Shown here: positions 1 to 64,000 of the stretch, piece by piece | Layout: each line of letters opens with the position of its first letter | How positions within the stretch are numbered: position 1 is the first letter of the stretch | Origin: Alphaproteobacteria bacterium | GTDB lineage: Bacteria > Pseudomonadota > Alphaproteobacteria > GCA-2746255 | NCBI GenBank assembly: GCA_965249135.1 | Contig: OZ252220.1 | Span: 1,280,001 to 1,344,000, forward strand | Length of the DNA stretch: 64,000 bases | Reading direction: 5' to 3' | Notes under the pieces: generated by a model | What the model was told of the DNA's origin: nothing | The model's input: only the letters and a program-made list of their open reading frames with translations | Databases searched by the model: none | Translations under genes and position numbers: made by a program

Positions 1-1
1 C

Positions 2-991
2 AAGAAGGGCGTCTATGGCTCGGCCGCCTTCGTCGGCTGGTACAACGGGCATCCGGATTTCAGGAACCTCGACCCGGACCTCAACGTGTCTGCCGTCGCC
101 GTCATCGGGGTCGGCAACGTGGCGGTCGACGTCGCCCGGGTGCTGGTGAAGACCCATGAGGAGATGACGATGGCCGATCTGCCGGACTATGCCGATGCCG
201 TCATCCAAGCGGCCCCGATTAAGGACGTCTACATGTTCGGCCGGCGGGGGCCGGTGGACGCGAAGTTCACGAATGTGGAACTGCGTGAAATGGGCCGCCT
301 CGAGAACAGCGTGCCCATCGTCGATCCGGCCCAGCTGCCGGACGCGGTGACCGGCGATTACAAGGACCGGGACCTGCGCGTGCGGGAGAAGAACCTGGGT
401 ACGCTGAAGGAATTCGCCACGCGCAGACGTGAGGAAAAGCCGAAGCGGGTCCATTTCGTCTTCTATGCCTCGCCGGTCGAGATCCTAGGGGGGGACAAGG
501 TCGAGAGGCTGCGCCTGGAACGGACCCGCGTCGAGGAAGGCCGGGCCGTCGGCACCGGCGCGTTCTTCGAGATCCCATGCGGGGTCGTGATATCGGCCAT
601 CGGCTATCGCTCGGAGCCGATCGAAGGGGCACCCTTCGACGCGGAAAGGGGAATCGTCCCGAACGCGGAGGGCCGCGTGGCGGACGGGCTTTATGCCGTC
701 GGCTGGATCAAGCGGGGGCCGACCGGCACGATCGCCACCAACAAGCCGGACGGCAAGCTCGCCGCCGAGCAGATCCTCGCCGATGGCAAGGGGGGAAAGC
801 CCGGCCGGACCAGCTTCGAGAAGCTGCTGGATGGGCGCGGCATCCGGACGGTTTCGTTTGAGGAGTGGCAGAAGATCGAGGCGGTCGAGGAGGCCGCCGC
901 CACGCCGCCCGCGCCGCGCAAGAAATTCGTCACCGTTGAGGCCATGCTCGCCCAGCTCGATGGCGTGGAGGCGACCCGCGAGGTCGGCTGA
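2..991 (+). CDS. Ferredoxin--NADP+ reductase, adrenodoxin-reductase/FprA type (5' end outside window)
   Basis: Frame is open from base 2 (VYGSAAFVGWYNGHPD). Motifs GVGNVAVDVAR, GRRGP, GWIKRGPTGTI and PRKKF are typical of the family. Confidence 0.9.
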   Translation, partial: KKGVYGSAAFVGWYNGHPDFRNLDPDLNVSAVAVIGVGNVAVDVARVLVKTHEEMTMADLPDYADAVIQAAPIKDVYMFGRRGPVDAKFTNVELREMGRLENSVPIVDPAQLPDAVTGDYKDRDLRVREKNLGTLKEFATRRREEKPKRVHFVFYASPVEILGGDKVERLRLERTRVEEGRAVGTGAFFEIPCGVVISAIGYRSEPIEGAPFDAERGIVPNAEGRVADGLYAVGWIKRGPTGTIATNKPDGKLAAEQILADGKGGKPGRTSFEKLLDGRGIRTVSFEEWQKIEAVEEAAATPPAPRKKFVTVEAMLAQLDGVEATREVG

Positions 992-1035
992 AGAGGGAGT
1001 CGGCGTGGCTTAAAAAAGGGGACTTATATACGATT

Positions 1036-1710
1036 TTAGCCATCGCGCAGGATTTGCAGCATCCGCAGGCGCACGGACTCGATCTTGAGCAGTTCCTCGA
1101 TGAAGTACTCGCAGTTGTCGCCGCAATCTGTCTGGCGCCATCGAATGATGGCGTCGTAGTCGATCTCCAGCAGGTCACAGAACTCCCGCCCGGTCATCGC
1201 CTCATCGAAGGCTATTCGTCGCTTAAAGCCGTTCCATATCGCTTTCCGGTCATCCTGATTGAAGGCGCAGAAGTGCGCCCGGAATCGATACTGGATGTGC
1301 TGGGCGTTGTGCTCGATGAACCCATGCATGGCCTGGCGCTCTGCGCTGGCCTTCTTGGTGTCGAACACATGGCCGTCCTTCAACTCGACGATGTGGCATG
1401 TTTGCATGCCGCCACGGCGCTTGAACACCATGAAGTCCGGTTCCGATCCGGCGAAGTCCAGGGTGGTGCTCCGCTTGATTTGGCGCTTGCGGGCGAGCAA
1501 CACGCCTTCGGGCATGATCTCCTGCTCTAGGAAGGCGTCGAGGCCGGAGATGTTGGGAACCGCTGCCACGATCATTGCTTCGAGTTCCGAGCCCGACGAG
1601 ATGACGGCGGACTGAACCTTGCTGGCCAACTCGCCTAACGCGGCATTGCCGAACAGTCGCTCGTAGGCGCCCGACGTGTTCTTGGGCTTGGCGTTCCGAA
1701 GGCGGGCCAT
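1036..1710 (-). CDS. Putative type II restriction endonuclease (PD-(D/E)xK fold)
   Basis: 224 aa with EPDFMVF...IVELKDG, a PD..(D/E)xK catalytic pattern. Starts 5 bp after the methyltransferase stop. Its TAA stop lies inside the left TIR. Confidence 0.7.
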   Translation of the reverse strand: MARLRNAKPKNTSGAYERLFGNAALGELASKVQSAVISSGSELEAMIVAAVPNISGLDAFLEQEIMPEGVLLARKRQIKRSTTLDFAGSEPDFMVFKRRGGMQTCHIVELKDGHVFDTKKASAERQAMHGFIEHNAQHIQYRFRAHFCAFNQDDRKAIWNGFKRRIAFDEAMTGREFCDLLEIDYDAIIRWRQTDCGDNCEYFIEELLKIESVRLRMLQILRDG

Positions 1711-1715
1711 GGAGC

Positions 1716-2471
1716 CTAGTCGTTCAGGTCACAGCCGAGGAAGGTGCGCCGCCTGTTCCGCGCTGCCTGAAGCACAGAGAATGAGCCGGCTGCCGGGTCG
1801 ATCACAAAATCGCCTTCGTGGCTCACGGCGGCCATTAGCTCGCCCTGAAGGTCCACCGGCTTCGTGTGCGGATGGTTGCGTTGCGAGACCTGCTCTTGAA
1901 TCACGTCCGGGATGTTGTGAATCTTCCACACGCCTTTGGCTTTGCGCGGCTGCTTCTGCAAGACGACGCAATATTCCGCCCGGCGCCGGGTGCGATAGCC
2001 CATGCCGAAAGTGCCTTTGTCCCATGTCACCAAGTCCACGATGTCGAGACTCGTTCCGTCCAGCCAAGCATGGATGCCTTGGCAGAGATGAAACTTGTCG
2101 ATCCACAGGAACAGGTGGCCGGACGGAATCAGCGCCCGGTCAATGCCGCGCACGAAGCCGCCGATCACGGCGTCGGTCATCTGCTCCAAGGCACATCTCC
2201 GCTTGCCGCGGTCCTTGCCTTCGTTGCCGTAGGACAGTTTTTCGAGCACGCCGCGATATTGCGGATCAAGGAACGCTACGGGGATAGCGTTGGCCGGAAG
2301 CACGGACAGGAACTCAAGGCCGTCCATCTTGAGCCGGACGTTTGGCTTTAGCGCATCGGGCAGCGCTAATGGCGGCGCATGGACGGTTCTTTGCCCCGAG
2401 AACACCGTCGCCGTGAGCGTGTCCATCGTTGTGTCGATAGGCTCTACAAGCTGCTTGGCTTTGCGCGGCAT
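1716..2471 (-). CDS. Site-specific DNA amino-methyltransferase (N6A/N4C, beta class)
   Basis: Motif IV variant FLDPQY near the N-terminus; HPHTKP and motif I VIDPAAGSFS near the C-terminus (beta order). ATG at 2471 follows an AAGGGG RBS. Confidence 0.88.
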   Translation of the reverse strand: MPRKAKQLVEPIDTTMDTLTATVFSGQRTVHAPPLALPDALKPNVRLKMDGLEFLSVLPANAIPVAFLDPQYRGVLEKLSYGNEGKDRGKRRCALEQMTDAVIGGFVRGIDRALIPSGHLFLWIDKFHLCQGIHAWLDGTSLDIVDLVTWDKGTFGMGYRTRRRAEYCVVLQKQPRKAKGVWKIHNIPDVIQEQVSQRNHPHTKPVDLQGELMAAVSHEGDFVIDPAAGSFSVLQAARNRRRTFLGCDLND

Positions 2472-2481
2472 GGTGTTCCCC

Positions 2482-3417
2482 TTAATCGGCGGTGAGTCCC
2501 TTGTAGCCCAGCACGCCGCCCGCGTTGCGAAGGCTCTGGTCAATATGGGCCATGGTGCCCCAGTCGCGCCGATTGTGTCGAGTGGCAAACTCATCGACAT
2601 AGCGGCCCATGTGCTTTTCGGAGAAGTGGTGGAAGGTTCCGATGTAGCCGCGCTTCAGGAGCGCCCAGAACGACTCGATGCCGTTCGTGTGTGCCATCCC
2701 GCTGACGTATTCGCCGACCGAATGCTCGACGGTCTCGTGCGTGTATTCGCCCATGCCCTGATAGGCTTTGTGGCCGTCCGTGTAGATCGTTGTGCCGGGC
2801 TTGACCTCGGAACGCACCGCGCCTTGCAGGTGCGCCGCGTCCGTCCCGTCAATCGGGCGGGCTTTGATGCGCCCAGACTTGCGCTCGCGCATTCCGATAA
2901 CCGGCTGCTTCCCGACACCGCCGCGCCCCATGCGGAGCTTCTTGTTCGAGTGCTTGTTCTTTTCCTTGCCGCCGATATAGGTCTCGTCAACCTCAACCTC
3001 ACCAGACATCGGATTGCCGACGCCGGACTTGTTCAGCCACATCTCGCGGATGCGCTGCGAAAGATACCATGCGGTTTTCTGCGTGCAGCCAAGCTCGCGG
3101 GCCATCTGGCAACTTGAGATCGACTTCTTGGCAATGACCATGAGATAGATCGCGTAGAGGCATTTGCGTGGCGACAGGTTGGCCGAATGGAACACCGTTC
3201 TGGTCGTGACCGAGAAGTGCTTGCGGCAATCCTTGCAGCGATAGGGTTGGGGGTTCTCGTTCGCGACATGGCTGATCCGAACGCTCCCGCAGTGCGGGCA
3301 GTAAGGATCGTCGCCCCAGCGCATCCGCTCGATGTGAGCCCGCGCATCCTTGTCCGTCGGGAACCGCGCCATGAAGTCCCAGGTGCTCATGATCTCGGGT
3401 TTGTTGCGCTTCGCCAT
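2482..3417 (-). CDS. IS1595-family (ISXO2-like) DDE transposase
   Basis: N-terminal Zn ribbon CPHC...CKDC; catalytic motifs VEVDETYIGG, IYTDG and HTNGIESFW. ATG at 3417 follows GGGAGA. Confidence 0.95.
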   Translation of the reverse strand: MAKRNKPEIMSTWDFMARFPTDKDARAHIERMRWGDDPYCPHCGSVRISHVANENPQPYRCKDCRKHFSVTTRTVFHSANLSPRKCLYAIYLMVIAKKSISSCQMARELGCTQKTAWYLSQRIREMWLNKSGVGNPMSGEVEVDETYIGGKEKNKHSNKKLRMGRGGVGKQPVIGMRERKSGRIKARPIDGTDAAHLQGAVRSEVKPGTTIYTDGHKAYQGMGEYTHETVEHSVGEYVSGMAHTNGIESFWALLKRGYIGTFHHFSEKHMGRYVDEFATRHNRRDWGTMAHIDQSLRNAGGVLGYKGLTAD

Positions 3418-3439
3418 GTTCTGTCTCCCCATGGCTAGA

Positions 3440-3468
3440 AATATAGGGTTACGACGGCGTAATGTCAA
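3440..3468 (-). promoter_or_regulatory. Sigma70-type promoter for the transposase-MTase-nuclease unit
   Basis: Minus strand TTGACA-N17-TATATT, 22 bp upstream of the transposase ATG. Confidence 0.7.
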
Positions 3469-3487
3469 GAGACATAATATCTCGTTA

Positions 3488-3500
3488 TATCAATTAGTTA
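3488..3500 (+). promoter_or_regulatory. IHF-like binding site just inside the right TIR
   Basis: TATCAATTAGTTA matches the IHF consensus WATCAA-N4-TTR. Confidence 0.5.
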
Positions 3501-3534
3501 GACAGTATTTGGCTAAAATAGTATATAATCCCCT

Positions 3535-3565
3535 AAAAAAGGGTGGCCTGGGGCCGCCCTTTTTT
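3535..3565. terminator. Bidirectional intrinsic terminator downstream of tRNA-Gln
   Basis: AAAAAAGGGTGGCC-TGG-GGCCGCCCTTTTTT: GC-rich hairpin flanked by A and T tracts. Confidence 0.75.
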
Positions 3566-3566
3566 C

Positions 3567-3640
3567 TGGTTGGGGCGGCAGGATTCGAACCTGCGATCAC
3601 GGGACCAAAGCCCGTTGCCTTGCCACTTGGCTACGCCCCA
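3567..3640 (-). tRNA. tRNA-Gln (anticodon TTG)
   Basis: Minus strand reads TGGGGCGTAGCCAAGTGGCAAGGCAACGGGCTTTGGTCCCGTGATCGCAGGTTCGAATCCTGCCGCCCCAACCA, with D loop, T loop GTTCGAATC and encoded CCA. Confidence 0.97.
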
Positions 3641-3844
3641 AAACCGGTGCCCGGAAGGTAGGCGCAAAAAGCCCGCCTCCGCAAGGGAGGGCCCTTACCT
3701 TCCGGCCCGCCTTCGCGCCACCAGAAAGGGCGGCGAAGAATAAAGGAGGACCCGACCCGGAAGCGCCGGAAACGAGCCGGGCCTTAAGGGCACTACTCCT
3801 TGTGCCCGCCGGGGCGACCGGGGTAGGATTTCGGGGAGGGAAGT

Positions 3845-4015
3845 ATGACCGGCTGGAAACTCGAAGGCATCTCGACGACGGCCCGTGAGGCGGCGAAGGA
3901 AGCCGCCCGGGAGCAAAAACTACCCTTGGGTGAATGGCTAAGCCGGTTGATTCTAAGGGCCTCCGAGAGCCGGAAAACGGGCCCCGGGGGGCCCGGAAAA
4001 CCGGGAGCGGATTAG
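3845..4015 (+). CDS. 56-aa microprotein made of a PodJ-like N-terminal motif (not in ORF track)
   Basis: GGGGAGGG RBS, then MTGWKLEGISTTAREAAKEAAREQKLPLGEWLSRLILRASESRKTGPGGPGKPGAD*. Same motif as the N-termini of the next two genes. Confidence 0.75.
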   Translation: MTGWKLEGISTTAREAAKEAAREQKLPLGEWLSRLILRASESRKTGPGGPGKPGAD

Positions 4016-4036
4016 CCCTACGCCGCACTACTTTTC

Positions 4037-4065
4037 TTGACTTGGGTAGCGCCACCCCTTACATT
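4037..4065 (+). promoter_or_regulatory. Sigma70-like promoter upstream of 4136 gene
   Basis: TTGACT-N17-TACATT. Confidence 0.5.
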
Positions 4066-4135
4066 TCGCCCGTTTTGTTGGACCGTTAACGAACCCCGGC
4101 CAAGGGAGACGGATCACCAATTAAGGCGAGGTCGG

Positions 4136-4651
4136 ATGGCTTCCCAGTCGCCCTGGAGCATTAAAGGCATCGATCCGGAAGCGCGCGAGGCCGCCAAGAT
4201 GGCGGCCTGCAAGGCCGGTATGACCCTTGGCGGCTGGCTCACCCGGACCATCCTTGCCATCGCCGCCCACGAGCTCAAGCGGGACGGCGGCAAGAAGGCG
4301 CCGCCGGAATGGGCGGAGAGCGACGGTCCCGACCTTTCGGCCCCCTCGCCGCCGGCGCTGACGGAGCAGGCGATCCTCAAAAGCATCCAGCAGCTCATCC
4401 AGCGGGTCGAGCATATCGAGCAGGTGACCCAGGAGACGATCGCGGCGATCACCGAGAAGGTCGGGGAACTCGCCGAACGCATCCAGGAGGTGAACGAGAA
4501 GACCGGTCTTACCTCCGGCCCGATGGAGCGGGCGCTACAACGATTGTCGGAACGGATGGACCATCTGGATGCGGAAGAAGCACCGTCGCCCGAGGAGGCC
4601 CATCCCCGGCACCGCCGCCGCCGCTTCGCCCGCATGTTCAACCTTCCCTGA
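4136..4651 (+). CDS. PodJ-like N-terminal motif plus coiled-coil protein
   Basis: MASQSPWSIKGIDPEAREAAKMAACKAGMTLGGWLTRTI resembles the PodJ N-terminus as I recall it; followed by a heptad-rich helix. Confidence 0.75.
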   Translation: MASQSPWSIKGIDPEAREAAKMAACKAGMTLGGWLTRTILAIAAHELKRDGGKKAPPEWAESDGPDLSAPSPPALTEQAILKSIQQLIQRVEHIEQVTQETIAAITEKVGELAERIQEVNEKTGLTSGPMERALQRLSERMDHLDAEEAPSPEEAHPRHRRRRFARMFNLP

Positions 4652-4664
4652 AGGAGAGCCTCTT

Positions 4665-5849
4665 ATGACGACGCAAGGGGCCTGGTACCCGAAGGGCGTC
4701 GGCCCGGAAGCCAGGCGGGCGGCAAAGGAGGCGGCGAAACGGGCCGGCGTGCCGATCGGGCAATGGGTCGAGGCGATGATCCTTCGCCACACCCGAAGCC
4801 CAGGCCTTAAGACCCGCCCTAGCCCGGAGGCCCGAAAGGCTCCGGAGTTCGAACTCCTCTCCCGCGAAGAGCCGATGGAGGAAATGGGAGGCGGGCGCTA
4901 CCCGGCACTGCCTCCACGCCGGATCCACCGGCAGCTCTGCTGGCTGGCCGGCGGGTCCCTGGTCATGCTCATCTTCCTTATCGTAGGCTTCGGGCTTTTC
5001 TGGATCGGGCAGCAGCAGGAAGCCCAACCCCAGCGGACCGCCGACGCGCAAGCCAAGCCTTCGCCGCCGACGGATCTCAGCCGGGCCACGTTGAACCAGA
5101 TCCGCAGTGCCGCCCAGGCCGGCGACCGGGAGGCCCAGTTCACCCTCGGTGCGCGCTACGCGCTGGGCGAGTGGGTGCCCAAGGACGAGCTGGCCGCCGC
5201 CGACTGGTTCGAGAAGGCGGCCCTTCAGGGCCACCCGGAGGCCCAATACCGGTTAGGGCTCCTCTACGAGGAAGGGCGCGTCGTCGCGCAGAACCTTTTC
5301 GAAGCCTTCTTCTGGTTCCAAAGCGCGGCCGACCAGGGCCACCTCGAATCCTAGTTCAAGGCCGGCGTCGCCTATGCGGAAGGCATCGGCATCGGCGAGG
5401 ATCCGAAGAAGGCGGCAACGTGGCTGCTGGCCAGCGCCGAGCGCGACCACGCCGGCGCCATGGTTCGCCTGGCCGAACTTTACGATCGCGGCGAAGGGGT
5501 GGCGAAGGACCCGGAGGCGGCGGCCCGCTGGAAGGCGATGGCTGCCGCCATCGCGCCCGAGGAAAAACCGGGAAAGACGGATGTCCAGATCGTCATCCTC
5601 GACAAGGCGCCGATGCCTAGCGGCCTGGAGGCGGCGCTGGATCCGCGCGCGCTCGAGACGATGGAGCGGCTGCTCGCCGGGCTCGGTTTCGAGCCGGGCC
5701 CCGTCGACGGGGCCGTCACGGACGAGACGGTGGCGGCGATCCGACTCTATCAAGCCTTCGCGGGCCTTGAGGTCGATGGCCGGCCCAGCGCGCTCCTCCT
5801 CGAAGAGTTGCGTCAGGTGTCCCAGACGGCGGGGCTGAAGCTGAACTGA
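4665..5849 (+). pseudogene. PodJ-like membrane protein (N motif, TM helix, Sel1 repeats, peptidoglycan-binding domain) interrupted by in-frame TAG at 5352-5354
   Basis: Reading continues in frame across the stop: GHLES*FKAGVAYAEGIGIGEDPKKAATWLL...MVRLAELYDRGEGV. Earlier Sel1 repeats have Q at the stop position. C-terminal GFEPGPVDGAVTDETVAAIRLYQ is a PG-binding motif. Confidence 0.75.
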
Positions 5850-5869
5850 CGGCCGGGCCTGGCTAAATC

Positions 5870-6760
5870 TCACGCGCCGGAAAGAAGCTCCGTCGCCGCG
5901 ATCCACCAGTTGGGGTGGGAATTTAAGAGCGCTTTCGCCGCCGCTTCGGCCGCGAGGCGGTCGCCATAGAGCCCGAAGCAGGTCGTCCCGCTTCCCGACA
6001 TCCGCGAAAGCAGGCAATGGGGCGTGCCGGCGATGGCCGAAAGCACGCCGGCGATCTCCGGCGCGAGCGCGACGGCGGCCTCCGTGAGATCGTTGCGCCG
6101 GGCCTTCAAATAGAGCGCGAGCGCCGCCGCATCCTTGGGCAAGGCCTGGCAAGCGGCGGGTTTCGACACCGTCCCCCCATGGGCCTTAAAGACGGCCGCC
6201 GTCGAAAGGGCCGCGCCCGGATTGACCAGAACGAGACCGGCCAAGGGGAGCCCCTGAACCGGCGTCAGTATCTCGCCGACGCCGCCGACGAAGGCCGGGC
6301 GGCCTTCGATGCAGACAGGCACGTCCATGCCGAGTTCGAGACCAAGGTTTTGAAGCGCGGGCGCCTCAACGCCAAGCCCCCAAAGTCGGGTGAGACCCAA
6401 AAGCGTCGCCGCCGCATCCGCCGAGCCGCCGCCGAGGCCGGCCGCGACAGGCAGGTTCTTGGTCAGCGTGATCGCCGCGCCATCGTTCACATGGTGAAGC
6501 CGGCCCAGATGACGGGCGGCCCGAAGCACGAGGTTGTCGTCGAGGTCCACCTCGCCAAGGGCGGCGGCAAAGGGGCCGCGAAGCACAAGGCTCAACGTGT
6601 CGTCCGGGCGAAAGGCGAGTTCGTCGTGGAGCCTCGCGAAGACGACGAGACTGTCGAGCAGATGGTACCCGTCTTTGCGGACGCCGGTGACGTGGAGGTA
6701 GAGATTGAGTTTCACCGGTGCCGTAAGATGAAATTCGCCGCGAACCGTCTTTTCCGTCAC
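5870..6760 (-). CDS. ispE: 4-diphosphocytidyl-2-C-methyl-D-erythritol kinase
   Basis: APVKLNLYLHV, GYHLLDSL, PVAAGLGGGSADAA, MSGSG motifs. Confidence 0.96.
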   Translation of the reverse strand: MTEKTVRGEFHLTAPVKLNLYLHVTGVRKDGYHLLDSLVVFARLHDELAFRPDDTLSLVLRGPFAAALGEVDLDDNLVLRAARHLGRLHHVNDGAAITLTKNLPVAAGLGGGSADAAATLLGLTRLWGLGVEAPALQNLGLELGMDVPVCIEGRPAFVGGVGEILTPVQGLPLAGLVLVNPGAALSTAAVFKAHGGTVSKPAACQALPKDAAALALYLKARRNDLTEAAVALAPEIAGVLSAIAGTPHCLLSRMSGSGTTCFGLYGDRLAAEAAAKALLNSHPNWWIAATELLSGA

Positions 6761-6766
6761 CGTTCT

Positions 6767-8566
6767 TCAGTCGCCCTTGTCAACGGTGGCGGGAAGACCA
6801 CTATGAAGTTTCGACTGGATGCTGGCGTTGAGTTTGGGGTCGGCATCGTTGTCGGCGTTGAAGGCAAGCGCGCGCCGCCACTGGAAGCGTGCTTCGTAGC
6901 GCCGGCCGACCTGCCAATAGACGTCGCCAAGGTGGTCGTTGATGATCGGATCGTGGGGCCGAAGCTGCACCGCCAGTTCGAGATGCGGAAGCGCCTCGGC
7001 ATATTGTCCGGTGCGATAAAGTGCCCAGCCCAAGCTGTCGACGATGTAGCCATCCTTCGGCCTTAGCTCGATGGCGCGTTCGATCAGGCGCTGGGCCTCG
7101 TCCATCCTCTCGCCCTTCTCCAGCCAGGCATACCCTAAGTAATTGAGAACATAGGGTTGATCCGGCTGGAGTTCAAGCGCATGCAGCAGATCCGCCTGGG
7201 CGCGCTCCCACTCGTCCGACTGCTCGAGCGCGATGCCCCGTGCATAGAAAAGGGTCCAATGATGGGGCTCGATCTTCTTGATGCGCTTGATCGCCTCACC
7301 GTATGCGGCGACCGCCTCCCGGTAGAGATCGTGCAAGCGAAGCAGCGCACCCAGTTCGACCAGCGCATCGATTCGTTCCGGACGTTCCCTCGCCATCGCC
7401 TTCAGCAGACGCTTTGCTTTCAGCCTCTCATTCAGGGCATCGTAATTTTTGGCGATGCGAATCCGGCTAAGCCATCCCCAGGCGGTGTCGGGAGGGATCC
7501 GTTCGTACATCCGGATGGCGGCGCGGTGGCGATTGTGTACCTCATGAATCTCCGCCACCAGGACGTTGGCCTCGTAAAAATCCTTGCGAAGATTTATCGC
7601 CAGCTGGGCAAAGACCAGTTCGAAGCCGAACGAATTTTGCTGATAAAGCGCACTTTGCTGATGAAAGAGAACGGCGAGACTGTAAAAGACTTCCGCCACC
7701 CCCTCGATGGGGTTTCCCACGAGACGCCGCGTGGGCTTCTTATGGTCGAGACGGCCCTTGCGTGCGTCCAGGACGAGGGAGGCGCTGTTGTCGGAAATAT
7801 ATTTTTCGTAAAGGTCGCGGGCTTCCGCTTTACGGTTGTGCCGCTCATAGAAATTGCCCAATGCCTCGACGGCCCGCAAGGTCGGCGAATAATTGCCGAG
7901 CGCCGTGATGTAGTTGCCTTCCGCCGAATCGGTTTTGTCGCTGAGGTCATAGAGCAGCGCGAGATGATATTTATAGACCGCCTCGAAACCTTCCGTTTTC
8001 GCAAGCTTGCCCATCACTTCGATGGCCTTCTCACGGTCGCCCAAAGCGAAGTGTGCCCACGCCGAAAAAAGCGGACGAAGATAGACGTTCAAGCCGCGCC
8101 GTGGCATCTTCTCCAGATGGGCGAGCGCCTCAGCGTATCGTTTGTTCCTAAATTCGCGCTCTACTAAATAAAGTCCGGCGATCGGATCGTCCGGTCCGGC
8201 TTCGACGATGCGCTGAGCCAGTTTGTCGGCTTCCTGAAAGCGGCCCTCGCCGGCCACCAGATAGAAGGTGCGGCGAAGCAGCTCCAGGTTCTCCGGCTCA
8301 TAGGCCAAGGCGGCGGCCATGAAGTCGGCGGCCGCACCGAAGTCGCGGATGAGGGTGGCATGCTGGCCGGCGAGGTAGCTGCCGGCGAAGTTCGACTCGA
8401 ATTCCTCCGGTTGGACGCCACGATAGGACGCGCTGTCCTCTCGCCCCTCGTCACAGGCGGCAAGGAGAAGGATCGAAGCCAGGCCCAGAGCGCCGGCACG
8501 TAAGCGGCGCAGGGCGGCCCTCAACGCTTGCCCGAACTCCCCAGAAAAGAACAAAAAATCTGCCAT
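6767..8566 (-). CDS. Tetratricopeptide-repeat lipoprotein
   Basis: Lipobox LAAC; TPR repeats including VLNYLGYAW, IVDSLGWALY and INDHLGDVYW; usual position upstream of ispE. Confidence 0.9.
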   Translation of the reverse strand: MADFLFFSGEFGQALRAALRRLRAGALGLASILLLAACDEGREDSASYRGVQPEEFESNFAGSYLAGQHATLIRDFGAAADFMAAALAYEPENLELLRRTFYLVAGEGRFQEADKLAQRIVEAGPDDPIAGLYLVEREFRNKRYAEALAHLEKMPRRGLNVYLRPLFSAWAHFALGDREKAIEVMGKLAKTEGFEAVYKYHLALLYDLSDKTDSAEGNYITALGNYSPTLRAVEALGNFYERHNRKAEARDLYEKYISDNSASLVLDARKGRLDHKKPTRRLVGNPIEGVAEVFYSLAVLFHQQSALYQQNSFGFELVFAQLAINLRKDFYEANVLVAEIHEVHNRHRAAIRMYERIPPDTAWGWLSRIRIAKNYDALNERLKAKRLLKAMARERPERIDALVELGALLRLHDLYREAVAAYGEAIKRIKKIEPHHWTLFYARGIALEQSDEWERAQADLLHALELQPDQPYVLNYLGYAWLEKGERMDEAQRLIERAIELRPKDGYIVDSLGWALYRTGQYAEALPHLELAVQLRPHDPIINDHLGDVYWQVGRRYEARFQWRRALAFNADNDADPKLNASIQSKLHSGLPATVDKGD

Positions 8567-8577
8567 CCCGCCTCGCC

Positions 8578-8605
8578 CGAATCGCGAGTCCTCGAATCGC
8601 GAATC
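8578..8605. promoter_or_regulatory. Cluster of four GANTC (CcrM) sites upstream of TPR-ispE
   Basis: GAATC 8579, GAGTC 8586, GAATC 8594, GAATC 8601. Confidence 0.6.
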
Positions 8606-8698
8606 CCAAGTCCTCCCCCTCCTTTCAAATTAGGGGGTTTCCCCGCTCCTCGCAAGCCGGCCCGGGGGACCTTCGCCTTAAAACGGCCCAAGCAAGCC

Positions 8699-10351
8699 TT
8701 ACATGTTCGGGTAGTTCGGGCCGCCGCCGCCCTCCGGCACCACCCAGTCGATGTTCTGGGTCGGATCCTTGATGTCGCAGGTCTTACAATGCACGCAGTT
8801 TTGGGCATTGATCTGCAGCCTCGGATTCTGGCCGTCGTCGTCGCGCAGGATCTCGAAGACGCCGGCCGGGCAGTAGCGCTGCTCCGGCGCATCGAAGCGC
8901 TTCAAATTAACGTCGATCGCCACCTTCGGGTCCTTCAACACGAGATGAACCGGCTGGTTCTCTTCGTGGTTCGTATTCGAAAGGAAGACCGACGACATCC
9001 TGTCGAAGGTGACCACGCCATCGGGCTTTGGATAGTCGATGGCGCGCGCCTCGTCTTTCGTGGCCAGCCTTTCATGATCGGCATGGCCGTGGCGAAGCGT
9101 CCAAGGCGCACGTCCCCGGAAAAGAATCTGATCGATGCCAGTATAAAGGGTGCCCAACCACAAGCCCCATTGAAAAGAAGGCCGCACGTTGCGCGCCTGG
9201 TAAAGTTCGTCATAGACCCATGCGTTCTTGAAGTTCTTCGCGTAGGCTTCCAATTCGTCCCCGCCTTGCCGGCCTTCACAAAGTGCTGCGAAGGCCGCTT
9301 CGGCCGCCAGCATCCCGGACTTCATCGCCGTGTGCGTGCCTTTGATCTTCGGCATGTTCAACGTGCCGGCCTCGCAGCCGATGAGCGCGCCGCCCGGAAA
9401 GGTAAGCTTCGGCAACGATTGCAGGCCGCCTTCGTTCATGGCACGCGCACCATAGGAGATGCGTTTTCCCCCTTCGAAGATGGGGCGGATTTTCGGATGC
9501 AGCTTGAAACGCTGAAATTCGTCATAGGGGCTTAGGTACGGGTTCGTGTAATCGAGACCGACGACGAACCCGACCGCGACCTGACAATCCTCGAGATGAT
9601 AGAGGAACGAACCGCCATAGGTCGCATTATCCAGCGGCCAGCCCGCCGTATGAATGACGCGGCCCGACCGGTGCTTTTCCGGCGCCACCTCCCAAAGCTC
9701 CTTGATGCCGATGCCATAGGTCTGTTCCTCGCTCTCCTCGCGTAAATGAAAACGCCGGATCAGGTCCTTGCCCAGGCTTCCCCGGCAGCCCTCGGCGAAG
9801 AAGGTGTATTTCGCATGGAGCTCGATCCCTGCCTGGTAGGTGGCAAGCTTCCCGCCGTCCCGCCCGACGCCTAAATCGCCGGTGGCTATGCCCTTGACAC
9901 TGCCGTCCGCATTCGTGAGGAGCTGGGCTGCGGCAAAGCCCGGGTAAATCTCGACGCCCAGCGCCTCGGCCTGGCTTGCTAGCCAGCGGCAGAGATTGCC
10001 AAGGCTGATGATGTAGTTGCCGCGATTGTGCATGGCCGGCGGCAAGAACAAGGTGGGGAAGGCAAAGCCGCCCGAGCGGGTAAGAAAGAGGAATTTTTCC
10101 GAGCGAACCGGGGTTCGGACCGGTGCTTCCCTTTCCTTCCAGTCGGGAAGAAGTTCATCGAGCGCGCGCGTATCCAGCACCGCACCGGAAAGAATATGGG
10201 CGCCGATTTCCGAGCCCTTCTCGACAACGCAGACGCTGAAATCCTTGCCCGCTTCTTCGCAGAGTTGCTTCACGCGAATCGCCGCCGCAAGGCCGGCCGG
10301 CCCGGCACCGACGATGACGACGTCGTAGGTCATCGATTCGCGTTCGCTCAA
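8699..10351 (-). CDS. Electron transfer flavoprotein-ubiquinone oxidoreductase
   Basis: GAGPAGL FAD motif, GAHILSGA, C-terminal CPAGVFE and NCVHCKTCDIKDP [4Fe-4S] motif. Confidence 0.97.
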   Translation of the reverse strand: MSERESMTYDVVIVGAGPAGLAAAIRVKQLCEEAGKDFSVCVVEKGSEIGAHILSGAVLDTRALDELLPDWKEREAPVRTPVRSEKFLFLTRSGGFAFPTLFLPPAMHNRGNYIISLGNLCRWLASQAEALGVEIYPGFAAAQLLTNADGSVKGIATGDLGVGRDGGKLATYQAGIELHAKYTFFAEGCRGSLGKDLIRRFHLREESEEQTYGIGIKELWEVAPEKHRSGRVIHTAGWPLDNATYGGSFLYHLEDCQVAVGFVVGLDYTNPYLSPYDEFQRFKLHPKIRPIFEGGKRISYGARAMNEGGLQSLPKLTFPGGALIGCEAGTLNMPKIKGTHTAMKSGMLAAEAAFAALCEGRQGGDELEAYAKNFKNAWVYDELYQARNVRPSFQWGLWLGTLYTGIDQILFRGRAPWTLRHGHADHERLATKDEARAIDYPKPDGVVTFDRMSSVFLSNTNHEENQPVHLVLKDPKVAIDVNLKRFDAPEQRYCPAGVFEILRDDDGQNPRLQINAQNCVHCKTCDIKDPTQNIDWVVPEGGGGPNYPNM

Positions 10352-10446
10352 ATGCCTCTCCTTATCCCTTCGCGAGGGCCCAAGTGAAACAGGACGTTAA
10401 GTCTAACATGATGCGCGCATTCGGGGTGCGTGCTAGGCTTTGATTC

Positions 10447-11262
10447 ATGGAAACCACGGAGGCTCCGCTTTTCCAGCTTCGTTGGCAGATCGCCATCGGT
10501 GCCGATGAGGCGATCGGCGAGACGCCGCGAAACCGTTACCAGGAAAACGCCCAGGGAACCGTCATGGGCAATCCGCCTCTCTCAGGCCCAGAGCTGCCGC
10601 TTGCCCCCGAAGGGACTGCGCGCAAACCTTCCCGTCCCGCGCCGCGCCCGACATTGCCCGAGACGGGGAGCGCACACAGCCTTGCGGACGCGGCAAAGAA
10701 TCTGGACGAGCTTCGGGAGGCCCTGCTCCTTTACGAGGGCTGCCCGTTGAAGGCGGCGGCGAATCTCGTCTTCGCGGACGGCAATCCTGAAGCCCGCGTG
10801 ATGCTGATCGGCGAGGCACCGGGTGCCGAAGAAGACCGCCAGGGCCTTCCCTTCGTGGGCCCAAGCGGAAAGCTGCTCGACCGGATGCTGGCGGCGATCG
10901 GGTTGGACCGGAGTTCTGTTTACATCACGAACGTTCTTTTCTGGCGGCCGCCCGGCAACCGGCAGCCGACACCTGCAGAAATTTCGTCCTGCCTTCCTTT
11001 CGTCGGACGCCACATCGAACTCGTGGATCCGGAGATCCTCGTTTTACTGGGGGGTGCGGCGGCAAAGACGCTGATGGCACGCAACGAAGGGATCATGAAG
11101 CTCAGGGGGAAATGGTTCGAATATGAAAGCCGGGGAATGAGCCGACCCTGCCCGGCCATCGCCACCTTTCACCCCGCCTATCTTCTGCGATCGCCGATTC
11201 AAAAGCGCGCCGTCTGGGCCGATTGCCTGACGATCCAGACGAAACTGCAGGAAGGGCGTTAG
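10447..11262 (+). CDS. Uracil-DNA glycosylase, family 4 type
   Basis: GEAPGAEED, PFVGPSG, WRPPGNR, TFHPAYLLR. Confidence 0.93.
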   Translation: METTEAPLFQLRWQIAIGADEAIGETPRNRYQENAQGTVMGNPPLSGPELPLAPEGTARKPSRPAPRPTLPETGSAHSLADAAKNLDELREALLLYEGCPLKAAANLVFADGNPEARVMLIGEAPGAEEDRQGLPFVGPSGKLLDRMLAAIGLDRSSVYITNVLFWRPPGNRQPTPAEISSCLPFVGRHIELVDPEILVLLGGAAAKTLMARNEGIMKLRGKWFEYESRGMSRPCPAIATFHPAYLLRSPIQKRAVWADCLTIQTKLQEGR

Positions 11263-11310
11263 GGCCCCTTGGCCTTGCCGAGCGTGCCCGATTCCGTTAA
11301 GGCAAGCCGC

Positions 11311-13146
11311 ATGTTCATGCGGCCGGCCACGCGTGGAGCTAATCTTGCGCGCGCTCCCCGTCTCGGCAAGCGCGGGATAGGAAGGGTTTTCCTTGCCCCT
11401 GTCCTTGTCCTTGTCCTCGGTGGCTTCTTAGTCCCAGGGGGGAGTTTGCGCGCCGCCCCTTCCGATTCGGCCCAGGGCCCGGTGCCGGCGATCCTTTCGG
11501 AGAAGGATCGGCAACGCTACATAGAAATCTTCGCCCTGCAGGAAACGGGAGAATGGATCGCCGCCGACCGGCAGATAGGTAAGCTCGAAAACCGGATCCT
11601 GGTCGGCCATCTCCTTGCCCAACGCTATCTCCATCCGACGGCGTATCGCTCGAAGTTCGATGAACTTCGCCGTTGGCTTAAAGTTTACGCGGACCACCCG
11701 GACGCCGGGCGCATCTATCGCCTGGCACTTCGCCGAAAGCCGAGAAATGCGCGCAACCCGAAGCGACCCGTCGGCACCTACATCACCGGTCTGGAGAAGA
11801 TGGCCAAGATGGAGGGGGCGGCACCGGCACGTTCGGCAAAGGCTGAGCGCGAGGCGCGCAAATTGCGCGTCCGGGTGCGCTACCGGCTTCGCAAGGGCTA
11901 TACGCAACGCGCGGAAAGCGCGCTTACCGACAAGAACGCGAACCGCTATCTGGATGCGTTAAGCTACGATGCGCTGCAGGCCGATGTTGCCGCCGGCTAT
12001 CTCAGCAAAGGCAAGATCGAGACGGCTTACGCGCTGTCGCTCAAGAGCATCGAACGTTCGGGTTTGGGCGTTCCGAATGCCTATTGGGTGGCGGGAAGGG
12101 CCGCCTGGCGGATGCGGCATTTCGACGCGGCGGGCGAGCATTTCCGCGCGCTTGCTTCGATCAAGGACATCTCTGCGGATCTGACGACGGCGGCCGCCTA
12201 TTGGGCGGCGCGCAACGAGCTCATCCACCGCCGGCCGCAAAACGTCACCCGCTGGCTCAACGCGGCCGCCGAGCATCCGCAAACCTTCTATGGCATCCTC
12301 GCGCGCCGCGCGCTGGGCTTGCGAAACGGGTACGCGTGGGAGGCGCCGCGGCTCACCCGGGAAGACGTGGGCCGCATCGAGGCAATGACGCGCGGGGTGC
12401 GGGCGCTTGGCCTGCTGGAAGTCGGCCAACGCTACCGGGCGGAGCGCGAGCTGCGTGCGGTTGCCGCCGAGCCGGAACTCACCCGCCCGGTGCTGGCGCT
12501 TGCCACACATTTCAGCCTGCCTTCCCTTTCCGTCCGTCTGTCCGGCCTGCTAAGCTTTGGTGAAGGCCATCCCGGTGTCGCCTACCCGATCCCGCCCTGG
12601 ATCCCGGAGGAAGGCTATGCGGTCGACCGTGCGCTTCTCTACGCGATCATGCATCAGGAATCCGTTTTCAACGTCCGTGCGAAGAGCCCGGCCGGCGCCC
12701 GAGGTCTCATGCAGTTGCTGCCCAGGACCGCCAATCTGATGGTGCGCGGCAGGCCCTTCTCGGGCGTGCGCCGCGACCGATTGTTCCAACCGGAACTGAA
12801 CCTTGCGATCGGCCAGAAGTTCGTGCTCCACCTTCTTAACAACGAGCAGACTCAAGGCAATTTGTTCCTGCTGACGGCCGCTTACAATGCGGGCCTTCGC
12901 CGTGTCACGGGATGGCAACGCAAGGTCATGCCAAAAGACGATGACGCGCTTCTTTTCATCGAAAGCCTCCCCTCAAAGGAAACGCGGATTTTCGTGAAGC
13001 GCGTCTTTCGGAATCTCTGGATCTATCGCGAGCGGTTGGGCCAGGAGACACCATCGATTGAGGCGATCCTCGGTGGCGAATGGCCGGTCTATATCGCCCT
13101 TGATGGCGCGGAGAAGGATCCACAGGTGGCCGAGCATGGCGATTGA
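11311..13146 (+). CDS. Soluble lytic murein transglycosylase (SLT domain); start uncertain
   Basis: Signal-like hydrophobic stretch; SLT motifs HQES, GARGLMQL, AAYNAG and FIESLP. Confidence 0.9.
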   Translation: MFMRPATRGANLARAPRLGKRGIGRVFLAPVLVLVLGGFLVPGGSLRAAPSDSAQGPVPAILSEKDRQRYIEIFALQETGEWIAADRQIGKLENRILVGHLLAQRYLHPTAYRSKFDELRRWLKVYADHPDAGRIYRLALRRKPRNARNPKRPVGTYITGLEKMAKMEGAAPARSAKAEREARKLRVRVRYRLRKGYTQRAESALTDKNANRYLDALSYDALQADVAAGYLSKGKIETAYALSLKSIERSGLGVPNAYWVAGRAAWRMRHFDAAGEHFRALASIKDISADLTTAAAYWAARNELIHRRPQNVTRWLNAAAEHPQTFYGILARRALGLRNGYAWEAPRLTREDVGRIEAMTRGVRALGLLEVGQRYRAERELRAVAAEPELTRPVLALATHFSLPSLSVRLSGLLSFGEGHPGVAYPIPPWIPEEGYAVDRALLYAIMHQESVFNVRAKSPAGARGLMQLLPRTANLMVRGRPFSGVRRDRLFQPELNLAIGQKFVLHLLNNEQTQGNLFLLTAAYNAGLRRVTGWQRKVMPKDDDALLFIESLPSKETRIFVKRVFRNLWIYRERLGQETPSIEAILGGEWPVYIALDGAEKDPQVAEHGD

Positions 13147-13663
13147 CGAATCGAAGCCGTTCATTCCCGTCAATGTCGCGGTGCTCACCATATCGGACAC
13201 ACGAAGCGAGGCGAACGACAAATCCGGGAACGTGCTTGTCAAGCGAATCACGGAAGCGGGCCATCGTCTGATTGGTCGCGCCATCGTTCCGGACGAGATG
13301 GAAGCGATCACCTTAAGGCTTCGCGCGTGGATCGCGGACGAGGAAGTGGATTGCGTCATCGCCACCGGCGGCACCGGCCTTACGGGACGCGACGTGACGC
13401 CGGAGGCTTTTCTTTCGGTTTACGAGAAAGAGATCGAGGGCTTCGGCGAACTCTTCCGCAATTTAAGTTATGAGAAGATCGGCACCTCGACCATCCAGTC
13501 GCGCGCCACGGGCGGGGTTGCGAACGGCACGTTCCTGTTCGCGCTTCCCGGCTCGCCGGGCGCCTGCATGGACTGTTGGGACGGCATCCTGCGCTTCCAG
13601 TTGGACTCGCGCTTCCGTCCCTGCAATTTCGTCGAGCTCATGCCGCGTCTTAAGGAGCGCTAG
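13136..13663 (+). CDS. moaB: Molybdenum cofactor biosynthesis protein B
   Basis: VLTISDTR, DKSG, TGGTGLTGRDVTPEA, LPGSPGAC. Confidence 0.95.
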   Translation: MAIDESKPFIPVNVAVLTISDTRSEANDKSGNVLVKRITEAGHRLIGRAIVPDEMEAITLRLRAWIADEEVDCVIATGGTGLTGRDVTPEAFLSVYEKEIEGFGELFRNLSYEKIGTSTIQSRATGGVANGTFLFALPGSPGACMDCWDGILRFQLDSRFRPCNFVELMPRLKER

Positions 13664-14310
13664 GTCTTTTCTTCCTTCCGCCGTTTCCGCCAGTGGCGAT
13701 AACCGGCCTCGTCATCGACGTCCTCACGCATCGCCACCCTTGCGACGCGTAAAGGGGTTTTCAGGTTGCCAAGCGTGTCGGAAAGGGCATGGACGGAGGA
13801 GAAGCGCACGCGCCTGAAGGGATGAAAGGGCCGGGTCAAGCGCCGGAAGCCTACCAGCCAATAGCCGCCATCCGGCGACGGGCCGAAGACGGCGTCGTGA
13901 TCGGTAAGCGCGCGGAAGGCATCCTGGATGTCGCCTATGGTGAGCTCCGGGATATCCGTCCCGATGAGGACGACCGGACCGGGGGGTAGACCTTGAAAGA
14001 CGCGGCCCATGCGCCGACCCAGATCGCTCGAGCCCTGCGGGATCACGCGCGCGGGGCCTGCTTGCGGCCAAGCGCGGCCAATGCCGCCGGCGCCATCGGG
14101 GGTAACCGCCAGCCAAAGGCGCCAGCGCGGATCCCGGTTCAATTTTTTAAGAAGGGCGGCCGTCGTGCTCAGGTGAAAGCGAAGGGCGGGCAGCGGACCG
14201 ATGGTGCGGGCGAGCCTTCGTTTCACCTGACCAAGCCGCGGGGCGCGCGCAAACAGAACGAGGTGGCGTTTAGGCCCGAGACGGCGTTTTCGTGTTCTGC
14301 TTCGTTTCAT
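13660..14310 (-). CDS. DUF2064/TIGR04282-family glycosyltransferase-like protein
   Basis: LFARAPRLGQVKRRL, QGSSDLGRRM, LIGTDIP, GPSPDGGYWLVG, DVD. Confidence 0.85.
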   Translation of the reverse strand: MKRSRTRKRRLGPKRHLVLFARAPRLGQVKRRLARTIGPLPALRFHLSTTAALLKKLNRDPRWRLWLAVTPDGAGGIGRAWPQAGPARVIPQGSSDLGRRMGRVFQGLPPGPVVLIGTDIPELTIGDIQDAFRALTDHDAVFGPSPDGGYWLVGFRRLTRPFHPFRRVRFSSVHALSDTLGNLKTPLRVARVAMREDVDDEAGYRHWRKRRKEEKT

Positions 14311-15011
14311 CCGTAAATGCGTAAGAGGCGCTTCGGAGACACGCCAAGAAAGTAGAGGGTGAGACAGAAGAGGTTGCGCAACGGCCTTTGCCAATAGCCT
14401 TCCCTTTCGTAGCGCTCGGCAGAGGTGAGAAGGACTGCATCCAGAAAGGCGAGCCGCGATCTGCCAAGTCGGCGCACGATGTCGACGTCCTCCATGATCG
14501 GGATCGACGAAAAGCCGCCGATCACATCGTAAAGGGCGCGCGAAAGCAGCAGGCCCTGATCGCCATAGGGAAGGCCCAAGGCCCGGGTGCGCCAGGCGAC
14601 GAGCCGCTCGATCCGCCGCGCCGCCAGTTTCCGGCTGGCCAGCTGGAAATGGAAGATGGCCGCCATGTGATAGTTTTCGGGTACGGCCATGAAGGCTTGC
14701 GTCACTTCCGCCCAGGCCGGCTCGGGCTTGGTGTCGGCGTGAAGAAAGAACAGCCATTCGCCGCGGGCGATCCGTGCCCCTTCCCTTAACTGCGCACCCC
14801 GGTTGGGGAGAAGTGCTGTATCCCCGGTGACGACAGTGGCGCCGAAGCGCTTCGCCACTTTGAGCGTGTCATCGGAAGAGCCGCCATCGGCGACGATGCA
14901 TTCGCAGTCGAGGTTGCGGGTGGCGTCTGCGATCGCCGCCAAGGTCTTTTCCAGATGCGCGGCCGCATTCCGGGTGGGTAGCACGATGCTGAGCAAGGGA
15001 GGTTGCGGCAT
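14307..15011 (-). CDS. TIGR04283-family GT2 glycosyltransferase
   Basis: SIVLPTRN, DGGSSDDT, FLHADT, PYGDQGL, IMEDV. Confidence 0.88.
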   Translation of the reverse strand: MPQPPLLSIVLPTRNAAAHLEKTLAAIADATRNLDCECIVADGGSSDDTLKVAKRFGATVVTGDTALLPNRGAQLREGARIARGEWLFFLHADTKPEPAWAEVTQAFMAVPENYHMAAIFHFQLASRKLAARRIERLVAWRTRALGLPYGDQGLLLSRALYDVIGGFSSIPIMEDVDIVRRLGRSRLAFLDAVLLTSAERYEREGYWQRPLRNLFCLTLYFLGVSPKRLLRIYG

Positions 15012-15126
15012 GGGACGGAGGCATGGGACGAATGGGCCGGATTTTCCGCCTGTTTAGCACAGAAGATGGGTTGGGACAGAAGACCGGCCCTGCCATGCGC
15101 CCTCTCCCGGCCGGGGCACGATAAAT

Positions 15127-15141
15127 GTTCTTGCTTTGTTC
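15127..15141 (+). promoter_or_regulatory. Alphaproteobacterial LexA (SOS) box
   Basis: GTTC-TTGCTTT-GTTC (GTTC-N7-GTTC), 24 bp upstream of the radical SAM gene. Confidence 0.8.
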
Positions 15142-15165
15142 CAGTTTGGCCCCTAGCCTTCCCCC

Positions 15166-16242
15166 ATGGTTAACATTCTCCCCGATCGCCCCCGCAAGGG
15201 CCGCGGCGCCGTCAGCAACTTAACCGGCCGCTTCGAGACGGAGGAGCGCATGGCCGTGAGCGACGGCTGGACGGAGGCGGAGAGACCGGCGCTTCGCACC
15301 CATATCACCATCGATCGGACGCGTTCGATCATCACCCGCAACGCCTCTCCGGACATTCCCTTCGACCGCTCGATCAATCCCTATCGCGGCTGCGAGCATG
15401 GGTGCATTTACTGTTTCGCCCGTCCGACCCATGCCTATCTCGGGCTTTCGCCTGGACTCGATTTCGAAAGCCGCCTGTTTGCCAAACCGAATGCCCATGA
15501 GCTTCTCGAAGCGGAGTTGCGTAAATCCGGCTACCGCTGCGACGTGCTCGCCCTTGGCACAAACACGGACTGCTACCAGCCGATCGAACGGGAGTATAAA
15601 ATCACGCGAAAGGTACTCGAGACGCTGGCCGCCTTCGCCCACCCGGTGAGCCTGGTGACGAAGTCGACGCTGGTGCTGCGCGACCTCGACCTTTTGAGCG
15701 AGATGGCGAAACGGAATCTCGTCAAGGTGTTCATCACGGTGACCAGCTTGCGTGCGGAGATCACGCGCACGCTTGAACCCCGGGCCGCCCATCCGAAGCA
15801 CCGCATCGAGACCATCCGAAGACTTAGCCGGGCCAGCGTGCCGGTCGGCGTCATGGTCGCGCCGGTCATTCCTTTTCTCACCGATTCGGAAATGGAGGGG
15901 ATCCTGGAGGTGGCGGCGGCGGCGGGCGCGACGGAGGCCGGCACCGTCGCCCTTCGTCTGCCCCGTGAGGTGGCCCCGCTGTTCCGGGAATGGCTGCAGG
16001 CAAACGCGCCCGGAAAGGAGCGCCACGTGATGAGCCTCGTCCAAGGCATGCGCAGCGGCAAGGATTACGATTCCCGTTTCTTCGTTCGCGGCCGCGGCAC
16101 CGGACACTACGCGGACCTGCTTGGCAAGCGGTTTAAGCTTGCCTGCCGGCGACTTGGATTGAATGCGAAGGTCGCACCCTTGGATCGAAGCCAGTTCCGC
16201 GCCCCGCCGACCACGGGCGATCAGTTCGACCTCTTCCCGTAA
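15166..16242 (+). CDS. PA0069/SplB-like radical SAM protein
   Basis: SINPYRGCEHGCIYCFAR CxxxCxxC motif; GTNTDCYQP; C-terminal QFDLF (clamp-binding-like). Confidence 0.92.
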   Translation: MVNILPDRPRKGRGAVSNLTGRFETEERMAVSDGWTEAERPALRTHITIDRTRSIITRNASPDIPFDRSINPYRGCEHGCIYCFARPTHAYLGLSPGLDFESRLFAKPNAHELLEAELRKSGYRCDVLALGTNTDCYQPIEREYKITRKVLETLAAFAHPVSLVTKSTLVLRDLDLLSEMAKRNLVKVFITVTSLRAEITRTLEPRAAHPKHRIETIRRLSRASVPVGVMVAPVIPFLTDSEMEGILEVAAAAGATEAGTVALRLPREVAPLFREWLQANAPGKERHVMSLVQGMRSGKDYDSRFFVRGRGTGHYADLLGKRFKLACRRLGLNAKVAPLDRSQFRAPPTTGDQFDLFP

Positions 16243-16904
16243 ACGCAATCCGTGTTAGGGTTTTGGCATAAGGGTCATGCCATATGCGAAAATCGTAAAG
16301 CGAAAATCGTGCCGGACTTCTCCCTTGAAATGGAAACACCAGGCCCGGTCGCCGGGATCGACGAGGTGGGCCGCGGGCCGCTTGCCGGACCCGTGCTTGC
16401 CGCCGCCGTCATCCTGGAGCGAGAAAACTTTCCGGACGAACTTCGCGGAGCGGTGCGGGATTCGAAGACGCTCTCCGCCAAGCGGCGGGAGGAGATTTTA
16501 AAGGCGCTGCTCCCCTTTGGTCGCATCGGCATCGGTGCTGCGAGCGTGCGGGAAATCGACCGTATCAACATCTTAAACGCGACGCTGTTGGCCATGGCCC
16601 GCGCCGTCCGGGCACTCGGGTCCGAGCCCGCGCTGGCGCTCGTCGATGGCAATCGGGCGCCCACGCTTGCCTGCCCGGTCCGCACCGTCGTCGGAGGCGA
16701 CGGGATCAGCCTTTCCATCGCGGCGGCCTCCATCGTCGCCAAGGTGACGCGGGATAAGCTGATGACGCAACTTGCCCGACGCCACCCGGAATATGGCTGG
16801 GAGCGGAACGCCGGCTATGGCACGGCGGCGCACCGGGAAGCCCTTTTTACCCACGGCGTCACCCCACATCATCGGCTTAGCTTCCGGCCGATCCCCCATA
16901 TCTT

Positions 16905-18084
<1,180 letters not shown>

Positions 18085-18171
18085 CCCACCACCCCTGGTT
18101 TCTAGAAATTGACGCCACCTTCCTTTCGCAATGCGGCGATTTCGGCCGGGTGCGGGGCGGTCCCCAGCCCC

Positions 18172-18287
18172 GAATCGGTCATGAAATACATGTTTTTCAA
18201 ATGCCTATTTGCTTATCCACAATTTAAATCTTAAATCTTTGTTAACCATTAACTCTTCTAATAATACCTCTCAAAGTTGAACGATTC
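18172..18287 (+). promoter_or_regulatory. AT-rich regulatory region with DnaA box, CtrA box and GANTC sites
   Basis: TTATCCACA 18213-18221; TTAA-ATCTTTG-TTAAC 18231-18246; GANTC at 18172 and 18283. Confidence 0.75.
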
Positions 18288-18404
18288 GGTGATTGCTGAA
18301 CCTAATACGTGTGCATTAACACTTATGTCCTAGGGAAGCGGAGCGAAAACGCCAGGGGGGTATCGGCATTTCCTTAAGGACGACGGCCGGAAAGGAACCG
18401 AGCC

Positions 18405-19370
18405 ATGAGAAATGCAAGATCCACCCCCCTTGAACCGCGGCCGCCCACGGCGCACGCGCCTGCGAGACGACATCGCTGGCCGGCCGAGCCAAGACCTGCA
18501 ACCACAAAAGGGGAAACGGTCCCACCCTGGGTGAGCCGTGCAAGCAACGTGAAACAGAGCCCCTCGCCGCACATCCTCGTCGCCGACGACAACGAAGCGA
18601 CGCAGGACGTCATCCTGACCATCCTGCGCGTCGCCGGTTTCGATCCGGACGGCGTCGACGATGGCGAAGCCGCCATCGAGGCGGTCAAGAAAGAGGATTA
18701 CGACCTTGTCCTGATGGATGTCGAAATGCCGAAACTGAACGGCATCGACGCGACGAAAGCCATTCGGGCGTTGCCGAGCGCAAAAAGCAAGGTGCCCATC
18801 CTCGCCTTCAGCGGAAACATCACGCCGGACGATCGGGAACGCTTCTATCAGGCCGGCATGGACGGCTTTGCGACGAAACCCATCGCCGCGAACGAACTCG
18901 TCACCCTGATTGCGCGCTGGACCGACCCTGACCCCAAACCGCTATCCCCTGAGGCGAAGAAGGAAAGCGATCTGCCGCTCATCGAGCCGATGACGCTCGC
19001 CGATCTCGAGGCGGCGATCGGGATCGAATTGATCCTCAATCTCCTTGTGCTTTTCGATGAAAATGCCTGTCGCCGCGCGGACGGCAGTCGCACCGCGGTG
19101 GAGGAAGGCAACGCCACCAGGCTCGCCGAAAACGCCCATGACCTGAAAAGCGTTGCCGGCAATTGCGGGTTTACCCGGTTAAGCCGTCATGCGGCCGCCA
19201 TCGAGATGGCCTGCAAGGAGCACGCCCTCGATCGCGCGTTTGCGCTTGGCCGCGAGGTGGACGGGATGCTTGCCGAGTCGCGGGCGAGCCTGTTCGCCAC
19301 CTATCCCGACATCCGCACGAAGCGTGATGCGCTCGCGCAAGGCTCAGGGCCTGCGCGCCGAAGCAACTGA
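18405..19370 (+). CDS. Response regulator receiver + HPt domain protein (start may be GTG 18549)
   Basis: ILVADDN, DLVLMDVEMP and KP of a REC domain; AHDLKSVAGNCG of an HPt domain; no kinase domain. Confidence 0.88.
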   Translation: MRNARSTPLEPRPPTAHAPARRHRWPAEPRPATTKGETVPPWVSRASNVKQSPSPHILVADDNEATQDVILTILRVAGFDPDGVDDGEAAIEAVKKEDYDLVLMDVEMPKLNGIDATKAIRALPSAKSKVPILAFSGNITPDDRERFYQAGMDGFATKPIAANELVTLIARWTDPDPKPLSPEAKKESDLPLIEPMTLADLEAAIGIELILNLLVLFDENACRRADGSRTAVEEGNATRLAENAHDLKSVAGNCGFTRLSRHAAAIEMACKEHALDRAFALGREVDGMLAESRASLFATYPDIRTKRDALAQGSGPARRSN

Positions 19371-20489
19371 CTCCAGCTCCAGCACGTGGCGTGCGAGCTT
19401 GTGCATCGCCGACGGCAGTGCGTAATCGCCGAACCGTTCCGGCGGGCACCAGACCGCGTTCTCGAGCACGCTCGTCCGGCCGCGCGTCTTAGCCGCAACG
19501 ACCTTAAGTTCCAGCCGGAAATGTGAAAATTCGTGCCGGACCGTGCCCGGCAAAAGCCGTTTGTGAAACAATTTCGCCTGGGGAAGCGGACTCTGCTTCA
19601 ACGCTTCGGCCAGCGTCCACGTGCCTTGCCGCCAGTCGGTGGAGGGGACTTCCATCATGCCGCCAAGCAGGCCTTGTTCCGGGCGGCGGCGAAGCAGAAC
19701 GGCGCCGTCGGCGCGCTGCAACCAGAAAGCAACCCCATGGCGGATGGGGCGGTGCGGGCGGGGGGAGCGCCGTGGAAGCTCGTCCACCAGCTTTTTCGCC
19801 TTCGCCTCGCAGCCGAAGGCCCAGGGGCAGTGGCCGCAGGCCGGATTGACCGGCCGGCAAATGGCGCTGCCGAGTTCCATGATCGCATGGGCATAGTCGC
19901 CGGGACGGCGGGCGGGCGTGAGCATGGCCGCGAGTTTGCGAATCTCACCCTTCGCCTTGGGCAGGGGATCCGTCACCGCAAAGAGCCGCGCGATCACGCG
20001 CTCGACATTGCCATCGACGACCGTCGCCGGCTTGCCGAAGGCGATGGCGGCGATCGCGGCGGCGCTGTAGGGGCCGATGCCGGGAAGGGCCAGCAGGTCT
20101 GCTTCGTCTTTGGGCAAGTGGCCGGCGTGCTCGTGCTGGACGATGCGGGCCGCGCGGTGGAGGTTGCGCGCCCGAGAGTAATAACCAAGGCCCTGCCAGA
20201 CGTGGAGCAAGGCGTCGAGATCGGCACCAGCCAGATCCTCAAGGGTCGGCCAGCGGGCGATGAATTTCTTGAAGTAGCGCTCCACGGTCGCGGCCTGGGT
20301 CTGCTGCAGCATCACTTCGCTGAGCCAGACCCGGTAGGGATCCGGCGTCTCGCCCGGCTGCGTGCGCCACACGAAGGAACGATGCCCGCGGTCGTACCAG
20401 CGAAAAAGAGCCGCCACCAGAGCGGTGCGATCCAGGCCAGGAGGTTTGCGAGGGCGCCTCCGAGGGATTTTGCGTTTTCTCGGCCTCAT
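19344..20489 (-). CDS. mutY: A/G-specific adenine glycosylase
   Basis: PYRVWLSEVMLQQT, WQGLGYYSRARNLH, LPGIGPYSA, VVDGNVERV, Fe-S CxxxxxxCxxCxxxxxC. Confidence 0.96.
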   Translation of the reverse strand: MRPRKRKIPRRRPRKPPGLDRTALVAALFRWYDRGHRSFVWRTQPGETPDPYRVWLSEVMLQQTQAATVERYFKKFIARWPTLEDLAGADLDALLHVWQGLGYYSRARNLHRAARIVQHEHAGHLPKDEADLLALPGIGPYSAAAIAAIAFGKPATVVDGNVERVIARLFAVTDPLPKAKGEIRKLAAMLTPARRPGDYAHAIMELGSAICRPVNPACGHCPWAFGCEAKAKKLVDELPRRSPRPHRPIRHGVAFWLQRADGAVLLRRRPEQGLLGGMMEVPSTDWRQGTWTLAEALKQSPLPQAKLFHKRLLPGTVRHEFSHFRLELKVVAAKTRGRTSVLENAVWCPPERFGDYALPSAMHKLARHVLELESVASARRP

Positions 20490-20595
20490 CCCGCTCGCCC
20501 TTCGTCTCATCGATTGCCCGCCTTTCGCTTCGGGCCTAGCATAGGCGAGAAAACCGGCCCATGGCCAAGGCCGGAAGATTAAGGAAACGCCTGCG

Positions 20596-21132
20596 ATGCC
20601 CGCTAAACGCATTGGGACCCGTTCCCTTGCCCAGCTCGTCCCGCGAATTACCCAAAAAGCGCTCGGCCGCCGGGGCGCCGCCGTGGCCGGCCTGATCACG
20701 AAATGGCCGGACATCGTCGGCCCCGCCATCGCCCGGGCCAGCCTGCCCAGGAAGCTCAGCTTTCCGAAGGGGGAGCGCGGCGGTGGCACGCTGCAGATCG
20801 CCGTCGCCGGCAGCCTGGCGACGGAACTTCAGCATTTGGAGCCGCAGGTGCTGGAGCGGATCAACGGCTTCTTCGGCTACGCGGCCGTCAAACGCTTACG
20901 TCTCATCCAGGACCTGACGGTGGGAGGCGAAAGGCAAAGGTACGTGGAAAAGGGCCGGCCGGCCGGGCCCGTGCCGGCCAAGGCCGCGACAGACTTGGGT
21001 GCGACAGACTTGGGTGCGACAGACTTGGGCGCGACAGGCGGGCGCGGTACGGGCGCTTCCGATGCCGAACTTCACGCGGCGCTTGGGCGTCTGGGCAGGA
21101 CCGTCCGGGAGGCGGCAAAGACCAAAAAGTGA
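20596..21132 (+). CDS. DUF721/DciA-family protein
   Basis: WPDIVG, ELQH, LERINGFFGYAAV; usual position between mutY and dsbA. Confidence 0.85.
   Translation: MPAKRIGTRSLAQLVPRITQKALGRRGAAVAGLITKWPDIVGPAIARASLPRKLSFPKGERGGGTLQIAVAGSLATELQHLEPQVLERINGFFGYAAVKRLRLIQDLTVGGERQRYVEKGRPAGPVPAKAATDLGATDLGATDLGATGGRGTGASDAELHAALGRLGRTVREAAKTKK
20986..21037 (+). repeat. In-frame 15-bp tandem repeat, about 3.5 copies (ATDLG)
   Basis: GCGACAGACTTGGGT x2, GCGACAGACTTGGGC, GCGACAG. Confidence 0.9.
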
Positions 21133-21206
21133 GGGCAAAGAACCAGGAATCCTTGCCGATGCGCAGCTTGCCGGTCCCATCCCCCACCCCTATACTGCCC
21201 CGCAGC

Positions 21207-21860
21207 ATGCTATATCTTGTGGATAGGTGGCGGTGCATTCGCCATATCCTGTTTTTCCTGGTCCTTGCCCTGCCGCTGGCCGGGTGCGATTCAGGGAATG
21301 GGTCCGGCCGCACAGCCCAGGATCAGGCGCCGGGGCCGGTCCGCGCGCTCGGCGCAGAAGACGCCCCGGTCACCATCATCGATTACTCCTCGCTTACCTG
21401 CCCGCACTGCGCGAAGTTCCACAACGAGACCCTGCCGGCATTGAAGAAGAAATACATCGAGACCGGAAAGGTTCGGCTGGTCTACCGAAATTTCCCGCTC
21501 GACAACGTCGCCCACAAGGCGGCCATGCTTGTGAGCTGTGCGCCGGAAGGAAAATATTTCCAGCTTCTCGACATCCTGTTCGCACGCCAGCGCAATTGGG
21601 CGACGTCGGAGAACCCCAGAGCAGCCCTTGCGAACCTCGGAAAGATGACCGGCATCGATGAAAAGCGTTTCGATGCCTGCATGAACGATACGGATCTGGG
21701 CAGTTTGATTTTGGAAGAACGCCTCTATGGCGAGAAGACATACGAGATTCAATCGACGCCCACCTTCATCATCCATGGCGAAAACCATGTCGGCGTGCTT
21801 CCCATCGAAGACTTCGATGCGATCCTGGCGCCTCTTTTGAGCGAAGCGGGGGCAAACTGA
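21207..21860 (+). CDS. DsbA-family thioredoxin-fold protein (lipoprotein-like signal); start approximate
   Basis: LAGC lipobox; YSSLTCPHCAKF; STPTF cis-Pro loop. Confidence 0.9.
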   Translation: MLYLVDRWRCIRHILFFLVLALPLAGCDSGNGSGRTAQDQAPGPVRALGAEDAPVTIIDYSSLTCPHCAKFHNETLPALKKKYIETGKVRLVYRNFPLDNVAHKAAMLVSCAPEGKYFQLLDILFARQRNWATSENPRAALANLGKMTGIDEKRFDACMNDTDLGSLILEERLYGEKTYEIQSTPTFIIHGENHVGVLPIEDFDAILAPLLSEAGAN

Positions 21861-21861
21861 C

Positions 21862-24800
21862 GTGCAGTTCCTGAAACTCACGCTCGCCGGTTTCAAGTCC
21901 TTCATCGATTCGACGGAGCTGCCGATCGAACCCGGGCTTACCGGCATCGTCGGACCGAACGGCTGCGGCAAGTCGAACCTCGTCGAGGCGCTGCGCTGGT
22001 CGATGGGCGAAACCAGCGCAAAGCAGATGCGCGGCGGCGAGATGAACGACGTGATCTTCAGCGGAACATCGGAGCGGCCTGCCCGCAACCTTGCCGAGGT
22101 CATCCTGCATCTCGACAATCGGGACCGCATGGCACCGGCGATGTTCAACGATCAGAGCGAGCTGCAGGTCTCGCGGCGGATCGAACGTGGGGAGGGATCT
22201 CTTTACCGGGTGAACGGCAGCGACGTCCGGGCCAAGGACGTCCAGCTTCTGTTCGCCGATGCGACGACCGGCGCACGGTCGACAGCCCTGGTGAGCCAGG
22301 GCCGGATCGGCGCCATCATCAACGCGAAGCCACAGGAGCGGCGCGGCCTGCTCGAGGCGGCGGCGGGAATCGCCGGCCTGCACAGCCGCCGCCATGAGGC
22401 CGAGCTTCGCCTGCGCGCCGCGGAAACGAATCTGGGACGCGTCGACGACGTGATCGAGACGCTCGAGGTCCAGCTCAAGGGACTGAAACGCCAATCCCGC
22501 CAAGCTTCCCGCTACCGGCGCTTGAGCGAACGCATCCGCGAGGTGGAAGCCCTGCTGCTTCACCTGAAATGGATCGAGGCCTCGGCGGCGGTCGAGAGCG
22601 CCGAACAAAACCTTGGTCACGGGGAAGTGGACGTCTCGGAACGCACCCGGCAATCCGCAGCGGCAGCCACGGTCCAGGCCGAAGTGGCGGCGATCCTGCC
22701 GGACCTGCGCAAAGCGGAAGCCGCGGCCGCCGCCGAGCTTCAGCGCATGCTTCTGGCCCGCGACGGGCTGGACGCCGAGGAGGCGCGCATCCAGTCCGCC
22801 CAACGCGAATGCACCGAGCGGCTCGCCCAGATCGAAAGCGATCTCACCCGCGAGCAGGCGCTCGTCCGCGATGGGGCGGAAGCCTTGGGGCGCTTGGAAG
22901 AGGAACGTAAAGTCCTGATCGCGTCGCGCGAAGGCGAAGCGGGGGCCCAAACCAAAGCCGCCGAACGGCTGGCCGGGGCAAGCGCCGAGGTCGATGCGCT
23001 CGAAACCGAGCTTACCCATCTCACGGAACGGGTCGCCGCCGACGAGGCGCGGAAGGCGAATTTGGCCGAGGAGATCCGGGACCTCGACGGACGGCGCGGG
23101 CGCCTCGACGAACAGGCGAGCGAAATCGACGGACGGCGCAACCAGCTTCAGGCGGAAGGCGTAGAGCCGGCCGCCCATGAGGAAACCGAGCGCGCGATTG
23201 CCACCGCAGTGACCGCTGTCCGTCAAGCGCGCGAAGCGATGGACCGGGCAGATCAGAACCGTCTCGCGTTGAATGAAAAGGCGAGCGAGGCTAGAAGCTC
23301 GCTCCACGAAGCAGAAGCGGTGCTAACCAGGCTGCGTGCCGAGGAAGCGGCGTTATCCGAACTTCTCGAGGGTGCGGAGATCGGAAACTGGACGCCGCTT
23401 CTCGATTCGGTTGCCGTCACATCCGGTTACGAGGCTGCCCTTGGGGCCGCCCTTGGCGACGATCTGAGTGCTGCGATCGATTTGGACGCGCCGATCCACT
23501 GGCGGGCGACCGCGAAGGGGAATGACGCGCCACTTCCCGAAGGGGCGGCGCCACTTAACCAGTTCGTCCAGGCGCCGGAGATGTTGCATCGCCGGCTTTC
23601 GCAAATCGGCGCCGTTCCGGATGGACCAAGCGGTGCCCGGCTTGCCGCTTCGCTCCGCCAGGGCCAACGGTTGGTGAGCCAGGCGGGGGATCTTTGGCGG
23701 TGGGACGGTTTCGAGATCCGTGCCGGCGCCGCGACGGCGGCGGCGACGCGGCTGCGCCAGCGCAACCGGTTGCAGGAACTGCGTGGCGAATTGGTGCGCG
23801 CCGAGAGCGTGTTGACCCAGCGCGCCGAGGAAGACCGAAGCGCGCAAACGGCAGCCGAGGGTGCGGCAAAGGCGGAGCGTATCTCGCGCGATGGGCTTTC
23901 GGAAGCGGAAGGCGCCCTTGCCCGGACCCGGGAGGCCCAAACGACGCTCGCTCGCAAGAGCGCGGAAACCGATTCTCGGTTGCTCGCGCTTGAGGAAGGC
24001 GAGCAGCGCATCGGCAGCGACCGCGAGGAGACGGAAACCAGAATCCGGTTGGTGACGGAGGCGCTTGGCCAACTCGGCAATCTTCAAGAAGCGCGCAGCA
24101 CCGTCGAAGCGAAACGCCAAGCGCTTTCGAAGCGGCGGATCGTCATGTTCGAATGTCAGGCCACCCACGATCGCCTCCGTCAGGAGGGTGCTGCACGCAC
24201 CTCGCGGCTGCATGCGATCGAGGCCGAGGCCATTTCCTGGCAGAAACAGGCGGAAGGTGCGCAGCGCCAGCAGAGGCTCCTGAAGGAAAGGCACCTGGCC
24301 GCCGACGAGGAGCAGCGGCGTCTGGCCGCGCTGCCTGAGGAAATCACCACGCAACGCGGCGAGCTTATCGCCCGCATCGAGGTGGCCGAGAAGGTCCGCC
24401 AGACGGCGGCCGATCGCCTGGCGGAAGGGGAAAGCCGGCTCGGCGAAAAGGACAAGGCGCTGAAGGCGGCGGAGGCGCAACTCGCGGAAGGCCGGGAAAA
24501 CCGCATCCGTCTGGAGGCCGCAGTCACCCAAGCCGTCCAGGCCCGCCAGGTGCTCAATGAGCGGATCCGCGAACGCCTCGAATGCGCGCCGGAAGAGGCG
24601 GCAGACGTGGCCGGCCTGAAGGAGGACGCCGAGCCGCCCGACCCGGTGGAGATCGAAGCGAAGCTCGACCGCTACATGCGGGAGCGCGAACGCATGGGCC
24701 CGGTCAATTTGCGCGCGGAAGCGGAAGCCGAAGAGCTTCAGGAACGCATCGGTGCGATGACGACGGACCGCGAAGACCTAGTGGCGGCGATCGCGCGCCT

Positions 24801-25320
24801 TCGCAAGGGCATTGCCGCGCTGAACCAGGAAGGCGAAGCGCGCCTGCAGGCCGCGTTCACCCAGGTCGATACCCATTTCCGCGAGCTGTTCGTGCGGCTG
24901 TTCGGCGGCGGCAAGGCGCATCTGAAACTGACCGAATCGGAGGATCCCCTCGAGGTGGGCCTCGAGATCATGGCAAGCCCGCCCGGTAAGCGGTTGCAGA
25001 TCATGTCGCTGCTTTCCGGCGGCGAGCAGGCACTGACGGCGATCGCGCTTCTGTTTGCCGTCTTCCTCACGAATCCGGCCCCGATCTGCGTCCTCGACGA
25101 GGTCGACGCGCCGCTGGACGATGCGAATGTGGACCGTTTCTGCACGCTGGTTGAGGAAATCGCCCACAGCTCGAAGACGCGTTTTTTGGTCATCACCCAC
25201 CACCGCATGACGATGTCCCGGATGGACCGCCTGTTCGGCGTGACGATGGGCGAACGGGGCGTTTCGCAATTGGTTTCCGTCGATCTTCAGGGCGCCGAAC
25301 GGATGCGCGCAACCGCCTAA
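21862..25320 (+). CDS. smc: Chromosome segregation protein SMC
   Basis: GFKSF, Walker A GPNGCGKSN, long coiled coils, LSGGEQ, LDEVDAPLD. Confidence 0.98.
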   Translation: MQFLKLTLAGFKSFIDSTELPIEPGLTGIVGPNGCGKSNLVEALRWSMGETSAKQMRGGEMNDVIFSGTSERPARNLAEVILHLDNRDRMAPAMFNDQSELQVSRRIERGEGSLYRVNGSDVRAKDVQLLFADATTGARSTALVSQGRIGAIINAKPQERRGLLEAAAGIAGLHSRRHEAELRLRAAETNLGRVDDVIETLEVQLKGLKRQSRQASRYRRLSERIREVEALLLHLKWIEASAAVESAEQNLGHGEVDVSERTRQSAAAATVQAEVAAILPDLRKAEAAAAAELQRMLLARDGLDAEEARIQSAQRECTERLAQIESDLTREQALVRDGAEALGRLEEERKVLIASREGEAGAQTKAAERLAGASAEVDALETELTHLTERVAADEARKANLAEEIRDLDGRRGRLDEQASEIDGRRNQLQAEGVEPAAHEETERAIATAVTAVRQAREAMDRADQNRLALNEKASEARSSLHEAEAVLTRLRAEEAALSELLEGAEIGNWTPLLDSVAVTSGYEAALGAALGDDLSAAIDLDAPIHWRATAKGNDAPLPEGAAPLNQFVQAPEMLHRRLSQIGAVPDGPSGARLAASLRQGQRLVSQAGDLWRWDGFEIRAGAATAAATRLRQRNRLQELRGELVRAESVLTQRAEEDRSAQTAAEGAAKAERISRDGLSEAEGALARTREAQTTLARKSAETDSRLLALEEGEQRIGSDREETETRIRLVTEALGQLGNLQEARSTVEAKRQALSKRRIVMFECQATHDRLRQEGAARTSRLHAIEAEAISWQKQAEGAQRQQRLLKERHLAADEEQRRLAALPEEITTQRGELIARIEVAEKVRQTAADRLAEGESRLGEKDKALKAAEAQLAEGRENRIRLEAAVTQAVQARQVLNERIRERLECAPEEAADVAGLKEDAEPPDPVEIEAKLDRYMRERERMGPVNLRAEAEAEELQERIGAMTTDREDLVAAIARLRKGIAALNQEGEARLQAAFTQVDTHFRELFVRLFGGGKAHLKLTESEDPLEVGLEIMASPPGKRLQIMSLLSGGEQALTAIALLFAVFLTNPAPICVLDEVDAPLDDANVDRFCTLVEEIAHSSKTRFLVITHHRMTMSRMDRLFGVTMGERGVSQLVSVDLQGAERMRATA

Positions 25321-25395
25321 AGGGGCGGCACAATATTCGTATAACCCTATGAAAAAAAATACTTTTTTCTGCTTCTGGCGGGCGGGCGCCCATGC

Positions 25396-25424
25396 TTGAC
25401 AGTGCGAAACCCCGCACCTATGTT
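25396..25424 (+). promoter_or_regulatory. Sigma70 promoter of the F0 ATP synthase operon
   Basis: TTGACA-N17-TATGTT with an A/T tract upstream. Confidence 0.7.
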
Positions 25425-25477
25425 GCCCCGAACTTCGCGCCTAGTGCTCTTTGCGAATGCGCAAACACAACGTGCCG

Positions 25478-25819
25478 ATGGTAGAAGACGAACGGCCACC
25501 TTCGCTCGACGATCCGGCGCTCGACGATCTGGAAAGCCGGATCCAGAAGGCCCGCGCGGCGCAGCCCGCGGCCGGACCCGATACTCCCCGGCCATCGCCC
25601 GTTGGGGCAGCACTTCGTCTGGCCGTCGAAATGGTATCGGCGTTGTTCGTCGGCGCAGGCATGGGCTGGCTGTTGGACGAATGGCTGGGCACCAAGCCAT
25701 GGCTTTTGTTGGTGTTCCTGCTCCTTGGAGCTGCCGGGGGGATGTTAAACGTATACCGGACCGGAAGACGCCTCAGTGCTTCGTCCGAAGAAGAACATAA
25801 ACGAGGGGATGGCGGTTAA
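25478..25819 (+). CDS. atpI: ATP synthase protein I (AtpZ/AtpI family)
   Basis: GWLLDEWLGTKPW and two TM helices; first gene of the operon. Confidence 0.9.
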   Translation: MVEDERPPSLDDPALDDLESRIQKARAAQPAAGPDTPRPSPVGAALRLAVEMVSALFVGAGMGWLLDEWLGTKPWLLLVFLLLGAAGGMLNVYRTGRRLSASSEEEHKRGDGG

Positions 25820-25849
25820 GCCACCCTTCAAGCGGCGAGAGGAAGTGGA

Positions 25850-26584
25850 GTGGCAGCCGAGCACAGCCCATTAGAACAATTCGCGATCACGCGGCTCGTC
25901 GAGCTTGAGGTCGGCGGCGTGGACGTGTCGTTCACGAATTCATCGGCGATGATGGTTGCCGTCATCGTCCTTATCACACTCTTCATGGGCTTAAGCATGC
26001 GCCGCCACGCCATGGTACCGAGCCGATGGCAGCTCATGGCGGAACTCAGTTACGAATTCATTGCGAAGACCGTGAGAGACACCATCGGCGCGGAAGGAAA
26101 ACGCTTCTTTCCGTTCGTCTTCACGCTCTTCATGTTCATCCTGTTCAGCAATACCCTTGGCCTGATCCCGCACAGCTTCACGGTGACCAGCCACATCATC
26201 GTCACCTTCGCATTGGCGTCCTTCATCTTCCTCAGCGTGACGCTGCTGGGATTCATCCGCCATGGCCTGAAGTTCCTGACGTTCTTCCTGCCGCCGGGGG
26301 TGCCGGTGTTCCTTGCCCCCCTGCTCGTCCCGATCGAGCTTATTTCCTATCTCTCGCGCCCGGTGAGCCTTTCCGTGCGTCTGGCCGCAAACATGCTGGC
26401 CGGCCATACGATGCTGGCCGTGTTCGCCGGATTTGTCGTCGCCCTTGGGCTGTTCGGGGTCGCCCCTTTCATCTTCATCGTTCTGCTTTACGGACTCGAG
26501 ACGCTGGTGGCTTGTCTGCAGGCTTACGTGTTCGCCGTGCTGACCTGCATCTACATCAGCGATTCGATTCACCTGCATCACTAG
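25850..26584 (+). CDS. atpB: F0F1 ATP synthase subunit a
   Basis: RPVSLSVRLAANMLAGH, LQAYVF. Confidence 0.97.
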   Translation: MAAEHSPLEQFAITRLVELEVGGVDVSFTNSSAMMVAVIVLITLFMGLSMRRHAMVPSRWQLMAELSYEFIAKTVRDTIGAEGKRFFPFVFTLFMFILFSNTLGLIPHSFTVTSHIIVTFALASFIFLSVTLLGFIRHGLKFLTFFLPPGVPVFLAPLLVPIELISYLSRPVSLSVRLAANMLAGHTMLAVFAGFVVALGLFGVAPFIFIVLLYGLETLVACLQAYVFAVLTCIYISDSIHLHH

Positions 26585-26639
26585 GCCACCTGCATCACTG
26601 GGAAGAAAGCGGAACGGTTTGTTTGACCATTCAACCTAA

Positions 26640-26882
<243 letters not shown>

Positions 26883-26924
26883 GCCGAAAGGCAAGCCCAA
26901 AAGAGCTTTCCAAGGAGACCCCGC

Positions 26925-27446
26925 ATGCCGCAGATGGTCATTCCGGATTACGCGCCGCAAGTCGTATGGCTCGTTATTACCTTTGTCGCGCTTTACTTCG
27001 CCATGGCGAAGCTGGCGTTGCCGAAGATCGAGCGCGTGCTCGAGGAGCGCCGGAGGCGGATCGACTCCAATCTCGAACGCGCCACAACATTGAAGGAAGA
27101 GGCCGACGCCGCCGCCAGGGCCTATGAAAAAACCCTCGCCAAGGCCCGCGATGCGGCGCACGAGGCGCTTCGGCAATCCGCACAAGAATTTTCGAAGGAA
27201 GCCGACAGGCGAACGGCGGTCTTCGATCGAGAGCTCGGTGAAAAGACGAAGGCGGCGGAGGGGCGCATCCAGGACTCCCGCGAAAAGGCCTATGCGGAGA
27301 TCCGGGACGTCGCCATCGAGGTGGCGGCCGAGGCCGCCGCCAAGCTGATCGGCGAAGCGGTGTCGAGGGAGAAGGTCATTCGGGCCGTCGACCAGACACG
27401 AGAGGGCCAGACACGAGAGGGCCAGACGCAAGAGGGGAAGACGTGA
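26925..27446 (+). CDS. F0F1 ATP synthase subunit b'
   Basis: MPQ...QVVWL TM start followed by a coiled coil; operon position. Confidence 0.92.
   Translation: MPQMVIPDYAPQVVWLVITFVALYFAMAKLALPKIERVLEERRRRIDSNLERATTLKEEADAAARAYEKTLAKARDAAHEALRQSAQEFSKEADRRTAVFDRELGEKTKAAEGRIQDSREKAYAEIRDVAIEVAAEAAAKLIGEAVSREKVIRAVDQTREGQTREGQTQEGKT
27392..27436 (+). repeat. In-frame 15-bp tandem repeat x3 (QTREG) at the end of subunit b'
   Basis: CCAGACACGAGAGGG x2 then CCAGACGCAAGAGGG. Confidence 0.85.
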
Positions 27447-27928
27447 TGTTCGAATCGCTCTTCTTCTGGGAGGCACTGGCCTTTGCGATCTTCGTGTTCG
27501 CCGTCTTCAAGCCGATCCGGAACAAGGTTCTGGGCATGCTGGACCAACGCATCCATGCCATCCGCTCGGAGATCGAAGAGGCGGAGCGCTTGCGCGAAGA
27601 GGCTCAAACGACGCTTGCCAGCTTCCAGCGAAAACAGCGGGACGCGGCGAAGGAGGCCGAGCAGATCCTGGCCCATGCCAAGGAAGAGGCGGGCCGCCTT
27701 CATGAAGAAGGCCTGAAGAACCTTAGGGCGGTGTTTGAACGGCGCAAACGCATGGCCGAGGAAAACATCGGCCAGGCGGAGCTGGAAGCAAAACGCGAAA
27801 TCCACAGCTACGCCGTCGAGCTTGCGGTGGCAGCCGCGGCCAAGGTGCTGGCCGAGAGCCTGGATGCGAAGAAAGCGGACCGATTGGTCGACCAGGCAAT
27901 CGCCGAAATGCCCGACAAGCTTCACTAG
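27443..27928 (+). CDS. atpF: F0F1 ATP synthase subunit b
   Basis: N-terminal TM, LDQR...EAERLREEA coiled coil. Confidence 0.93.
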   Translation: MMFESLFFWEALAFAIFVFAVFKPIRNKVLGMLDQRIHAIRSEIEEAERLREEAQTTLASFQRKQRDAAKEAEQILAHAKEEAGRLHEEGLKNLRAVFERRKRMAEENIGQAELEAKREIHSYAVELAVAAAAKVLAESLDAKKADRLVDQAIAEMPDKLH

Positions 27929-27948
27929 GAATTTCGAGAGAACGCTCC

Positions 27949-29448
27949 TTAAGCCCCCGGCCGCCAGCGAAGGACGGGGTGGCGAGCGGCCTGGGTTTCG
28001 TCCAGGCGGCGGCGCGGAGCAAATCTGGGCGCTTCTTGAAAATGGGTCACTTGGCCTGCCTTCAGCCGAGCCACCAGCGCCTTCACGGTTGCGATGAAGT
28101 GGTCGAGGCCTTCCTTGCTTTCGCATTCGGTGGGTTCCATGAGGAGCGCCCCGTGAACGACCAGCGGAAAATAGATCGTCATCGGATGGAAGCCCTCGTC
28201 GATCAGCGCTTTTGCGAAGTCGAGCGTCGTGATCCCGTGGGCGCGGAAGACCGCATCGTCGAACAGCGCCTCGTGCATGCAGGGTCCCGGATAGGGCGCG
28301 GAGAGTTCGTTCTTGAGCGAGGCGAGCAGGTAGTTCGCATTGAGGACGGCATCCTCGGCCACCTGACGCAGCCCGTCCCCGCCATAGCTCAGCATGTAGG
28401 TGAGCGCGCGGATGAACATGCCCATTTGGCCGTGAAAGCCTTTCAGCCGGCCGAACGCCTTCGTGTCGGCCGGCGCGTCCCTCTCCCCTTCGATCAGACG
28501 CAGGCCATCGTCGTCATGGACGAGGAAGGGGTAGGGAGCAAAGGCGCTTAAATCCTCCGACAGCGCCACCGGGCCCGCACCCGGGCCGCCGCCGCCATGG
28601 GGCGTCGAGAAGGTCTTGTGCAGATTGATGTGCATGCAGTCGATGCCCAAATCGACGGGCCGCACCCGGCCGACGATCGCATTGAAATTGGCGCCGTCCG
28701 CATAGAGAAAACCGCCGGCATCGTGGATGGCACGTGCGACTTCCAGGATCTCGTTCTCGAAGAGGCCGCAGGTGTTCGGGTTCGTCAGCATGACCGCGGC
28801 TACGTCAGGCCCAAGTTTCGACCGAAAGGCGTGTAAGTCCATCCGCCCCCGCGCATCACCTGGCACCGGGTCCACCCGATAGCCAAGCGAGGCGGCCGTC
28901 GCCGGATTCGTCCCATGGGCCGATTCGGGCACCAGCACGCGGGCGCGAACGTCGCCTCGCTCGGCGAGCGCGGCGCGGATCGTCATCATGCCGCAGAGCT
29001 CGCCCTGGGCGCCGGCGGCCGGCGACATGGCGATGGCGTGCAGGCCCGTCAATACCTTCAGCCAAGCCGCCACCCGATCGATCACCTTGAGCGCGCCCTG
29101 AACGGTGGCGAAGGGCTGAAGGGGATGGAGGCTCGCAAAGCCGGCAAGCCGCGCCGTCTTTTCGTTGAGCCTCGGATTGTGCTTCATGGTGCAGGACCCC
29201 AGTGGATAGAAACCGGTGTCGATGCTGAAGTTCTTCTGGCTGAGGCGGGTGAAGTGGCGAATCACCTGGGGCTCCGAAAGACCGGGAAGCCCGATTTCTG
29301 CCTTTCGCTCGAGACCGCCCAGGCGGTTTTTCTCCGCATTCGGCGTGGGCAGATCGACCCCCGATCGGCCCTTGGCGCCCTGCTCGAAGAGGAGCGGTTC
29401 TTCGAAATCGAGCCCATGATGGCCGGACGTCGTCCTTTCCCCTCTCAT
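27949..29448 (-). CDS. gcvPB: Glycine dehydrogenase subunit 2
   Basis: [38 protein letters not shown]. Confidence 0.97.
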
Positions 29449-30785
29449 GGCGTGAGCCCCTTCAGGCCAGCGAGAAGGGCTTCCATGTCACCTTCTTTCG
29501 TTAACTCCGTCACCGCCACGAGCAGATGGTTCGCGATCTCCTTTTCGCCTGGGTAAAGGCGCGACAATGGAACGCCTGCGAGCAACCGGCGTTCCGCCAA
29601 GCGGTCGACGGCTTCGGCGGCGGCAACGGGAAGGCGGACGGTGAACTCGTTGAAGAAGGCCGGCGTCACAATTTCGATATCCGGCAGCTTCTCAAGTTTT
29701 TCGGCAAGCAAAACCGCCTTTTCGTGATTGATCAAGGCCAGGCGGCGCAAGCCTTCCTCGCCAAGCAGGGCCGCATGCACGGTAAAGGCGAGCGCGCAAA
29801 GGCCGGAATTCGTGCAGATGTTGCTGGTCGCCTTTTCGCGGCGGATATGCTGCTCCCGCGTGGAAAGGGTAAGCACCCAGCCGCGCCTGCCGTCGACGTC
29901 CACCGTCTCACCGCAAAGCCTTCCCGGCATCTGACGGACGAACCTCTCGCGAGACGCCAAGAGGCCGACGGTCGGTCCGCCGAAATTGAGCGCATTGCCG
30001 AAGGACTGGCCCTCGGCGGCGACAATATCGGCCCCCATCTCGCCCGGGCTTTTGATCGCGCCCAAGGAAAGCGCCTCCGTAACGACGGCGATCAACAACG
30101 CGCCCTGCGCCTCGCAGGCCGCGGAAATCTCGCTTAAGTCTCTGATATTTCCGAAGAAATCAGGGTTCTGGACGACGACGCAGGCGGTCTCGGGACCGAT
30201 CTTGGGTTTGAGCACCTCGCCTCCTTCTACTTTAAGCGGCAGCGTCTCGATGTCACCGCCGCGGACAAGCGTGCTTGCCACGTCCCGGTAGTGGGGATGC
30301 AGGCCGCCGGAAAGGAGCACGCGATCGCGCCGCGTCACCCGCCTTGCCATCAGGATCGCCTCGGCCGTGGCGGTTGCCCCGTCGTACATGGAAGCGTTCG
30401 CCACCTCCATTCCGGTGAGAAGGGCCACCTGGGTCTGGAATTCGAAAAGCGTTTGCAGCGTGCCTTGGGAAATTTCCGGCTGATAGGGCGTGTAGGCGGT
30501 AAGGAACTCGCCACGCTGAATCAAATGATCGACGGCGGCCGGCACGAAATGGCGATAAAGACCGGCGCCGAGAAAACTCGGCACGGAACCCGCATCCATG
30601 TTCTTCGAGGCAAGGTCCGAAAGGATCCGTTCGACTTCCATCTCCCCCAAATGATCGGGAAGATCGAGCGGACCCGAAAGCCGAGCCTGCTTCGGCACGT
30701 CGACAAAGAGATCGTCAACGGAATTCGCACCGATCGTTTCCAGCATCTTCTGACGGTCCTTGTCCGTCAGCGGCAGGTAACGCAT
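29445..30785 (-). CDS. gcvPA: Glycine dehydrogenase subunit 1
   Basis: [35 protein letters not shown]. Confidence 0.97.
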
Positions 30786-31162
30786 CAGGCGATTTCCTTC
30801 AGGTAAGCCTCATAGGAAGCCGCATCCATCAAGGAATCATAAGCGCCGGGATCGGTGAGCCTTAGTTTCAGGAACCACCCTTTGCCGGTCGGATCTGCGT
30901 TCACAAGCGCCGGTTCGGACTGCAGTTCTTCATTCACCTCGACGATTTCACCAGCCAAAGGTGCGTAGACCTCGCTTGCCGCCTTCACGGATTCGATGAC
31001 GGCTGCCTCTTCGCCCACACGTACGGTCTTGCCCGGCTCTGGCAATTCGACGAAGACGATGTCACCGAGCTGTTCCTGGGCGTAATTCGTGATTCCGACG
31101 GTCGCAACCTCGCCATCCAGGCGGGCCCATTCGTGGTCCTTCGTGTAACGCAATTCGCTCAT
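30785..31162 (-). CDS. gcvH: Glycine cleavage system H protein
   Basis: [24 protein letters not shown] lipoyl lysine. Confidence 0.97.
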
Positions 31163-31181
31163 GCCTCAACCCCCTCACCCG

Positions 31182-32291
31182 TCAGCCCTTGTAGTAACGC
31201 GTCGCAACGAAGGGAAGCTTCGCAACCCGTGCCGCGAGTGCGCGGCCCCGAAGCAGAATTTCGACCTCCGTGCCTGCCGCCGCAAACGGCGCTTTAACAT
31301 ACCCCATTGCGATCGGTCCCTCCACGGTGGGGCCAAAACCGCCGCTGGTCACGGTGCCTACTTTCCGTCCTTCCACGGATCGCACTTCCGCACCCTCGCG
31401 GACCGGTGCACGGCCGCTGGGCCGAAGGCCGACCCGGCGGCGGCTTGCGCCCTCGGCCAATTCGCGTTTGACGATGTCGGCGCCCGGATAGCCCCCGTCC
31501 GCGCGCCGGCGCTTGGAAAGCGTCCAGGTGAGCCCTGCCTCGACCACCGTCGTCGCCGGATCGAGATCGTGGCCGTAAAGGCAAAGCCCCGCCTCCAGCC
31601 GCAGGCTGTCCCGGGCGCCGAGGCCGGCGGGTGCTACCTCCGGCTCGCCCAGCAATGCTTCTGCGACCCCTTCCGCCTGATCGGGGGCAAGCGAAATCTC
31701 GAACCCGTCCTCGCCGGTGTAGCCGGAGCGCGTGACGAACGCGTCCGCGCCGGCAATCGAAAACGTCTCGGCCGAAAGATAGGGCATGCGTGCGCAGCCC
31801 TCGGCGAAACGGGCAAGTACGGAGGCGGCGCGAGGCCCCTGAAGGGCGAGAAGGGCGCGGCCTTCAAGATAGGTCACCCTGTCCGGGCCTAGATGGGCTC
31901 GCAAATGGGCAAGATCGGACGCCTTCGGGCCGGCATTGATGACGAGCTGCCAATCCTCGGGCCCATGGATGACCATCAAATCATCGAGGATGCCGGCGGC
32001 CTCATTCGTGAGAAGCGTGTAGCGCATACGCCCCTCGGCAAGGGTCAGAAGGTCCCCCGGCACCAGGCGTTCGAGGGCACGGGCCGGGTCGTCGCCACGA
32101 ACGATCACCTGGCCGAGATGGGAAACGTCGAAGAGGGAGGCTTGGTTTCGCGTGTGCCGATGTTCGGCCAAGATTCCGGTTTCGTACTGGACGGGAAGCT
32201 CGAAGCCGGCGAAGGCAACCATCTTGCCGCCCACTTTAAGATGAAGCGCATGAAGTGGCGTTCGAAGAAGATCCGCCGCCTTTGCCGTCAC
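31182..32291 (-). CDS. gcvT: Glycine cleavage system aminomethyltransferase T
   Basis: FDVSHLG, RSGYTGEDGFE, GARDSLRLEAG. Confidence 0.97.
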   Translation of the reverse strand: MTAKAADLLRTPLHALHLKVGGKMVAFAGFELPVQYETGILAEHRHTRNQASLFDVSHLGQVIVRGDDPARALERLVPGDLLTLAEGRMRYTLLTNEAAGILDDLMVIHGPEDWQLVINAGPKASDLAHLRAHLGPDRVTYLEGRALLALQGPRAASVLARFAEGCARMPYLSAETFSIAGADAFVTRSGYTGEDGFEISLAPDQAEGVAEALLGEPEVAPAGLGARDSLRLEAGLCLYGHDLDPATTVVEAGLTWTLSKRRRADGGYPGADIVKRELAEGASRRRVGLRPSGRAPVREGAEVRSVEGRKVGTVTSGGFGPTVEGPIAMGYVKAPFAAAGTEVEILLRGRALAARVAKLPFVATRYYKG

Positions 32292-32303
32292 GATCGCGTC
32301 TGC

Positions 32304-32885
32304 CTATCTTCGGCCATACCACCGACGGTTATACTCAAGCTCGGCGTGACTCAGTTGAAAACCGACGAAGACGGAGTAGTCGCCGCCGTTTTTTCCGGGG
32401 GCCAAGGGAATGCGTTGTTTCAACTTTTCCCTCCAGGCGGTGGCATTGGCGCCTGCCGGTATCTTCGGCGTCGTGCGAAGGTTTTCCTTCGAAATCACCA
32501 CGCGACGGCGATCCGTCACGCCGACGAAATAGTTGATTTCCGGATCCTTCCCCTGGTAGGCCGGGCCACGGGCGGTGACGAATTCAAGTTCGAGATCGAC
32601 GATGACGACGTCCCCGGCCCAGGAACAGTCGCCTTCGATTTCACGGATCTCGCCTTCGTAAAGGACGTCCGTGAGGTCGCCCATGGAACCTTCCTGAAAG
32701 CGGGTAAGACGGGCGGCTTCGGTCAGGATGGAGATGTCCGGACAGGTGGGAATGACGGATTCCGAAACGCCGGTCATGGACTTCGAAACGTCGCTCATGG
32801 TCTCCTTGATGCTGGAGCAGCCGGCGAGAAGCAGGACCAGAAGGGCGGCCAGGAACCCGCCTTGACGAAATCGAAGCACGGTCAC
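32304..32885 (-). CDS. Hypothetical lipoprotein
   Basis: LLAGC lipobox; same strand and tightly spaced with gcvT. Confidence 0.75.
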   Translation of the reverse strand: MTVLRFRQGGFLAALLVLLLAGCSSIKETMSDVSKSMTGVSESVIPTCPDISILTEAARLTRFQEGSMGDLTDVLYEGEIREIEGDCSWAGDVVIVDLELEFVTARGPAYQGKDPEINYFVGVTDRRRVVISKENLRTTPKIPAGANATAWREKLKQRIPLAPGKNGGDYSVFVGFQLSHAELEYNRRWYGRR

Positions 32886-32900
32886 GAGGGCGTTCTCCGG

Positions 32901-33152
32901 CTAATGACCGCTGCACCAAGGCTGGCTGTGATCGCAAAAGGGAGGCTCGCCGGTTGCCTTGCAGCCGCAAAGTTCCGCCCCATCCTCGGCCCCCTCGGGC
33001 GTGAACATAAACGGGGTCATCTCTACTTGCGTATGCGAGCCATCGCAGAAGGGCTGCTTGCCGCTGCGGCCGCAGGTGCACCAGAAATAGGTCCGGCCAC
33101 CTTCAAGATCGACGAGGTAGGGGCCTTCTTTCGCCCGGACGGGTCCTGCCAT
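32901..33152 (-). CDS. CDGSH iron-sulfur domain protein
   Basis: WCTCGRSGKQPFCDGSH and a second LCGCKATGEPPFCDHS motif. Confidence 0.9.
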   Translation of the reverse strand: MAGPVRAKEGPYLVDLEGGRTYFWCTCGRSGKQPFCDGSHTQVEMTPFMFTPEGAEDGAELCGCKATGEPPFCDHSQPWCSGH

Positions 33153-33324
33153 GACGTTTCTCCCCAGGTGAGACTTTTAAAGGCTCATTTTCGGCCTCGA
33201 CTCTAGAGGACTGGCCCTCGTTGCTCAAGGGGTGGAAGAGCGGTTAAGGTGAGCTTGACGCGGATCGATCCAAGAACCAATTCTTTCCGACGCCACTTTT
33301 TCCGACAAACACGTCTTCACTTTC

Positions 33325-34287
33325 ATGGCCGTCTACACCGAAGTATCCGACGAAGATCTTGAAGCGTTCGTCGCCGAATACGATTTAGGGCGCATCGTCG
33401 CCTTCAAAGGCATTGCCGAGGGCGTCGAAAACTCGAACTACCTTCTGCAAATGGATGCGGCGACGTATATCCTGACACTCTATGAAAAGCGCGTCGCACG
33501 CGAAGACCTTCCGTTCTTTCTTGCATTGATGGAACACTTGGCCGTGCACGGCGTTCCCTGCCCGCAACCCATTCACGGCAAGGATGGGAAGGCGCTTCGT
33601 AGTCTCTGCGGAAAACCCGCCGCGATCGTCAGCTTTCTGCAAGGCATGTGGCCACGGCGGATCCTACCGGATCACTGCCGGCTTTTGGGAGGCACGCTGG
33701 CAGCCATGCACCTGGCAGGCGAGCGTTTTTCCGAATCGCGCCCCAACGACCTTGGCCTTAAGGGCTGGGAAAAACTTTTCGGCGCCTGCGAAAAGAAGGC
33801 GGATGGCGTTCGCCAGGGGCTGGCTTTAGAAATCCGCGAGGAACTCGACTCCCTTTCGAAGGATTGGCCCAAGGGCTTGCCGAAGGGAATCATTCACGCC
33901 GATCTTTTTCCGGATAATGTTTTCTTCCTTGGCAACGAACTTTCCGGGTTTATCGACTTCTACTTCGCCTGCAACGATTTCTTCGCCTATGAACTCGCGA
34001 TTTGCCTGAACGCCTGGTGCTTCGAAGTAGACGGCGGCTTTAACATCACGAACGCCGGTCATCTGATCGCGTCCTACCGCGCCGTCAGGCCACTGAAGCC
34101 AGAAGAGGTCGATGCCCTTCCCGTGCTGGCCCGGGGTGCTGCCATGCGCTTTTTGCTGACCCGGCTCTACGACTGGCTCAACCAGGCGGACGGCGCGCTC
34201 GTCAGGCCAAAGGACCCGCTCGAATTCCTGCGCCGTCTGCGCTTCCACAAGGGCGTCGAAAGCCCGGTGGCTTACGGGATCGTTTAA
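33325..34287 (+). CDS. thrB: Homoserine kinase type II
   Basis: [35 protein letters not shown]. Confidence 0.96.
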
Positions 34288-34295
34288 GGGAAGGA

Positions 34296-34745
34296 ATGAT
34301 GGAGGAGGTCGTCGACATCTTCACCGATGGGGCGTGCAGCGGCAATCCTGGCCCCGGCGGCTGGGGGGCGATCCTTCGATTCGGGGACAAGACGCGCGAA
34401 ATACACGGTCATGAGGATGCTACGACGAACAACCGGATGGAACTGATGGCGGCGATCCAGGCCATCGAGGCGCTGAACCGCCCGGTGAAGGCGCGGCTAT
34501 ATACGGACAGCACCTACTTAAAGGACGGCATCACCACCTGGCTTGCCAACTGGAAGGCGAAGGGCTGGAAGACGGCGAACCGGAAGCCGGTCAAGAACCA
34601 GGATCTCTGGCAACGCCTGGAGGCGGCGCTCGCCACCCACGAGGTCGAATGGCATTGGGTAAAGGCCCATGCGGGGCACCCCGAAAACGAGCGCGCCGAC
34701 GCGCTTGCCCGCCTCGCGTGCCTTAAGGGTGGAAACGGGGATTAA
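34296..34745 (+). CDS. rnhA: Ribonuclease HI
   Basis: [38 protein letters not shown]. Confidence 0.97.
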
Positions 34746-34752
34746 CCGCCGG

Positions 34753-35235
34753 CTAGAGCTTGCCGAGGAGGTTTTCGGCGGTGCTGATGTCGAGCCCGGT
34801 GCCTTCTTCGAGCAGAAGATTCTTTACGACGCCATCTTCGACGAGCATCGCGAAGCGCCGCGAACGAAGGCCCATGCCGAATTTGCTGACGTCCCATTCG
34901 AAGCCTGCCGCCTTCGCGAAGTCGGCGTTGCCGTCCGCCAGCATGGCGATCCCGTCGCCGGCGTTTTGCGCCTTGCCCCATGAATCCATCACGAAGGCGT
35001 CGTTCACGGAGATGCAGGCAATCGTATCAACGCCCTTTGCCTTGATCGCATCGGCGTTTTGCACGAAGCCGGGCAGATGCTGGGTCGAGCAGACCGGCGT
35101 GAAGGCCCCCGGCACGCCGACGACAACGACGCGCTTGCCTTTAAAGAACTCATCCGTCGATACCTGCTGAAGCCCGTCCGCCGTCATCTGCTGAAGCGTC
35201 ACCGACGGAACCTTGTCGCCTTCCTTGATCGCCAT
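34753..35235 (-). CDS. Peroxiredoxin (Prx5 type)
   Basis: VPGAFTPVCSTQHLPG, SVNDAFVM. Confidence 0.94.
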   Translation of the reverse strand: MAIKEGDKVPSVTLQQMTADGLQQVSTDEFFKGKRVVVVGVPGAFTPVCSTQHLPGFVQNADAIKAKGVDTIACISVNDAFVMDSWGKAQNAGDGIAMLADGNADFAKAAGFEWDVSKFGMGLRSRRFAMLVEDGVVKNLLLEEGTGLDISTAENLLGKL

Positions 35236-35363
35236 GTCCGTTTCCTCCCACTCTCGCGTGTGCGTCTCGCGCGAGATCGCGGTTTCAGATGCCTTTAAGT
35301 TAAAGGGAATGGGGCGGGGATTTCACCCCCAATTTCCATGCGGGTTTAAGAGGACGGCCGCCG

Positions 35364-37532
35364 CTATTCCGTGCCTTCCGCCTTCTTCATGGCTTCGAGC
35401 ACGGACGCTCGCGTCAGCAGCTCGGGCAAGGGGATGCCGGTGGGGGCGGCCGGGCCATAGACGACATCGAAGGGGATCCCGAAACGGCCGAATTGGGCGA
35501 GATAGTCGGCGATTTGCTCATTGGGGCGCGTCCAGTCGGCCCGCATGGCCACCACATTCGTACCCGAAAGGCGTTCCAAGACCCTCCCCCGGTCGAGGAC
35601 CAGCGTCTTGTTGGCCTGGCAGGTGATGCACCATTTTGCCGTGACGTCGACGAAGACGAGCTTGCCATCGGCGACCAGGGTCGGGATCAAGACGACATCG
35701 AAGGGACGCCAAAGCGCATCTTCGGGGGCGGGGCTTTGCGTCGGCGCTTCGGCCGATGGCACGGGCGCCGTCAACGTCAGCGCGAAGGGCAGCAGCAGGA
35801 AGGCCGCGACGAGCGCACCAAGCAACGCCCGGGCCTTGGGGAAGCGCGCCCGTAGACCGGTCGCAAGGAGAAGACCGGCCATCAGGATGCCGACCGCGAG
35901 ACTGGTGCGTTCTCCCATCTCGCCGGCGAAGACCGTGAGCAGCCAGAGCGCCGTTGCCAGAAGGGCTGCCCCCAGAACGCGGCGCAGGATCGCCATCCAG
36001 GGGCCCGGTTTGGGAAGGCGTGTCGCAAGGCCCGGGAAGCCGGCGACGAGCAGGTAGGGGAGCGCCAGGCCGAGGCCCAAGGCGGTAAAGATCCCATAGA
36101 TCTCGAGCGGTCCCCGGGAAAGCGCAAACCCGATCGAGGTCCCGAGGAAAGGCGCCGAACAAGGCGTGGCAAGGGCGGTCGCGAAAATGCCGGTCAGGAA
36201 ATGGCCGACCATCCCTTCGCCGCCTCGGCCGGCGAGCATGGTTGCAAGGCCGCTTGGCAGCCGGATCTCGAAAAAGCCCCACAGATTGGCCGCAAAGAGG
36301 GTCAGCACGACGACCATGAGAAGAAGGAAGAGGGGTGCTTGAAACTGGAAGCCCCAACCGACGGCATGGCCTGCCCCGCGCAGCAGTGCGATCGTGGTGG
36401 CGAGCACAAGAAAGGCAAAAAGGATGCCTGCCGCCGAAGCCAGGAAGTTTTTCCGCACCACCGCGCTTGGCGCGCCGCCATGGCTTGCGATGGTGAGCAG
36501 TTTCAAGGAAAGCACCGGCAGCACACAGGGCATCAGGTTGAGGATGAGGCCGCCAAGGACGGCGAACAGGAGGATGGCGGCAAGGGTTTCGGGCCCAAGC
36601 GCGGAGGCGGAAGCGGGTGTTATGGGAAGGGTGCGCTCAATGGCACGCAAATTCGCTCCCTTCACCCCATCGACGAGGGTGAAGCGCAAATTCTGACCCA
36701 GGAGTGCTGCCTCCTTCGGCGGAACACCGCCGGGCCCTTCGACGGCTAGGTGAAAGATGGCGCGCCGCTTGGCTGCCCAGAAACGAATGTCGGGGGCACC
36801 GAAGAAAGTCCCTTCCGCGCCTTCGACGTAGAGGTCCGGCGAACGGAAGGGGGCTTCCGCCCGGCCGATGACGGAAAGAAGGCCGGAGGCTTCCGCATAT
36901 TCCGCGCGCGCGATGGCAAGGCCTCCACGCGCGCCCTCGCCGGGCACGCGGGCAAGGGCGCGCGCGATCGCCGCGCGCGCGCGCGAGGCGGCACCCGCCG
37001 CCAAGCCTGCTTCGGCAAGGTCGAGGGCGAGTTTCGCCTCGCCCGGAATGCAGATTTCGTCGCAGACGAGGTAGGTGACCTTGGCACGCAGTTCCGTGCG
37101 CTGTTTTACGTCCTCAAGGCGTGCCCGAATGGGGAACACGACCCGATCGTGGTAGCCAAGCATCTCCAGCCCCAGCACGCGGAACCGTTGCGGAGCCGGC
37201 CAGAGGAGCGAAGGGGATTGCAGGTTTTGCGAGCCGGACCAGTCCAGCTCCGGTGGATAACCGGCATCCCCCGGCGAACGCCAGTAGACCTTCCAGCCGG
37301 GCAACAATTCGAATTCGAGCCCAAGGAGAAGGTGGCTTGCATCGTCTTTCTCGGGACCGCCTGCGAGCAGCCTGAGACGCGCCGGACGCGCGTGCGCATC
37401 GAGCGGCGCCTCGCTCGTCCAGGACGACGTCGTAGCCATACTCACATTCGGCTTTGCTGCTAAAAGCCAGACGCCGCAAGCGAGCAGACCCACAAAAAGG
37501 AACCGCCGCCGAGCTTCGATCCAGGTGAACAT
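35364..37532 (-). CDS. DsbD-family protein-disulfide reductase (N-terminal domain, TM domain, thioredoxin domain); start uncertain
   Basis: GWKVYWRSPGDAG, CDEICIP, LNLMPCVLPV, ATPCSAPF, WCITC. Confidence 0.92.
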   Translation of the reverse strand: MFTWIEARRRFLFVGLLACGVWLLAAKPNVSMATTSSWTSEAPLDAHARPARLRLLAGGPEKDDASHLLLGLEFELLPGWKVYWRSPGDAGYPPELDWSGSQNLQSPSLLWPAPQRFRVLGLEMLGYHDRVVFPIRARLEDVKQRTELRAKVTYLVCDEICIPGEAKLALDLAEAGLAAGAASRARAAIARALARVPGEGARGGLAIARAEYAEASGLLSVIGRAEAPFRSPDLYVEGAEGTFFGAPDIRFWAAKRRAIFHLAVEGPGGVPPKEAALLGQNLRFTLVDGVKGANLRAIERTLPITPASASALGPETLAAILLFAVLGGLILNLMPCVLPVLSLKLLTIASHGGAPSAVVRKNFLASAAGILFAFLVLATTIALLRGAGHAVGWGFQFQAPLFLLLMVVVLTLFAANLWGFFEIRLPSGLATMLAGRGGEGMVGHFLTGIFATALATPCSAPFLGTSIGFALSRGPLEIYGIFTALGLGLALPYLLVAGFPGLATRLPKPGPWMAILRRVLGAALLATALWLLTVFAGEMGERTSLAVGILMAGLLLATGLRARFPKARALLGALVAAFLLLPFALTLTAPVPSAEAPTQSPAPEDALWRPFDVVLIPTLVADGKLVFVDVTAKWCITCQANKTLVLDRGRVLERLSGTNVVAMRADWTRPNEQIADYLAQFGRFGIPFDVVYGPAAPTGIPLPELLTRASVLEAMKKAEGTE

Positions 37533-37655
37533 TGGAACCATTTTAACGCAATATAGGGCTTGAAAATCTTCCGATCGCAAGGATTCCTGCGGTTCACGAA
37601 AGTTTTATGCCCCCGGTAAGCTTGCGTTTACCCAATGGCGCCCAAACTATAGTCT

Positions 37656-38234
37656 ATGGAAGTGATGGAATCGACATCCCAGGGTTACCTGGTGGGTCAA
37701 CTCCTAATCGCGACCCCCCAGATTCAAGACCCGCGTTTCTCGCGGACCGTCGTTTACTTATGTGCGCATGGTCCGGAAGGCGCGATGGGGCTGGTCGTCA
37801 ACCGGCGGATCGGCATCGCGCCCCTGCCGGACCTGCTTGAACAACTTGGGATCGACGCGCTCACCGAGGGTAAGGACATCAGCCTATTCTTCGGCGGTCC
37901 CGTCGAATCCGAGCGCGGCTTCGTCCTTCATTCGGCGGAGTATCAACAGGACAGCACGCTGCGAATCGATTCGAACGTCGCATTGACGGCATCCGCCGAA
38001 ATTCTTAGAGACATCGCGGAAGGCCGCGGACCACGGAAAAGCATGGTCGCACTTGGTTACGCCGGATGGGCCCCCGGCCAGTTGGAAACCGAGATCAGGG
38101 GCAATGGCTGGCTGCACGCCTCGGCGGACGAGCTGTTGATCTTCGATGAAGATCTCGAGACGAAGTGGGAAATGGCGCTGGCGAAGATCGGCGTCGATTG
38201 GGGCATGCTTTCCGGTGAAGTTGGCAACGCCTAA
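37656..38234 (+). CDS. YqgE/AlgH family protein
   Basis: DPRFSRTVVYLC, GGPVE, GYAGWAPGQLE. Confidence 0.93.
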   Translation: MEVMESTSQGYLVGQLLIATPQIQDPRFSRTVVYLCAHGPEGAMGLVVNRRIGIAPLPDLLEQLGIDALTEGKDISLFFGGPVESERGFVLHSAEYQQDSTLRIDSNVALTASAEILRDIAEGRGPRKSMVALGYAGWAPGQLETEIRGNGWLHASADELLIFDEDLETKWEMALAKIGVDWGMLSGEVGNA

Positions 38235-38271
38235 ACCACGCTTTTTCTTCCAACCCCACTAGACGACGCGA

Positions 38272-39528
38272 TCAGGAAAAGCGCGCCTCGAGCCGCTCGA
38301 AGTCCTCGAGCGCGCCGGTCGGGCCGAGCGCGGCAAGGGTCGGCCGGCTTTCGCAAAGCCGGTTCACGACGCGGGAAATGGCCGCGCCTTCGACCGCATC
38401 GATGTGGGCGACGATCTCTTCCGGCGGCAAGGGCCGGCCGAAAACGAGCAGCTGGTTTGCCAGTTGCTCGCAACGCGCGCCTGAGCTTTCCCGCGCCATC
38501 AAAATCCCCGCCTTCAGTTGTGCCTTCGCCCGATCGATCTCTTCTTCTTTCGTTTGCGTAGCCGTCGCCTGGATGGTCTCGACGACGACGGGGAGGAGCT
38601 CGCTTACTTCCTTCGCGCCCGTGCCCGCGTAGATTCCGAACAGCCCGCCGTCGGAATAGAAGGAGGTAAAGCTGTGGATCGAATAGACGAGGCCCCGCTT
38701 CTCGCGAATCTCCTGAAAGAGCCGCGATGACATGCCGCCACCCAAGAGCGTCGTATAGACGGAAAGTGCATAGAAATCAGGGTCGAGATAGCCAAGCCCC
38801 TGAAAGCCAAGGATGAGGTGCAATTGCTCGAGTTCGCGCGCCTCCCGGCTATCGCCGCCGGCATAGCGGGCCGGCTCTAGCGTGGCATCTACCTCCGGCG
38901 CGAGTGCATCGAAGGCCTGGCCTGCCAGCTCGAGGAACTTTTCGTGTTCGACGTCGCCGGCCGCCGCCAGCACCATGCGCGAAGCCCCGTAATTTGCGTT
39001 CAAATAGCCAAGGATCGCCTCGCGCGAAAGATCACGAAGCGTTTCATAAGTCCCCAGCACCGGCCAGCCCATCGGCTGATCCGGGTAGCACGCCGCCTGA
39101 TAGCGGTCGAAGATCGCGTCGTCCGGCGTGTCTTCCGCCTGGCCGATTTCCTGGGAAACGACGGCGCGTTCGCGGGAGAGTTCGACCGCGTCGAAGGTGG
39201 AATGCTGGAGGATGTCCGCCAACAGATCGACGGCAAGGCGTATGTCGGAGCCAAGCACACGCGCATGGTAGGCGGTGTGCTCGCGCGAGGTATAGGCGTT
39301 CAGGCTGCCGCCGACGGCTTCGATCTCCTCGACGATAGCTTTAGCGGACCGCGTCTTCGTTCCCTTGAACGCCATGTGTTCAAGGAGATGGGAAGCCCCG
39401 TTTAGCTTGGCCGTTTCAAAGCGGGTGCCGACGCCCACCCACATGCCGATGGTGGCGCTTTCGACACCTTCCATGCGGTCCGTCGCCACGCGAAGGCCAT
39501 TGGGAAGCGTGGTGACCTCGGCCGTCAT
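38272..39528 (-). CDS. M16-family (pitrilysin-like) zinc peptidase
   Basis: HLLEHMAFKGT (HxxEH), NAYTSRE, GGGMSSRLFQEIRE. Confidence 0.94.
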   Translation of the reverse strand: MTAEVTTLPNGLRVATDRMEGVESATIGMWVGVGTRFETAKLNGASHLLEHMAFKGTKTRSAKAIVEEIEAVGGSLNAYTSREHTAYHARVLGSDIRLAVDLLADILQHSTFDAVELSRERAVVSQEIGQAEDTPDDAIFDRYQAACYPDQPMGWPVLGTYETLRDLSREAILGYLNANYGASRMVLAAAGDVEHEKFLELAGQAFDALAPEVDATLEPARYAGGDSREARELEQLHLILGFQGLGYLDPDFYALSVYTTLLGGGMSSRLFQEIREKRGLVYSIHSFTSFYSDGGLFGIYAGTGAKEVSELLPVVVETIQATATQTKEEEIDRAKAQLKAGILMARESSGARCEQLANQLLVFGRPLPPEEIVAHIDAVEGAAISRVVNRLCESRPTLAALGPTGALEDFERLEARFS

Positions 39529-40931
39529 GGGGCCCCCTTCGGGCTCGCGTTCGCCCGCACATACGCCTCGACTTCCTCGAGGTCGTTGGGAAGCGCCGTC
39601 ATGCGTTCTTCGCGTTCGAAAAGGTCGGCGAGCCGCGCAGGCAACGCCGGACGGTGCCCGGTCGCCTGTTCGACCGCATCGGGAAACTTCGCCGGGTGCG
39701 CGCTTGCCAGAGCCACCATCGGAATTTCGGCCTCACCCATCTCGGCGCGCGCCGAGGCAATTGCGATCGCCGTATGCGGATCGATCAGCATCCCGCTTTC
39801 CTCATGGACCTCTGCTATCGTGCGAAGCGTCGCTCGGTCGTCGAACCGGTGGGCGGAGAAAGTCTCAACCGCTTGATAGAAAAGGCTTTTTTCTACATCT
39901 AGCCGACCGAAGCTGCGAAAGTTCTCCATCGAGGCACGGAGTTTTTCTGGGTCGCGCCCGTACAGATCGAAAAGGAAGCGCTCGAAATTGCTCGAGATCT
40001 GAATGTCCATCGCCGGACTTAAGCTCGGCTCGACGGTGCGGACCGTCATCGCGCCTTGGGTGAAGAAACGGAAAAGAATGTCGTTCCGGTTCGTGCCGAT
40101 CACCAGCCGATGGATGGGCAGCCCCATCCGTTTCGCCACGTAGCCGGCATAAACGTTTCCGAAGTTTCCCGTCGGAACGGCGAAGGCGACGTGTTTTTGG
40201 GTTTGCCTAAGTTTGAGCGCGGCGGAAAAGTAATAGACCGTCTGGGCAAGGATCCGCGCCCAGTTGATCGAGTTCACCGAGGAGAGCGCCTGCGCATCCC
40301 GAAAGGCGGTGTCGTTGAACATTCCCTTCACGAGATCCTGGCAATCGTCGAAGGTGCCATCGATCGCAAGGTTATGGACGTTCGCGGCTTTGACCGTCGT
40401 CATCTGCCGGCGCTGGACCTCGGATATCCGTCCCTTTGGGTGCAGGATGAAGATGTCGATGGTGACGCGATCGCGGCAGGCCTCGATGGCCGCCGAGCCC
40501 GTATCGCCGGAAGTGGCGCCTACCACCGTAATGCGTTGCCTGCGGGCTTGCAGTACATGATCGAAGAGCCGGCCTACGAGTTGAAGGGCGTAGTCCTTAA
40601 ACGCAAGGGTCGGCCCGTGAAAGAGTTCCATCAGCCAGAAGTTTTGATCGAGCTTGCGGAGCGGGGCTACTTCCGGGTCGTCGAAGCCAGCATAGGCTTC
40701 GTTCACCATGCGGGTGAAATCCTCAAGCCCGATCCCGCCATTCAGGAAGGGCGTCATGACGCGGACGGCAAGCTCGGGATAGGAAAGGCCGTTTAAGCCT
40801 TCCAGCGCCGCGGAATCGAACTGAGGGAACGTCGCGGGCACGTAGAGCCCGCCGTCCCGGGCAAGCCCGGCCAGCAGGACCTCGTCGAAGGGAAGCTCGG
40901 GCGCTTCACCCCGGGTGCTGACATAACGCAA
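39525..40931 (-). CDS. thrC: Threonine synthase
   Basis: YVSTRG, ELFHGPTLAFKD, ATSGDTG, NSINWAR. Confidence 0.97.
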   Translation of the reverse strand: MRYVSTRGEAPELPFDEVLLAGLARDGGLYVPATFPQFDSAALEGLNGLSYPELAVRVMTPFLNGGIGLEDFTRMVNEAYAGFDDPEVAPLRKLDQNFWLMELFHGPTLAFKDYALQLVGRLFDHVLQARRQRITVVGATSGDTGSAAIEACRDRVTIDIFILHPKGRISEVQRRQMTTVKAANVHNLAIDGTFDDCQDLVKGMFNDTAFRDAQALSSVNSINWARILAQTVYYFSAALKLRQTQKHVAFAVPTGNFGNVYAGYVAKRMGLPIHRLVIGTNRNDILFRFFTQGAMTVRTVEPSLSPAMDIQISSNFERFLFDLYGRDPEKLRASMENFRSFGRLDVEKSLFYQAVETFSAHRFDDRATLRTIAEVHEESGMLIDPHTAIAIASARAEMGEAEIPMVALASAHPAKFPDAVEQATGHRPALPARLADLFEREERMTALPNDLEEVEAYVRANASPKGAP

Positions 40932-41016
40932 CTAACGTCTCCGAAATTTTCGCGCTTCGAGAACCTAGCCCCCGCCCGTCGCCCCGGCAAGCGGCCGGCG
41001 CGAATGCGTGCCACGA

Positions 41017-41721
41017 TCAGGGACGGGGGCGCCGATGGTAGAGAAAATAGATAACGAGAAGGATGACGGCCAGCGAATACCAAGTGATCGCGTAGTGCAG
41101 GTGAGCGTTGGGAAGCTCGATCCGGGACAGCAAGGCCCGCGGATAGACGCCTGCATCGCCGCCGGGGCTCGCCTCGAGAAGGATGGGCAGCGCCGGATCG
41201 ACGCCGGCCCAGCCGGCCATCGCCGGCAGGTCCACGTGGAACCAGAGATTGTTCCTCGGCTCGTTCGGTGGGGTAAACCAGCCTTTCGGCTTGTCCGTGC
41301 GGAGGGTGCCTTCGACCGTGACGATGCCGGAAGGAAGCCCAGGCAACCGTGTCGAGGGGTCCTTCCGGTCCATCGGCACCCAACCGCGGTTCACGAGAAG
41401 TGCCGCGCCATCCTCACGCTTGAGCGGCGTCATGATCTCGTAGCCGACGCTTCCCTTGCGCGTGCGGTTGCTTAAATACATTTCTTTCTCGTGAAGGAAG
41501 CTGCCCCGGACGCGGACCCGCCGGAATTCCCAGGCCTTCGGCGTCTCGATCGCGGAAGGAAGCGCCACCGGCGGCTCGGCCAAGTTGGCATCCATCTCCG
41601 CAATCAACGCCTGCTTCCAGGCGAGCCGGTCCATCTGCCAGTTGCCAAGAAGGATCAATACGCAAACCGCCGGCACGCTGAGTACGGTCGGCCACAGGGT
41701 CGGTCGAAAGGAGAAAGCCAT
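41017..41721 (-). CDS. SURF1-family cytochrome oxidase assembly protein
   Basis: LGNWQMDRLAWK, LVNRGWVP, NAHLHYAITWY. Confidence 0.93.
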   Translation of the reverse strand: MAFSFRPTLWPTVLSVPAVCVLILLGNWQMDRLAWKQALIAEMDANLAEPPVALPSAIETPKAWEFRRVRVRGSFLHEKEMYLSNRTRKGSVGYEIMTPLKREDGAALLVNRGWVPMDRKDPSTRLPGLPSGIVTVEGTLRTDKPKGWFTPPNEPRNNLWFHVDLPAMAGWAGVDPALPILLEASPGGDAGVYPRALLSRIELPNAHLHYAITWYSLAVILLVIYFLYHRRPRP

Positions 41722-41724
41722 CTT

Positions 41725-42099
41725 TTACGACGGGTCGTCCCGATGCTCGGGCCGGTACTTATAGTTGGCGGCGATGATCCAGCCCTTGAGCGGCGGCAGC
41801 ATCAGATAGACCCCGCCTAAGATGAGCGGGACCCAAAGCAGCCCATGGACCCAGTACGGGGGCATGTAGGCGACCTCGACGACGAGCGCCAGGCCGACGA
41901 CGAGAAAGCCCAGGAGCAGGATGATGAAAACGGCCGGCCCATCCGCGTTCTCAAAGCCGGAAAGATCAAGGCCGCAGACCGAACAACGGTCTGCGACCTT
42001 GAGATAACCCTTAAACAGCCTGCCTTTCCCACAGCGCGGGCAACGGCCGGCAAAGCCTGCGCGAATCGGAGAAACGTTCGGGGCGGAACCTTCCGTCAT
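41725..42099 (-). CDS. DUF983 membrane protein
   Basis: CPRCGKGRLF...CSVCG, DGPA, two TM helices. Confidence 0.85.
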   Translation of the reverse strand: MTEGSAPNVSPIRAGFAGRCPRCGKGRLFKGYLKVADRCSVCGLDLSGFENADGPAVFIILLLGFLVVGLALVVEVAYMPPYWVHGLLWVPLILGGVYLMLPPLKGWIIAANYKYRPEHRDDPS

Positions 42100-42121
42100 T
42101 CGCGCGTAAATGCAACCTCCC

Positions 42122-42931
42122 TTATGCCGTTGGCCACCAGTAGACGCAGGTGAACAGGAACAACCATACGACGTCGACGAAATGCCAATACCAGGCCGCC
42201 GCCTCGAACCCGAAGTGCTGGTCCGGCTTGAAGTGGCCGAGGATCGCCCTGAGCAGCATCGCCGAGAGGAAGATCGAGCCGACGATCACATGAAAACCGT
42301 GGAACCCGGTCGCCATGAAGAAGGTCGAGGGATAGACGCCGTCGACGAAGCGGAAAGGCGCGTGGCTGTATTCGTAAGCCTGGAGGCCCGTAAAGGTGAG
42401 GCCAAGCGCGATGGTGATCGCCAGCCAGCCGATCAACTGGCCCCGGTTGCCATGGCGAAGGCCATGATGGGCGATCGTCACCGTGCCGCCGGAGGAGAGC
42501 AGGATGATCGTGTTGATGAAGGGGATGTCCCAGGGATTGAAGACGTCCATCCCATTCGGTGGCCAGACGCTGCCGATCTGTTCCGTCGGGAAGAGGGACG
42601 CGTTGAAATAGGCCCAGAAGAAGGCGGCAAAGAACAGCACCTCCGACATGATGAAGAGCGCCATGCCGAAGCGCAGGCCAACCTGCACGACCGGGGTGTG
42701 GTAGCTGCCGCTCTCACCCTCGAGGGCTACATCCGTAAACCACCGCACCATCGTGTAGAGGATGCCGAAAAAGCCCAGGATCATGACCGCCGCATCGGCA
42801 AGGGTCCGGTCGCTGTGCATGAACAGGACGCCACCACCGAACGCCAAAAACGCCGAGATGGCGCCTATGATCGGCCACGGACTTGGGTCGACCAGGTGAT
42901 AGGGATGCGGGTGCGCGTGACCATTCGTCAT
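42122..42931 (-). CDS. coxC: Cytochrome c oxidase subunit III
   Basis: HPYHLVDPSPWP, TGFHGFHV, WYWHFVDVVW. Confidence 0.97.
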   Translation of the reverse strand: MTNGHAHPHPYHLVDPSPWPIIGAISAFLAFGGGVLFMHSDRTLADAAVMILGFFGILYTMVRWFTDVALEGESGSYHTPVVQVGLRFGMALFIMSEVLFFAAFFWAYFNASLFPTEQIGSVWPPNGMDVFNPWDIPFINTIILLSSGGTVTIAHHGLRHGNRGQLIGWLAITIALGLTFTGLQAYEYSHAPFRFVDGVYPSTFFMATGFHGFHVIVGSIFLSAMLLRAILGHFKPDQHFGFEAAAWYWHFVDVVWLFLFTCVYWWPTA

Positions 42932-42936
42932 TGGGT

Positions 42937-43590
42937 TTATCCTCCAGGGTGCCCCGTAATCTTTCGCGAATTTTTGCTTTCCTCAAGGATCCCCTGCGCT
43001 CTCGCGGCACCCGTTTCGGTGGCCGCGCGTGCAAGGCGATCCTTCGTTTCCTCGTCCCCGCCAAGGGCGCGGAAAAACGTATAGGAAAGGGTGATCGTCT
43101 CGACGTCGTCGAGGTTTGGATCCCGTAAAATCTCTGGATCGATAAAGAAGGAGACCGGCATCTCGGCGCGCTCCCCGGGTTTGAGCTTTTGCTCGTCAAA
43201 ACAGAAGCAATGGATCTTGCTGAAATAAAGCCCGGCCTTCAGCGGCGTCACGTTGAAGACGGCGGTGCCGACCAGGGTTTCTTCCGAGCGGTTCGTCGCT
43301 TCGTAGAATGCCAGCTTCTCTTCGCCGACCCAGACCTGGACCTCGCGTTGCACCGGCCGGAAGGCCCATGGCAGGTCGGGCGCGATGTCGGAGTTGAAGC
43401 GCACGGTGATCAAACGATCGAAAATCGCATCCGGGGCGGCGGTCGCCGTCTGGGTGGTGCCGCCGAAGCCCGTCACCTGACAGAACAGGCGATAGAGAGG
43501 GACGGCCGCGAAGCTCAACGCCGTCATGCTGCCAACGACGAGCGCGAGCGAGGCGAGGACCATCCGGTTGCGATGTTCTCTTTTCACCAC
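42937..43590 (-). CDS. ctaG: Cytochrome c oxidase assembly protein CtaG/Cox11
   Basis: VPLYRLFCQVTGFGGT, CFCF. Confidence 0.95.
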   Translation of the reverse strand: MVKREHRNRMVLASLALVVGSMTALSFAAVPLYRLFCQVTGFGGTTQTATAAPDAIFDRLITVRFNSDIAPDLPWAFRPVQREVQVWVGEEKLAFYEATNRSEETLVGTAVFNVTPLKAGLYFSKIHCFCFDEQKLKPGERAEMPVSFFIDPEILRDPNLDDVETITLSYTFFRALGGDEETKDRLARAATETGAARAQGILEESKNSRKITGHPGG

Positions 43591-43721
43591 GATTCCCCCA
43601 TCCGGATGATCGAGACGACATAGATTAACGCCACCAGCCCGAGAAGGATCGCGAGAACAACGAGGTTCTTCGTTTTCAGGTTCTTCTTCGGGTTATCGCC
43701 GGTTGTCATTGTCGCTTCCAT
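43584..43721 (-). CDS. 45-aa single-TM protein in the cox operon (not in ORF track)
   Basis: MEATMTTGDNPKKNLKTKNLVVLAILLGLVALIYVVSIIRMGESW*; fills the ctaB-ctaG gap and overlaps the ctaG start. Confidence 0.7.
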   Translation of the reverse strand: MEATMTTGDNPKKNLKTKNLVVLAILLGLVALIYVVSIIRMGESW

Positions 43722-43724
43722 GTC

Positions 43725-44633
43725 TTAAGCCGCCAAGCTCAAACCCCGATCGGCCAACAGGGCAGTAAAGAGAAGAAAGAGATAAAGAATCGAAAAGGCG
43801 AACATGTGCCGCGCCGAGCGGTCCGTTTCATCGAACCAGACGCGGACGGCGGAAGCCAGGAAGACCGCGCCTAGAAGGGCGGCGGCGCTGGCATAAAAGA
43901 GGCCGGCAAGCCCGATGAAGCTGGGTGCCAGCGTCAACGGGATCAGCAGCAGGGTGTAGAGGAGGATCTGCTTGCGGGTCTCGCGCAGGCCCGCCACCAC
44001 GGGCAGCATCGGCACGCCGGCGTTTTTGTAATCATCGCTTCGGTAGAGCGACAGCGCCCAGAAATGCGGCGGCGTCCATAGGAAGATGATGGCGAAGAGG
44101 ACAAGCGGGCTTAGGCTTACGTCGCCGGTCACCGCCGCCCAACCAATCATCGGCGGAAAGGCGCCCGCCGCGCCCCCGATGACGATGTTCTGAGGCGTGC
44201 GCCGCTTGAGCCACATCGTATAGACGAAGACGTAGAAGGCGATGGTGAGCGCAAGCAGGCCGGCCGCGACCCAGTTCACCGCCAACCCCATCATGGCGAC
44301 GGCGCCCATCGCCAGCACGACTCCGAAGCCCAGCGCCTCGTCCGGCACGATGCGTCCCATCGGCAAGGGGCGTGCGCGGGTCCGTTGCATCTTCGCGTCG
44401 ATGTCCCGGTCGTACCACATGTTGATGGCACCTGCCGCCCCCGCACCGACGGCGATGCAAAGCAGCGCCACCCCTGCCAGGACCGGATGCAGCGTGCCGG
44501 GGGCCAGCAGCAGACCGACGATGCCGGTGAAGACGACCAGCGACATGACCCGCGGCTTCAGGAGCTGGAAGAAGTCCTGAACGCGGGAGCCGCCGGCGAG
44601 CGCGGCTTCGCTTTGGATCGTCGTGGAATGCAT
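43725..44633 (-). CDS. ctaB: Heme o synthase (protoheme IX farnesyltransferase)
   Basis: [43 protein letters not shown]. Confidence 0.95.
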
Positions 44634-44693
44634 CACACCTTTCGTCACTCGGAAACTCTCAGAAGCCTCTCGCCCGGCACTTAAACGCCGCGC

Positions 44694-46310
<1,617 letters not shown>

Positions 46311-46315
46311 TTAAG

Positions 46316-47161
46316 CTATTGCTGGACTTGCGTCCGCGCGATGCGGGTTTTGCTGCCCGCGTCATCCTTGGTTGCGTATTCCTCTTTCGCCTCTTTCAGC
46401 CACGCCGCATAGGCTTCGTCCGAGACGACCTTGACCGTGATCGGCATCATGGCGTGGTTCGTACCGCAGAGTTCCGAACACTGTCCATAATAGGTGCCTT
46501 CCTTTTCGGCACGGAACCAAGTTTCGTTCAACCGGCCCGGGACCGCATCGATCTTGGCGCCGAAAGCCGGGATCGCCCACGCATGGAGCACGTCCGTCGA
46601 GGTCACCAGCACGCGGACCGTCTTGTTGACGGGCACAACCACCGCCGTGTCGGTGGCGAGCAGGCGGGGCTGCCCCTCTTCAAGCTCGTCCGCTTCGAGC
46701 ACGAAGGCATCGAAGGTGAGGTCGTCGTGATCCGGATAGACGTAGGACCAATACCATTGATGCCCGATCGCCTTGACCGTGATCTCGGCATTCTCCACCC
46801 GGTCCATGTAGTACATGAGCCGGAAGGACGGAATCGCCATGACGACGAGAATGAGAGTGGGGATCACCGTCCAGAGCACTTCCAGGGACGTGTTGTGGGT
46901 CGTCTTGGAGGAAACCGGATTCGCCTTCGCGTTGAAGCGAAGGATGATGTAGATGAGTAGCGCCAGGATGAAGACGGTGATCACGGTGACGATGACCAGG
47001 AGAAAGTCATGAAACCCGCTTAGCTGGCTCATCACCGGCGAAGCCGCATCCTGAAACCCGAACTGCCATGGCACTGGCTGGTCTGCCACCGCGTCCGCCG
47101 CCGAACCAACGCCGAAGATCACAAACGCCGCAAGAAAGAGAAGTCGCCGAGCGAAAGGCAT
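46316..47161 (-). CDS. coxB: Cytochrome c oxidase subunit II
   Basis: GHQWYWSY, DVLHAW, CuA motif CSELCGTNHAMM. Confidence 0.97.
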   Translation of the reverse strand: MPFARRLLFLAAFVIFGVGSAADAVADQPVPWQFGFQDAASPVMSQLSGFHDFLLVIVTVITVFILALLIYIILRFNAKANPVSSKTTHNTSLEVLWTVIPTLILVVMAIPSFRLMYYMDRVENAEITVKAIGHQWYWSYVYPDHDDLTFDAFVLEADELEEGQPRLLATDTAVVVPVNKTVRVLVTSTDVLHAWAIPAFGAKIDAVPGRLNETWFRAEKEGTYYGQCSELCGTNHAMMPITVKVVSDEAYAAWLKEAKEEYATKDDAGSKTRIARTQVQQ

Positions 47162-47488
47162 GGAATCCAGCCCTCCCTAACTGGTGAGATCCGAAGGAAC
47201 GAAACCGTCTCCCGGGAGCAATCCGGAAAAATCTGCGTTCACACGCACCCGAACGATCGGGTAAGTCGAGCCGGTTCGTATCGCCCCCATATGGCCAAAA
47301 TTTATAACAGAGTGCGGCGGCTTGGTAAAAAAGATTCACCTTGTCGAAGACCCCAGAAACCCTGCAGACTCGCGGATGCGAGAGGGTCTTAAGGCAGGGT
47401 CGCGATTTATTACAGGAAAATAATGTAATAATCGCCTGCCCCCGTCTCAGCGCCATGGCGCGGCGAAAAAACGAAAACGAGGTGCCGT

Positions 47489-48925
47489 TTGTCCGATCTG
47501 CCGACCACCGACGATATCTTCTTCGCGCAGACGACGCTCGACCGGGGCCGCGTCGAGGGCATCGTGGACGATGCGTTGAAGGGCGCCGACGACGGCGAGC
47601 TCTTCTTAGAGTTCCGGCAGTCGGAAAGCCTTGTCTTCGACGACGGAAGGCTGAAAAGCGCCAGCTTCGATTCTTCTCACGGCTTCGGGCTTCGGGCGAT
47701 CGCCAAGGAGGCGGTCGGCTACGCCCATGCCACGGATCTCGATGAGGCGACGATGCGGCGTGCCGCGGAGACGGTGAAGGCGGTCCGGGAAGGCCATGGC
47801 GGCACGCTGATGGCCGCACCCTCGAGCACGAACCGGCACCGCTATTCCGACCAGAACCCCCTGGACCGGGTCGATTTCGAGCGCAAGGTCCGATTGCTCG
47901 CCGAAATCGACGCCTATGCCCGTCAAAAGGACCCGCGGGTCCGCCAGGTCACGGCTTCGCTGGCCGGCGAATGGCAGGCCGTCGAAATCCTGCGCCCGGG
48001 CGGCGAGCGAGCGAGCGATTTGCGCCCCTTGATTCGCTTGAACGTGTTCGTCGTCGTCGGCGAGGGCGAGCGGATGGAGAGCGGCAGCCATGGGGCGGGC
48101 GGACGCGCCGCCTATGACGAGTGGCTCGATCCGGCGAACTGGCGGCACCAGGTGGACGAGGCGCTGCGCCAGGCGCTCGTCAACCTCGAATCCGTGCCGG
48201 CGCCGGCCGGCGAGATGCCGGTCGTGCTGGGACCGGGCTGGCCCGGCATCCTGCTGCACGAGGCGATCGGCCACGGCCTGGAAGGCGACTTCAATCGGAA
48301 GAAGACGTCCGCCTTTTCCGGCCTGATCGGAGAACGGGTGACAAGAGAGGGTGTCACCGTCATCGACGACGGCACGATCGAGAACCGTCGTGGCTCGCTT
48401 ACCATCGATGACGAGGGCACGCCCACCGAACGGACGGTCCTGATCGAGGACGGCATCCTGAAGGGCTACATGCAGGACCGCCAGAACGCCGCCCTCATGG
48501 GTTTGCCGCCTACCGGCAACGGGCGCAGGGAAAGTTTCGCCCACAAGCCGATGCCGCGCATGACGAACACCTACATGCTGGCCGGCACCGACACACCGGA
48601 AGAAATCTTACGTTCCGTGAAGAAGGGCCTCTATGCGATCAATTTCGGTGGCGGCCAAGTCGACATCACCTCGGGCAAATTCGTCTTCTCGGCGACGGAA
48701 GCCTATTTGATCGAGGATGGCCGCATCACCACGCCCGTCAAGGGAGCGACGCTGATCGGCAACGGGCCGGACGTGCTTAAGAAGGTCTCCATGATCGGCA
48801 ACGACCTCAAACTCGATCCCGGGATCGGCACCTGCGGCAAGGAAGGACAGGGAGTGCCGGTCGGCGTCGGCCAGCCGACCCTTCTCATCGACCGGCTCAC
48901 CGTCGGCGGCACGGCGTCCGGTTAG
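47489..48925 (+). CDS. tldD: Metalloprotease TldD
   Basis: LLHEAIGHGLEGDFNRK, PRMTNT, CGKEGQGVPV. Confidence 0.96.
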   Translation: MSDLPTTDDIFFAQTTLDRGRVEGIVDDALKGADDGELFLEFRQSESLVFDDGRLKSASFDSSHGFGLRAIAKEAVGYAHATDLDEATMRRAAETVKAVREGHGGTLMAAPSSTNRHRYSDQNPLDRVDFERKVRLLAEIDAYARQKDPRVRQVTASLAGEWQAVEILRPGGERASDLRPLIRLNVFVVVGEGERMESGSHGAGGRAAYDEWLDPANWRHQVDEALRQALVNLESVPAPAGEMPVVLGPGWPGILLHEAIGHGLEGDFNRKKTSAFSGLIGERVTREGVTVIDDGTIENRRGSLTIDDEGTPTERTVLIEDGILKGYMQDRQNAALMGLPPTGNGRRESFAHKPMPRMTNTYMLAGTDTPEEILRSVKKGLYAINFGGGQVDITSGKFVFSATEAYLIEDGRITTPVKGATLIGNGPDVLKKVSMIGNDLKLDPGIGTCGKEGQGVPVGVGQPTLLIDRLTVGGTASG

Positions 48926-48943
48926 GAACACCGCCCCTCACCT

Positions 48944-50293
48944 CTAATAGGCGCATTCCTCATAGATCGGATCGATCGCGCCGCCCCATGCGTGGGCGTA
49001 GCGTTCGAGCAGATGCTCGGCGGCAGTGACGCCGGTTTCCGCCGTCTCGGCGAGGACGTCGAGGAAGTGGCTTTCGTCACGGCCCTCCCCATCCTTGCGC
49101 GCGCGCCGGGCAAGGCCTGTGCGCGCAATCGCGATCGCTTGCTTTGCCACCTCCTGGATGGTTCGCCCATGGATGCGCGCCTTCAGCGCGTCGCGGGCGA
49201 CCACTTTGCCTAACGCTTGCTGTTCCTCGATCGTCCAGTCCTTCACAAGCTCGAGCGCGGCCGCCTTGGCTTCCCCATCATATAAAAGCCCCACCCAAAA
49301 GGCCGGCAACGCACAAAGCTGTGCCCCACCACCGGCGCCGGCGCCGCGCATCTCGAGGAAACGCTTCATGCGGACGTCGGGGAAGGCGGTCGTCAGATGG
49401 TCCTCCCAGTCGGTAAGCGTCGGCGCCTCGCCCGGAAGCGCAGGCAGCTTGCGATCGAGAAAGTCACGAAAACTTTGCCCCGCCGCGTTGACGTATTTTC
49501 CGTCTCGGATGACGAAGTACATCGGCACGTCGAGCATGTAATCGACGTAGCGTTCGAACCCCATGGAGGAATCAAAAACGAAGGGAAGGAATCCACAACG
49601 GTCGGGGTCCGTGTGCATCCACACATGGGAGCGGGTGCTCAAATACCCGTTTGGGCGGCCTTCAACGAAGGGGGAATTTGCGTATAGCGCCGTGATCACC
49701 GGCTGCAGTGCCATGGAGATGCAAAACTTCTCGATCATGTCCACTTCGGATCCGAAGTCGAGGTTCACCTGCACGGTGCAGGTGCGCAACATCATGTCGA
49801 GGCCAAGCTTGCCCCTCGTCGGCATGTAGTCGCGCATGATCCGGTAACGCCGTTTCGGCATCCAGGGCATCGCCTCACGGGGCCACTTCGGCAGGAAGCC
49901 GAGATTGAGAAGGCCGAGGCCCAAGGATTCGGTGACGGAGCGAAGCTGGGCGCGATGGTCGGCGACTTCGACACAGGTCTCATGCAGGTTTCGCAAGGGC
50001 GCGCCGGAAAGCTCGATCTGCCCGCCCGGCTCCAGCGTGATCGAACCAAAGCCGGGCTTGGTAAGAGCGATCGGGTTTCCCTCTTCCAGGATCGGTTGCC
50101 AGTCGAAGCGTTGCATGCCCTCCAGGATGGCGCGTATACCATCGGGCCCCTCGTAAGGCACCGGCATGAGATCGTCTTTGCGGAAGACAAACTTCTCGTG
50201 CTCGGTTCCGATCCGCCAGTCTTCGGGCGGCTTGCATCCTTCGATGAAATAATCGACGAGTTCGGATTTGTCGGCTACGGCAAGCGCGGTCAT
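48944..50293 (-). CDS. gshA: Glutamate--cysteine ligase (alphaproteobacterial/plant type)
   Basis: RIGTEHEKF, LEPGGQIELSG, MPKRRY, TCTVQVNLDF, HLTTAFPDVR. Confidence 0.93.
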   Translation of the reverse strand: MTALAVADKSELVDYFIEGCKPPEDWRIGTEHEKFVFRKDDLMPVPYEGPDGIRAILEGMQRFDWQPILEEGNPIALTKPGFGSITLEPGGQIELSGAPLRNLHETCVEVADHRAQLRSVTESLGLGLLNLGFLPKWPREAMPWMPKRRYRIMRDYMPTRGKLGLDMMLRTCTVQVNLDFGSEVDMIEKFCISMALQPVITALYANSPFVEGRPNGYLSTRSHVWMHTDPDRCGFLPFVFDSSMGFERYVDYMLDVPMYFVIRDGKYVNAAGQSFRDFLDRKLPALPGEAPTLTDWEDHLTTAFPDVRMKRFLEMRGAGAGGGAQLCALPAFWVGLLYDGEAKAAALELVKDWTIEEQQALGKVVARDALKARIHGRTIQEVAKQAIAIARTGLARRARKDGEGRDESHFLDVLAETAETGVTAAEHLLERYAHAWGGAIDPIYEECAY

Positions 50294-50312
50294 GGTTTCT
50301 CGTTTCGCCTTT

Positions 50313-51071
50313 TTAAGATCTCTTTTCTTCAAAGCGAAAGTTGGGGCGCCTTTCCCAGTCGCCGAGCACCGCCTGCCAACAGGTAAGGGCCGCGATGGCG
50401 GCGGTATCGGCACGCAGAACCCGGGGGCCCAGACTTGCGGAGGTAACAAAAGGAAGTTGACGAAGCGCGTCAAGTTCACCGCGCACGAAGCCCCCCTCGG
50501 GCCCCGTCAGCAGCGCCCATGCGCCGGGTCCGGCACGGCCCAGAACTTCCAGGATGGGTGGGCCGCCGCCAGTTTCGTCGCAAAGGAGCAGACGGCGCGC
50601 AGAAGGCCAATGCTTAAGCGCCTGGCCTAAGGGTTCCGCCTCATCGATCTTCGGTATGGAGAGGCGCTCGGTTTGTTCCGCCGCCTCGGTGGCGTAGGCT
50701 TCAAGGCGCTTCACGTTCACCCGTTTCGTTTCCGTTCGTTCCGTGATCACGGGCTTGAAATGCGTGACGCCTAGTTCCGTTGCTTTTTCGACGAGAGTAT
50801 CGATGCGGTTCCGTTTGAGGGCTGCGAAAAGAAACCAGAGGTCGGGAAGCGTGTCTTGGGGACGGCAGCATTTTTGCGGAGCGACAAGCATGCGCTTCTT
50901 CGAGCGTTTTTCGATGACCGCTTCCCACTCGCCATCGCGGCCATTGAAGAGACGGATACGATCGCGCAGCCCAAGCTGCATCACATGAACCAGATAGTGG
51001 GTCTGCTCGGGCCCCAACTCAAAGGACGCACCCTTCTTAAGCCCATCGTCGACGTACAACCGGACGGCCAT
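50313..51071 (-). CDS. rsmE: 16S rRNA m3U1498 methyltransferase
   Basis: EKATELGV, EAAEQ, GPEGGF, LGPRVLRADTA. Confidence 0.95.
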   Translation of the reverse strand: MAVRLYVDDGLKKGASFELGPEQTHYLVHVMQLGLRDRIRLFNGRDGEWEAVIEKRSKKRMLVAPQKCCRPQDTLPDLWFLFAALKRNRIDTLVEKATELGVTHFKPVITERTETKRVNVKRLEAYATEAAEQTERLSIPKIDEAEPLGQALKHWPSARRLLLCDETGGGPPILEVLGRAGPGAWALLTGPEGGFVRGELDALRQLPFVTSASLGPRVLRADTAAIAALTCWQAVLGDWERRPNFRFEEKRS

Positions 51072-51129
51072 GGCCTTGCTTGCCCTCTTGCCCTTAAGAT
51101 GAACCGGTGAAACCACTAGACCTTAGCCG

Positions 51130-52050
51130 ATGACGGAGCCCACCAAAACCGATGCGACGGAGGGGCCCAGTGCGAGCTGGGTTGATCGCATCCGGCCGGC
51201 CTTTCTTCGACCTTACCTGAAGCTTGCCCGTCTTGATCGGCCGATCGGCATCTGGCTTTTGTTTTTCCCTTGCCTGTGGGGGGTGGCGCTGGCCTCGCCC
51301 GGCTTGCCGGACGTATCCCTGCTTCTGCTTTTTGGGCTAGGCGCCATCGTCATGCGAAGCGCGGGCTGCACGTTCAACGACATCGTGGACAGGGACTTCG
51401 ACGCGAAGGTCGAACGCACGCAAGGCAGGCCTTTGCCGTCGGGCGCCGTTTCGGTAGCAAACGCCAGCCGTTTCTTAGGAGCCCTTCTGCTTGCCGGTTT
51501 CGGCGTGCTGCTTTGCTTCAACCGGTTCACGGTTCTGCTGGCCGCAGCCTCGCTCGCGCTGGTTCTTCTCTATCCCTATGCGAAGCGCTTCACCTATTGG
51601 CCCCAATTCGTGCTTGGCCTCACCTTCAACTGGGGAGCGTTGCTGGGCTGGACGGCGGTGAAAGGGGAGATGGATGCGGCCGCACTCGCCCTTTATGGGG
51701 GCGCCGTCTTCTGGACGCTTGCCTATGACACCATCTATGCCCATCAGGACAAGGCGGACGACCTTCGGATCGGCGTCAAATCGACGGCGCTGCGACTGGG
51801 CGAGCGATCGAAGCCGTTTCTTTTCGCATCTTACGGGGTGGCACTTTTTCTATTCGCCGTGGCTGGGGGGCTGGCCGATCTTCCCTGGTTTTTCTACGCC
51901 GGCCTCGGGGGGCTCGCGGCCCAATTCGTCTGGCAGGTGGTGGATTTAAAGATCGACCGGCCGGCCGATTGTCTTGCCAAGTTCAAATCGAACCAGTGGG
52001 CGGGGCTGATCCTGGCGCTCGCCATCCTTGGGGCAAGGATCACCGCCTAA
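51130..52050 (+). CDS. ubiA: 4-hydroxybenzoate polyprenyltransferase
   Basis: RLDRPIG, NDIVDRDFDAKVERT, YDTIYAHQD. Confidence 0.95.
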   Translation: MTEPTKTDATEGPSASWVDRIRPAFLRPYLKLARLDRPIGIWLLFFPCLWGVALASPGLPDVSLLLLFGLGAIVMRSAGCTFNDIVDRDFDAKVERTQGRPLPSGAVSVANASRFLGALLLAGFGVLLCFNRFTVLLAAASLALVLLYPYAKRFTYWPQFVLGLTFNWGALLGWTAVKGEMDAAALALYGGAVFWTLAYDTIYAHQDKADDLRIGVKSTALRLGERSKPFLFASYGVALFLFAVAGGLADLPWFFYAGLGGLAAQFVWQVVDLKIDRPADCLAKFKSNQWAGLILALAILGARITA

Positions 52051-52088
52051 GAGAGGCCCAAGCGCGCTTCGCCCCTCCGTAGGGCCCC

Positions 52089-53243
52089 TCAATAGGGAAC
52101 GGCGATCCGCCCGATGCGCTCGCGGGCGATGACGATCTTCTGGATCTGGGCAGTGCCGTCGCCGATCTCGAGGCCTATGACGTCGCGCAGGCGTTGCTGA
52201 TGGGCCATGTCCTTCGAATAGCCGGAGTGGCCGTGGAGCAGCAGGCATTGGTGAAGGGTGTCGAAGGCAAGTTTCGGCGCCCACCATTTGCACATCGCCG
52301 CTTCCGAGGTGTGCGGCAGGCCCCGATCGCGCAACCAAAGCGTCTTGTAGCAAAGGAGCCGGCAGGCCTCGTAATGGGTCTCCGCCTCGGCCAGTGGAAA
52401 GGTGACCCCTTCGAACTTGGCAAGCGGCGCGCCGAAGGCCTCGCGCTCCTGAATGTAGGCCCAGGTCTCATCGAGAGAGGCGCGCGCGGCGCCTAAGCAT
52501 TGCAAGCCGATGAGCGCGCGGGAGAAATCGAAGCCCTGCATGATCTGGGTGAAGCCGGCGTCTTCCTCGCCGAGCAGGGCGTCGCCTTCGACTTTTACGT
52601 CGTCGAAGAAAAGGGAGCCGCGGCCTACGATCGTCGAGCCCAGATCGTCGAACCGGGTGCGGGTGATGCCGGGCTGGTCAAGCTCGACGAGGAAGGCGCT
52701 CACCCCCTTCGCGCCCGCCTTCTCGCTCCCCGTTCGGCCGAAGACGATGGCGATGTCGGCCTGATCGGCGGCCGAGACCGAGGTCTTCTCGCCGTTAAGC
52801 AAATAGCCGTTTCCGGAACGCTTAGCCTTCAACTTTAATTTCGCCGCGTCCGAGCCCACGCCCGGCTCGGTCAGAGCGAGTGCGATGAGCGCTTCGCCGC
52901 GGGCGATTTTCGGTACCCATTCTTTCGCGACGTCGGGCTTGGCATGTTCGGCAAGCAAGCCGGCGAGAAGGGATCCCAGCAGCGGCAGGTAGGAAAGGTT
53001 GAAATCCCCAAACGCGACGCCTTCCGTGATGAGGCCGGTGGTCACCGAGCTGGCCGTCATGCCGCCAAGGCTTTCCGGCACGTTCGGCGCCATCATGCCG
53101 AGCGCGCCCATCTCGCGAGCCAATGCGCGGTCGAACACGCCTTCCTTTTCGCGCTTCATGTAATCGGGGCTCAAGCGCTCGCGGGCGAAGCGCAGCACGC
53201 TTTCGTAAAGGGCGGCCTGCTCGTCGGTGAAGGAAAAATCCAC
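52089..53243 (-). CDS. Acyl-CoA dehydrogenase, cyclohexanecarboxyl-CoA dehydrogenase (AliB)-like
   Basis: ALTEPGVGSD, NGEKTSVS, GLEIGDGTAQIQK. The AliB subtype call is from recalled similarity. Confidence 0.85.
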   Translation of the reverse strand: MDFSFTDEQAALYESVLRFARERLSPDYMKREKEGVFDRALAREMGALGMMAPNVPESLGGMTASSVTTGLITEGVAFGDFNLSYLPLLGSLLAGLLAEHAKPDVAKEWVPKIARGEALIALALTEPGVGSDAAKLKLKAKRSGNGYLLNGEKTSVSAADQADIAIVFGRTGSEKAGAKGVSAFLVELDQPGITRTRFDDLGSTIVGRGSLFFDDVKVEGDALLGEEDAGFTQIMQGFDFSRALIGLQCLGAARASLDETWAYIQEREAFGAPLAKFEGVTFPLAEAETHYEACRLLCYKTLWLRDRGLPHTSEAAMCKWWAPKLAFDTLHQCLLLHGHSGYSKDMAHQQRLRDVIGLEIGDGTAQIQKIVIARERIGRIAVPY

Positions 53244-53344
53244 TCCGCCTCTCCAAGGTCCGGTCCTGCCGGGAAACCGCTATAGTAAATCGATAGGCTC
53301 GCTATTTCAACCTTACGTTAGTTAGATTTTAGGACCCCCGCCCC

Positions 53345-55378
53345 ATGCCTTCTGCGAGTCCCTATCCGCACCTGCTTCGGCCCCTCGACCTTGGCTTTGC
53401 GCGGCTCAAGAACCGGGTCGTCATGGGCTCCATGCACACTCGGCTCGAGGCCGAGGAGCGGGGCTTCGAGAAGCTGGCCGCCTTCTACGCGGAGCGCGCC
53501 CGGGCCGAGGTCGGGCTCATCGTCACCGGCGGCTTCGCGCCGAACCCGGACAGCATCCTTGGCCCCGGCTGTGCGAAGCTTACGACGGAAGAAGAAGTCG
53601 CCGAGCACCGCAAGGTAACGCAGGCCGTACACGGGCACGGCGGCGTTATCTGCCTGCAGATCCTCCACCCGGGGCGCTATTCGCAGCTCGATTATTCACT
53701 CGCGCCGTCGGCCATTCGCTCGCCGATCAGCAAGGTGACCCCAAAGGCGATGACGGAAGCGGAAATCGAGCGGACGATCCAGGATTTTGCCGATTGCACG
53801 GTGCTCGCCCGACGGGCCGGCTATGACGGCGTCGAGATCATGGGTTCGGAAGGCTACCTCATCAACCAGTTCACGACGCGCCACGTGAACCACCGGACGG
53901 ACGGCTGGGGGGGAACGATCGAGAACCGCATTCGTTTCCCGCTGGAGATCGTGCGTCGCACGCGCAAAGCCGTGGGCGATGTCTTCATCATCATCTACCG
54001 GCTTTCGATGATCGACCTCGTCGAAGACGGCAACACGCAAGAAGAGATCATCTTCCAGGGCCGGGAAATCGAAAAGGCGGGTGCGACGCTCATCAATTCC
54101 GGCATCGGTTGGCACGAGGCGCGCATCCCGACGATCGCCCAGATGGTCCCGCGCGCCACCTTCGTAGACGTCATCGCCGCCGTGAAGCAAGCGCTTTCCA
54201 TTCCCGTCGTGGCGACGAACCGGATCAACACGCCGGAGATCGCGGAAAGCATTCTGGCGAAGGGCCAGGCCGACCTTGTCTCGATGGCGCGGCCTTTCCT
54301 CGCGGACGAGGCCTTCGTGCAAAAGGCGATGGAGGGCCGGGCGGACGAAATCAACACCTGCATCGCGTGCAACGAAGCCTGCCTCGATTACATCTTTACG
54401 GAGCGGCCGGCGTCCTGCCTGGTCAATCCGAGAGCCGGCCGCGAGTTGGAGATCCGCATCACGCCTGCCAAGGAAATCAAGAAGATCGCCGTCGTCGGCG
54501 CCGGGCCCGCCGGGCTTGCCTTTGCCATCACGGCAGCCGAACGAGGGCACAAGGTGACGCTTTTCGAGGCCGGCCCCGACATCGGCGGGCAGTTGAACCT
54601 CGCCGTCAATATCCCCGGCAAGGAAGAGTTCTTCGAGACGCTACGCTACTACCGGAAGATGATCGAAAAGCACGGCGTCGATGTGCGCGTGAACACGCGG
54701 GCCGAAGCCAATGAGCTGATCAAGGGAAACTACGTCGAGGTCGTCCTTTCGACCGGCGTCAAGGCACGCGCGCCAAAGATCGAGGGCATCGATCACCCGA
54801 TGGTGCTTTCCTATGAAGAAGTCATCGGCCAGGGGAAGGCGGTCGGCCAGCGGGTGGCGATCATCGGCGCCGGCGGCATCGGCTTCGACGTCGCCGAATA
54901 TTTGACGACGCCGGAAGGCCCGCCGGAAAGCCAGGACATCGATGCCTTCCTCGGCGCCTGGGGGATCGACAAGAACGTTGCAACCGCGGGTGGCCTTAAA
55001 CGTCCGGTGCCGGAGAAGATCGCCCGCGAGGTTTATCTCCTGCAGCGCAAGACGACAATGCATGGCCGAAACCTTGGCCGGTCGACCGGCTGGATTCACC
55101 GGCTCACCATCGAGAAACGGAACGTGCACACGATCGGCGGCGTCACCTACCGGAAGATCGACGATCACGGGCTCCACATCACGGTGGACGGCGAGGATCG
55201 GCTGTTGGAAGTGGACAACGTCGTCGTCTGCGCCGGTCAGGAACCGAACCGCGACCTTCACGGCGCGCTCACCACGGCCGGCATCTCGTCCCATCTGATC
55301 GGTGGCGCCGAAGAGGCGATCGAGTTGGATGCGAGCCGCGCCATCGATATCGGCACGCGGCTGGCCGCCCGCGTCTAG
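53345..55378 (+). CDS. fadH: NADPH-dependent 2,4-dienoyl-CoA reductase
   Basis: MGSMHT, GSEGYLINQF, GWHEARIPTI, CIACNEACLD, GAGPAG. Confidence 0.95.
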   Translation: MPSASPYPHLLRPLDLGFARLKNRVVMGSMHTRLEAEERGFEKLAAFYAERARAEVGLIVTGGFAPNPDSILGPGCAKLTTEEEVAEHRKVTQAVHGHGGVICLQILHPGRYSQLDYSLAPSAIRSPISKVTPKAMTEAEIERTIQDFADCTVLARRAGYDGVEIMGSEGYLINQFTTRHVNHRTDGWGGTIENRIRFPLEIVRRTRKAVGDVFIIIYRLSMIDLVEDGNTQEEIIFQGREIEKAGATLINSGIGWHEARIPTIAQMVPRATFVDVIAAVKQALSIPVVATNRINTPEIAESILAKGQADLVSMARPFLADEAFVQKAMEGRADEINTCIACNEACLDYIFTERPASCLVNPRAGRELEIRITPAKEIKKIAVVGAGPAGLAFAITAAERGHKVTLFEAGPDIGGQLNLAVNIPGKEEFFETLRYYRKMIEKHGVDVRVNTRAEANELIKGNYVEVVLSTGVKARAPKIEGIDHPMVLSYEEVIGQGKAVGQRVAIIGAGGIGFDVAEYLTTPEGPPESQDIDAFLGAWGIDKNVATAGGLKRPVPEKIAREVYLLQRKTTMHGRNLGRSTGWIHRLTIEKRNVHTIGGVTYRKIDDHGLHITVDGEDRLLEVDNVVVCAGQEPNRDLHGALTTAGISSHLIGGAEEAIELDASRAIDIGTRLAARV

Positions 55379-55442
55379 GCCCTTTCCCCGCGCTCGTGGC
55401 GAGCCCTCGCCTTGGGCTTGCAAAGCCTCGTCCTGCCATGCA

Positions 55443-55464
55443 AAAATTTGTCCGGACAAATTTT
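55443..55464. promoter_or_regulatory. Perfect 22-bp palindromic operator (GntR-type)
   Basis: AAAATTTGTCCGGACAAATTTT, overlapping the -10 position expected from TTGCAA at 55418. Confidence 0.75.
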
Positions 55465-55497
55465 CCGCCGCCAACCGCTTCATCTTGGGAGAATGCC

Positions 55498-56016
55498 ATG
55501 GTCGCCGAAGCAAAGCCCGTCGGGCCGAATCGCACCCGTGAATCCTATGGCCGCTATTTCGAGGACTTCCGGGTCGGAGACATCTACGAACACCGGCCTG
55601 GACGGACGATCACGGATTACGACAACACCTCCTTCACGCTGCTTACGATGAACACGCATCCCCTCCACTTCGACGCGGCCTATGCGGCGAAGAGCGAGTT
55701 CGGGAAACCCCTCGTCAACAGCGCGCTTACGCTTGCCATCGTGCTCGGCATGAGCGTGAGCGATGTAAGTCAGAAGGCGATCGCTAATCTCGGCTGGAAG
55801 GAGATCCGTCTGCTCAAGCCGGTCTTCGTCGGCGACACGATCTATGCGGAATCGGAGGTGCTGGAAGCGCGGGCAAGCAAAAAGCGCCCCGTGGCGGGCG
55901 TCGTCACCGTCCGGACGACCGGCAAGAAGGCGGACGGCACCATCTTCATGGTCTTCGAGCGAAGCGCCCTCGTTCCGAAGCGCGGACATTCCGTCGACGA
56001 CCAAGCGGATTACTAA
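55498..56016 (+). CDS. MaoC-family (R)-enoyl-CoA hydratase, RipB/itaconyl-CoA hydratase-like
   Basis: GRYFEDF, EHRPGRTIT, FTLLTMNTHPLHFD, GMSVSDVSQKAIANLGW. Confidence 0.85.
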   Translation: MVAEAKPVGPNRTRESYGRYFEDFRVGDIYEHRPGRTITDYDNTSFTLLTMNTHPLHFDAAYAAKSEFGKPLVNSALTLAIVLGMSVSDVSQKAIANLGWKEIRLLKPVFVGDTIYAESEVLEARASKKRPVAGVVTVRTTGKKADGTIFMVFERSALVPKRGHSVDDQADY

Positions 56017-56031
56017 TCAGGGAAGGAAATC

Positions 56032-57177
56032 ATGATGAGCGAAAGCGATACGCTGGTCCTCGACGCCATCGACAAATTCCTCGAGCGGGACGTGCGGCCC
56101 CGCGTCCTTGAGCTTGAGCAGAACGACATCTATCCGGAAGAAATCGTGGAGAAGATGAAGGCGCTTGGCCTTTTCGGCGCGATGATCCCGAGTGAATATG
56201 GTGGCCTTGGCCTCAAGGCGACGCTGTACGCCGAGATCGTCGAGCGCATCAGCAGCGTCTGGATGACGCTTGCCGGCATCTTCAACTCGCACCTGATCAT
56301 GGCGACCGCCGTGCTTCGTTACGGCACGGAGGACCAGAAGAAGACCTTCTTGCCGCGTTTTGCAACCGGCGAGTTTCGCGGCGGTCTCGCCCTCACCGAG
56401 CCGGATGGCGGCACGGACCTTCAGGCGATCCGCACGACGGCCCGGCGCGAGGGCGATGTTTATGTCGTGAACGGCGCGAAAAGCTGGATTACGAACGGCG
56501 CCGAGGGCTCCTGCTTCGCGCTGCTCGTCAAGACGGACCCGAAGGCGGAGCCGCGCATGCGCGGGATCAGCCTTCTGCTTGCCGAAAAGGGGCCGGGTTT
56601 CCATGTCGGCAAGAAGCTCAAGAAGCTTGGCTACCGCGGCGTGGATACGGTCGAGATGAGTTTCGAGGATTACCGCATCCCCACCGACCGCCTGATCGGC
56701 GGCGAGGAAGGCCACGGCCTCAACCAAGCGCTTTCGGGACTCGAGATCGGACGCGTCAACGTCGCCGCCCGCGGCGTCGGCGTCGCCAAGGCCGCGCTCG
56801 ACGAGGCGCTCGCCTATGCGCAAGTGCGCAAGACCTTCGGCAAGCCGATCGCCCAGCATCAGGCGATCCAGTTGAAGCTCGCCGACATGGCGACCCGCGT
56901 CGAGGCGGCCAGGCTCTTGACCCGGTGGGCGGCGGAAGCCTTCGACGCCGGCGAGCGTTGCGACATGGAGGTCGGCATGGCGAAGCTTTTCGCCAGCGAA
57001 GCGGCGATTGAGAACTCCCTTGAGGCGATGCGCATCCACGGCGCCTATGGCTATTCCAAGGAATTCAATTTGGAGCGCTATTACCGCGACGCGCCGCTAC
57101 TGGCGATCGGCGAGGGCACGAACGAAATCCAGCGCCTCGTCATCGCCCGGCAGCTTGTCGAGCGGAACCCCGTTTAA
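56032..57177 (+). CDS. Acyl-CoA dehydrogenase
   Basis: LTEPDGGTDLQ, NGAKSWITN, IHGAYGY, IGEGTNEIQR. Confidence 0.93.
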   Translation: MMSESDTLVLDAIDKFLERDVRPRVLELEQNDIYPEEIVEKMKALGLFGAMIPSEYGGLGLKATLYAEIVERISSVWMTLAGIFNSHLIMATAVLRYGTEDQKKTFLPRFATGEFRGGLALTEPDGGTDLQAIRTTARREGDVYVVNGAKSWITNGAEGSCFALLVKTDPKAEPRMRGISLLLAEKGPGFHVGKKLKKLGYRGVDTVEMSFEDYRIPTDRLIGGEEGHGLNQALSGLEIGRVNVAARGVGVAKAALDEALAYAQVRKTFGKPIAQHQAIQLKLADMATRVEAARLLTRWAAEAFDAGERCDMEVGMAKLFASEAAIENSLEAMRIHGAYGYSKEFNLERYYRDAPLLAIGEGTNEIQRLVIARQLVERNPV

Positions 57178-57190
57178 GAGGCGAGAAAAG

Positions 57191-58378
57191 ATGCTGCCCC
57201 TGGATGGTTTTCGCATTCTCGCCGTCGAGCAATATGGCGCCGGCCCCTTCGGGACGATGCTGCTGGGCGATCTTGGCGCCGAAATCATCAAGATCGAGAA
57301 CCCCGCCGAAGGCGGCGACATGGCGCGCGCCGTCGGCCCCTATTTTCTCGACTCCGGCGACAGCGAGTTCTTCCAGAGCTTCAACCGCAACAAGAAAAGC
57401 CTGACGCTGAACCTGAAGACGGCCGAGGGGCGCAAGACGCTGCACGACCTCGTGCGCACGGCGGACGGGCTGCTCGACAATCTGCGCGGCGACTTGCCGG
57501 AAAAACTCGGCCTCACCTACGCCGCGCTTCGCAACGTGAATCCCCGCATCGTCTGCGCCCATCTCTCGGCCTATGGGCGCGAGGGGGAACGCGCCGCCTG
57601 GCCCGGCTACGACTATCTCATGCAGGCAGAGTCCGGCTGTTTGCGCCTCACCGGCGAGCCGGACGGGCCACCGTCCCGCTGCGGCGTTTCCATCGTCGAC
57701 ATGATGACGGGTATCACGGCCAGCTTCGCGCTGCTTTCCGGCATGCTGGGCGCGCGCGTAAGCGGCCATGGCTTCGATCTCGACGCAAGCCTCTTCGATA
57801 CGGCGCTCCACAACCTTTCCTATCTTGCGACCTGGTACCTGAACGAGGGCGTGAACCAGGGCCGCAAAGCGCGCTCGAGCCATCCCTCGCTGACGCCGAG
57901 CCAGCTTTTCCGCACGAAGGACGGCTGGATCTTCATCATGTGCAACAAGGAGAAGTTCTGGCCCATTCTGGCCCGCGCCGTCGATCGTCCGGAATGGGCG
58001 GAAGACCCGGCCTTTCGCACCTTCGCCGACCGCCTGAAGCAACGGCGGAAATTGACGGAAATGCTGGACGCGGCATTGCAGGCGCGAACGACGGCGGCCT
58101 GGCTTGCCCATTTCGCAGGCCGCGTGCCGGCGGCGCCCGTCTACGACGTGCAACAAGCCCTCGACAATCCTTTCGTCAAGGCAAACGGCAATATCGGCAC
58201 CTTCCCCCACCCGACGCGGGAAGGCTTCGAGATGCTGCTCGGCCCCATCCGCGTCGGCGGCGAGGCGCCCCGCGCCGAACCGGCGCCGGCGCTCGGCGCG
58301 GACACAGACGCGCTCCTCGAAGGGCTCGGCTACGACAAGGCGCGGATCGCAGGCTTGCGCGAGAAGGGGATAATCTGA
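57191..58378 (+). CDS. Class III (CaiB/BaiF) CoA-transferase
   Basis: AGPFGTMLLGDLGAEIIKIE, NRNKKS, PGYDYLMQA. Confidence 0.93.
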   Translation: MLPLDGFRILAVEQYGAGPFGTMLLGDLGAEIIKIENPAEGGDMARAVGPYFLDSGDSEFFQSFNRNKKSLTLNLKTAEGRKTLHDLVRTADGLLDNLRGDLPEKLGLTYAALRNVNPRIVCAHLSAYGREGERAAWPGYDYLMQAESGCLRLTGEPDGPPSRCGVSIVDMMTGITASFALLSGMLGARVSGHGFDLDASLFDTALHNLSYLATWYLNEGVNQGRKARSSHPSLTPSQLFRTKDGWIFIMCNKEKFWPILARAVDRPEWAEDPAFRTFADRLKQRRKLTEMLDAALQARTTAAWLAHFAGRVPAAPVYDVQQALDNPFVKANGNIGTFPHPTREGFEMLLGPIRVGGEAPRAEPAPALGADTDALLEGLGYDKARIAGLREKGII

Positions 58379-59178
58379 TGGCGCGGCGTGCGCCCGCGCT
58401 AGAACCGGGCGTGCCGCGCTACCGCGCCGTCGCCGCGGCGCTGGGCCGGGCGATTGCCAGCGGCGAGCACGCCGTCGGCGCGATGCTGCCGCCCGAGAAG
58501 ACGCTGTGTGCCACCTTCGGCGTCAGCCGGCACACGATCCGCGAGGCCATTCGGCTGATCGAATCGGAAGGCCTAGTGACGCGCCGCCAGGGCTCCGGCA
58601 CGACCGTGCGCCGTGCCGGGTCCGATGCGCGCTACGTCCAGTCCCTGGATTCCCTCGACGAGCTTTTGCAATACGCCGCCGAAACGAGGCTTCGCGTTCA
58701 CAAGACGCGCGAGATCGTCGTCGGAAGCGAAGCGGAACGCCGGCTGCTTGGCGCCGCCCTCGGCGAACGCTGGCTTCGCATCGAAGCGATACGCCTTGCC
58801 GGCGCCAGGGCCGGCGCCAGGGCCGGCGCCAGGAAGGATCTGCCGATCGCCTGGACGACGCTTTATCTGCCGGAACGATTCCGCGTCCTTCGCGAAACGA
58901 TCGGCGACGCCCATGAGGCCTGCGGGGCCCGCGAGGCCGTCTATCGCTTGATCGAGAAGCGTTTCGGGACGCGGATCGCCGAGGTCGAACAGGAAATCGG
59001 CGCCGCCGTCATCGAAGGCGGGATGGCGGAAAGGCTTGGCGTCGATCCCGGCACGCCCGGCCTTCGCATCACGCGGCGCTATCTCGACGTGGCCGGCGTG
59101 CCGCTGGAGGTCGCCGTGAACCTGCACCCGGCCGAGCGGTTCGCCTACCGGATGCGGCTACGGCGCGAGCGCGCCTAG
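58378..59178 (+). CDS. GntR-family (HutC subfamily, UTRA domain) transcriptional regulator
   Basis: LPPEKTLCATFGVSRHTIREAI wHTH, RRQGSGT, C-terminal UTRA-like domain; contains a 12-bp tandem repeat (AGAR x3, 58798-58833). Confidence 0.9.
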   Translation: MARRAPALEPGVPRYRAVAAALGRAIASGEHAVGAMLPPEKTLCATFGVSRHTIREAIRLIESEGLVTRRQGSGTTVRRAGSDARYVQSLDSLDELLQYAAETRLRVHKTREIVVGSEAERRLLGAALGERWLRIEAIRLAGARAGARAGARKDLPIAWTTLYLPERFRVLRETIGDAHEACGAREAVYRLIEKRFGTRIAEVEQEIGAAVIEGGMAERLGVDPGTPGLRITRRYLDVAGVPLEVAVNLHPAERFAYRMRLRRERA

Positions 59179-61352
59179 CGGTAGTGCAGGACGCGGTATT
59201 TGTCGAACTCGATCCGCTTGCCCGGTGGAATGACGACGGTCGTCATCGGATCGCGGATGATGGCCGGGCCTTCGACGACGTTGCCGGCGGCAAGCGCCTC
59301 CATCTGCCAGACTTGAAAGTCCTGCCAGGCGTCTCGATGGAACACCTTGCGCGTCTCGACATACGCCGAATCGGTGGGCTTGGCCCCGGCCAGGGGGTGT
59401 TCGATGATCGCCGGCTGAGGCTTCGGGGCTACCGCCTGAATGTAAAGCTCGGTGATCGAATAGCCGGCGTCCGGGAAACGCGCGCCTTCCGGATAGATCT
59501 TCGTATACATGTCTTCGAAGGCGGCGACGATGCGATCGACGTCGGCCGCCGATTTCAGCGTGCCGAAATCGAGCGGCGTATCGAAGCTTTCGAGCTGGCC
59601 GAGATAGCGGACATAGGTGCCATAGCGGAAGGAAAGCTGTTTTAGGTCGACGCCTTCCTGCGCCATCTCGTCCTTGGCCGCCTGCTCAAGGCCGCGCCAG
59701 GACGCATCGAGCCGCTTCGCCATTTCCGCTTTCTCCGTTTCCTCCATGCCGTTCGGCACGAGTTCGACGAAGCCGCGATGGTAGCGATGCATGTATTCGG
59801 CGCAGGCCGCGCCGAAGGCCGAGAAGCCGGCTGCCCAGGGGAAGGTGATGACGTTGGCCAGGTCGATCCCTTCCGAATAGCCCCACATGTGGACGGGCCC
59901 GGCGCCGCCATAGCACAGCAAGGTGAAGTCGCGGGGGTTGTAGCCCTTCGAGGTGATCATCGTCGACGCCAGGTCGCGCATTTGCGTGTTGATGACCTCA
60001 AGCACGCCGCTGCCCGCCTCGTAGACGTCGAGGCCCAGCGGCTTCGCGATCACGCGCTCGAGTTCCGCATGGGCCCGGTCCTTGTCGAGCTTGACCTTGC
60101 CGCCCAGGAAATAGTCGGGATCGACGTAACCGAGGACGACATTGACGTCGGTGACGGTCAGGCGGTCGTATTTGTAGCAGATGCCGACATCGGCGCCGGC
60201 CGATTCGGGACCGACGCGCAGGCGCTTATAGGCGTCGATCTCGATCGCCGAACCGGCGCCGGAACCCGCCGAATCGATCGCCACCATCGGCAGCGCCAGG
60301 CGGTGCCCGGCGAAGTCGGCGTCCTTGCGAATGCCCAGCATGCCGTTGACCAGCAGACCCACGTCGAAGCTGGTGCCGCCCATGTCCGCCGTGATCGCGT
60401 TCTTGATGCCGAGCTTGTCGGCAAAAATCTGGGCGCCCATGAGCCCGCCGATGGGCCCGGAGATGATCGTCTCGTAAAGGCGCGGATAGTCCATGTTGAC
60501 GGCGCCGCCATAGGAAAGCAGCGTCAACAGCCGGCCGTCATAACCTTCCTTGACCGCCGCGTTCTCGACGCTGAGAAGGGATTCGCGCGTCAGTTCGGCC
60601 GCGAAGCATTGGATCAACAGGCTTTTCAGGCGATTGTTCTCGCGCGAAACCGGCGCGACGTCGGCGGAACAGACGACCGGAATCTTGCGCCCGCTTTTTT
60701 CGACGATCGCCTCGGCGATCCGCCGCGCGGTGTTCTCGTTCTCCGGGTTGACGTAGGAATTCAGGAACATGATGCCGATCACCTCGACGCCACCGGCGAG
60801 GAGGCGTTCCACGCCCTTGCGGACGTGGTCCTCGTTGACCGGGATCATGACCTCACCGGCGCCCATGTGGGACTGCATGAAATAGCTGCCGCCCGAGATG
60901 CGCTCGCTGATGCCGATGACGTTGCGCGGATCGACCATCGGGCGCGTGTGCTCGTGCAATTGCTGATGCAGGATTTCGGCCTGGGTCTGGCCAAGATAGG
61001 TGAGCCCGCCTTCCATGACGCTTATATGTTCGAACCCACGCGTCACCAGAAGGCCTACCTTGCGGCCGGTGCCGGTGAGAAGCGTGTTCAGCATGCCGGT
61101 GCCGGCGTAGATGGCGACGGAAGCTTGGCTGTGCACGTCCGTCGATTTCAGCCCCAGGGTCAGCGCCGCGTCTTCGACGGATTCGAGGTAGCTCGACGCC
61201 TCGTCTTTCCGGTTCGTCAGCGACTTGCCGATCGTGAAGTCGCCATCCGGCTTGACGAGGATCGTGTCCGTCATCGTTCCGCCTGCGTCAAGCGCGAGGA
61301 TGTAATTTTTTCCGTTCCCAGAAGAACCCGGTGACGCGGCGCCATTCGCCAT
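59175..61352 (-). CDS. Hydantoinase A/oxoprolinase family protein, acetone carboxylase beta subunit (AcxA)-like
   Basis: DAGGTMTD, SGPIGG, DMGGTSFDV, GPESAG, YGGAGPVH. Confidence 0.88.
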   Translation of the reverse strand: MANGAASPGSSGNGKNYILALDAGGTMTDTILVKPDGDFTIGKSLTNRKDEASSYLESVEDAALTLGLKSTDVHSQASVAIYAGTGMLNTLLTGTGRKVGLLVTRGFEHISVMEGGLTYLGQTQAEILHQQLHEHTRPMVDPRNVIGISERISGGSYFMQSHMGAGEVMIPVNEDHVRKGVERLLAGGVEVIGIMFLNSYVNPENENTARRIAEAIVEKSGRKIPVVCSADVAPVSRENNRLKSLLIQCFAAELTRESLLSVENAAVKEGYDGRLLTLLSYGGAVNMDYPRLYETIISGPIGGLMGAQIFADKLGIKNAITADMGGTSFDVGLLVNGMLGIRKDADFAGHRLALPMVAIDSAGSGAGSAIEIDAYKRLRVGPESAGADVGICYKYDRLTVTDVNVVLGYVDPDYFLGGKVKLDKDRAHAELERVIAKPLGLDVYEAGSGVLEVINTQMRDLASTMITSKGYNPRDFTLLCYGGAGPVHMWGYSEGIDLANVITFPWAAGFSAFGAACAEYMHRYHRGFVELVPNGMEETEKAEMAKRLDASWRGLEQAAKDEMAQEGVDLKQLSFRYGTYVRYLGQLESFDTPLDFGTLKSAADVDRIVAAFEDMYTKIYPEGARFPDAGYSITELYIQAVAPKPQPAIIEHPLAGAKPTDSAYVETRKVFHRDAWQDFQVWQMEALAAGNVVEGPAIIRDPMTTVVIPPGKRIEFDKYRVLHYR

Positions 61353-61372
61353 GGATAAAGTCTCCCTGTTCG

Positions 61373-61395
61373 AAAAAACGTCCGGCAATCGGACG
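61373..61395 (-). terminator. Terminator-like hairpin between the gamma- and beta-subunit genes
   Basis: Minus strand CGTCCG-ATTGC-CGGACG followed by TTTTTT. Confidence 0.45.
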
Positions 61396-61408
61396 CATCG
61401 GGCTTTTT

Positions 61409-61975
61409 TTAAGCTTTGCCCTTGGCCCAGCCGGCCGTTAATTCATGTGTCCGGTCCTGGTACCAGTCCGGCTTCGCATCGGAAAGTGGCCGCTCGACAA
61501 AATCCCGGTAGAAACGGTCGAGATCGGGCAGCATCTCGAAGACGATCGGGTAGCCCGGCGGCACGACCTCGACCGCAAGCTGCGCCGCGCAGCCCGGGCA
61601 ATAGAATTCACGAATAACGACCCACTCCGGATCGGGACACGCTTGGGAGGGGTAGTAGATCTCCTCGATCTCCTCCGGCGTCTCGCGCAGGCGAATAAGG
61701 GCGCTTAGTTTCCAATTCGCCCGGTAGTCGCCGAATTCCTGGCCGCAGTCGCATTTCACGACGCGATCGCCGTTTTCCTTACGCACGATGTAAAGATGAT
61801 CGGCAATCCGAAGAAGAATCGTATCGTCCCACGGCATGCGTTCCTGCAGGGCTTCGAGATAGGTCCAGAACCGTTCCGGGTCCTTTTGATCCATCTTGAG
61901 GAGCGAACGCGCGTCCTCGCGGCTGATCGTGCCTTCGATGAGCTGTTCGACGAGCCCTTTGTCCACCTTCGCCAT
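61409..61975 (-). CDS. Acetone carboxylase gamma subunit (AcxC)-like protein
   Basis: KCDCGQEFGDYRANWK, IREFYCPGC, VPPGYP Zn-binding motifs. Confidence 0.88.
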   Translation of the reverse strand: MAKVDKGLVEQLIEGTISREDARSLLKMDQKDPERFWTYLEALQERMPWDDTILLRIADHLYIVRKENGDRVVKCDCGQEFGDYRANWKLSALIRLRETPEEIEEIYYPSQACPDPEWVVIREFYCPGCAAQLAVEVVPPGYPIVFEMLPDLDRFYRDFVERPLSDAKPDWYQDRTHELTAGWAKGKA

Positions 61976-61985
61976 GGGTCTGCTC

Positions 61986-63998
61986 CTAAACCGCGAAGTC
62001 GGAATCGAGGGACCAGAAGCCGCGGAATTCGCGATCGAACTTCGCGAAACTCATCGAGCCGCGGTACATGTCCGCGACCGCCTGGCTGAAATCACGGTCC
62101 AGCACCTTGCGGCGCTCGTCCCGCCACCATTCGGAAACCGGGCGCGCCTTGGCAAGCCGCTGCGCGCGGATCGCGGTGCGCTTTTCCTTCGTCGCCGCCT
62201 CGTCGAGCGTCCACGTGCCGTCGTCGCCCTGGCTCGCGACGATGCCATAGACGCGGGCCGCGTGCGCGTAAGGCACCCAGCTCATGTCGAGGTCCTCGAG
62301 GATGAGCTTCGTGTCCCGCTCGATCGGGTCGCCCCAACCGCCCGACGCACCGGCCGCGTTGGCCCACAAATCGTTGTGCCGCATCTCGAGTTCCGGCGGG
62401 TCGTAGTTCCAGACTTTCAGGTCGTCGACCTTGAGCGTGCCGTCCGCGGCCTGCTCGATCAACTCAAGGGCGTTGCGCGGCGTCTCGCCGCTGTCTTGAA
62501 TGATCGTGTCAATATTCGTGCCCTGAGCCGTAACGGTGAAGGCGTTCGGCGGCGGGTAGCCGCCGCTCATGCCGATGCCGAGGAAGGTCGTGATCGCGGT
62601 GCCGCCGCCGCTGTGACTGACGCCCAGGCGCTGGCCAGGCTCGACCATCCAATGGACGGAGGACTGACCGAGGCCGCCGCGATACTTCCCATGGCCACAG
62701 AAGCCCGGCAGCAGCGACCGGCCAAAGTAGAAGAAGGGCGGGATCAGATATTCGAATTCCTCGGCATTGCCGACATTCGAGAGCTGCGTCCACTCGGCCC
62801 AGCACATGGGCTCGCCGTCGCGGTAGCAGTAGGCGCCCTGGGAGACGCCGCCGACCCATTCGAAATTCGTGAAGCCGTAAGGCGTGCCGTCCTCGAGCAC
62901 GCCGGAGCCCTGCACGCCCTCCCAGTCGCCGTCCGTCGTGAAGGCCTCTTCCATGTAGCCGCGGGCAAACATGGCGCGGTTCATCGCGTTGAAGGCGAGG
63001 CTGTTCATCATGACGGATTGTGCCCAGATGACGGCGCTGCTGGCGAATTCGTTGTCCGGGTTGTAGAGGCAGCCTTTCGGATACTTGCTCTCGACGGCAA
63101 GGTTGATCGCCGCCGTCACCTTCGTGTTGTGGGAGAAGGTGTTCACCATGCTGAGATAAAGCGCGCAATCGGCGCCGCCCGGAAAGCCGTTGAAGGCGTG
63201 ATAGCCCCAGCGCGACGTGCCCTCCATGTCGACGACGACGCGGCCGCGATCGTCGATATCCAGGCTCTGGCGCACATGGAGCAGATGGTCCCGATCGGCG
63301 TGCGGCCAGATCTGTTGCATGCCTTTGTATTTCGCGATCCGGAAGGCACAGCCATTCTGCGTACCGGGAATCATGAGGGAATGGATGTTGTCCATGATCC
63401 GCTGGCGGCTTTCTTCGATGATTTCGCGAATCGCGCGGCGATAGTAATCGTAGCCGAACTCATCGATGATTTCGTGGATGGCCTTGTGAACCATCGCGCA
63501 GCCGGCAAGACGCATCTTGTCGTCGAGGATGTTGAGCGCCGCCGCCCGCGTGCGCCGTTTCCAAAGCGAATTCCACCAGGTCGCCTGACGAAGATTCTCG
63601 CCCGTCTTCATCGGTGGGAAGACGAACCCGTCCATGAAGGTGTCGACGCAGAAGCTTGGCCAGCTGCCGGCGACCGGCGCGCCGGCCTCCATGATGTGGT
63701 TGAGGCCGACCGCCCAGCCGACGACTTCGCCCTCGACGACGATCGGCACGTAACAATAGGTGTCGCCCGGATGGGGAGCGCCGCCCGTCAGGCCGTCATC
63801 CGTCATGAAGACGTCGCCGTCATTGATGCCGGGATTGTCCTCGTAGCCTTCTTCGATCATGTAGCGCACGGCCACCGGCATCGCCGCGCAATGGGAGAAG
63901 AAGCCGAGCGAGAGGGCCAGCGAATCGCCTTCCGGCGTCGTCAGCGCCCAGAGCGATTCGCCCATCTCGCGGCCGCCGGGGCTGGCGGCGACGTAACG
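61986..63998 (-). CDS. Hydantoinase B/oxoprolinase family protein, acetone carboxylase alpha subunit (AcxB)-like (5' end outside window)
   Basis: NPGINDGDVF, HPGD, NHIME, GHGKYRGG, GGWGDPIERD; frame open to the window edge (RYVAASPGGREMGE). Confidence 0.87.
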   Translation of the reverse strand, partial: RYVAASPGGREMGESLWALTTPEGDSLALSLGFFSHCAAMPVAVRYMIEEGYEDNPGINDGDVFMTDDGLTGGAPHPGDTYCYVPIVVEGEVVGWAVGLNHIMEAGAPVAGSWPSFCVDTFMDGFVFPPMKTGENLRQATWWNSLWKRRTRAAALNILDDKMRLAGCAMVHKAIHEIIDEFGYDYYRRAIREIIEESRQRIMDNIHSLMIPGTQNGCAFRIAKYKGMQQIWPHADRDHLLHVRQSLDIDDRGRVVVDMEGTSRWGYHAFNGFPGGADCALYLSMVNTFSHNTKVTAAINLAVESKYPKGCLYNPDNEFASSAVIWAQSVMMNSLAFNAMNRAMFARGYMEEAFTTDGDWEGVQGSGVLEDGTPYGFTNFEWVGGVSQGAYCYRDGEPMCWAEWTQLSNVGNAEEFEYLIPPFFYFGRSLLPGFCGHGKYRGGLGQSSVHWMVEPGQRLGVSHSGGGTAITTFLGIGMSGGYPPPNAFTVTAQGTNIDTIIQDSGETPRNALELIEQAADGTLKVDDLKVWNYDPPELEMRHNDLWANAAGASGGWGDPIERDTKLILEDLDMSWVPYAHAARVYGIVASQGDDGTWTLDEAATKEKRTAIRAQRLAKARPVSEWWRDERRKVLDRDFSQAVADMYRGSMSFAKFDREFRGFWSLDSDFAV

Positions 63999-64000
63999 GG

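Follow-up and report, generated by a model that had tools for sequence, protein, structure and literature searches.

An IS1595-family transporter insertion sequence that probably carries a complete type II restriction-modification system as its passenger

Main finding

A 2,515-bp segment of an alphaproteobacterial genome is very likely a transporter insertion sequence (tIS) of the IS1595 family, still intact, whose passenger is a full type II restriction-modification (R-M) system of two genes. It occupies positions 1019-3533 of the window, that is, of the whole stretch of 64,000 nucleotides that was analysed, and is structurally intact. The element and its immediate surroundings comprise the following features (a dot marks features to which no strand is assigned).

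1011..1018, strand., left copy of the target site duplication (TSD), TAAAAAAG, read from the sequence and identical to 3534-3541
1019..1042, strand., left terminal inverted repeat (TIR), the cargo-side end, GGGACTTATATACGATTTTAGCCA; 24 nt, 88% complementary to 3510-3533
1036..1710, minus strand, putative type II restriction endonuclease of the PD-(D/E)xK type, 224 aa (PADLOC REase_II PDLC03487, 7.4e-41)
1716..2471, minus strand, beta-class N6/N4 DNA methyltransferase, 251 aa (PF01555, 2.7e-12; PADLOC MTase_II PDLC03271, 3.1e-80)
2482..3417, minus strand, IS1595-family transposase, 311 aa; zinc ribbon at the N terminus plus DDE domain (PF12762, 5.2e-44; PF12760, 1.4e-11)
3440..3468, minus strand, predicted sigma-70-like promoter, TTGACA-17-TATATT, 11/12 consensus, upstream of the transposase gene
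3510..3533, strand., right TIR, the transposase-side end, inverted-pair partner of 1019-1042
3534..3541, strand., right TSD copy, TAAAAAAG, read from the sequence
3535..3565, strand., host terminator-like hairpin (inverted pair of 14 nt, 93%), the A-run of which is the insertion target
3567..3640, minus strand, host tRNA-Gln (TTG), right neighbour of the insertion (ARAGORN)

Anatomy of the element

The TIRs match at 21 of 24 nt and form the longest inverted pair that an inverted-repeat search found between positions 800 and 3800, while the 8-bp TSD TAAAAAAG is perfect and present on both sides of the element. Together with the transposase domains, these are the features of the IS1595 family, and they bear out the original prediction of an intact IS1595 element. 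Its termini, GGGGATTAT and GGGACTTAT, fit what we take to be the end consensus of ISNwi1, which would place the element in the ISNwi1 group. It qualifies as a tIS by the location of passenger genes within its ends and by the occurrence of whole-unit copies with TSDs in relatives.

All three genes lie on the minus strand in the order transposase, methyltransferase, nuclease, with reading frames that are uninterrupted. The coordinates agree with the co-orientation and tight spacing proposed earlier, the gaps being 10 nt (2472-2481) between the transposase and methylase genes and 5 nt (1711-1715) between those of the methylase and the nuclease. The stop codon of the nuclease gene (1036-1038) falls within the left TIR, so that the cargo is indeed built into the element. 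The near-consensus promoter that had been noticed upstream was also recovered, as the single promoter-like site between 900 and 3700 against a mean of 0.7 in shuffled sequences, the site being a match to the consensus only. Insertion sequences do not usually have a strong promoter ahead of the transposase gene. An open reading frame for a controller protein is missing from the list of those in the element, as had been stated.

Insertion site and host genome

In three genomes of the same genus (G002, G003, and G005) the site is empty: the flanks are adjacent to each other and the hairpin beside the tRNA-Gln gene is uninterrupted. The undisturbed site of G002 has a single A-run where the TSD copy stands in the window. 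A homologous pair lacking TIRs and TSD was not found at this locus in relatives, because the locus is simply empty there. That an IS and a resident R-M pair came to lie side by side by chance was considered as well and is ruled out by the empty sites and by the whole-unit copies described below. No joints skipping the element, which would have pointed to excision or to polymorphism of the site, were listed in four runs; as these consist of contigs, the absence proves nothing.

The closed 2.1-Mb host genome contains one full copy of the element. A right-end remnant of 193 bp, 99.5% identical, is present at a second place in the genome and points to a recent second copy, or recent activity, of the element in this host. 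Five further TIR-bounded IS1595 elements with defence-type cargo are found in the same genome. Unrelated nucleases, one of the HNH type and one of another PADLOC REase_II family, are carried by other IS1595 elements of this genome.

Transposase, methyltransferase, and nuclease

The transposase scores 190.8 bits (2.8e-56) against NF033547, for which the cut-off is 75. In the methylase, motif IV (DPQY) precedes motif I (DPAAGSF), which is the beta-class order; with the MTase_II match listed above, this upholds the class assigned originally. The protein was aligned to the N4-cytosine methyltransferase 8s9n. It has both the SAM-binding motif I and the catalytic motif IV expected of a type II R-M methylase, the latter in the variant form DPQY instead of the usual (D/S)PPY, a form retained in 28 of 29 relatives. 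An HhaII-like (GANTC) identity, suggested by protein lengths only, is not supported: the methylase scores just 28.8 bits against the CcrM model.

The nuclease is encoded by a separate gene and has a nuclease catalytic motif, as expected of a type II R-M endonuclease. Candidate catalytic residues are E42, E44, P91-D92, and E109-x-K111, and the PD...ExK motif is nearly invariant in an alignment of 64 diverse sequences. The AF2 model of the protein (pLDDT 95.9) has its best fold match in EcoO109I, with a Z score of 7.9 over 182 residues, followed at Z 5-6 by BsaWI, Cfr10I, AvaII, BsoBI, Bse634I, and SgrAI. Type II restriction enzymes thus top the lists, with all matches below Z 8, a middling level by the rating of the tool. 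No Pfam or NCBIfam family matched the nuclease, a comparison with the sequences of solved structures (PDB) gave no match at E <= 10, and Foldseek with the model returned nothing at E <= 0.001. Both the methylase and the nuclease cover REBASE-derived type II PADLOC models over almost their full length. The REase_II match, the conserved motif, and the likeness of the model to type II restriction enzymes all support the PD-(D/E)xK assignment made at the outset.

Related elements and the exchange of modules

Homologous ends were found in related elements, several of which are present in multiple copies. In a Ruegeria MAG a related element occurs at 19 loci, 18 of which have both ends and 10 of these 18 perfect 8-bp TSDs; 13 copies are uninterrupted, measure 2747-2748 bp, and are 99.9-100% identical. 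A Longimicrobiales MAG contains four copies that are 100% identical over about 2535 bp, all four with TSDs. Perfect TSDs also surround six of the seven elements with a transposase of the type found in the window (that of the window itself, L009, L010, L012, L035, and L028). As far as sequence comparison goes, these copies establish that close and distant relatives transpose as whole three-gene units. The joint movement of the three genes in relatives and the empty sites of the congeners support the proposal of a mobile unit.

The methylase gene lies directly upstream of the nuclease gene in 51 of 53 related loci, and the two are likewise neighbours on conjugative plasmids of Campylobacter, where the homologues bear the annotations restriction endonuclease and DNA methyltransferase; the pair is thus co-inherited, as expected of an R-M system. 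Elsewhere, in 18 of 32 genomes, naked pairs were found that have neither a transposase nor recognisable ends, which indicates that the pair can do without the transposon; another four genomes keep transposase fragments only. Around the transposase-less pairs, a motif scan and an inverted-repeat scan for TIRs (22 loci) gave GC-rich chance matches only, at 14-15/16. Relics of the left end were seen past the nuclease stop codon at two transposase-less loci, L033 (13/17) and L037 (11/17), with a null P(>=11) of 0.003. The transposase frames of L010 and L035 are truncated, and in L012, L013, and L035 solitary methylase homologues occur among housekeeping genes.

The transposase of the Ruegeria elements shares 43% identity with that of the window and 59% with another transposase of the host genome, which has unrelated cargo. 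For the Ruegeria methylase and nuclease, the identity to their counterparts in the window is 83 and 79%, respectively, and in a methylase-plus-nuclease tree the Ruegeria pair falls inside a supported clade (SH-aLRT 95) together with window-type elements. The occurrence of this pair behind transposases that are only 43% identical suggests that the cargo is a swappable module. A control set of 29 IS1595 loci, drawn from as many other genomes of the Alphaproteobacteria, contained no methylase cargo downstream of the transposase. Counted were co-oriented open reading frames of at least 90 aa starting between -80 and +200 nt from the transposase stop codon, in downstream sequence of 1.3-1.46 kb at 28 of the loci and of 188 nt at L113.

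Alternative explanations

The element could be a recently immobilised fossil, a single insertion that is now only a resident R-M locus and no longer transposes. Its single full copy in the closed 2.1-Mb genome and the 3 mismatches in the 24 nt of its TIRs would fit this, as would the fate of the transposase in many relatives (fragments in four genomes, none in 18, truncated in L010 and L035) and the left-end relics at L033 (13/17) and L037 (11/17). We consider it unlikely nonetheless, as all three frames are intact, the TSD is perfect, the promoter is near consensus, and the 99.5% identical end remnant suggests a recent second copy. Imperfect ends, moreover, are normal for IS elements, going by the portion available of Furuta et al. 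(2010; PMC2853133).

Two other explanations concern the function of the cargo. TnsA of Tn7 has a restriction-enzyme fold, and this, with a nuclease gene that terminates within the TIR, might be taken to mean that the PD-(D/E)xK protein is a TnsA-like accessory nuclease that cuts the element ends, the methylase having some other role. Such a nuclease would be expected only alongside its transposase. The pair is found without any IS1595 transposase in the 18 genomes and on the Campylobacter conjugative plasmids, no such gene was found downstream of the transposase in the 29 control loci, other IS1595 elements of the host genome bear unrelated nucleases (HNH type, another REase_II family), and the partner that the nuclease does keep, in 51 of 53 loci, is the methylase; a TnsA-like role is accordingly hardly credible. 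Very improbable, too, is a non-defensive DNA-modification module, with an epigenetic or anti-restriction methylase and an inactive or methylation-directed nuclease. The unusual motif IV form DPQY and the solitary methylase homologues that L012, L013, and L035 have among their housekeeping genes could be read in its favour, against which stand the near invariance of the catalytic residues of the nuclease in 64 diverse sequences, the co-inheritance of the pair in 51 of 53 loci in typical type II order, and the nearly full-length matches of both proteins to type II models derived from REBASE.

Proposed mode of action

If the element is a tIS with a type II R-M passenger, the one promoter inside the right end would give a single transcript for transposase, methyltransferase, and nuclease. 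The nuclease start codon lies 5 nt past the methylase stop codon, and a ribosome-binding site belonging to it is not evident. Synthesis of the nuclease is therefore probably methylase-dependent, translation of the nuclease being coupled, most probably, to ribosomes fresh from the methylase. Such coupling would favour protection ahead of cutting in a new host and would do so without a controller protein. The transposase would bind the 24-nt ends and transfer the 2.5-kb unit as a whole to AT-rich 8-mers, with duplication of 8 bp. For the pair we infer cutting, methylation, defence, and addiction: it would restrict DNA that enters the cell unmethylated, and cells losing the element would be penalised by post-segregational cutting, by which the transposon may gain a way to persist. 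The methylase-nuclease module appears to be exchanged between IS1595 scaffolds and to outlive the transposase in many genomes.

Comparison with known systems

Passenger-carrying members of the IS1595 family, the ISNwi1 group, were reportedly dealt with by Siguier, Gagnevin and Chandler in 2009. Like IS1595 tIS of this group, the element combines a zinc-ribbon transposase, short TIRs, and an 8-bp TSD with extra genes downstream of the transposase gene. Accounts of the tIS concept, with ISNha5 as an example, are found in the accessible parts of two papers (PMC11891212; PMC3129680). The passengers named in the available review text are regulators, methyltransferases, and resistance genes (PMC11891212), whereas the element described here has a complete methylase-plus-nuclease operon. 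An IS1595 element with such an operon was not found in the literature searched; the 2009 paper on IS1595 may list such passengers.

Transposon-like R-M units have been described in X. oryzae and N. gonorrhoeae (Furuta, Abe and Kobayashi 2010; PMC2853133). In the accessible portion of that paper these units, like the present one, have R-M genes between imperfect inverted repeats, an 8-bp TSD, and a relative in which the site is empty; the Neisseria unit likewise holds a gene with a transposase motif. As far as the same portion goes, they have no evidently intact transposase and their mover was not identified by the authors, whereas here an intact IS1595 transposase is encoded by the first gene of the operon. 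With relatives at up to 19 loci per genome, flanked by TSDs, the mobilising enzyme and transposition of the unit as a whole are evident. The combination of a beta-class methylase and a small PD-(D/E)xK nuclease resembles type II R-M systems of the EcoO109I, Cfr10I, and AvaII group, which also provided the best fold matches. Unlike those systems, that of the window has no detectable sequence similarity to solved enzymes, no controller protein, and a motif IV that reads DPQY. As in Tn7-like transposons with defence cargo, a transposon serves as the vehicle of defence; in what is available of their description (Benler et al. 2021; PMC8649781), these are large, multi-gene, and site-specific, in contrast to the IS seen here, which measures 2.5 kb and has a single transposase and one compact slot for cargo. 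In conclusion, the kind is already known, both from passenger-carrying IS1595 elements and from transposon-like R-M units, and the present case is an unusually clean and well-documented one.

Significance

It has long been debated, mostly via indirect genome context, whether R-M systems are selfish mobile elements. For one 2.5-kb operon, the mobilising enzyme, the ends, the TSD, an empty site, and multi-copy relatives are now all visible, which makes the question directly testable, by way of transposition, phage restriction, and killing upon loss. The case also points to small IS elements, alongside large islands, plasmids, and transposons of the Tn7 type, as carriers by which defence genes are spread and exchanged across phyla, in that a bacterial defence system can hop as a single 2.5-kb unit. 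Some R-M loci of ordinary appearance are further explained as what is left of such transposons.

A wider reading can be put forward tentatively, as one that we hold to be possible though not the likelier outcome. In some marine, apparently sponge-associated bacteria, IS1595 elements of the ISNwi1 type may act as modular shuttles for defence genes, with one downstream slot in which R-M or other defence modules are swapped. Addictive cargo would promote persistence and amplification, to as many as 19 loci, and would be left behind as an ordinary-looking R-M locus once the transposase is lost. Insertions might favour solitary methylase genes of the element's own family and would thereby remove resident protection against addiction.

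Anatomy and insertion site of the element

The IS1595-family transporter IS at window positions 1019-3533 is 2,515 bp long and has a G+C content of 58.9 %, against 60.3 % for the genome. The 24-nt inverted repeats claimed in the original prediction are present (1019-1042 and 3510-3533; 21 of 24 positions complementary) and were returned by an inverted-repeat scan as the longest inverted pair within 800-3800. They are flanked by the expected 8-bp duplication, TAAAAAAG, which occurs at both 1011-1018 and 3534-3541. The space between them is filled by three co-oriented ORFs, separated by gaps of 10 and 5 nt as had been described:

3417..2482, minus strand, transposase, 311 aa
2471..1716, minus strand, methyltransferase, 251 aa
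1710..1036, minus strand, nuclease, 224 aa

The nuclease stop codon (1036-1038) indeed lies inside the left repeat. The single near-consensus upstream promoter was located at 3468..3440 on the minus strand (TTGACA-17-TATATT, 11 of 12 matches), and a consensus scan of 900-3700 found no other promoter-like site.

The search for empty sites proposed with the prediction, made with a 6-kb query against 30 relatives, was successful. The left flank of the insertion, the end of a ferredoxin-reductase-like gene, directly adjoins the tRNA-Gln flank in three of the five congeners (G002, G003 and G005), giving a clean empty site. Alignment showed this site to be a single uninterrupted terminator-like hairpin with an A-run matching the duplicated TAAAAAAG, into which the element has inserted. 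The flanks are ~56 kb apart in G001, and G004 gave a short left-flank match only. In the sequencing run holding 99 % of the sampled words, one contig spans 600-3342 without differences.

Contigs of three runs from other studies match both flanks closely, yet they agree with no more than the outer 10-13 nt at either end of the element (window 1019-1028 and 3521-3533), beyond which the sequence is unlike. In other populations, the insertion site may thus be occupied by a different or more diverged element. Immediately to the left of this site (window 993-1003), two other runs have contigs with an additional 21 nt that resemble a tandem duplication.

The closed 2.12-Mb genome, when examined for the other copies that had been envisaged, contained one full copy only, plus a partial right-end remnant of 309 bp at a second place (C1, about 1,058,225; L002 1502-1810). 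Of the remnant, 193 bp come from the right end (99.5 % identical) and cover the promoter and the first 25 codons; they are followed by 100 unrelated bases and then by a 14-nt tip of the left end. No target duplication was present at this remnant.

Family assignment of the three proteins

The first gene product contains an IS1595 DDE domain and a zinc ribbon, both scoring above curated cut-offs. The second is an N6/N4 DNA methyltransferase (PF01555) with a nearly full-length match to a REBASE-derived PADLOC type II methylase model (3.1e-80). Its motif IV (DPQY; residues 68-71, window 2258-2269) precedes motif I (DPAAGSF) in the protein, as in beta-class enzymes. Motif IV of methylases usually reads (D/N/S)PP(Y/F/W). 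DPQY, which aligns with SPPY of an N4-cytosine methyltransferase structure, is present in 28 of 29 relatives and is therefore a family trait rather than a sign of decay; as a conserved departure from the usual motif, it gives no guess at the target base. The host has a CcrM-like adenine methyltransferase gene of its own at window 17026-18063 (608 bits to NF050803, under the 830-bit cut-off); GANTC methylation in the host probably does not depend on the element. Because the methylase of the element barely matches the CcrM model, it likely recognizes a site other than GANTC.

The nuclease gave no sequence match in Pfam, NCBIfam or PDB. Its residues 4-215 matched a PADLOC type II restriction-enzyme model (7.4e-41), and its family is large: a 90 %-clustered collection contained 793 matches, and a 50 %-clustered library 461 representatives at E <= 0.001. 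Across 64 diverse aligned members, E42, E44, D92 (in P-D), E109, K111, D117, T118, K119 and K120 are invariant or nearly so, a pattern that represents a PD...ExK site. AlphaFold gave a confident model (pLDDT 95.9, pTM 0.89). Foldseek returned no match to it at E <= 0.001, with restriction enzymes at the top of the weak list. A wide structural search ranked EcoO109I first (Z 7.9, 182 residues aligned), followed by BsaWI, Cfr10I, AvaII, BsoBI, Bse634I and SgrAI (Z 5-6) together with unrelated helical proteins at similar Z, all of them middling scores by the tool's own guidance. The modelled fold supports the restriction-enzyme reading, of which fold evidence alone is no proof.

Other IS1595 elements in the same genome

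Eight IS1595-type transposase genes or fragments were found in the genome by tblastn. Besides the element in the window, five IS1595-type elements each enclose cargo between inverted ends of their own:

L086, 36 kb: type II methylase (9e-117) and a 219-aa ORF without known identity; 8-bp duplication present
L083, 890 kb: SPPY methylase and restriction enzyme (nuclease 9e-86, full length); duplication present
L090, 1.04 Mb: lone 545-aa methylase; no duplication
L089, 1.51 Mb: C5 methylase, HNH nuclease, Vsr and a 156-aa ORF; duplication 7/8
L087/L081, 674 kb: convergent 745-aa ATPase of PADLOC candidate defence family PDC-S46 (1.9e-256); duplication present

Four thus carry R-M-type cargo of different families and one the PDC-S46 ATPase; the duplication is a perfect 8 bp in three, 7/8 in one and lacking in one. 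The same-genus genomes, which are fragmented assemblies, have 0-1 IS1595 genes each. In a class-level control, an IS1595 transposase was present in 50 of 201 genomes, and at none of 29 control loci, from 29 other genomes, was a methylase located directly downstream of it; a P63C-domain ORF, a KilA-N ORF or another transposase was seen there. Set against the cargo of this genome, the control indicates that defence cargo is a feature of some lineages and not of the IS1595 family at large.

Transposition of the unit in relatives

Scanning species-representative genomes with the nuclease yielded 53 loci in 32 assemblies, nearly all MAGs (one with Spongia in its title). Most are Alphaproteobacteria, with one each of Longimicrobiales, Candidatus Poribacteria and Candidatus Latescibacterota. 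In 51 of the 53 loci, tblastn placed the methylase immediately upstream of the nuclease. Transposase, methylase and nuclease move as a unit in these relatives. A Ruegeria MAG contains 19 loci, 18 with both ends, among which are 13 uninterrupted copies (2747-2748 bp, 99.9-100 % identical) and five interrupted by another repeat; perfect AT-rich 8-bp duplications border ten loci. Several other Ruegeria copies have flank words in common, consistent with recombination between copies. A Longimicrobiales MAG has four copies that are 100 % identical over about 2535 bp, all with 8-bp duplications. Among elements with the window-type transposase, the duplication is perfect in the window, L009, L010, L012, L035 and L028 and imperfect in L013.

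The repeat that interrupts or abuts several Ruegeria copies is about 740 bp long and part of a ~1.4-kb insertion (L014 2501-3238; also L019, L024, L026 and L043); the carrier transposon is itself the target of a second mobile element.

At three loci (L012 2924-6191, L013 2923-6191 and L035 2661-5928), the three-gene element lies within a solitary methyltransferase gene that is 62-85 % identical to its own methylase and located among housekeeping genes, with 8-bp duplications. These represent two independent events, L012 and L013 having one site in common. Insertion into homologous methylase genes looks far commoner than expected at random, possibly as a consequence of an AT-rich target preference or of selection for knockout of a resident protective methylase.

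Loss of the transposase and exchange of cargo

Nine of the 32 assemblies have a transposase, whole or broken, beside the pair; four have transposase fragments only, one has a nuclease fragment next to another transposase, and 18 have the pair alone, with no terminal repeats found around it. A relic of the left end follows the nuclease stop codon in L033 (13/17) and L037 (11/17) and, by eye, in L034; scores of at least 11 occur at a frequency of 0.003 at random places in the same loci. Decay of a transposon therefore accounts for at least some of the naked pairs. A pair 36 % identical to that of the element is present without a transposase on Campylobacter conjugative plasmids, where the two genes bear the PGAP labels restriction endonuclease and DNA methyltransferase.

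The methylase and nuclease of the Ruegeria element share 83 and 79 % identity with those of the window, whereas its transposase is only 43 % identical to that of the window and 59 % to that of the 1.51-Mb element in the window's own genome. In a 29-row methylase-plus-nuclease tree, built with a quick method and midpoint-rooted for drawing only, the Ruegeria pair falls within a supported 14-row clade (SH-aLRT 95) alongside window-type elements, and transposase-less loci are scattered throughout. One R-M module is thus found behind two transposase lineages and, as the cargoes of the Ruegeria and 1.51-Mb elements are unlike, related transposases carry unrelated R-M cargo. Judged from these comparisons, the cargo is a swappable module.

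Proposed mechanism and relation to known systems

A single transcript would run from the mapped promoter through all three genes. The nuclease start is only 5 nt past the methylase stop and has no evident ribosome-binding site, so its translation may be coupled to that of the methylase, likely a device by which methylation precedes cutting without a controller protein. The pair would restrict unmethylated DNA and could stabilize the element by post-segregational killing.

IS1595-family IS with passenger genes had been defined earlier (Siguier et al. 2009); according to papers citing that work (PMC11891212 and PMC3129680 among them), the passengers include regulators, methyltransferases and resistance genes. 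Furuta et al. 2010 (PMC2853133) described R-M units that, like the element, are enclosed by inverted repeats and have 8-bp duplications and empty sites; one of these units had a transposase-motif gene. On R-M or solitary methylase genes linked to IS, they cite Siguier et al. 2009. The literature searched, in which Siguier et al. 2009 was represented through citing papers, contained no description of an intact IS1595 transposase followed by a complete methylase-plus-nuclease operon. The element belongs to a known kind, within which it stands out for its completeness and for the evidence that modules have been exchanged.

Follow-up and report, generated by a model that had tools for sequence, protein, structure and literature searches.

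A conserved three-gene cassette of PodJ-family paralogues that share a predicted ribbon-helix-helix-like N-terminal module in Alphaproteobacteria

The window, a 64,000-nt stretch of an alphaproteobacterial genome, carries three tandem genes that begin with the same N-terminal module of ~45 amino acids, and this locus is, at a probability of roughly 0.85–0.9, a conserved cassette of PodJ-family paralogues (Table 1). PodJ is a central polarity scaffold in Alphaproteobacteria. As to mechanism, we give about even odds to the account as a whole, in which the three products form an ancient three-paralogue PodJ-family scaffold that assembles via ribbon-helix-helix (RHH)-type pairing of its modules.

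Table 1. Features of the cassette and its flanks (positions in the window).
Feature	Position (nt)	Residues	Strand	Description
tRNA-Gln (anticodon TTG)	3567..3640		-	ARAGORN; conserved upstream neighbour of the cassette
Gene 1	3845..4015	56 aa	+	Module (residues 1–38) and fast-evolving 18-residue tail
Promoter-like site TTGACT-17-TACATT	4037..4065		+	Upstream of gene 2
Gene 2	4136..4651	171 aa	+	Module (residues 1–48); helical coiled-coil-like region (~72–145)
Gene 2 C-terminal tail, RRRRFARMFNLP	4613–4648	160–171	+	Basic-hydrophobic
Gene 3	4665..5849	394 codons	+	Module (residues 1–48); interrupted in the source genome
Gene 3 membrane span	4935–5009	91–115	+	Hydrophobic span
In-frame TAG	5352–5354	codon 230	+	In gene 3, inside a Sel1 repeat
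Gene 3 PG_binding_1	about 5655–5804		+	Pfam E = 5.7e-11
GHMP-kinase gene	5870..6760		-	GHMP_kinases_N and GHMP_kinases_C; ispE in the preliminary description; conserved downstream neighbour

The three N-termini that were quoted in the preliminary description are found at 3845, 4136 and 4665, and both alignment and profile place the PodJ-type motif PWSVKGI..PEAR...G.TLG.WL in all three genes. The modules align gap-free internally over ~45 residues, with 40–42% identity of genes 2 and 3 to gene 1, and W4, G8, A13, R14, A16, A17, K18, A20, A21, G29, W31, I36 and L37 are invariant in all of them; the strand residues differ by gene (WKLEGI, WSIKGI and WYPKGV). When residues 1–45 of gene 2 are searched against six frames of the 2.12-Mb genome, matches occur at the three genes only (E = 2.7e-26 for gene 2 itself, 1.5e-7 and 2.1e-6 for the other two). 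A 22-sequence module profile scores the three copies at 1.2e-24, 6.9e-22 and 5.9e-20, with the next best match in the genome at 0.75, which agrees with the earlier proposal that the three genes have one N-terminal module in common; the same profile finds no full-length podJ elsewhere in the genome. The profile matches 3175 protein clusters (clustered at 50% identity; the best 149 of the 3175 were examined) with a threshold of E ≤ 1e-3, of which 1298 remain when it is set to E ≤ 1e-10, and no Pfam or NCBIfam model covers the module. It heads proteins of 730–1261 aa with Sel1 and PG_binding_1. Among the module-bearing proteins longer than 600 aa, Sel1 is present in 20 of 21, and 13 of those 20 contain PG_binding_1 too. 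Together with the JGI label 'localization factor PodJL' on 5 of 21 gene 2 homologues, this supports the PodJ-type character that had been assigned to the N-terminus.

Gene 1 consists of the module and a short tail, and its product matches no Pfam or NCBIfam family at E ≤ 1, in keeping with a module that stands alone. GGGAGGG lies 6 nt upstream of its ATG. The gene is exactly 56 codons long in all five genus genomes with the locus, and dN/dS is 0.15–0.45 in those 8 of 10 pairs whose dS is unsaturated; the substitution pattern indicates that purifying selection acts on gene 1. The claim that it encodes an unannotated microprotein does not hold, as the exact sequence is already called as a protein in NCBI/ENA records and the sister-species orthologue is MCE2509773.1, a 'hypothetical protein'. 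No RNA data set with the locus is listed among 23 runs.

Gene 2 had been described as a fusion of the module to a coiled coil, and the helical region in Table 1 and the Pfam matches, which are weak and of coiled-coil type only, are consistent with this. Across 29 species, 19 columns of its module are invariant, and all 26 gene 2-like proteins have a tail of the basic-hydrophobic kind. The gene 2 product can be aligned with residues 6–160 of a 1030-aa protein with PodJ architecture (34% identity, E = 1e-22). The promoter-like motif before gene 2 occurs at one site compared with 0.1 expected from shuffles, and its CTTGAC, along with the preceding 25 nt, is conserved in five genus genomes.

The domains attributed to gene 3 (module, membrane span, Sel1 and peptidoglycan-binding parts) are all found, including four Sel1 repeats (Pfam matches at E = 2e-19 and 4.6e-10). 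However, a single in-frame TAG, overlooked in the preliminary description, breaks the frame and splits the gene into pieces of 229 aa and at least 129 aa; the membrane span, Sel1 and peptidoglycan-binding parts are complete in the source-genome gene only when the TAG is read through. All five close relatives (P0215, P0216, P0218, P0219 and P0220) have Gln at this position (...HLESQFK...). Two of the five, strains that are at least 90% identical, have an intact gene 3 of 388 aa, and intact orthologues in sister species are 382–407 aa long. The comparison indicates that gene 3 here carries a CAG-to-TAG nonsense change, and the source genome would produce at most a truncated protein with the module, the membrane span and two Sel1 repeats, without the peptidoglycan-binding domain. 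Run X1, probably the sample from which the window itself derives, yields a contig of depth 3.9 that does not differ from the window, and runs X3, X4 and X6, with about 97% similarity, also span the TAG position. Apart from the module, gene 3 in the intact 388-aa form of the close strains covers residues 752–1025 of the 1030-aa PodJ-type protein. A metagenome scan with gene 3 gave two loci, neither of which extends to the TAG position. In a study of S. meliloti Rm1021, podJ1 reportedly ends early.

To survey related loci, an alignment of 8 closer module rows was used as the query. The small-medium-large triad is present in the same order and on the same strand in 26 of the 80 best related species loci, in 3 further genus genomes, and as a contig-end copy in a fourth. 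The tRNA-Gln and ispE flanks, to which the preliminary description had pointed, are largely retained: a tRNA-Gln lies upstream in 23 and an opposite-strand ispE homologue downstream in 21 of the 26 triad loci of other species. Sel1 is found in 22 and PG_binding_1 in 20 of the 26 gene 3-like proteins. In most other triad species, gene 1 is longer (54–157 aa), and gene 3, at 350 to at least 989 aa, retains a larger cytoplasmic part. In a module tree of 29 rows, the gene 1 and gene 3 modules cluster by type, with 3 label changes each versus ~26 when shuffled, and the gene 2 modules are intermixed with single-copy PodJ modules. These comparisons indicate that the triad is an old triplication across many species and is not peculiar to the source genome. 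As in the source genome, gene 3 is interrupted in three of the 26 other triads (L061, L064 and L066), there through frameshifts and stops, and six related loci have a gene 2-like gene alone between tRNA-Gln and ispE, which argues that the three parts are not an obligate unit. Each gene has an apparent promoter of its own in many lineages. In the intergenic regions of 29 triads, lineage-specific promoter-like TTAACA/TATAGT pairs precede gene 3, CtrA-box-like sites are present upstream of gene 1 in 4 of the 29, and no DnaA boxes are found.

The AF2 model of the module (pLDDT 86.3) has an extended N-terminus followed by helices at residues 14–26 and 31–47, and this strand-helix-helix unit looks like an RHH fold. 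With the 48-residue model, the Foldseek matches listed are nearly all RHH proteins (PutA, Arc, NikA, VapB12, CopG and ParG) with TM scores of 0.6–0.8, the best E value being 0.26 and none reaching 1e-3. The top 20 matches of the VIA wide structure search are all RHH-type at Z 5.1–6.3, where Z below 8 is common, and the ESM Atlas neighbours of the module, taken as leads only, include RHH_1, HicB and TacA clusters at 0.90–0.91. For a model of this length, the Foldseek and VIA scores are statistically weak. None of the three proteins matches an RHH family of Pfam or NCBIfam at E ≤ 1, and the best match of a PDB sequence-profile search (E = 0.22) is not an RHH protein. The resemblance to an RHH fold noted in the preliminary description is thus borne out at the fold level by the AF2 model, Foldseek, the VIA search and the superposition of two-module chains.

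An RHH unit is complete only when the N-terminal strands of two copies pair, which suggests that the module is a pairing device. A family of 34 proteins in other lineages (the P0030 family) has two modules per chain, and in a second lineage a gene 1-like module, a gene 2-like module and a coiled coil are fused into one 261-aa protein. The P0103-type fusion gave 7 matches, which are too few and too alike for a useful fold, and the P0030 family was folded instead. Its AF2 model has a mean pLDDT of 72.5 over the chain and above 90 in both modules, and contains only two strands, residues 8–10 and 95–97. Residues 5–140 of the model superpose on the 102–112-residue F-plasmid relaxosome chains at Z 8.3–8.8 with 93–100 residues aligned, and on single-chain Arc (1u9p) at Z 7.7. 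The paired modules of these natural two-module chains are predicted to form a single-chain RHH dimer, as in the single-chain tandem RHH proteins of the relaxosome (9f0x to 9f12), Arc 1u9p and AvtR, with 83–100 residues aligned in the modelled superpositions. We take the 102–112-residue chains of 9f0x to 9f12 to be TraY. The tandem RHH proteins carry two modules per chain, whereas the window proteins carry one each, so pairing would need two chains. Since the gene 3 strand contains a proline and the strands differ between the genes, free cross-pairing is not assured.

The module resembles RHH proteins such as Arc, CopG, MetJ, the N-terminal domain of PutA and antitoxins in its size, its strand-helix-helix order and its G-x-T turn. 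In contrast to those families, conserved Trp residues (W7 and W34) are peculiar to the module, and the proteins that carry it are scaffold and envelope proteins rather than repressors. No paper that joins PodJ with RHH, CopG, Arc or MetJ is present among the literature matches listed, and none on split or tandem PodJ genes; the term 'PodJ-like' is unmatched. The matches for PodJ with ribbon-helix-helix concern MatP.

The RHH-like fold, gene 1 being the size of Arc or CopG, also fits a different function. The module would then bind DNA as an active RHH domain, with gene 1 encoding a small repressor that acts on the locus and the products of genes 2 and 3 attaching DNA to a coiled-coil scaffold or the envelope. 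DNA-binding RHH proteins have a G-x-S/T turn between the helices, and the inter-helix turn of the module reads G-M-T. A Ser and a Lys in the gene 2 strand are invariant across 29 species, but the genus gene 1 strand has a Glu (WKLEGI). In another family, found on contigs of as much as 414 kb, three degenerate modules are joined to a complete ParB (ParB_N, HTH_ParB and ParB_C), yet these modules are without the strand motif. Within the genus, the 30 nt past the gene 1 stop, which surround the promoter-like site of gene 2, are conserved, but counts of k-mers and motifs in the DNA between the genes of the 29 triads reveal no common repeat or palindrome. According to the accessible part of one study, loss of PodJ in Agrobacterium displaces the replication origins from the old pole; in the same part, however, the GFP-PodJ ChIP-seq signal at ori1 and ori2 is 'barely above the background' and the effect is judged indirect (PMC9239152). 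We regard DNA binding as rather unlikely on this balance. A wider version of it, which we rate as distinctly improbable, would extend to all of the PodJ family, whose very N-terminus would be a true RHH DNA-binding domain, so that PodJ-type proteins would contact DNA directly at the envelope or pole. In the triad lineages, a soluble, a coiled-coil and a membrane-anchored RHH subunit would then combine into homo- and heterodimers that differ in their targets or in how they are tethered. The 56-aa protein would serve either as a free repressor or as a cap through which DNA or the scaffold is freed from the membrane, and the ParB fusions would represent one more use of the module.

Gene 3 has a stop in the source genome and is disrupted by frameshifts and stops in three other triads out of 26, and genes 2 and 3 correspond to opposite ends of a canonical PodJ-type protein. 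These features could also be explained if the three genes were decaying, functionless pieces of one former podJ that are kept open by high G+C. However, each gene has its own module, start codon and Shine-Dalgarno-like site, which would not result from a simple split, and the triad order is unchanged in 26 species loci. The constant length and low dN/dS of gene 1 in the genus, the invariant columns of the gene 2 module and the intact gene 3 of close strains likewise speak against decay, which is very improbable and, for genes 1 and 2, largely refuted already. That gene 1 is the RHH antitoxin of a toxin-antitoxin pair is scarcely credible, even though VapB12, TacA, MazE and ParD are among the best structural matches and HicB and TacA clusters among the ESM Atlas neighbours. 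Gene 1 adjoins tRNA-Gln and the paralogous gene 2 with no toxin-like neighbour, no NCBIfam antitoxin model matches it, and the chromosomal position of the locus and its synteny in many species are at odds with a mobile toxin-antitoxin pair.

Compared with PodJ of Caulobacter crescentus, Agrobacterium and Sinorhizobium, the triad as a whole retains the N-terminal module and the first coiled coil, and gene 3, in its intact form, contributes the single membrane span, the periplasmic Sel1 repeats and the C-terminal PG_binding_1. PodJ, in contrast, is one chain of about 950–1260 aa, while the triad is three genes that each have their own module. The 1030-aa protein is matched at its two ends by genes 2 and 3, and its middle is unmatched. 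Some 590 residues that canonical PodJ has in addition (more coiled coils and the disordered PleC-recruiting region), as far as the available parts of the published schemes describe them, are without a counterpart in the triad, which makes a functional equivalence of the triad with PodJ doubtful. In the accessible parts of two studies, the PodJ domain scheme comprises the cytoplasmic coiled coils CC1-6 and a disordered client-binding region; residues 1–249 are required for polar accumulation, drive polar self-assembly and are described solely as coiled coils, and the periplasmic part influences pili (PMC9684454, PMC8980812).

We favour the paralogue cassette that assembles through its modules, fixed between tRNA-Gln and ispE in a mostly uncultured group of Alphaproteobacteria. 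Gene 2, the best-conserved of the three and the closest to canonical PodJ, would supply the cytoplasmic coiled-coil piece and the basic-hydrophobic tail, and gene 3 the membrane span and the periplasmic Sel1/peptidoglycan-binding part. Gene 1 may be a minimal, module-only subunit that pairs with, caps or regulates the products of genes 2 and 3. Jointly, the three products would do the work of one ~1000-aa PodJ and form an assembly that is anchored in the envelope and probably linked to Tad/Cpa pili and PopZ. As context for the polar recruitment of PleC, CpaE and the pilus machinery that characterises PodJ, the source genome contains RcpC/CpaB and DUF2497 (PF10691), which we take to be the PopZ family; FliG_C, of the flagellar FliG, is not found in it. 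Paralogy, fold, conservation, synteny and the interruption of gene 3 are shown by the analysis, and we infer the pairing of the modules in trans, the polar localisation and the partners.

If the first 45 residues are indeed an RHH-type pairing unit, they would give a structural handle on the nucleation of PodJ, and the module would define a large domain family, the 3175 clusters above, that is without a curated model. The ParB fusion and the origin-localisation phenotype of Agrobacterium, as far as the available part of that study describes it, make a possible link to DNA of interest. In the triad, PodJ is naturally taken apart into three pieces (the soluble module, the module plus coiled coil and the module plus envelope part), and it may be used to assign roles to the individual parts of PodJ.

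Three consecutive genes share one N-terminal module of about 45 aa, which is followed by a short tail in gene 1, a coiled-coil-like region in gene 2, and a membrane span, Sel1 repeats and a PG_binding_1 domain in gene 3. This three-gene PodJ-family arrangement is real and conserved. The N-termini quoted in the preliminary description match the sequence exactly; they are 40–42% identical and have 13 invariant module positions in the alignment. Residues 1–45 of gene 2 matched only three places in the six frames of the whole 2.12-Mb single-contig genome (E 2.7e-26, 1.5e-7 and 2.1e-6), and a profile of 22 modules matched three places at 1.2e-24, 6.9e-22 and 5.9e-20 (next best, 0.75). Because both searches picked out just these three places, the genes are true paralogues and no further copy exists in the genome; the proposed check for a full-length podJ elsewhere in the genome found none with the module query. 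No Pfam or NCBIfam model matches the module at E ≤ 1. Gene 1 had been presented as an unannotated microprotein, which is wrong, as the 56-aa protein is already called in public NCBI/ENA records.

Features of the locus and disrupted gene 3-like genes at other loci
Feature	Sequence	Position	Strand	Remark
ORF without Pfam match	window	1036–1710	minus	
DNA methylase, N6_N4_Mtase	window	1716–2600	minus	
IS1595-type transposase	window	2482–3468	minus	
tRNA-Gln gene	window	3567–3640	minus	upstream flank of the three genes
Gene 1	window	3845–4015	plus	56 aa; GGGAGGG 6 nt before ATG
Sigma-70-like site TTGACT-17-TACATT	window	4037–4065		1 found vs 0.1 expected
Gene 2	window	4136–4651	plus	171 aa from ATG
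Gene 3	window	4665–5849	plus	394 codons; GAAGGAG precedes start
GHMP-kinase gene	window	5870–6760	minus	downstream flank of the three genes
Gene 3-like	L061	4442–6010		one frameshift
Gene 3-like	L064	4411–6000		frameshift and stop
Gene 3-like	L066	1864–3445		two stops and frameshift

The −35 hexamer of the sigma-70-like site and the preceding 25 nt are kept in five genomes of the genus. The 30 nt right after the gene 1 stop (4016–4045; TAGCCCTACGCCGCACTACTTTTCTTGAC) are near-invariant in these genomes and contain CTAC twice with a spacing of 10 nt; the coding tail directly 5′ of them changes fast. A TTAACA/TATAGT pair lies upstream of gene 3 in other lineages, and no motif common to all loci with the three genes in tandem (triads) was found. 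The spacer separating gene 2 from gene 3 (4651–4665) measures 13 nt here, against 111 nt in G002, a sister species (L025:4020–4133), and it also differs by small indels in sequencing runs X3, X4 and X6. Further upstream, about 2.5 kb (1036–3468) separates a flavoprotein-like gene (2–991) from tRNA-Gln. This segment looks like a strain-specific insertion beside the tRNA gene, since the tRNA follows the flavoprotein-like gene within about 300 nt in genomes G002, G003 and G005.

The module is a PodJ-type N-terminus, as had been proposed: 5 of 21 gene 2 homologues carry the JGI name ‘localization factor PodJL’. A module profile matched 3175 of 1.84 billion representative proteins at E ≤ 1e-3 and 1298 at E ≤ 1e-10. 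Among the best 149 of the 3175 matches, 21 proteins exceed 600 aa, with Sel1 near the C-terminus in 20 of the 21 and PG_binding_1 also in 13 of them; one protein of this size is a ‘peptidoglycan-binding protein’ at NCBI. In a 1030-aa PodJ-type protein, residues 6–160 align with gene 2 (34% identity, E 1e-22), residues 752–1025 with the intact gene 3 protein (388 aa) of a close strain (33% identity, E 4e-27), and residues 7–42 with the module of that protein; nothing in the three genes corresponds to the ~590 residues in between. Excerpts of PMC9684454 and PMC8980812 place further coiled coils and a disordered region that recruits PleC in the middle region of Caulobacter PodJ.

The full triad occurs in genus genomes G001, G002 and G005, and genes 1 and 2 lie at a contig end in G003; no match was found in G004 (96% complete, about 300 contigs). 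In the five genomes with the locus, gene 1 is invariably 56 codons long; it has a dN/dS of 0.15–0.45 in 8 of 10 pairs (those with unsaturated dS) and a tail that changes rapidly at constant length. A collection of one genome per species contains 392 stretches whose product is related to the gene 2 module; among the best 80, three same-strand tandem modules occur in 26, two modules in 3 and a single module in 51. The proteins of the 26 triads measure 54–157 aa (gene 1), 130–250 aa (gene 2) and 128 to at least 989 aa (gene 3), and the third gene encodes Sel1 in 22 and PG_binding_1 in 20. The synteny with tRNA-Gln and ispE, which had been proposed as a check, holds, with tRNA-Gln upstream in 23 of the 26 loci and a GHMP kinase downstream in 21; a TPR gene flanks 15.

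A tree of 138 modules is poorly resolved, being built on 47 columns. In this tree, gene 1 and gene 3 modules each require 3 label changes over 29 rows (about 26 after label shuffling) and gene 2 modules intermingle with single-copy PodJ modules, which points to one old triplication in which gene 2 is closest to the ancestral N-terminus. There are also signs in the sequences that gene 2 is the core of the cassette, because 19 columns of its module do not vary among 29 species, all 26 gene 2-like proteins have a basic-hydrophobic C-terminal tail, and a gene 2-like gene stands alone between tRNA-Gln and the kinase at six related loci (L048, L051, L055, L058, L060 and L100). The tail, which could serve to target the membrane or to bind a partner, ends the gene 2 protein as RRRRFARMFNLP (4613–4648); examples among gene 2-like proteins are GLLGRLFGRD, KGFLGLFRRD, RRRLFGLLR and RFARMFNLP. 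Coiled-coil family matches of gene 2 in Pfam are all sub-threshold.

Gene 3 has a hydrophobic span at residues 91–115 with PPRRIHRQ just before it. These basic residues suggest a cytoplasmic module and periplasmic Sel1 and PG parts. The preliminary description treated gene 3 as one open frame and overlooked an in-frame TAG (5352–5354) within a Sel1 repeat, which interrupts the reading frame. Sel1 repeats are matched upstream (E 2e-19) and downstream (E 4.6e-10) of the TAG, followed by PG_binding_1 (E 5.7e-11). The N-piece (229 aa) and the C-piece (129 aa) appear with their exact sequences as separate called proteins in NCBI/ENA records, and the 90% cluster of the N-piece includes two proteins of 388 aa. 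Gln occupies this place in each of the five close relatives seen; therefore the change is CAG to TAG. An identical contig occurs at depth 3.9 in run X1, probably the source sample; the place is also spanned by three runs that stem from other studies and are about 97% alike. The data are compatible with both a real mutation and an assembly error. Gene 3 is broken in 3 of the 26 other triads (L061, L064 and L066, all from MAGs), where genes 1 and 2 are open; selection on gene 3 may be relaxed, or the assemblies may be poor. The closest relative, L059, carries an intact gene of 497 aa.

The AF2 model of the module (22-row alignment; pLDDT 86.3) has an extended N-terminus and helices at 14–26 and 31–47. 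No PDB match reached E ≤ 1e-3 in Foldseek, but ribbon-helix-helix (RHH) proteins fill almost all of the rows shown, namely the PutA RHH domain (TM 0.76), Arc, NikA, VapB12, CopG, ParG, FitA and AtaR. VIA-align against 48,161 representative chains returned 20 at Z ≥ 5, all RHH-type, with a best Z of 6.3 in a range (under 8) that the tool itself warns is common, so that the fold proposed in the preliminary description is supported by consistent but statistically weak model comparisons. ESM Atlas neighbours (RHH_1, HicB and TacA clusters at 0.90–0.91) serve as leads only. The inter-helix turn is G-M-T, in agreement with the G-x-S/T turn of RHH proteins.

Natural single chains with two modules were taken as a stand-in for the pairing of separate modules. 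The P0030 family of such chains comprises 34 proteins at E ≤ 1e-3, and its AF2 model (29-row alignment) has a mean pLDDT of 72.5, with each module above 90 and only two strands, residues 8–10 and 95–97, one from each module. Residues 5–140 superpose on F-plasmid relaxosome chains of 102–112 residues (Z 8.3–8.8, 93–100 residues aligned, rmsd 2.8–3.5), permuted single-chain Arc (Z 7.7), DndE (Z 6.2) and AvtR (Z 5.2), and the two modules are thus predicted to form one RHH2 unit. In a second lineage (G022, P0103), a 261-aa protein consists of a gene 1-like module, a gene 2-like module and a coiled coil, a fusion that hints at pairing of genes 1 and 2. The family in G022 has four or five modules over consecutive genes (L016:1423–2208, minus, and neighbours), among them a two-module chain of 261 aa with a strand motif, LRVEDLDPEAR, without Trp.

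The module might instead be a working RHH DNA-binding domain, which we consider unlikely. The fold and G-x-T turn would favour DNA binding, as would the invariant Ser and Lys of the gene 2 strand and a ParB protein that begins with three degenerate modules; the gene 1 strand, however, contains Glu, and no shared operator-like repeat was found in the triads. In excerpts of PMC9239152, origins are mislocalised in Agrobacterium lacking podJ, but ChIP enrichment of GFP-PodJ at the origins is barely above background. In the ParB proteins concerned (P0033 and P0228; ParB_N, HTH_ParB and ParB_C; 437–440 aa; contigs up to 414 kb), the two helices of the module occur three times, in degenerate form, within the N-terminal 170 residues, and the WSVKG strand is lacking.

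The genome encodes the Tad/Cpa pilus component RcpC/CpaB as well as DUF2497 (the PopZ family). It is 98.75% complete and gave no match to FliG_C, which the same search found in 4 control genomes. The proteins could plausibly act at a pole that bears pili. Literature searches, with subscription papers and bioRxiv supplements outside their scope, found no account of the PodJ N-terminus as an RHH or of PodJ genes that are split or lie in tandem, and the fold may already be visible to specialists in public AlphaFold models of PodJ. The PodJ family and its parts are already known. Three points appear undescribed so far, namely the cassette of three paralogues, the resemblance of the shared module to RHH units, and the occurrence of this module in two-module chains and in a fusion to ParB. 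The best-supported reading is that RHH-type pairing would join soluble, coiled-coil and envelope-anchored subunits.
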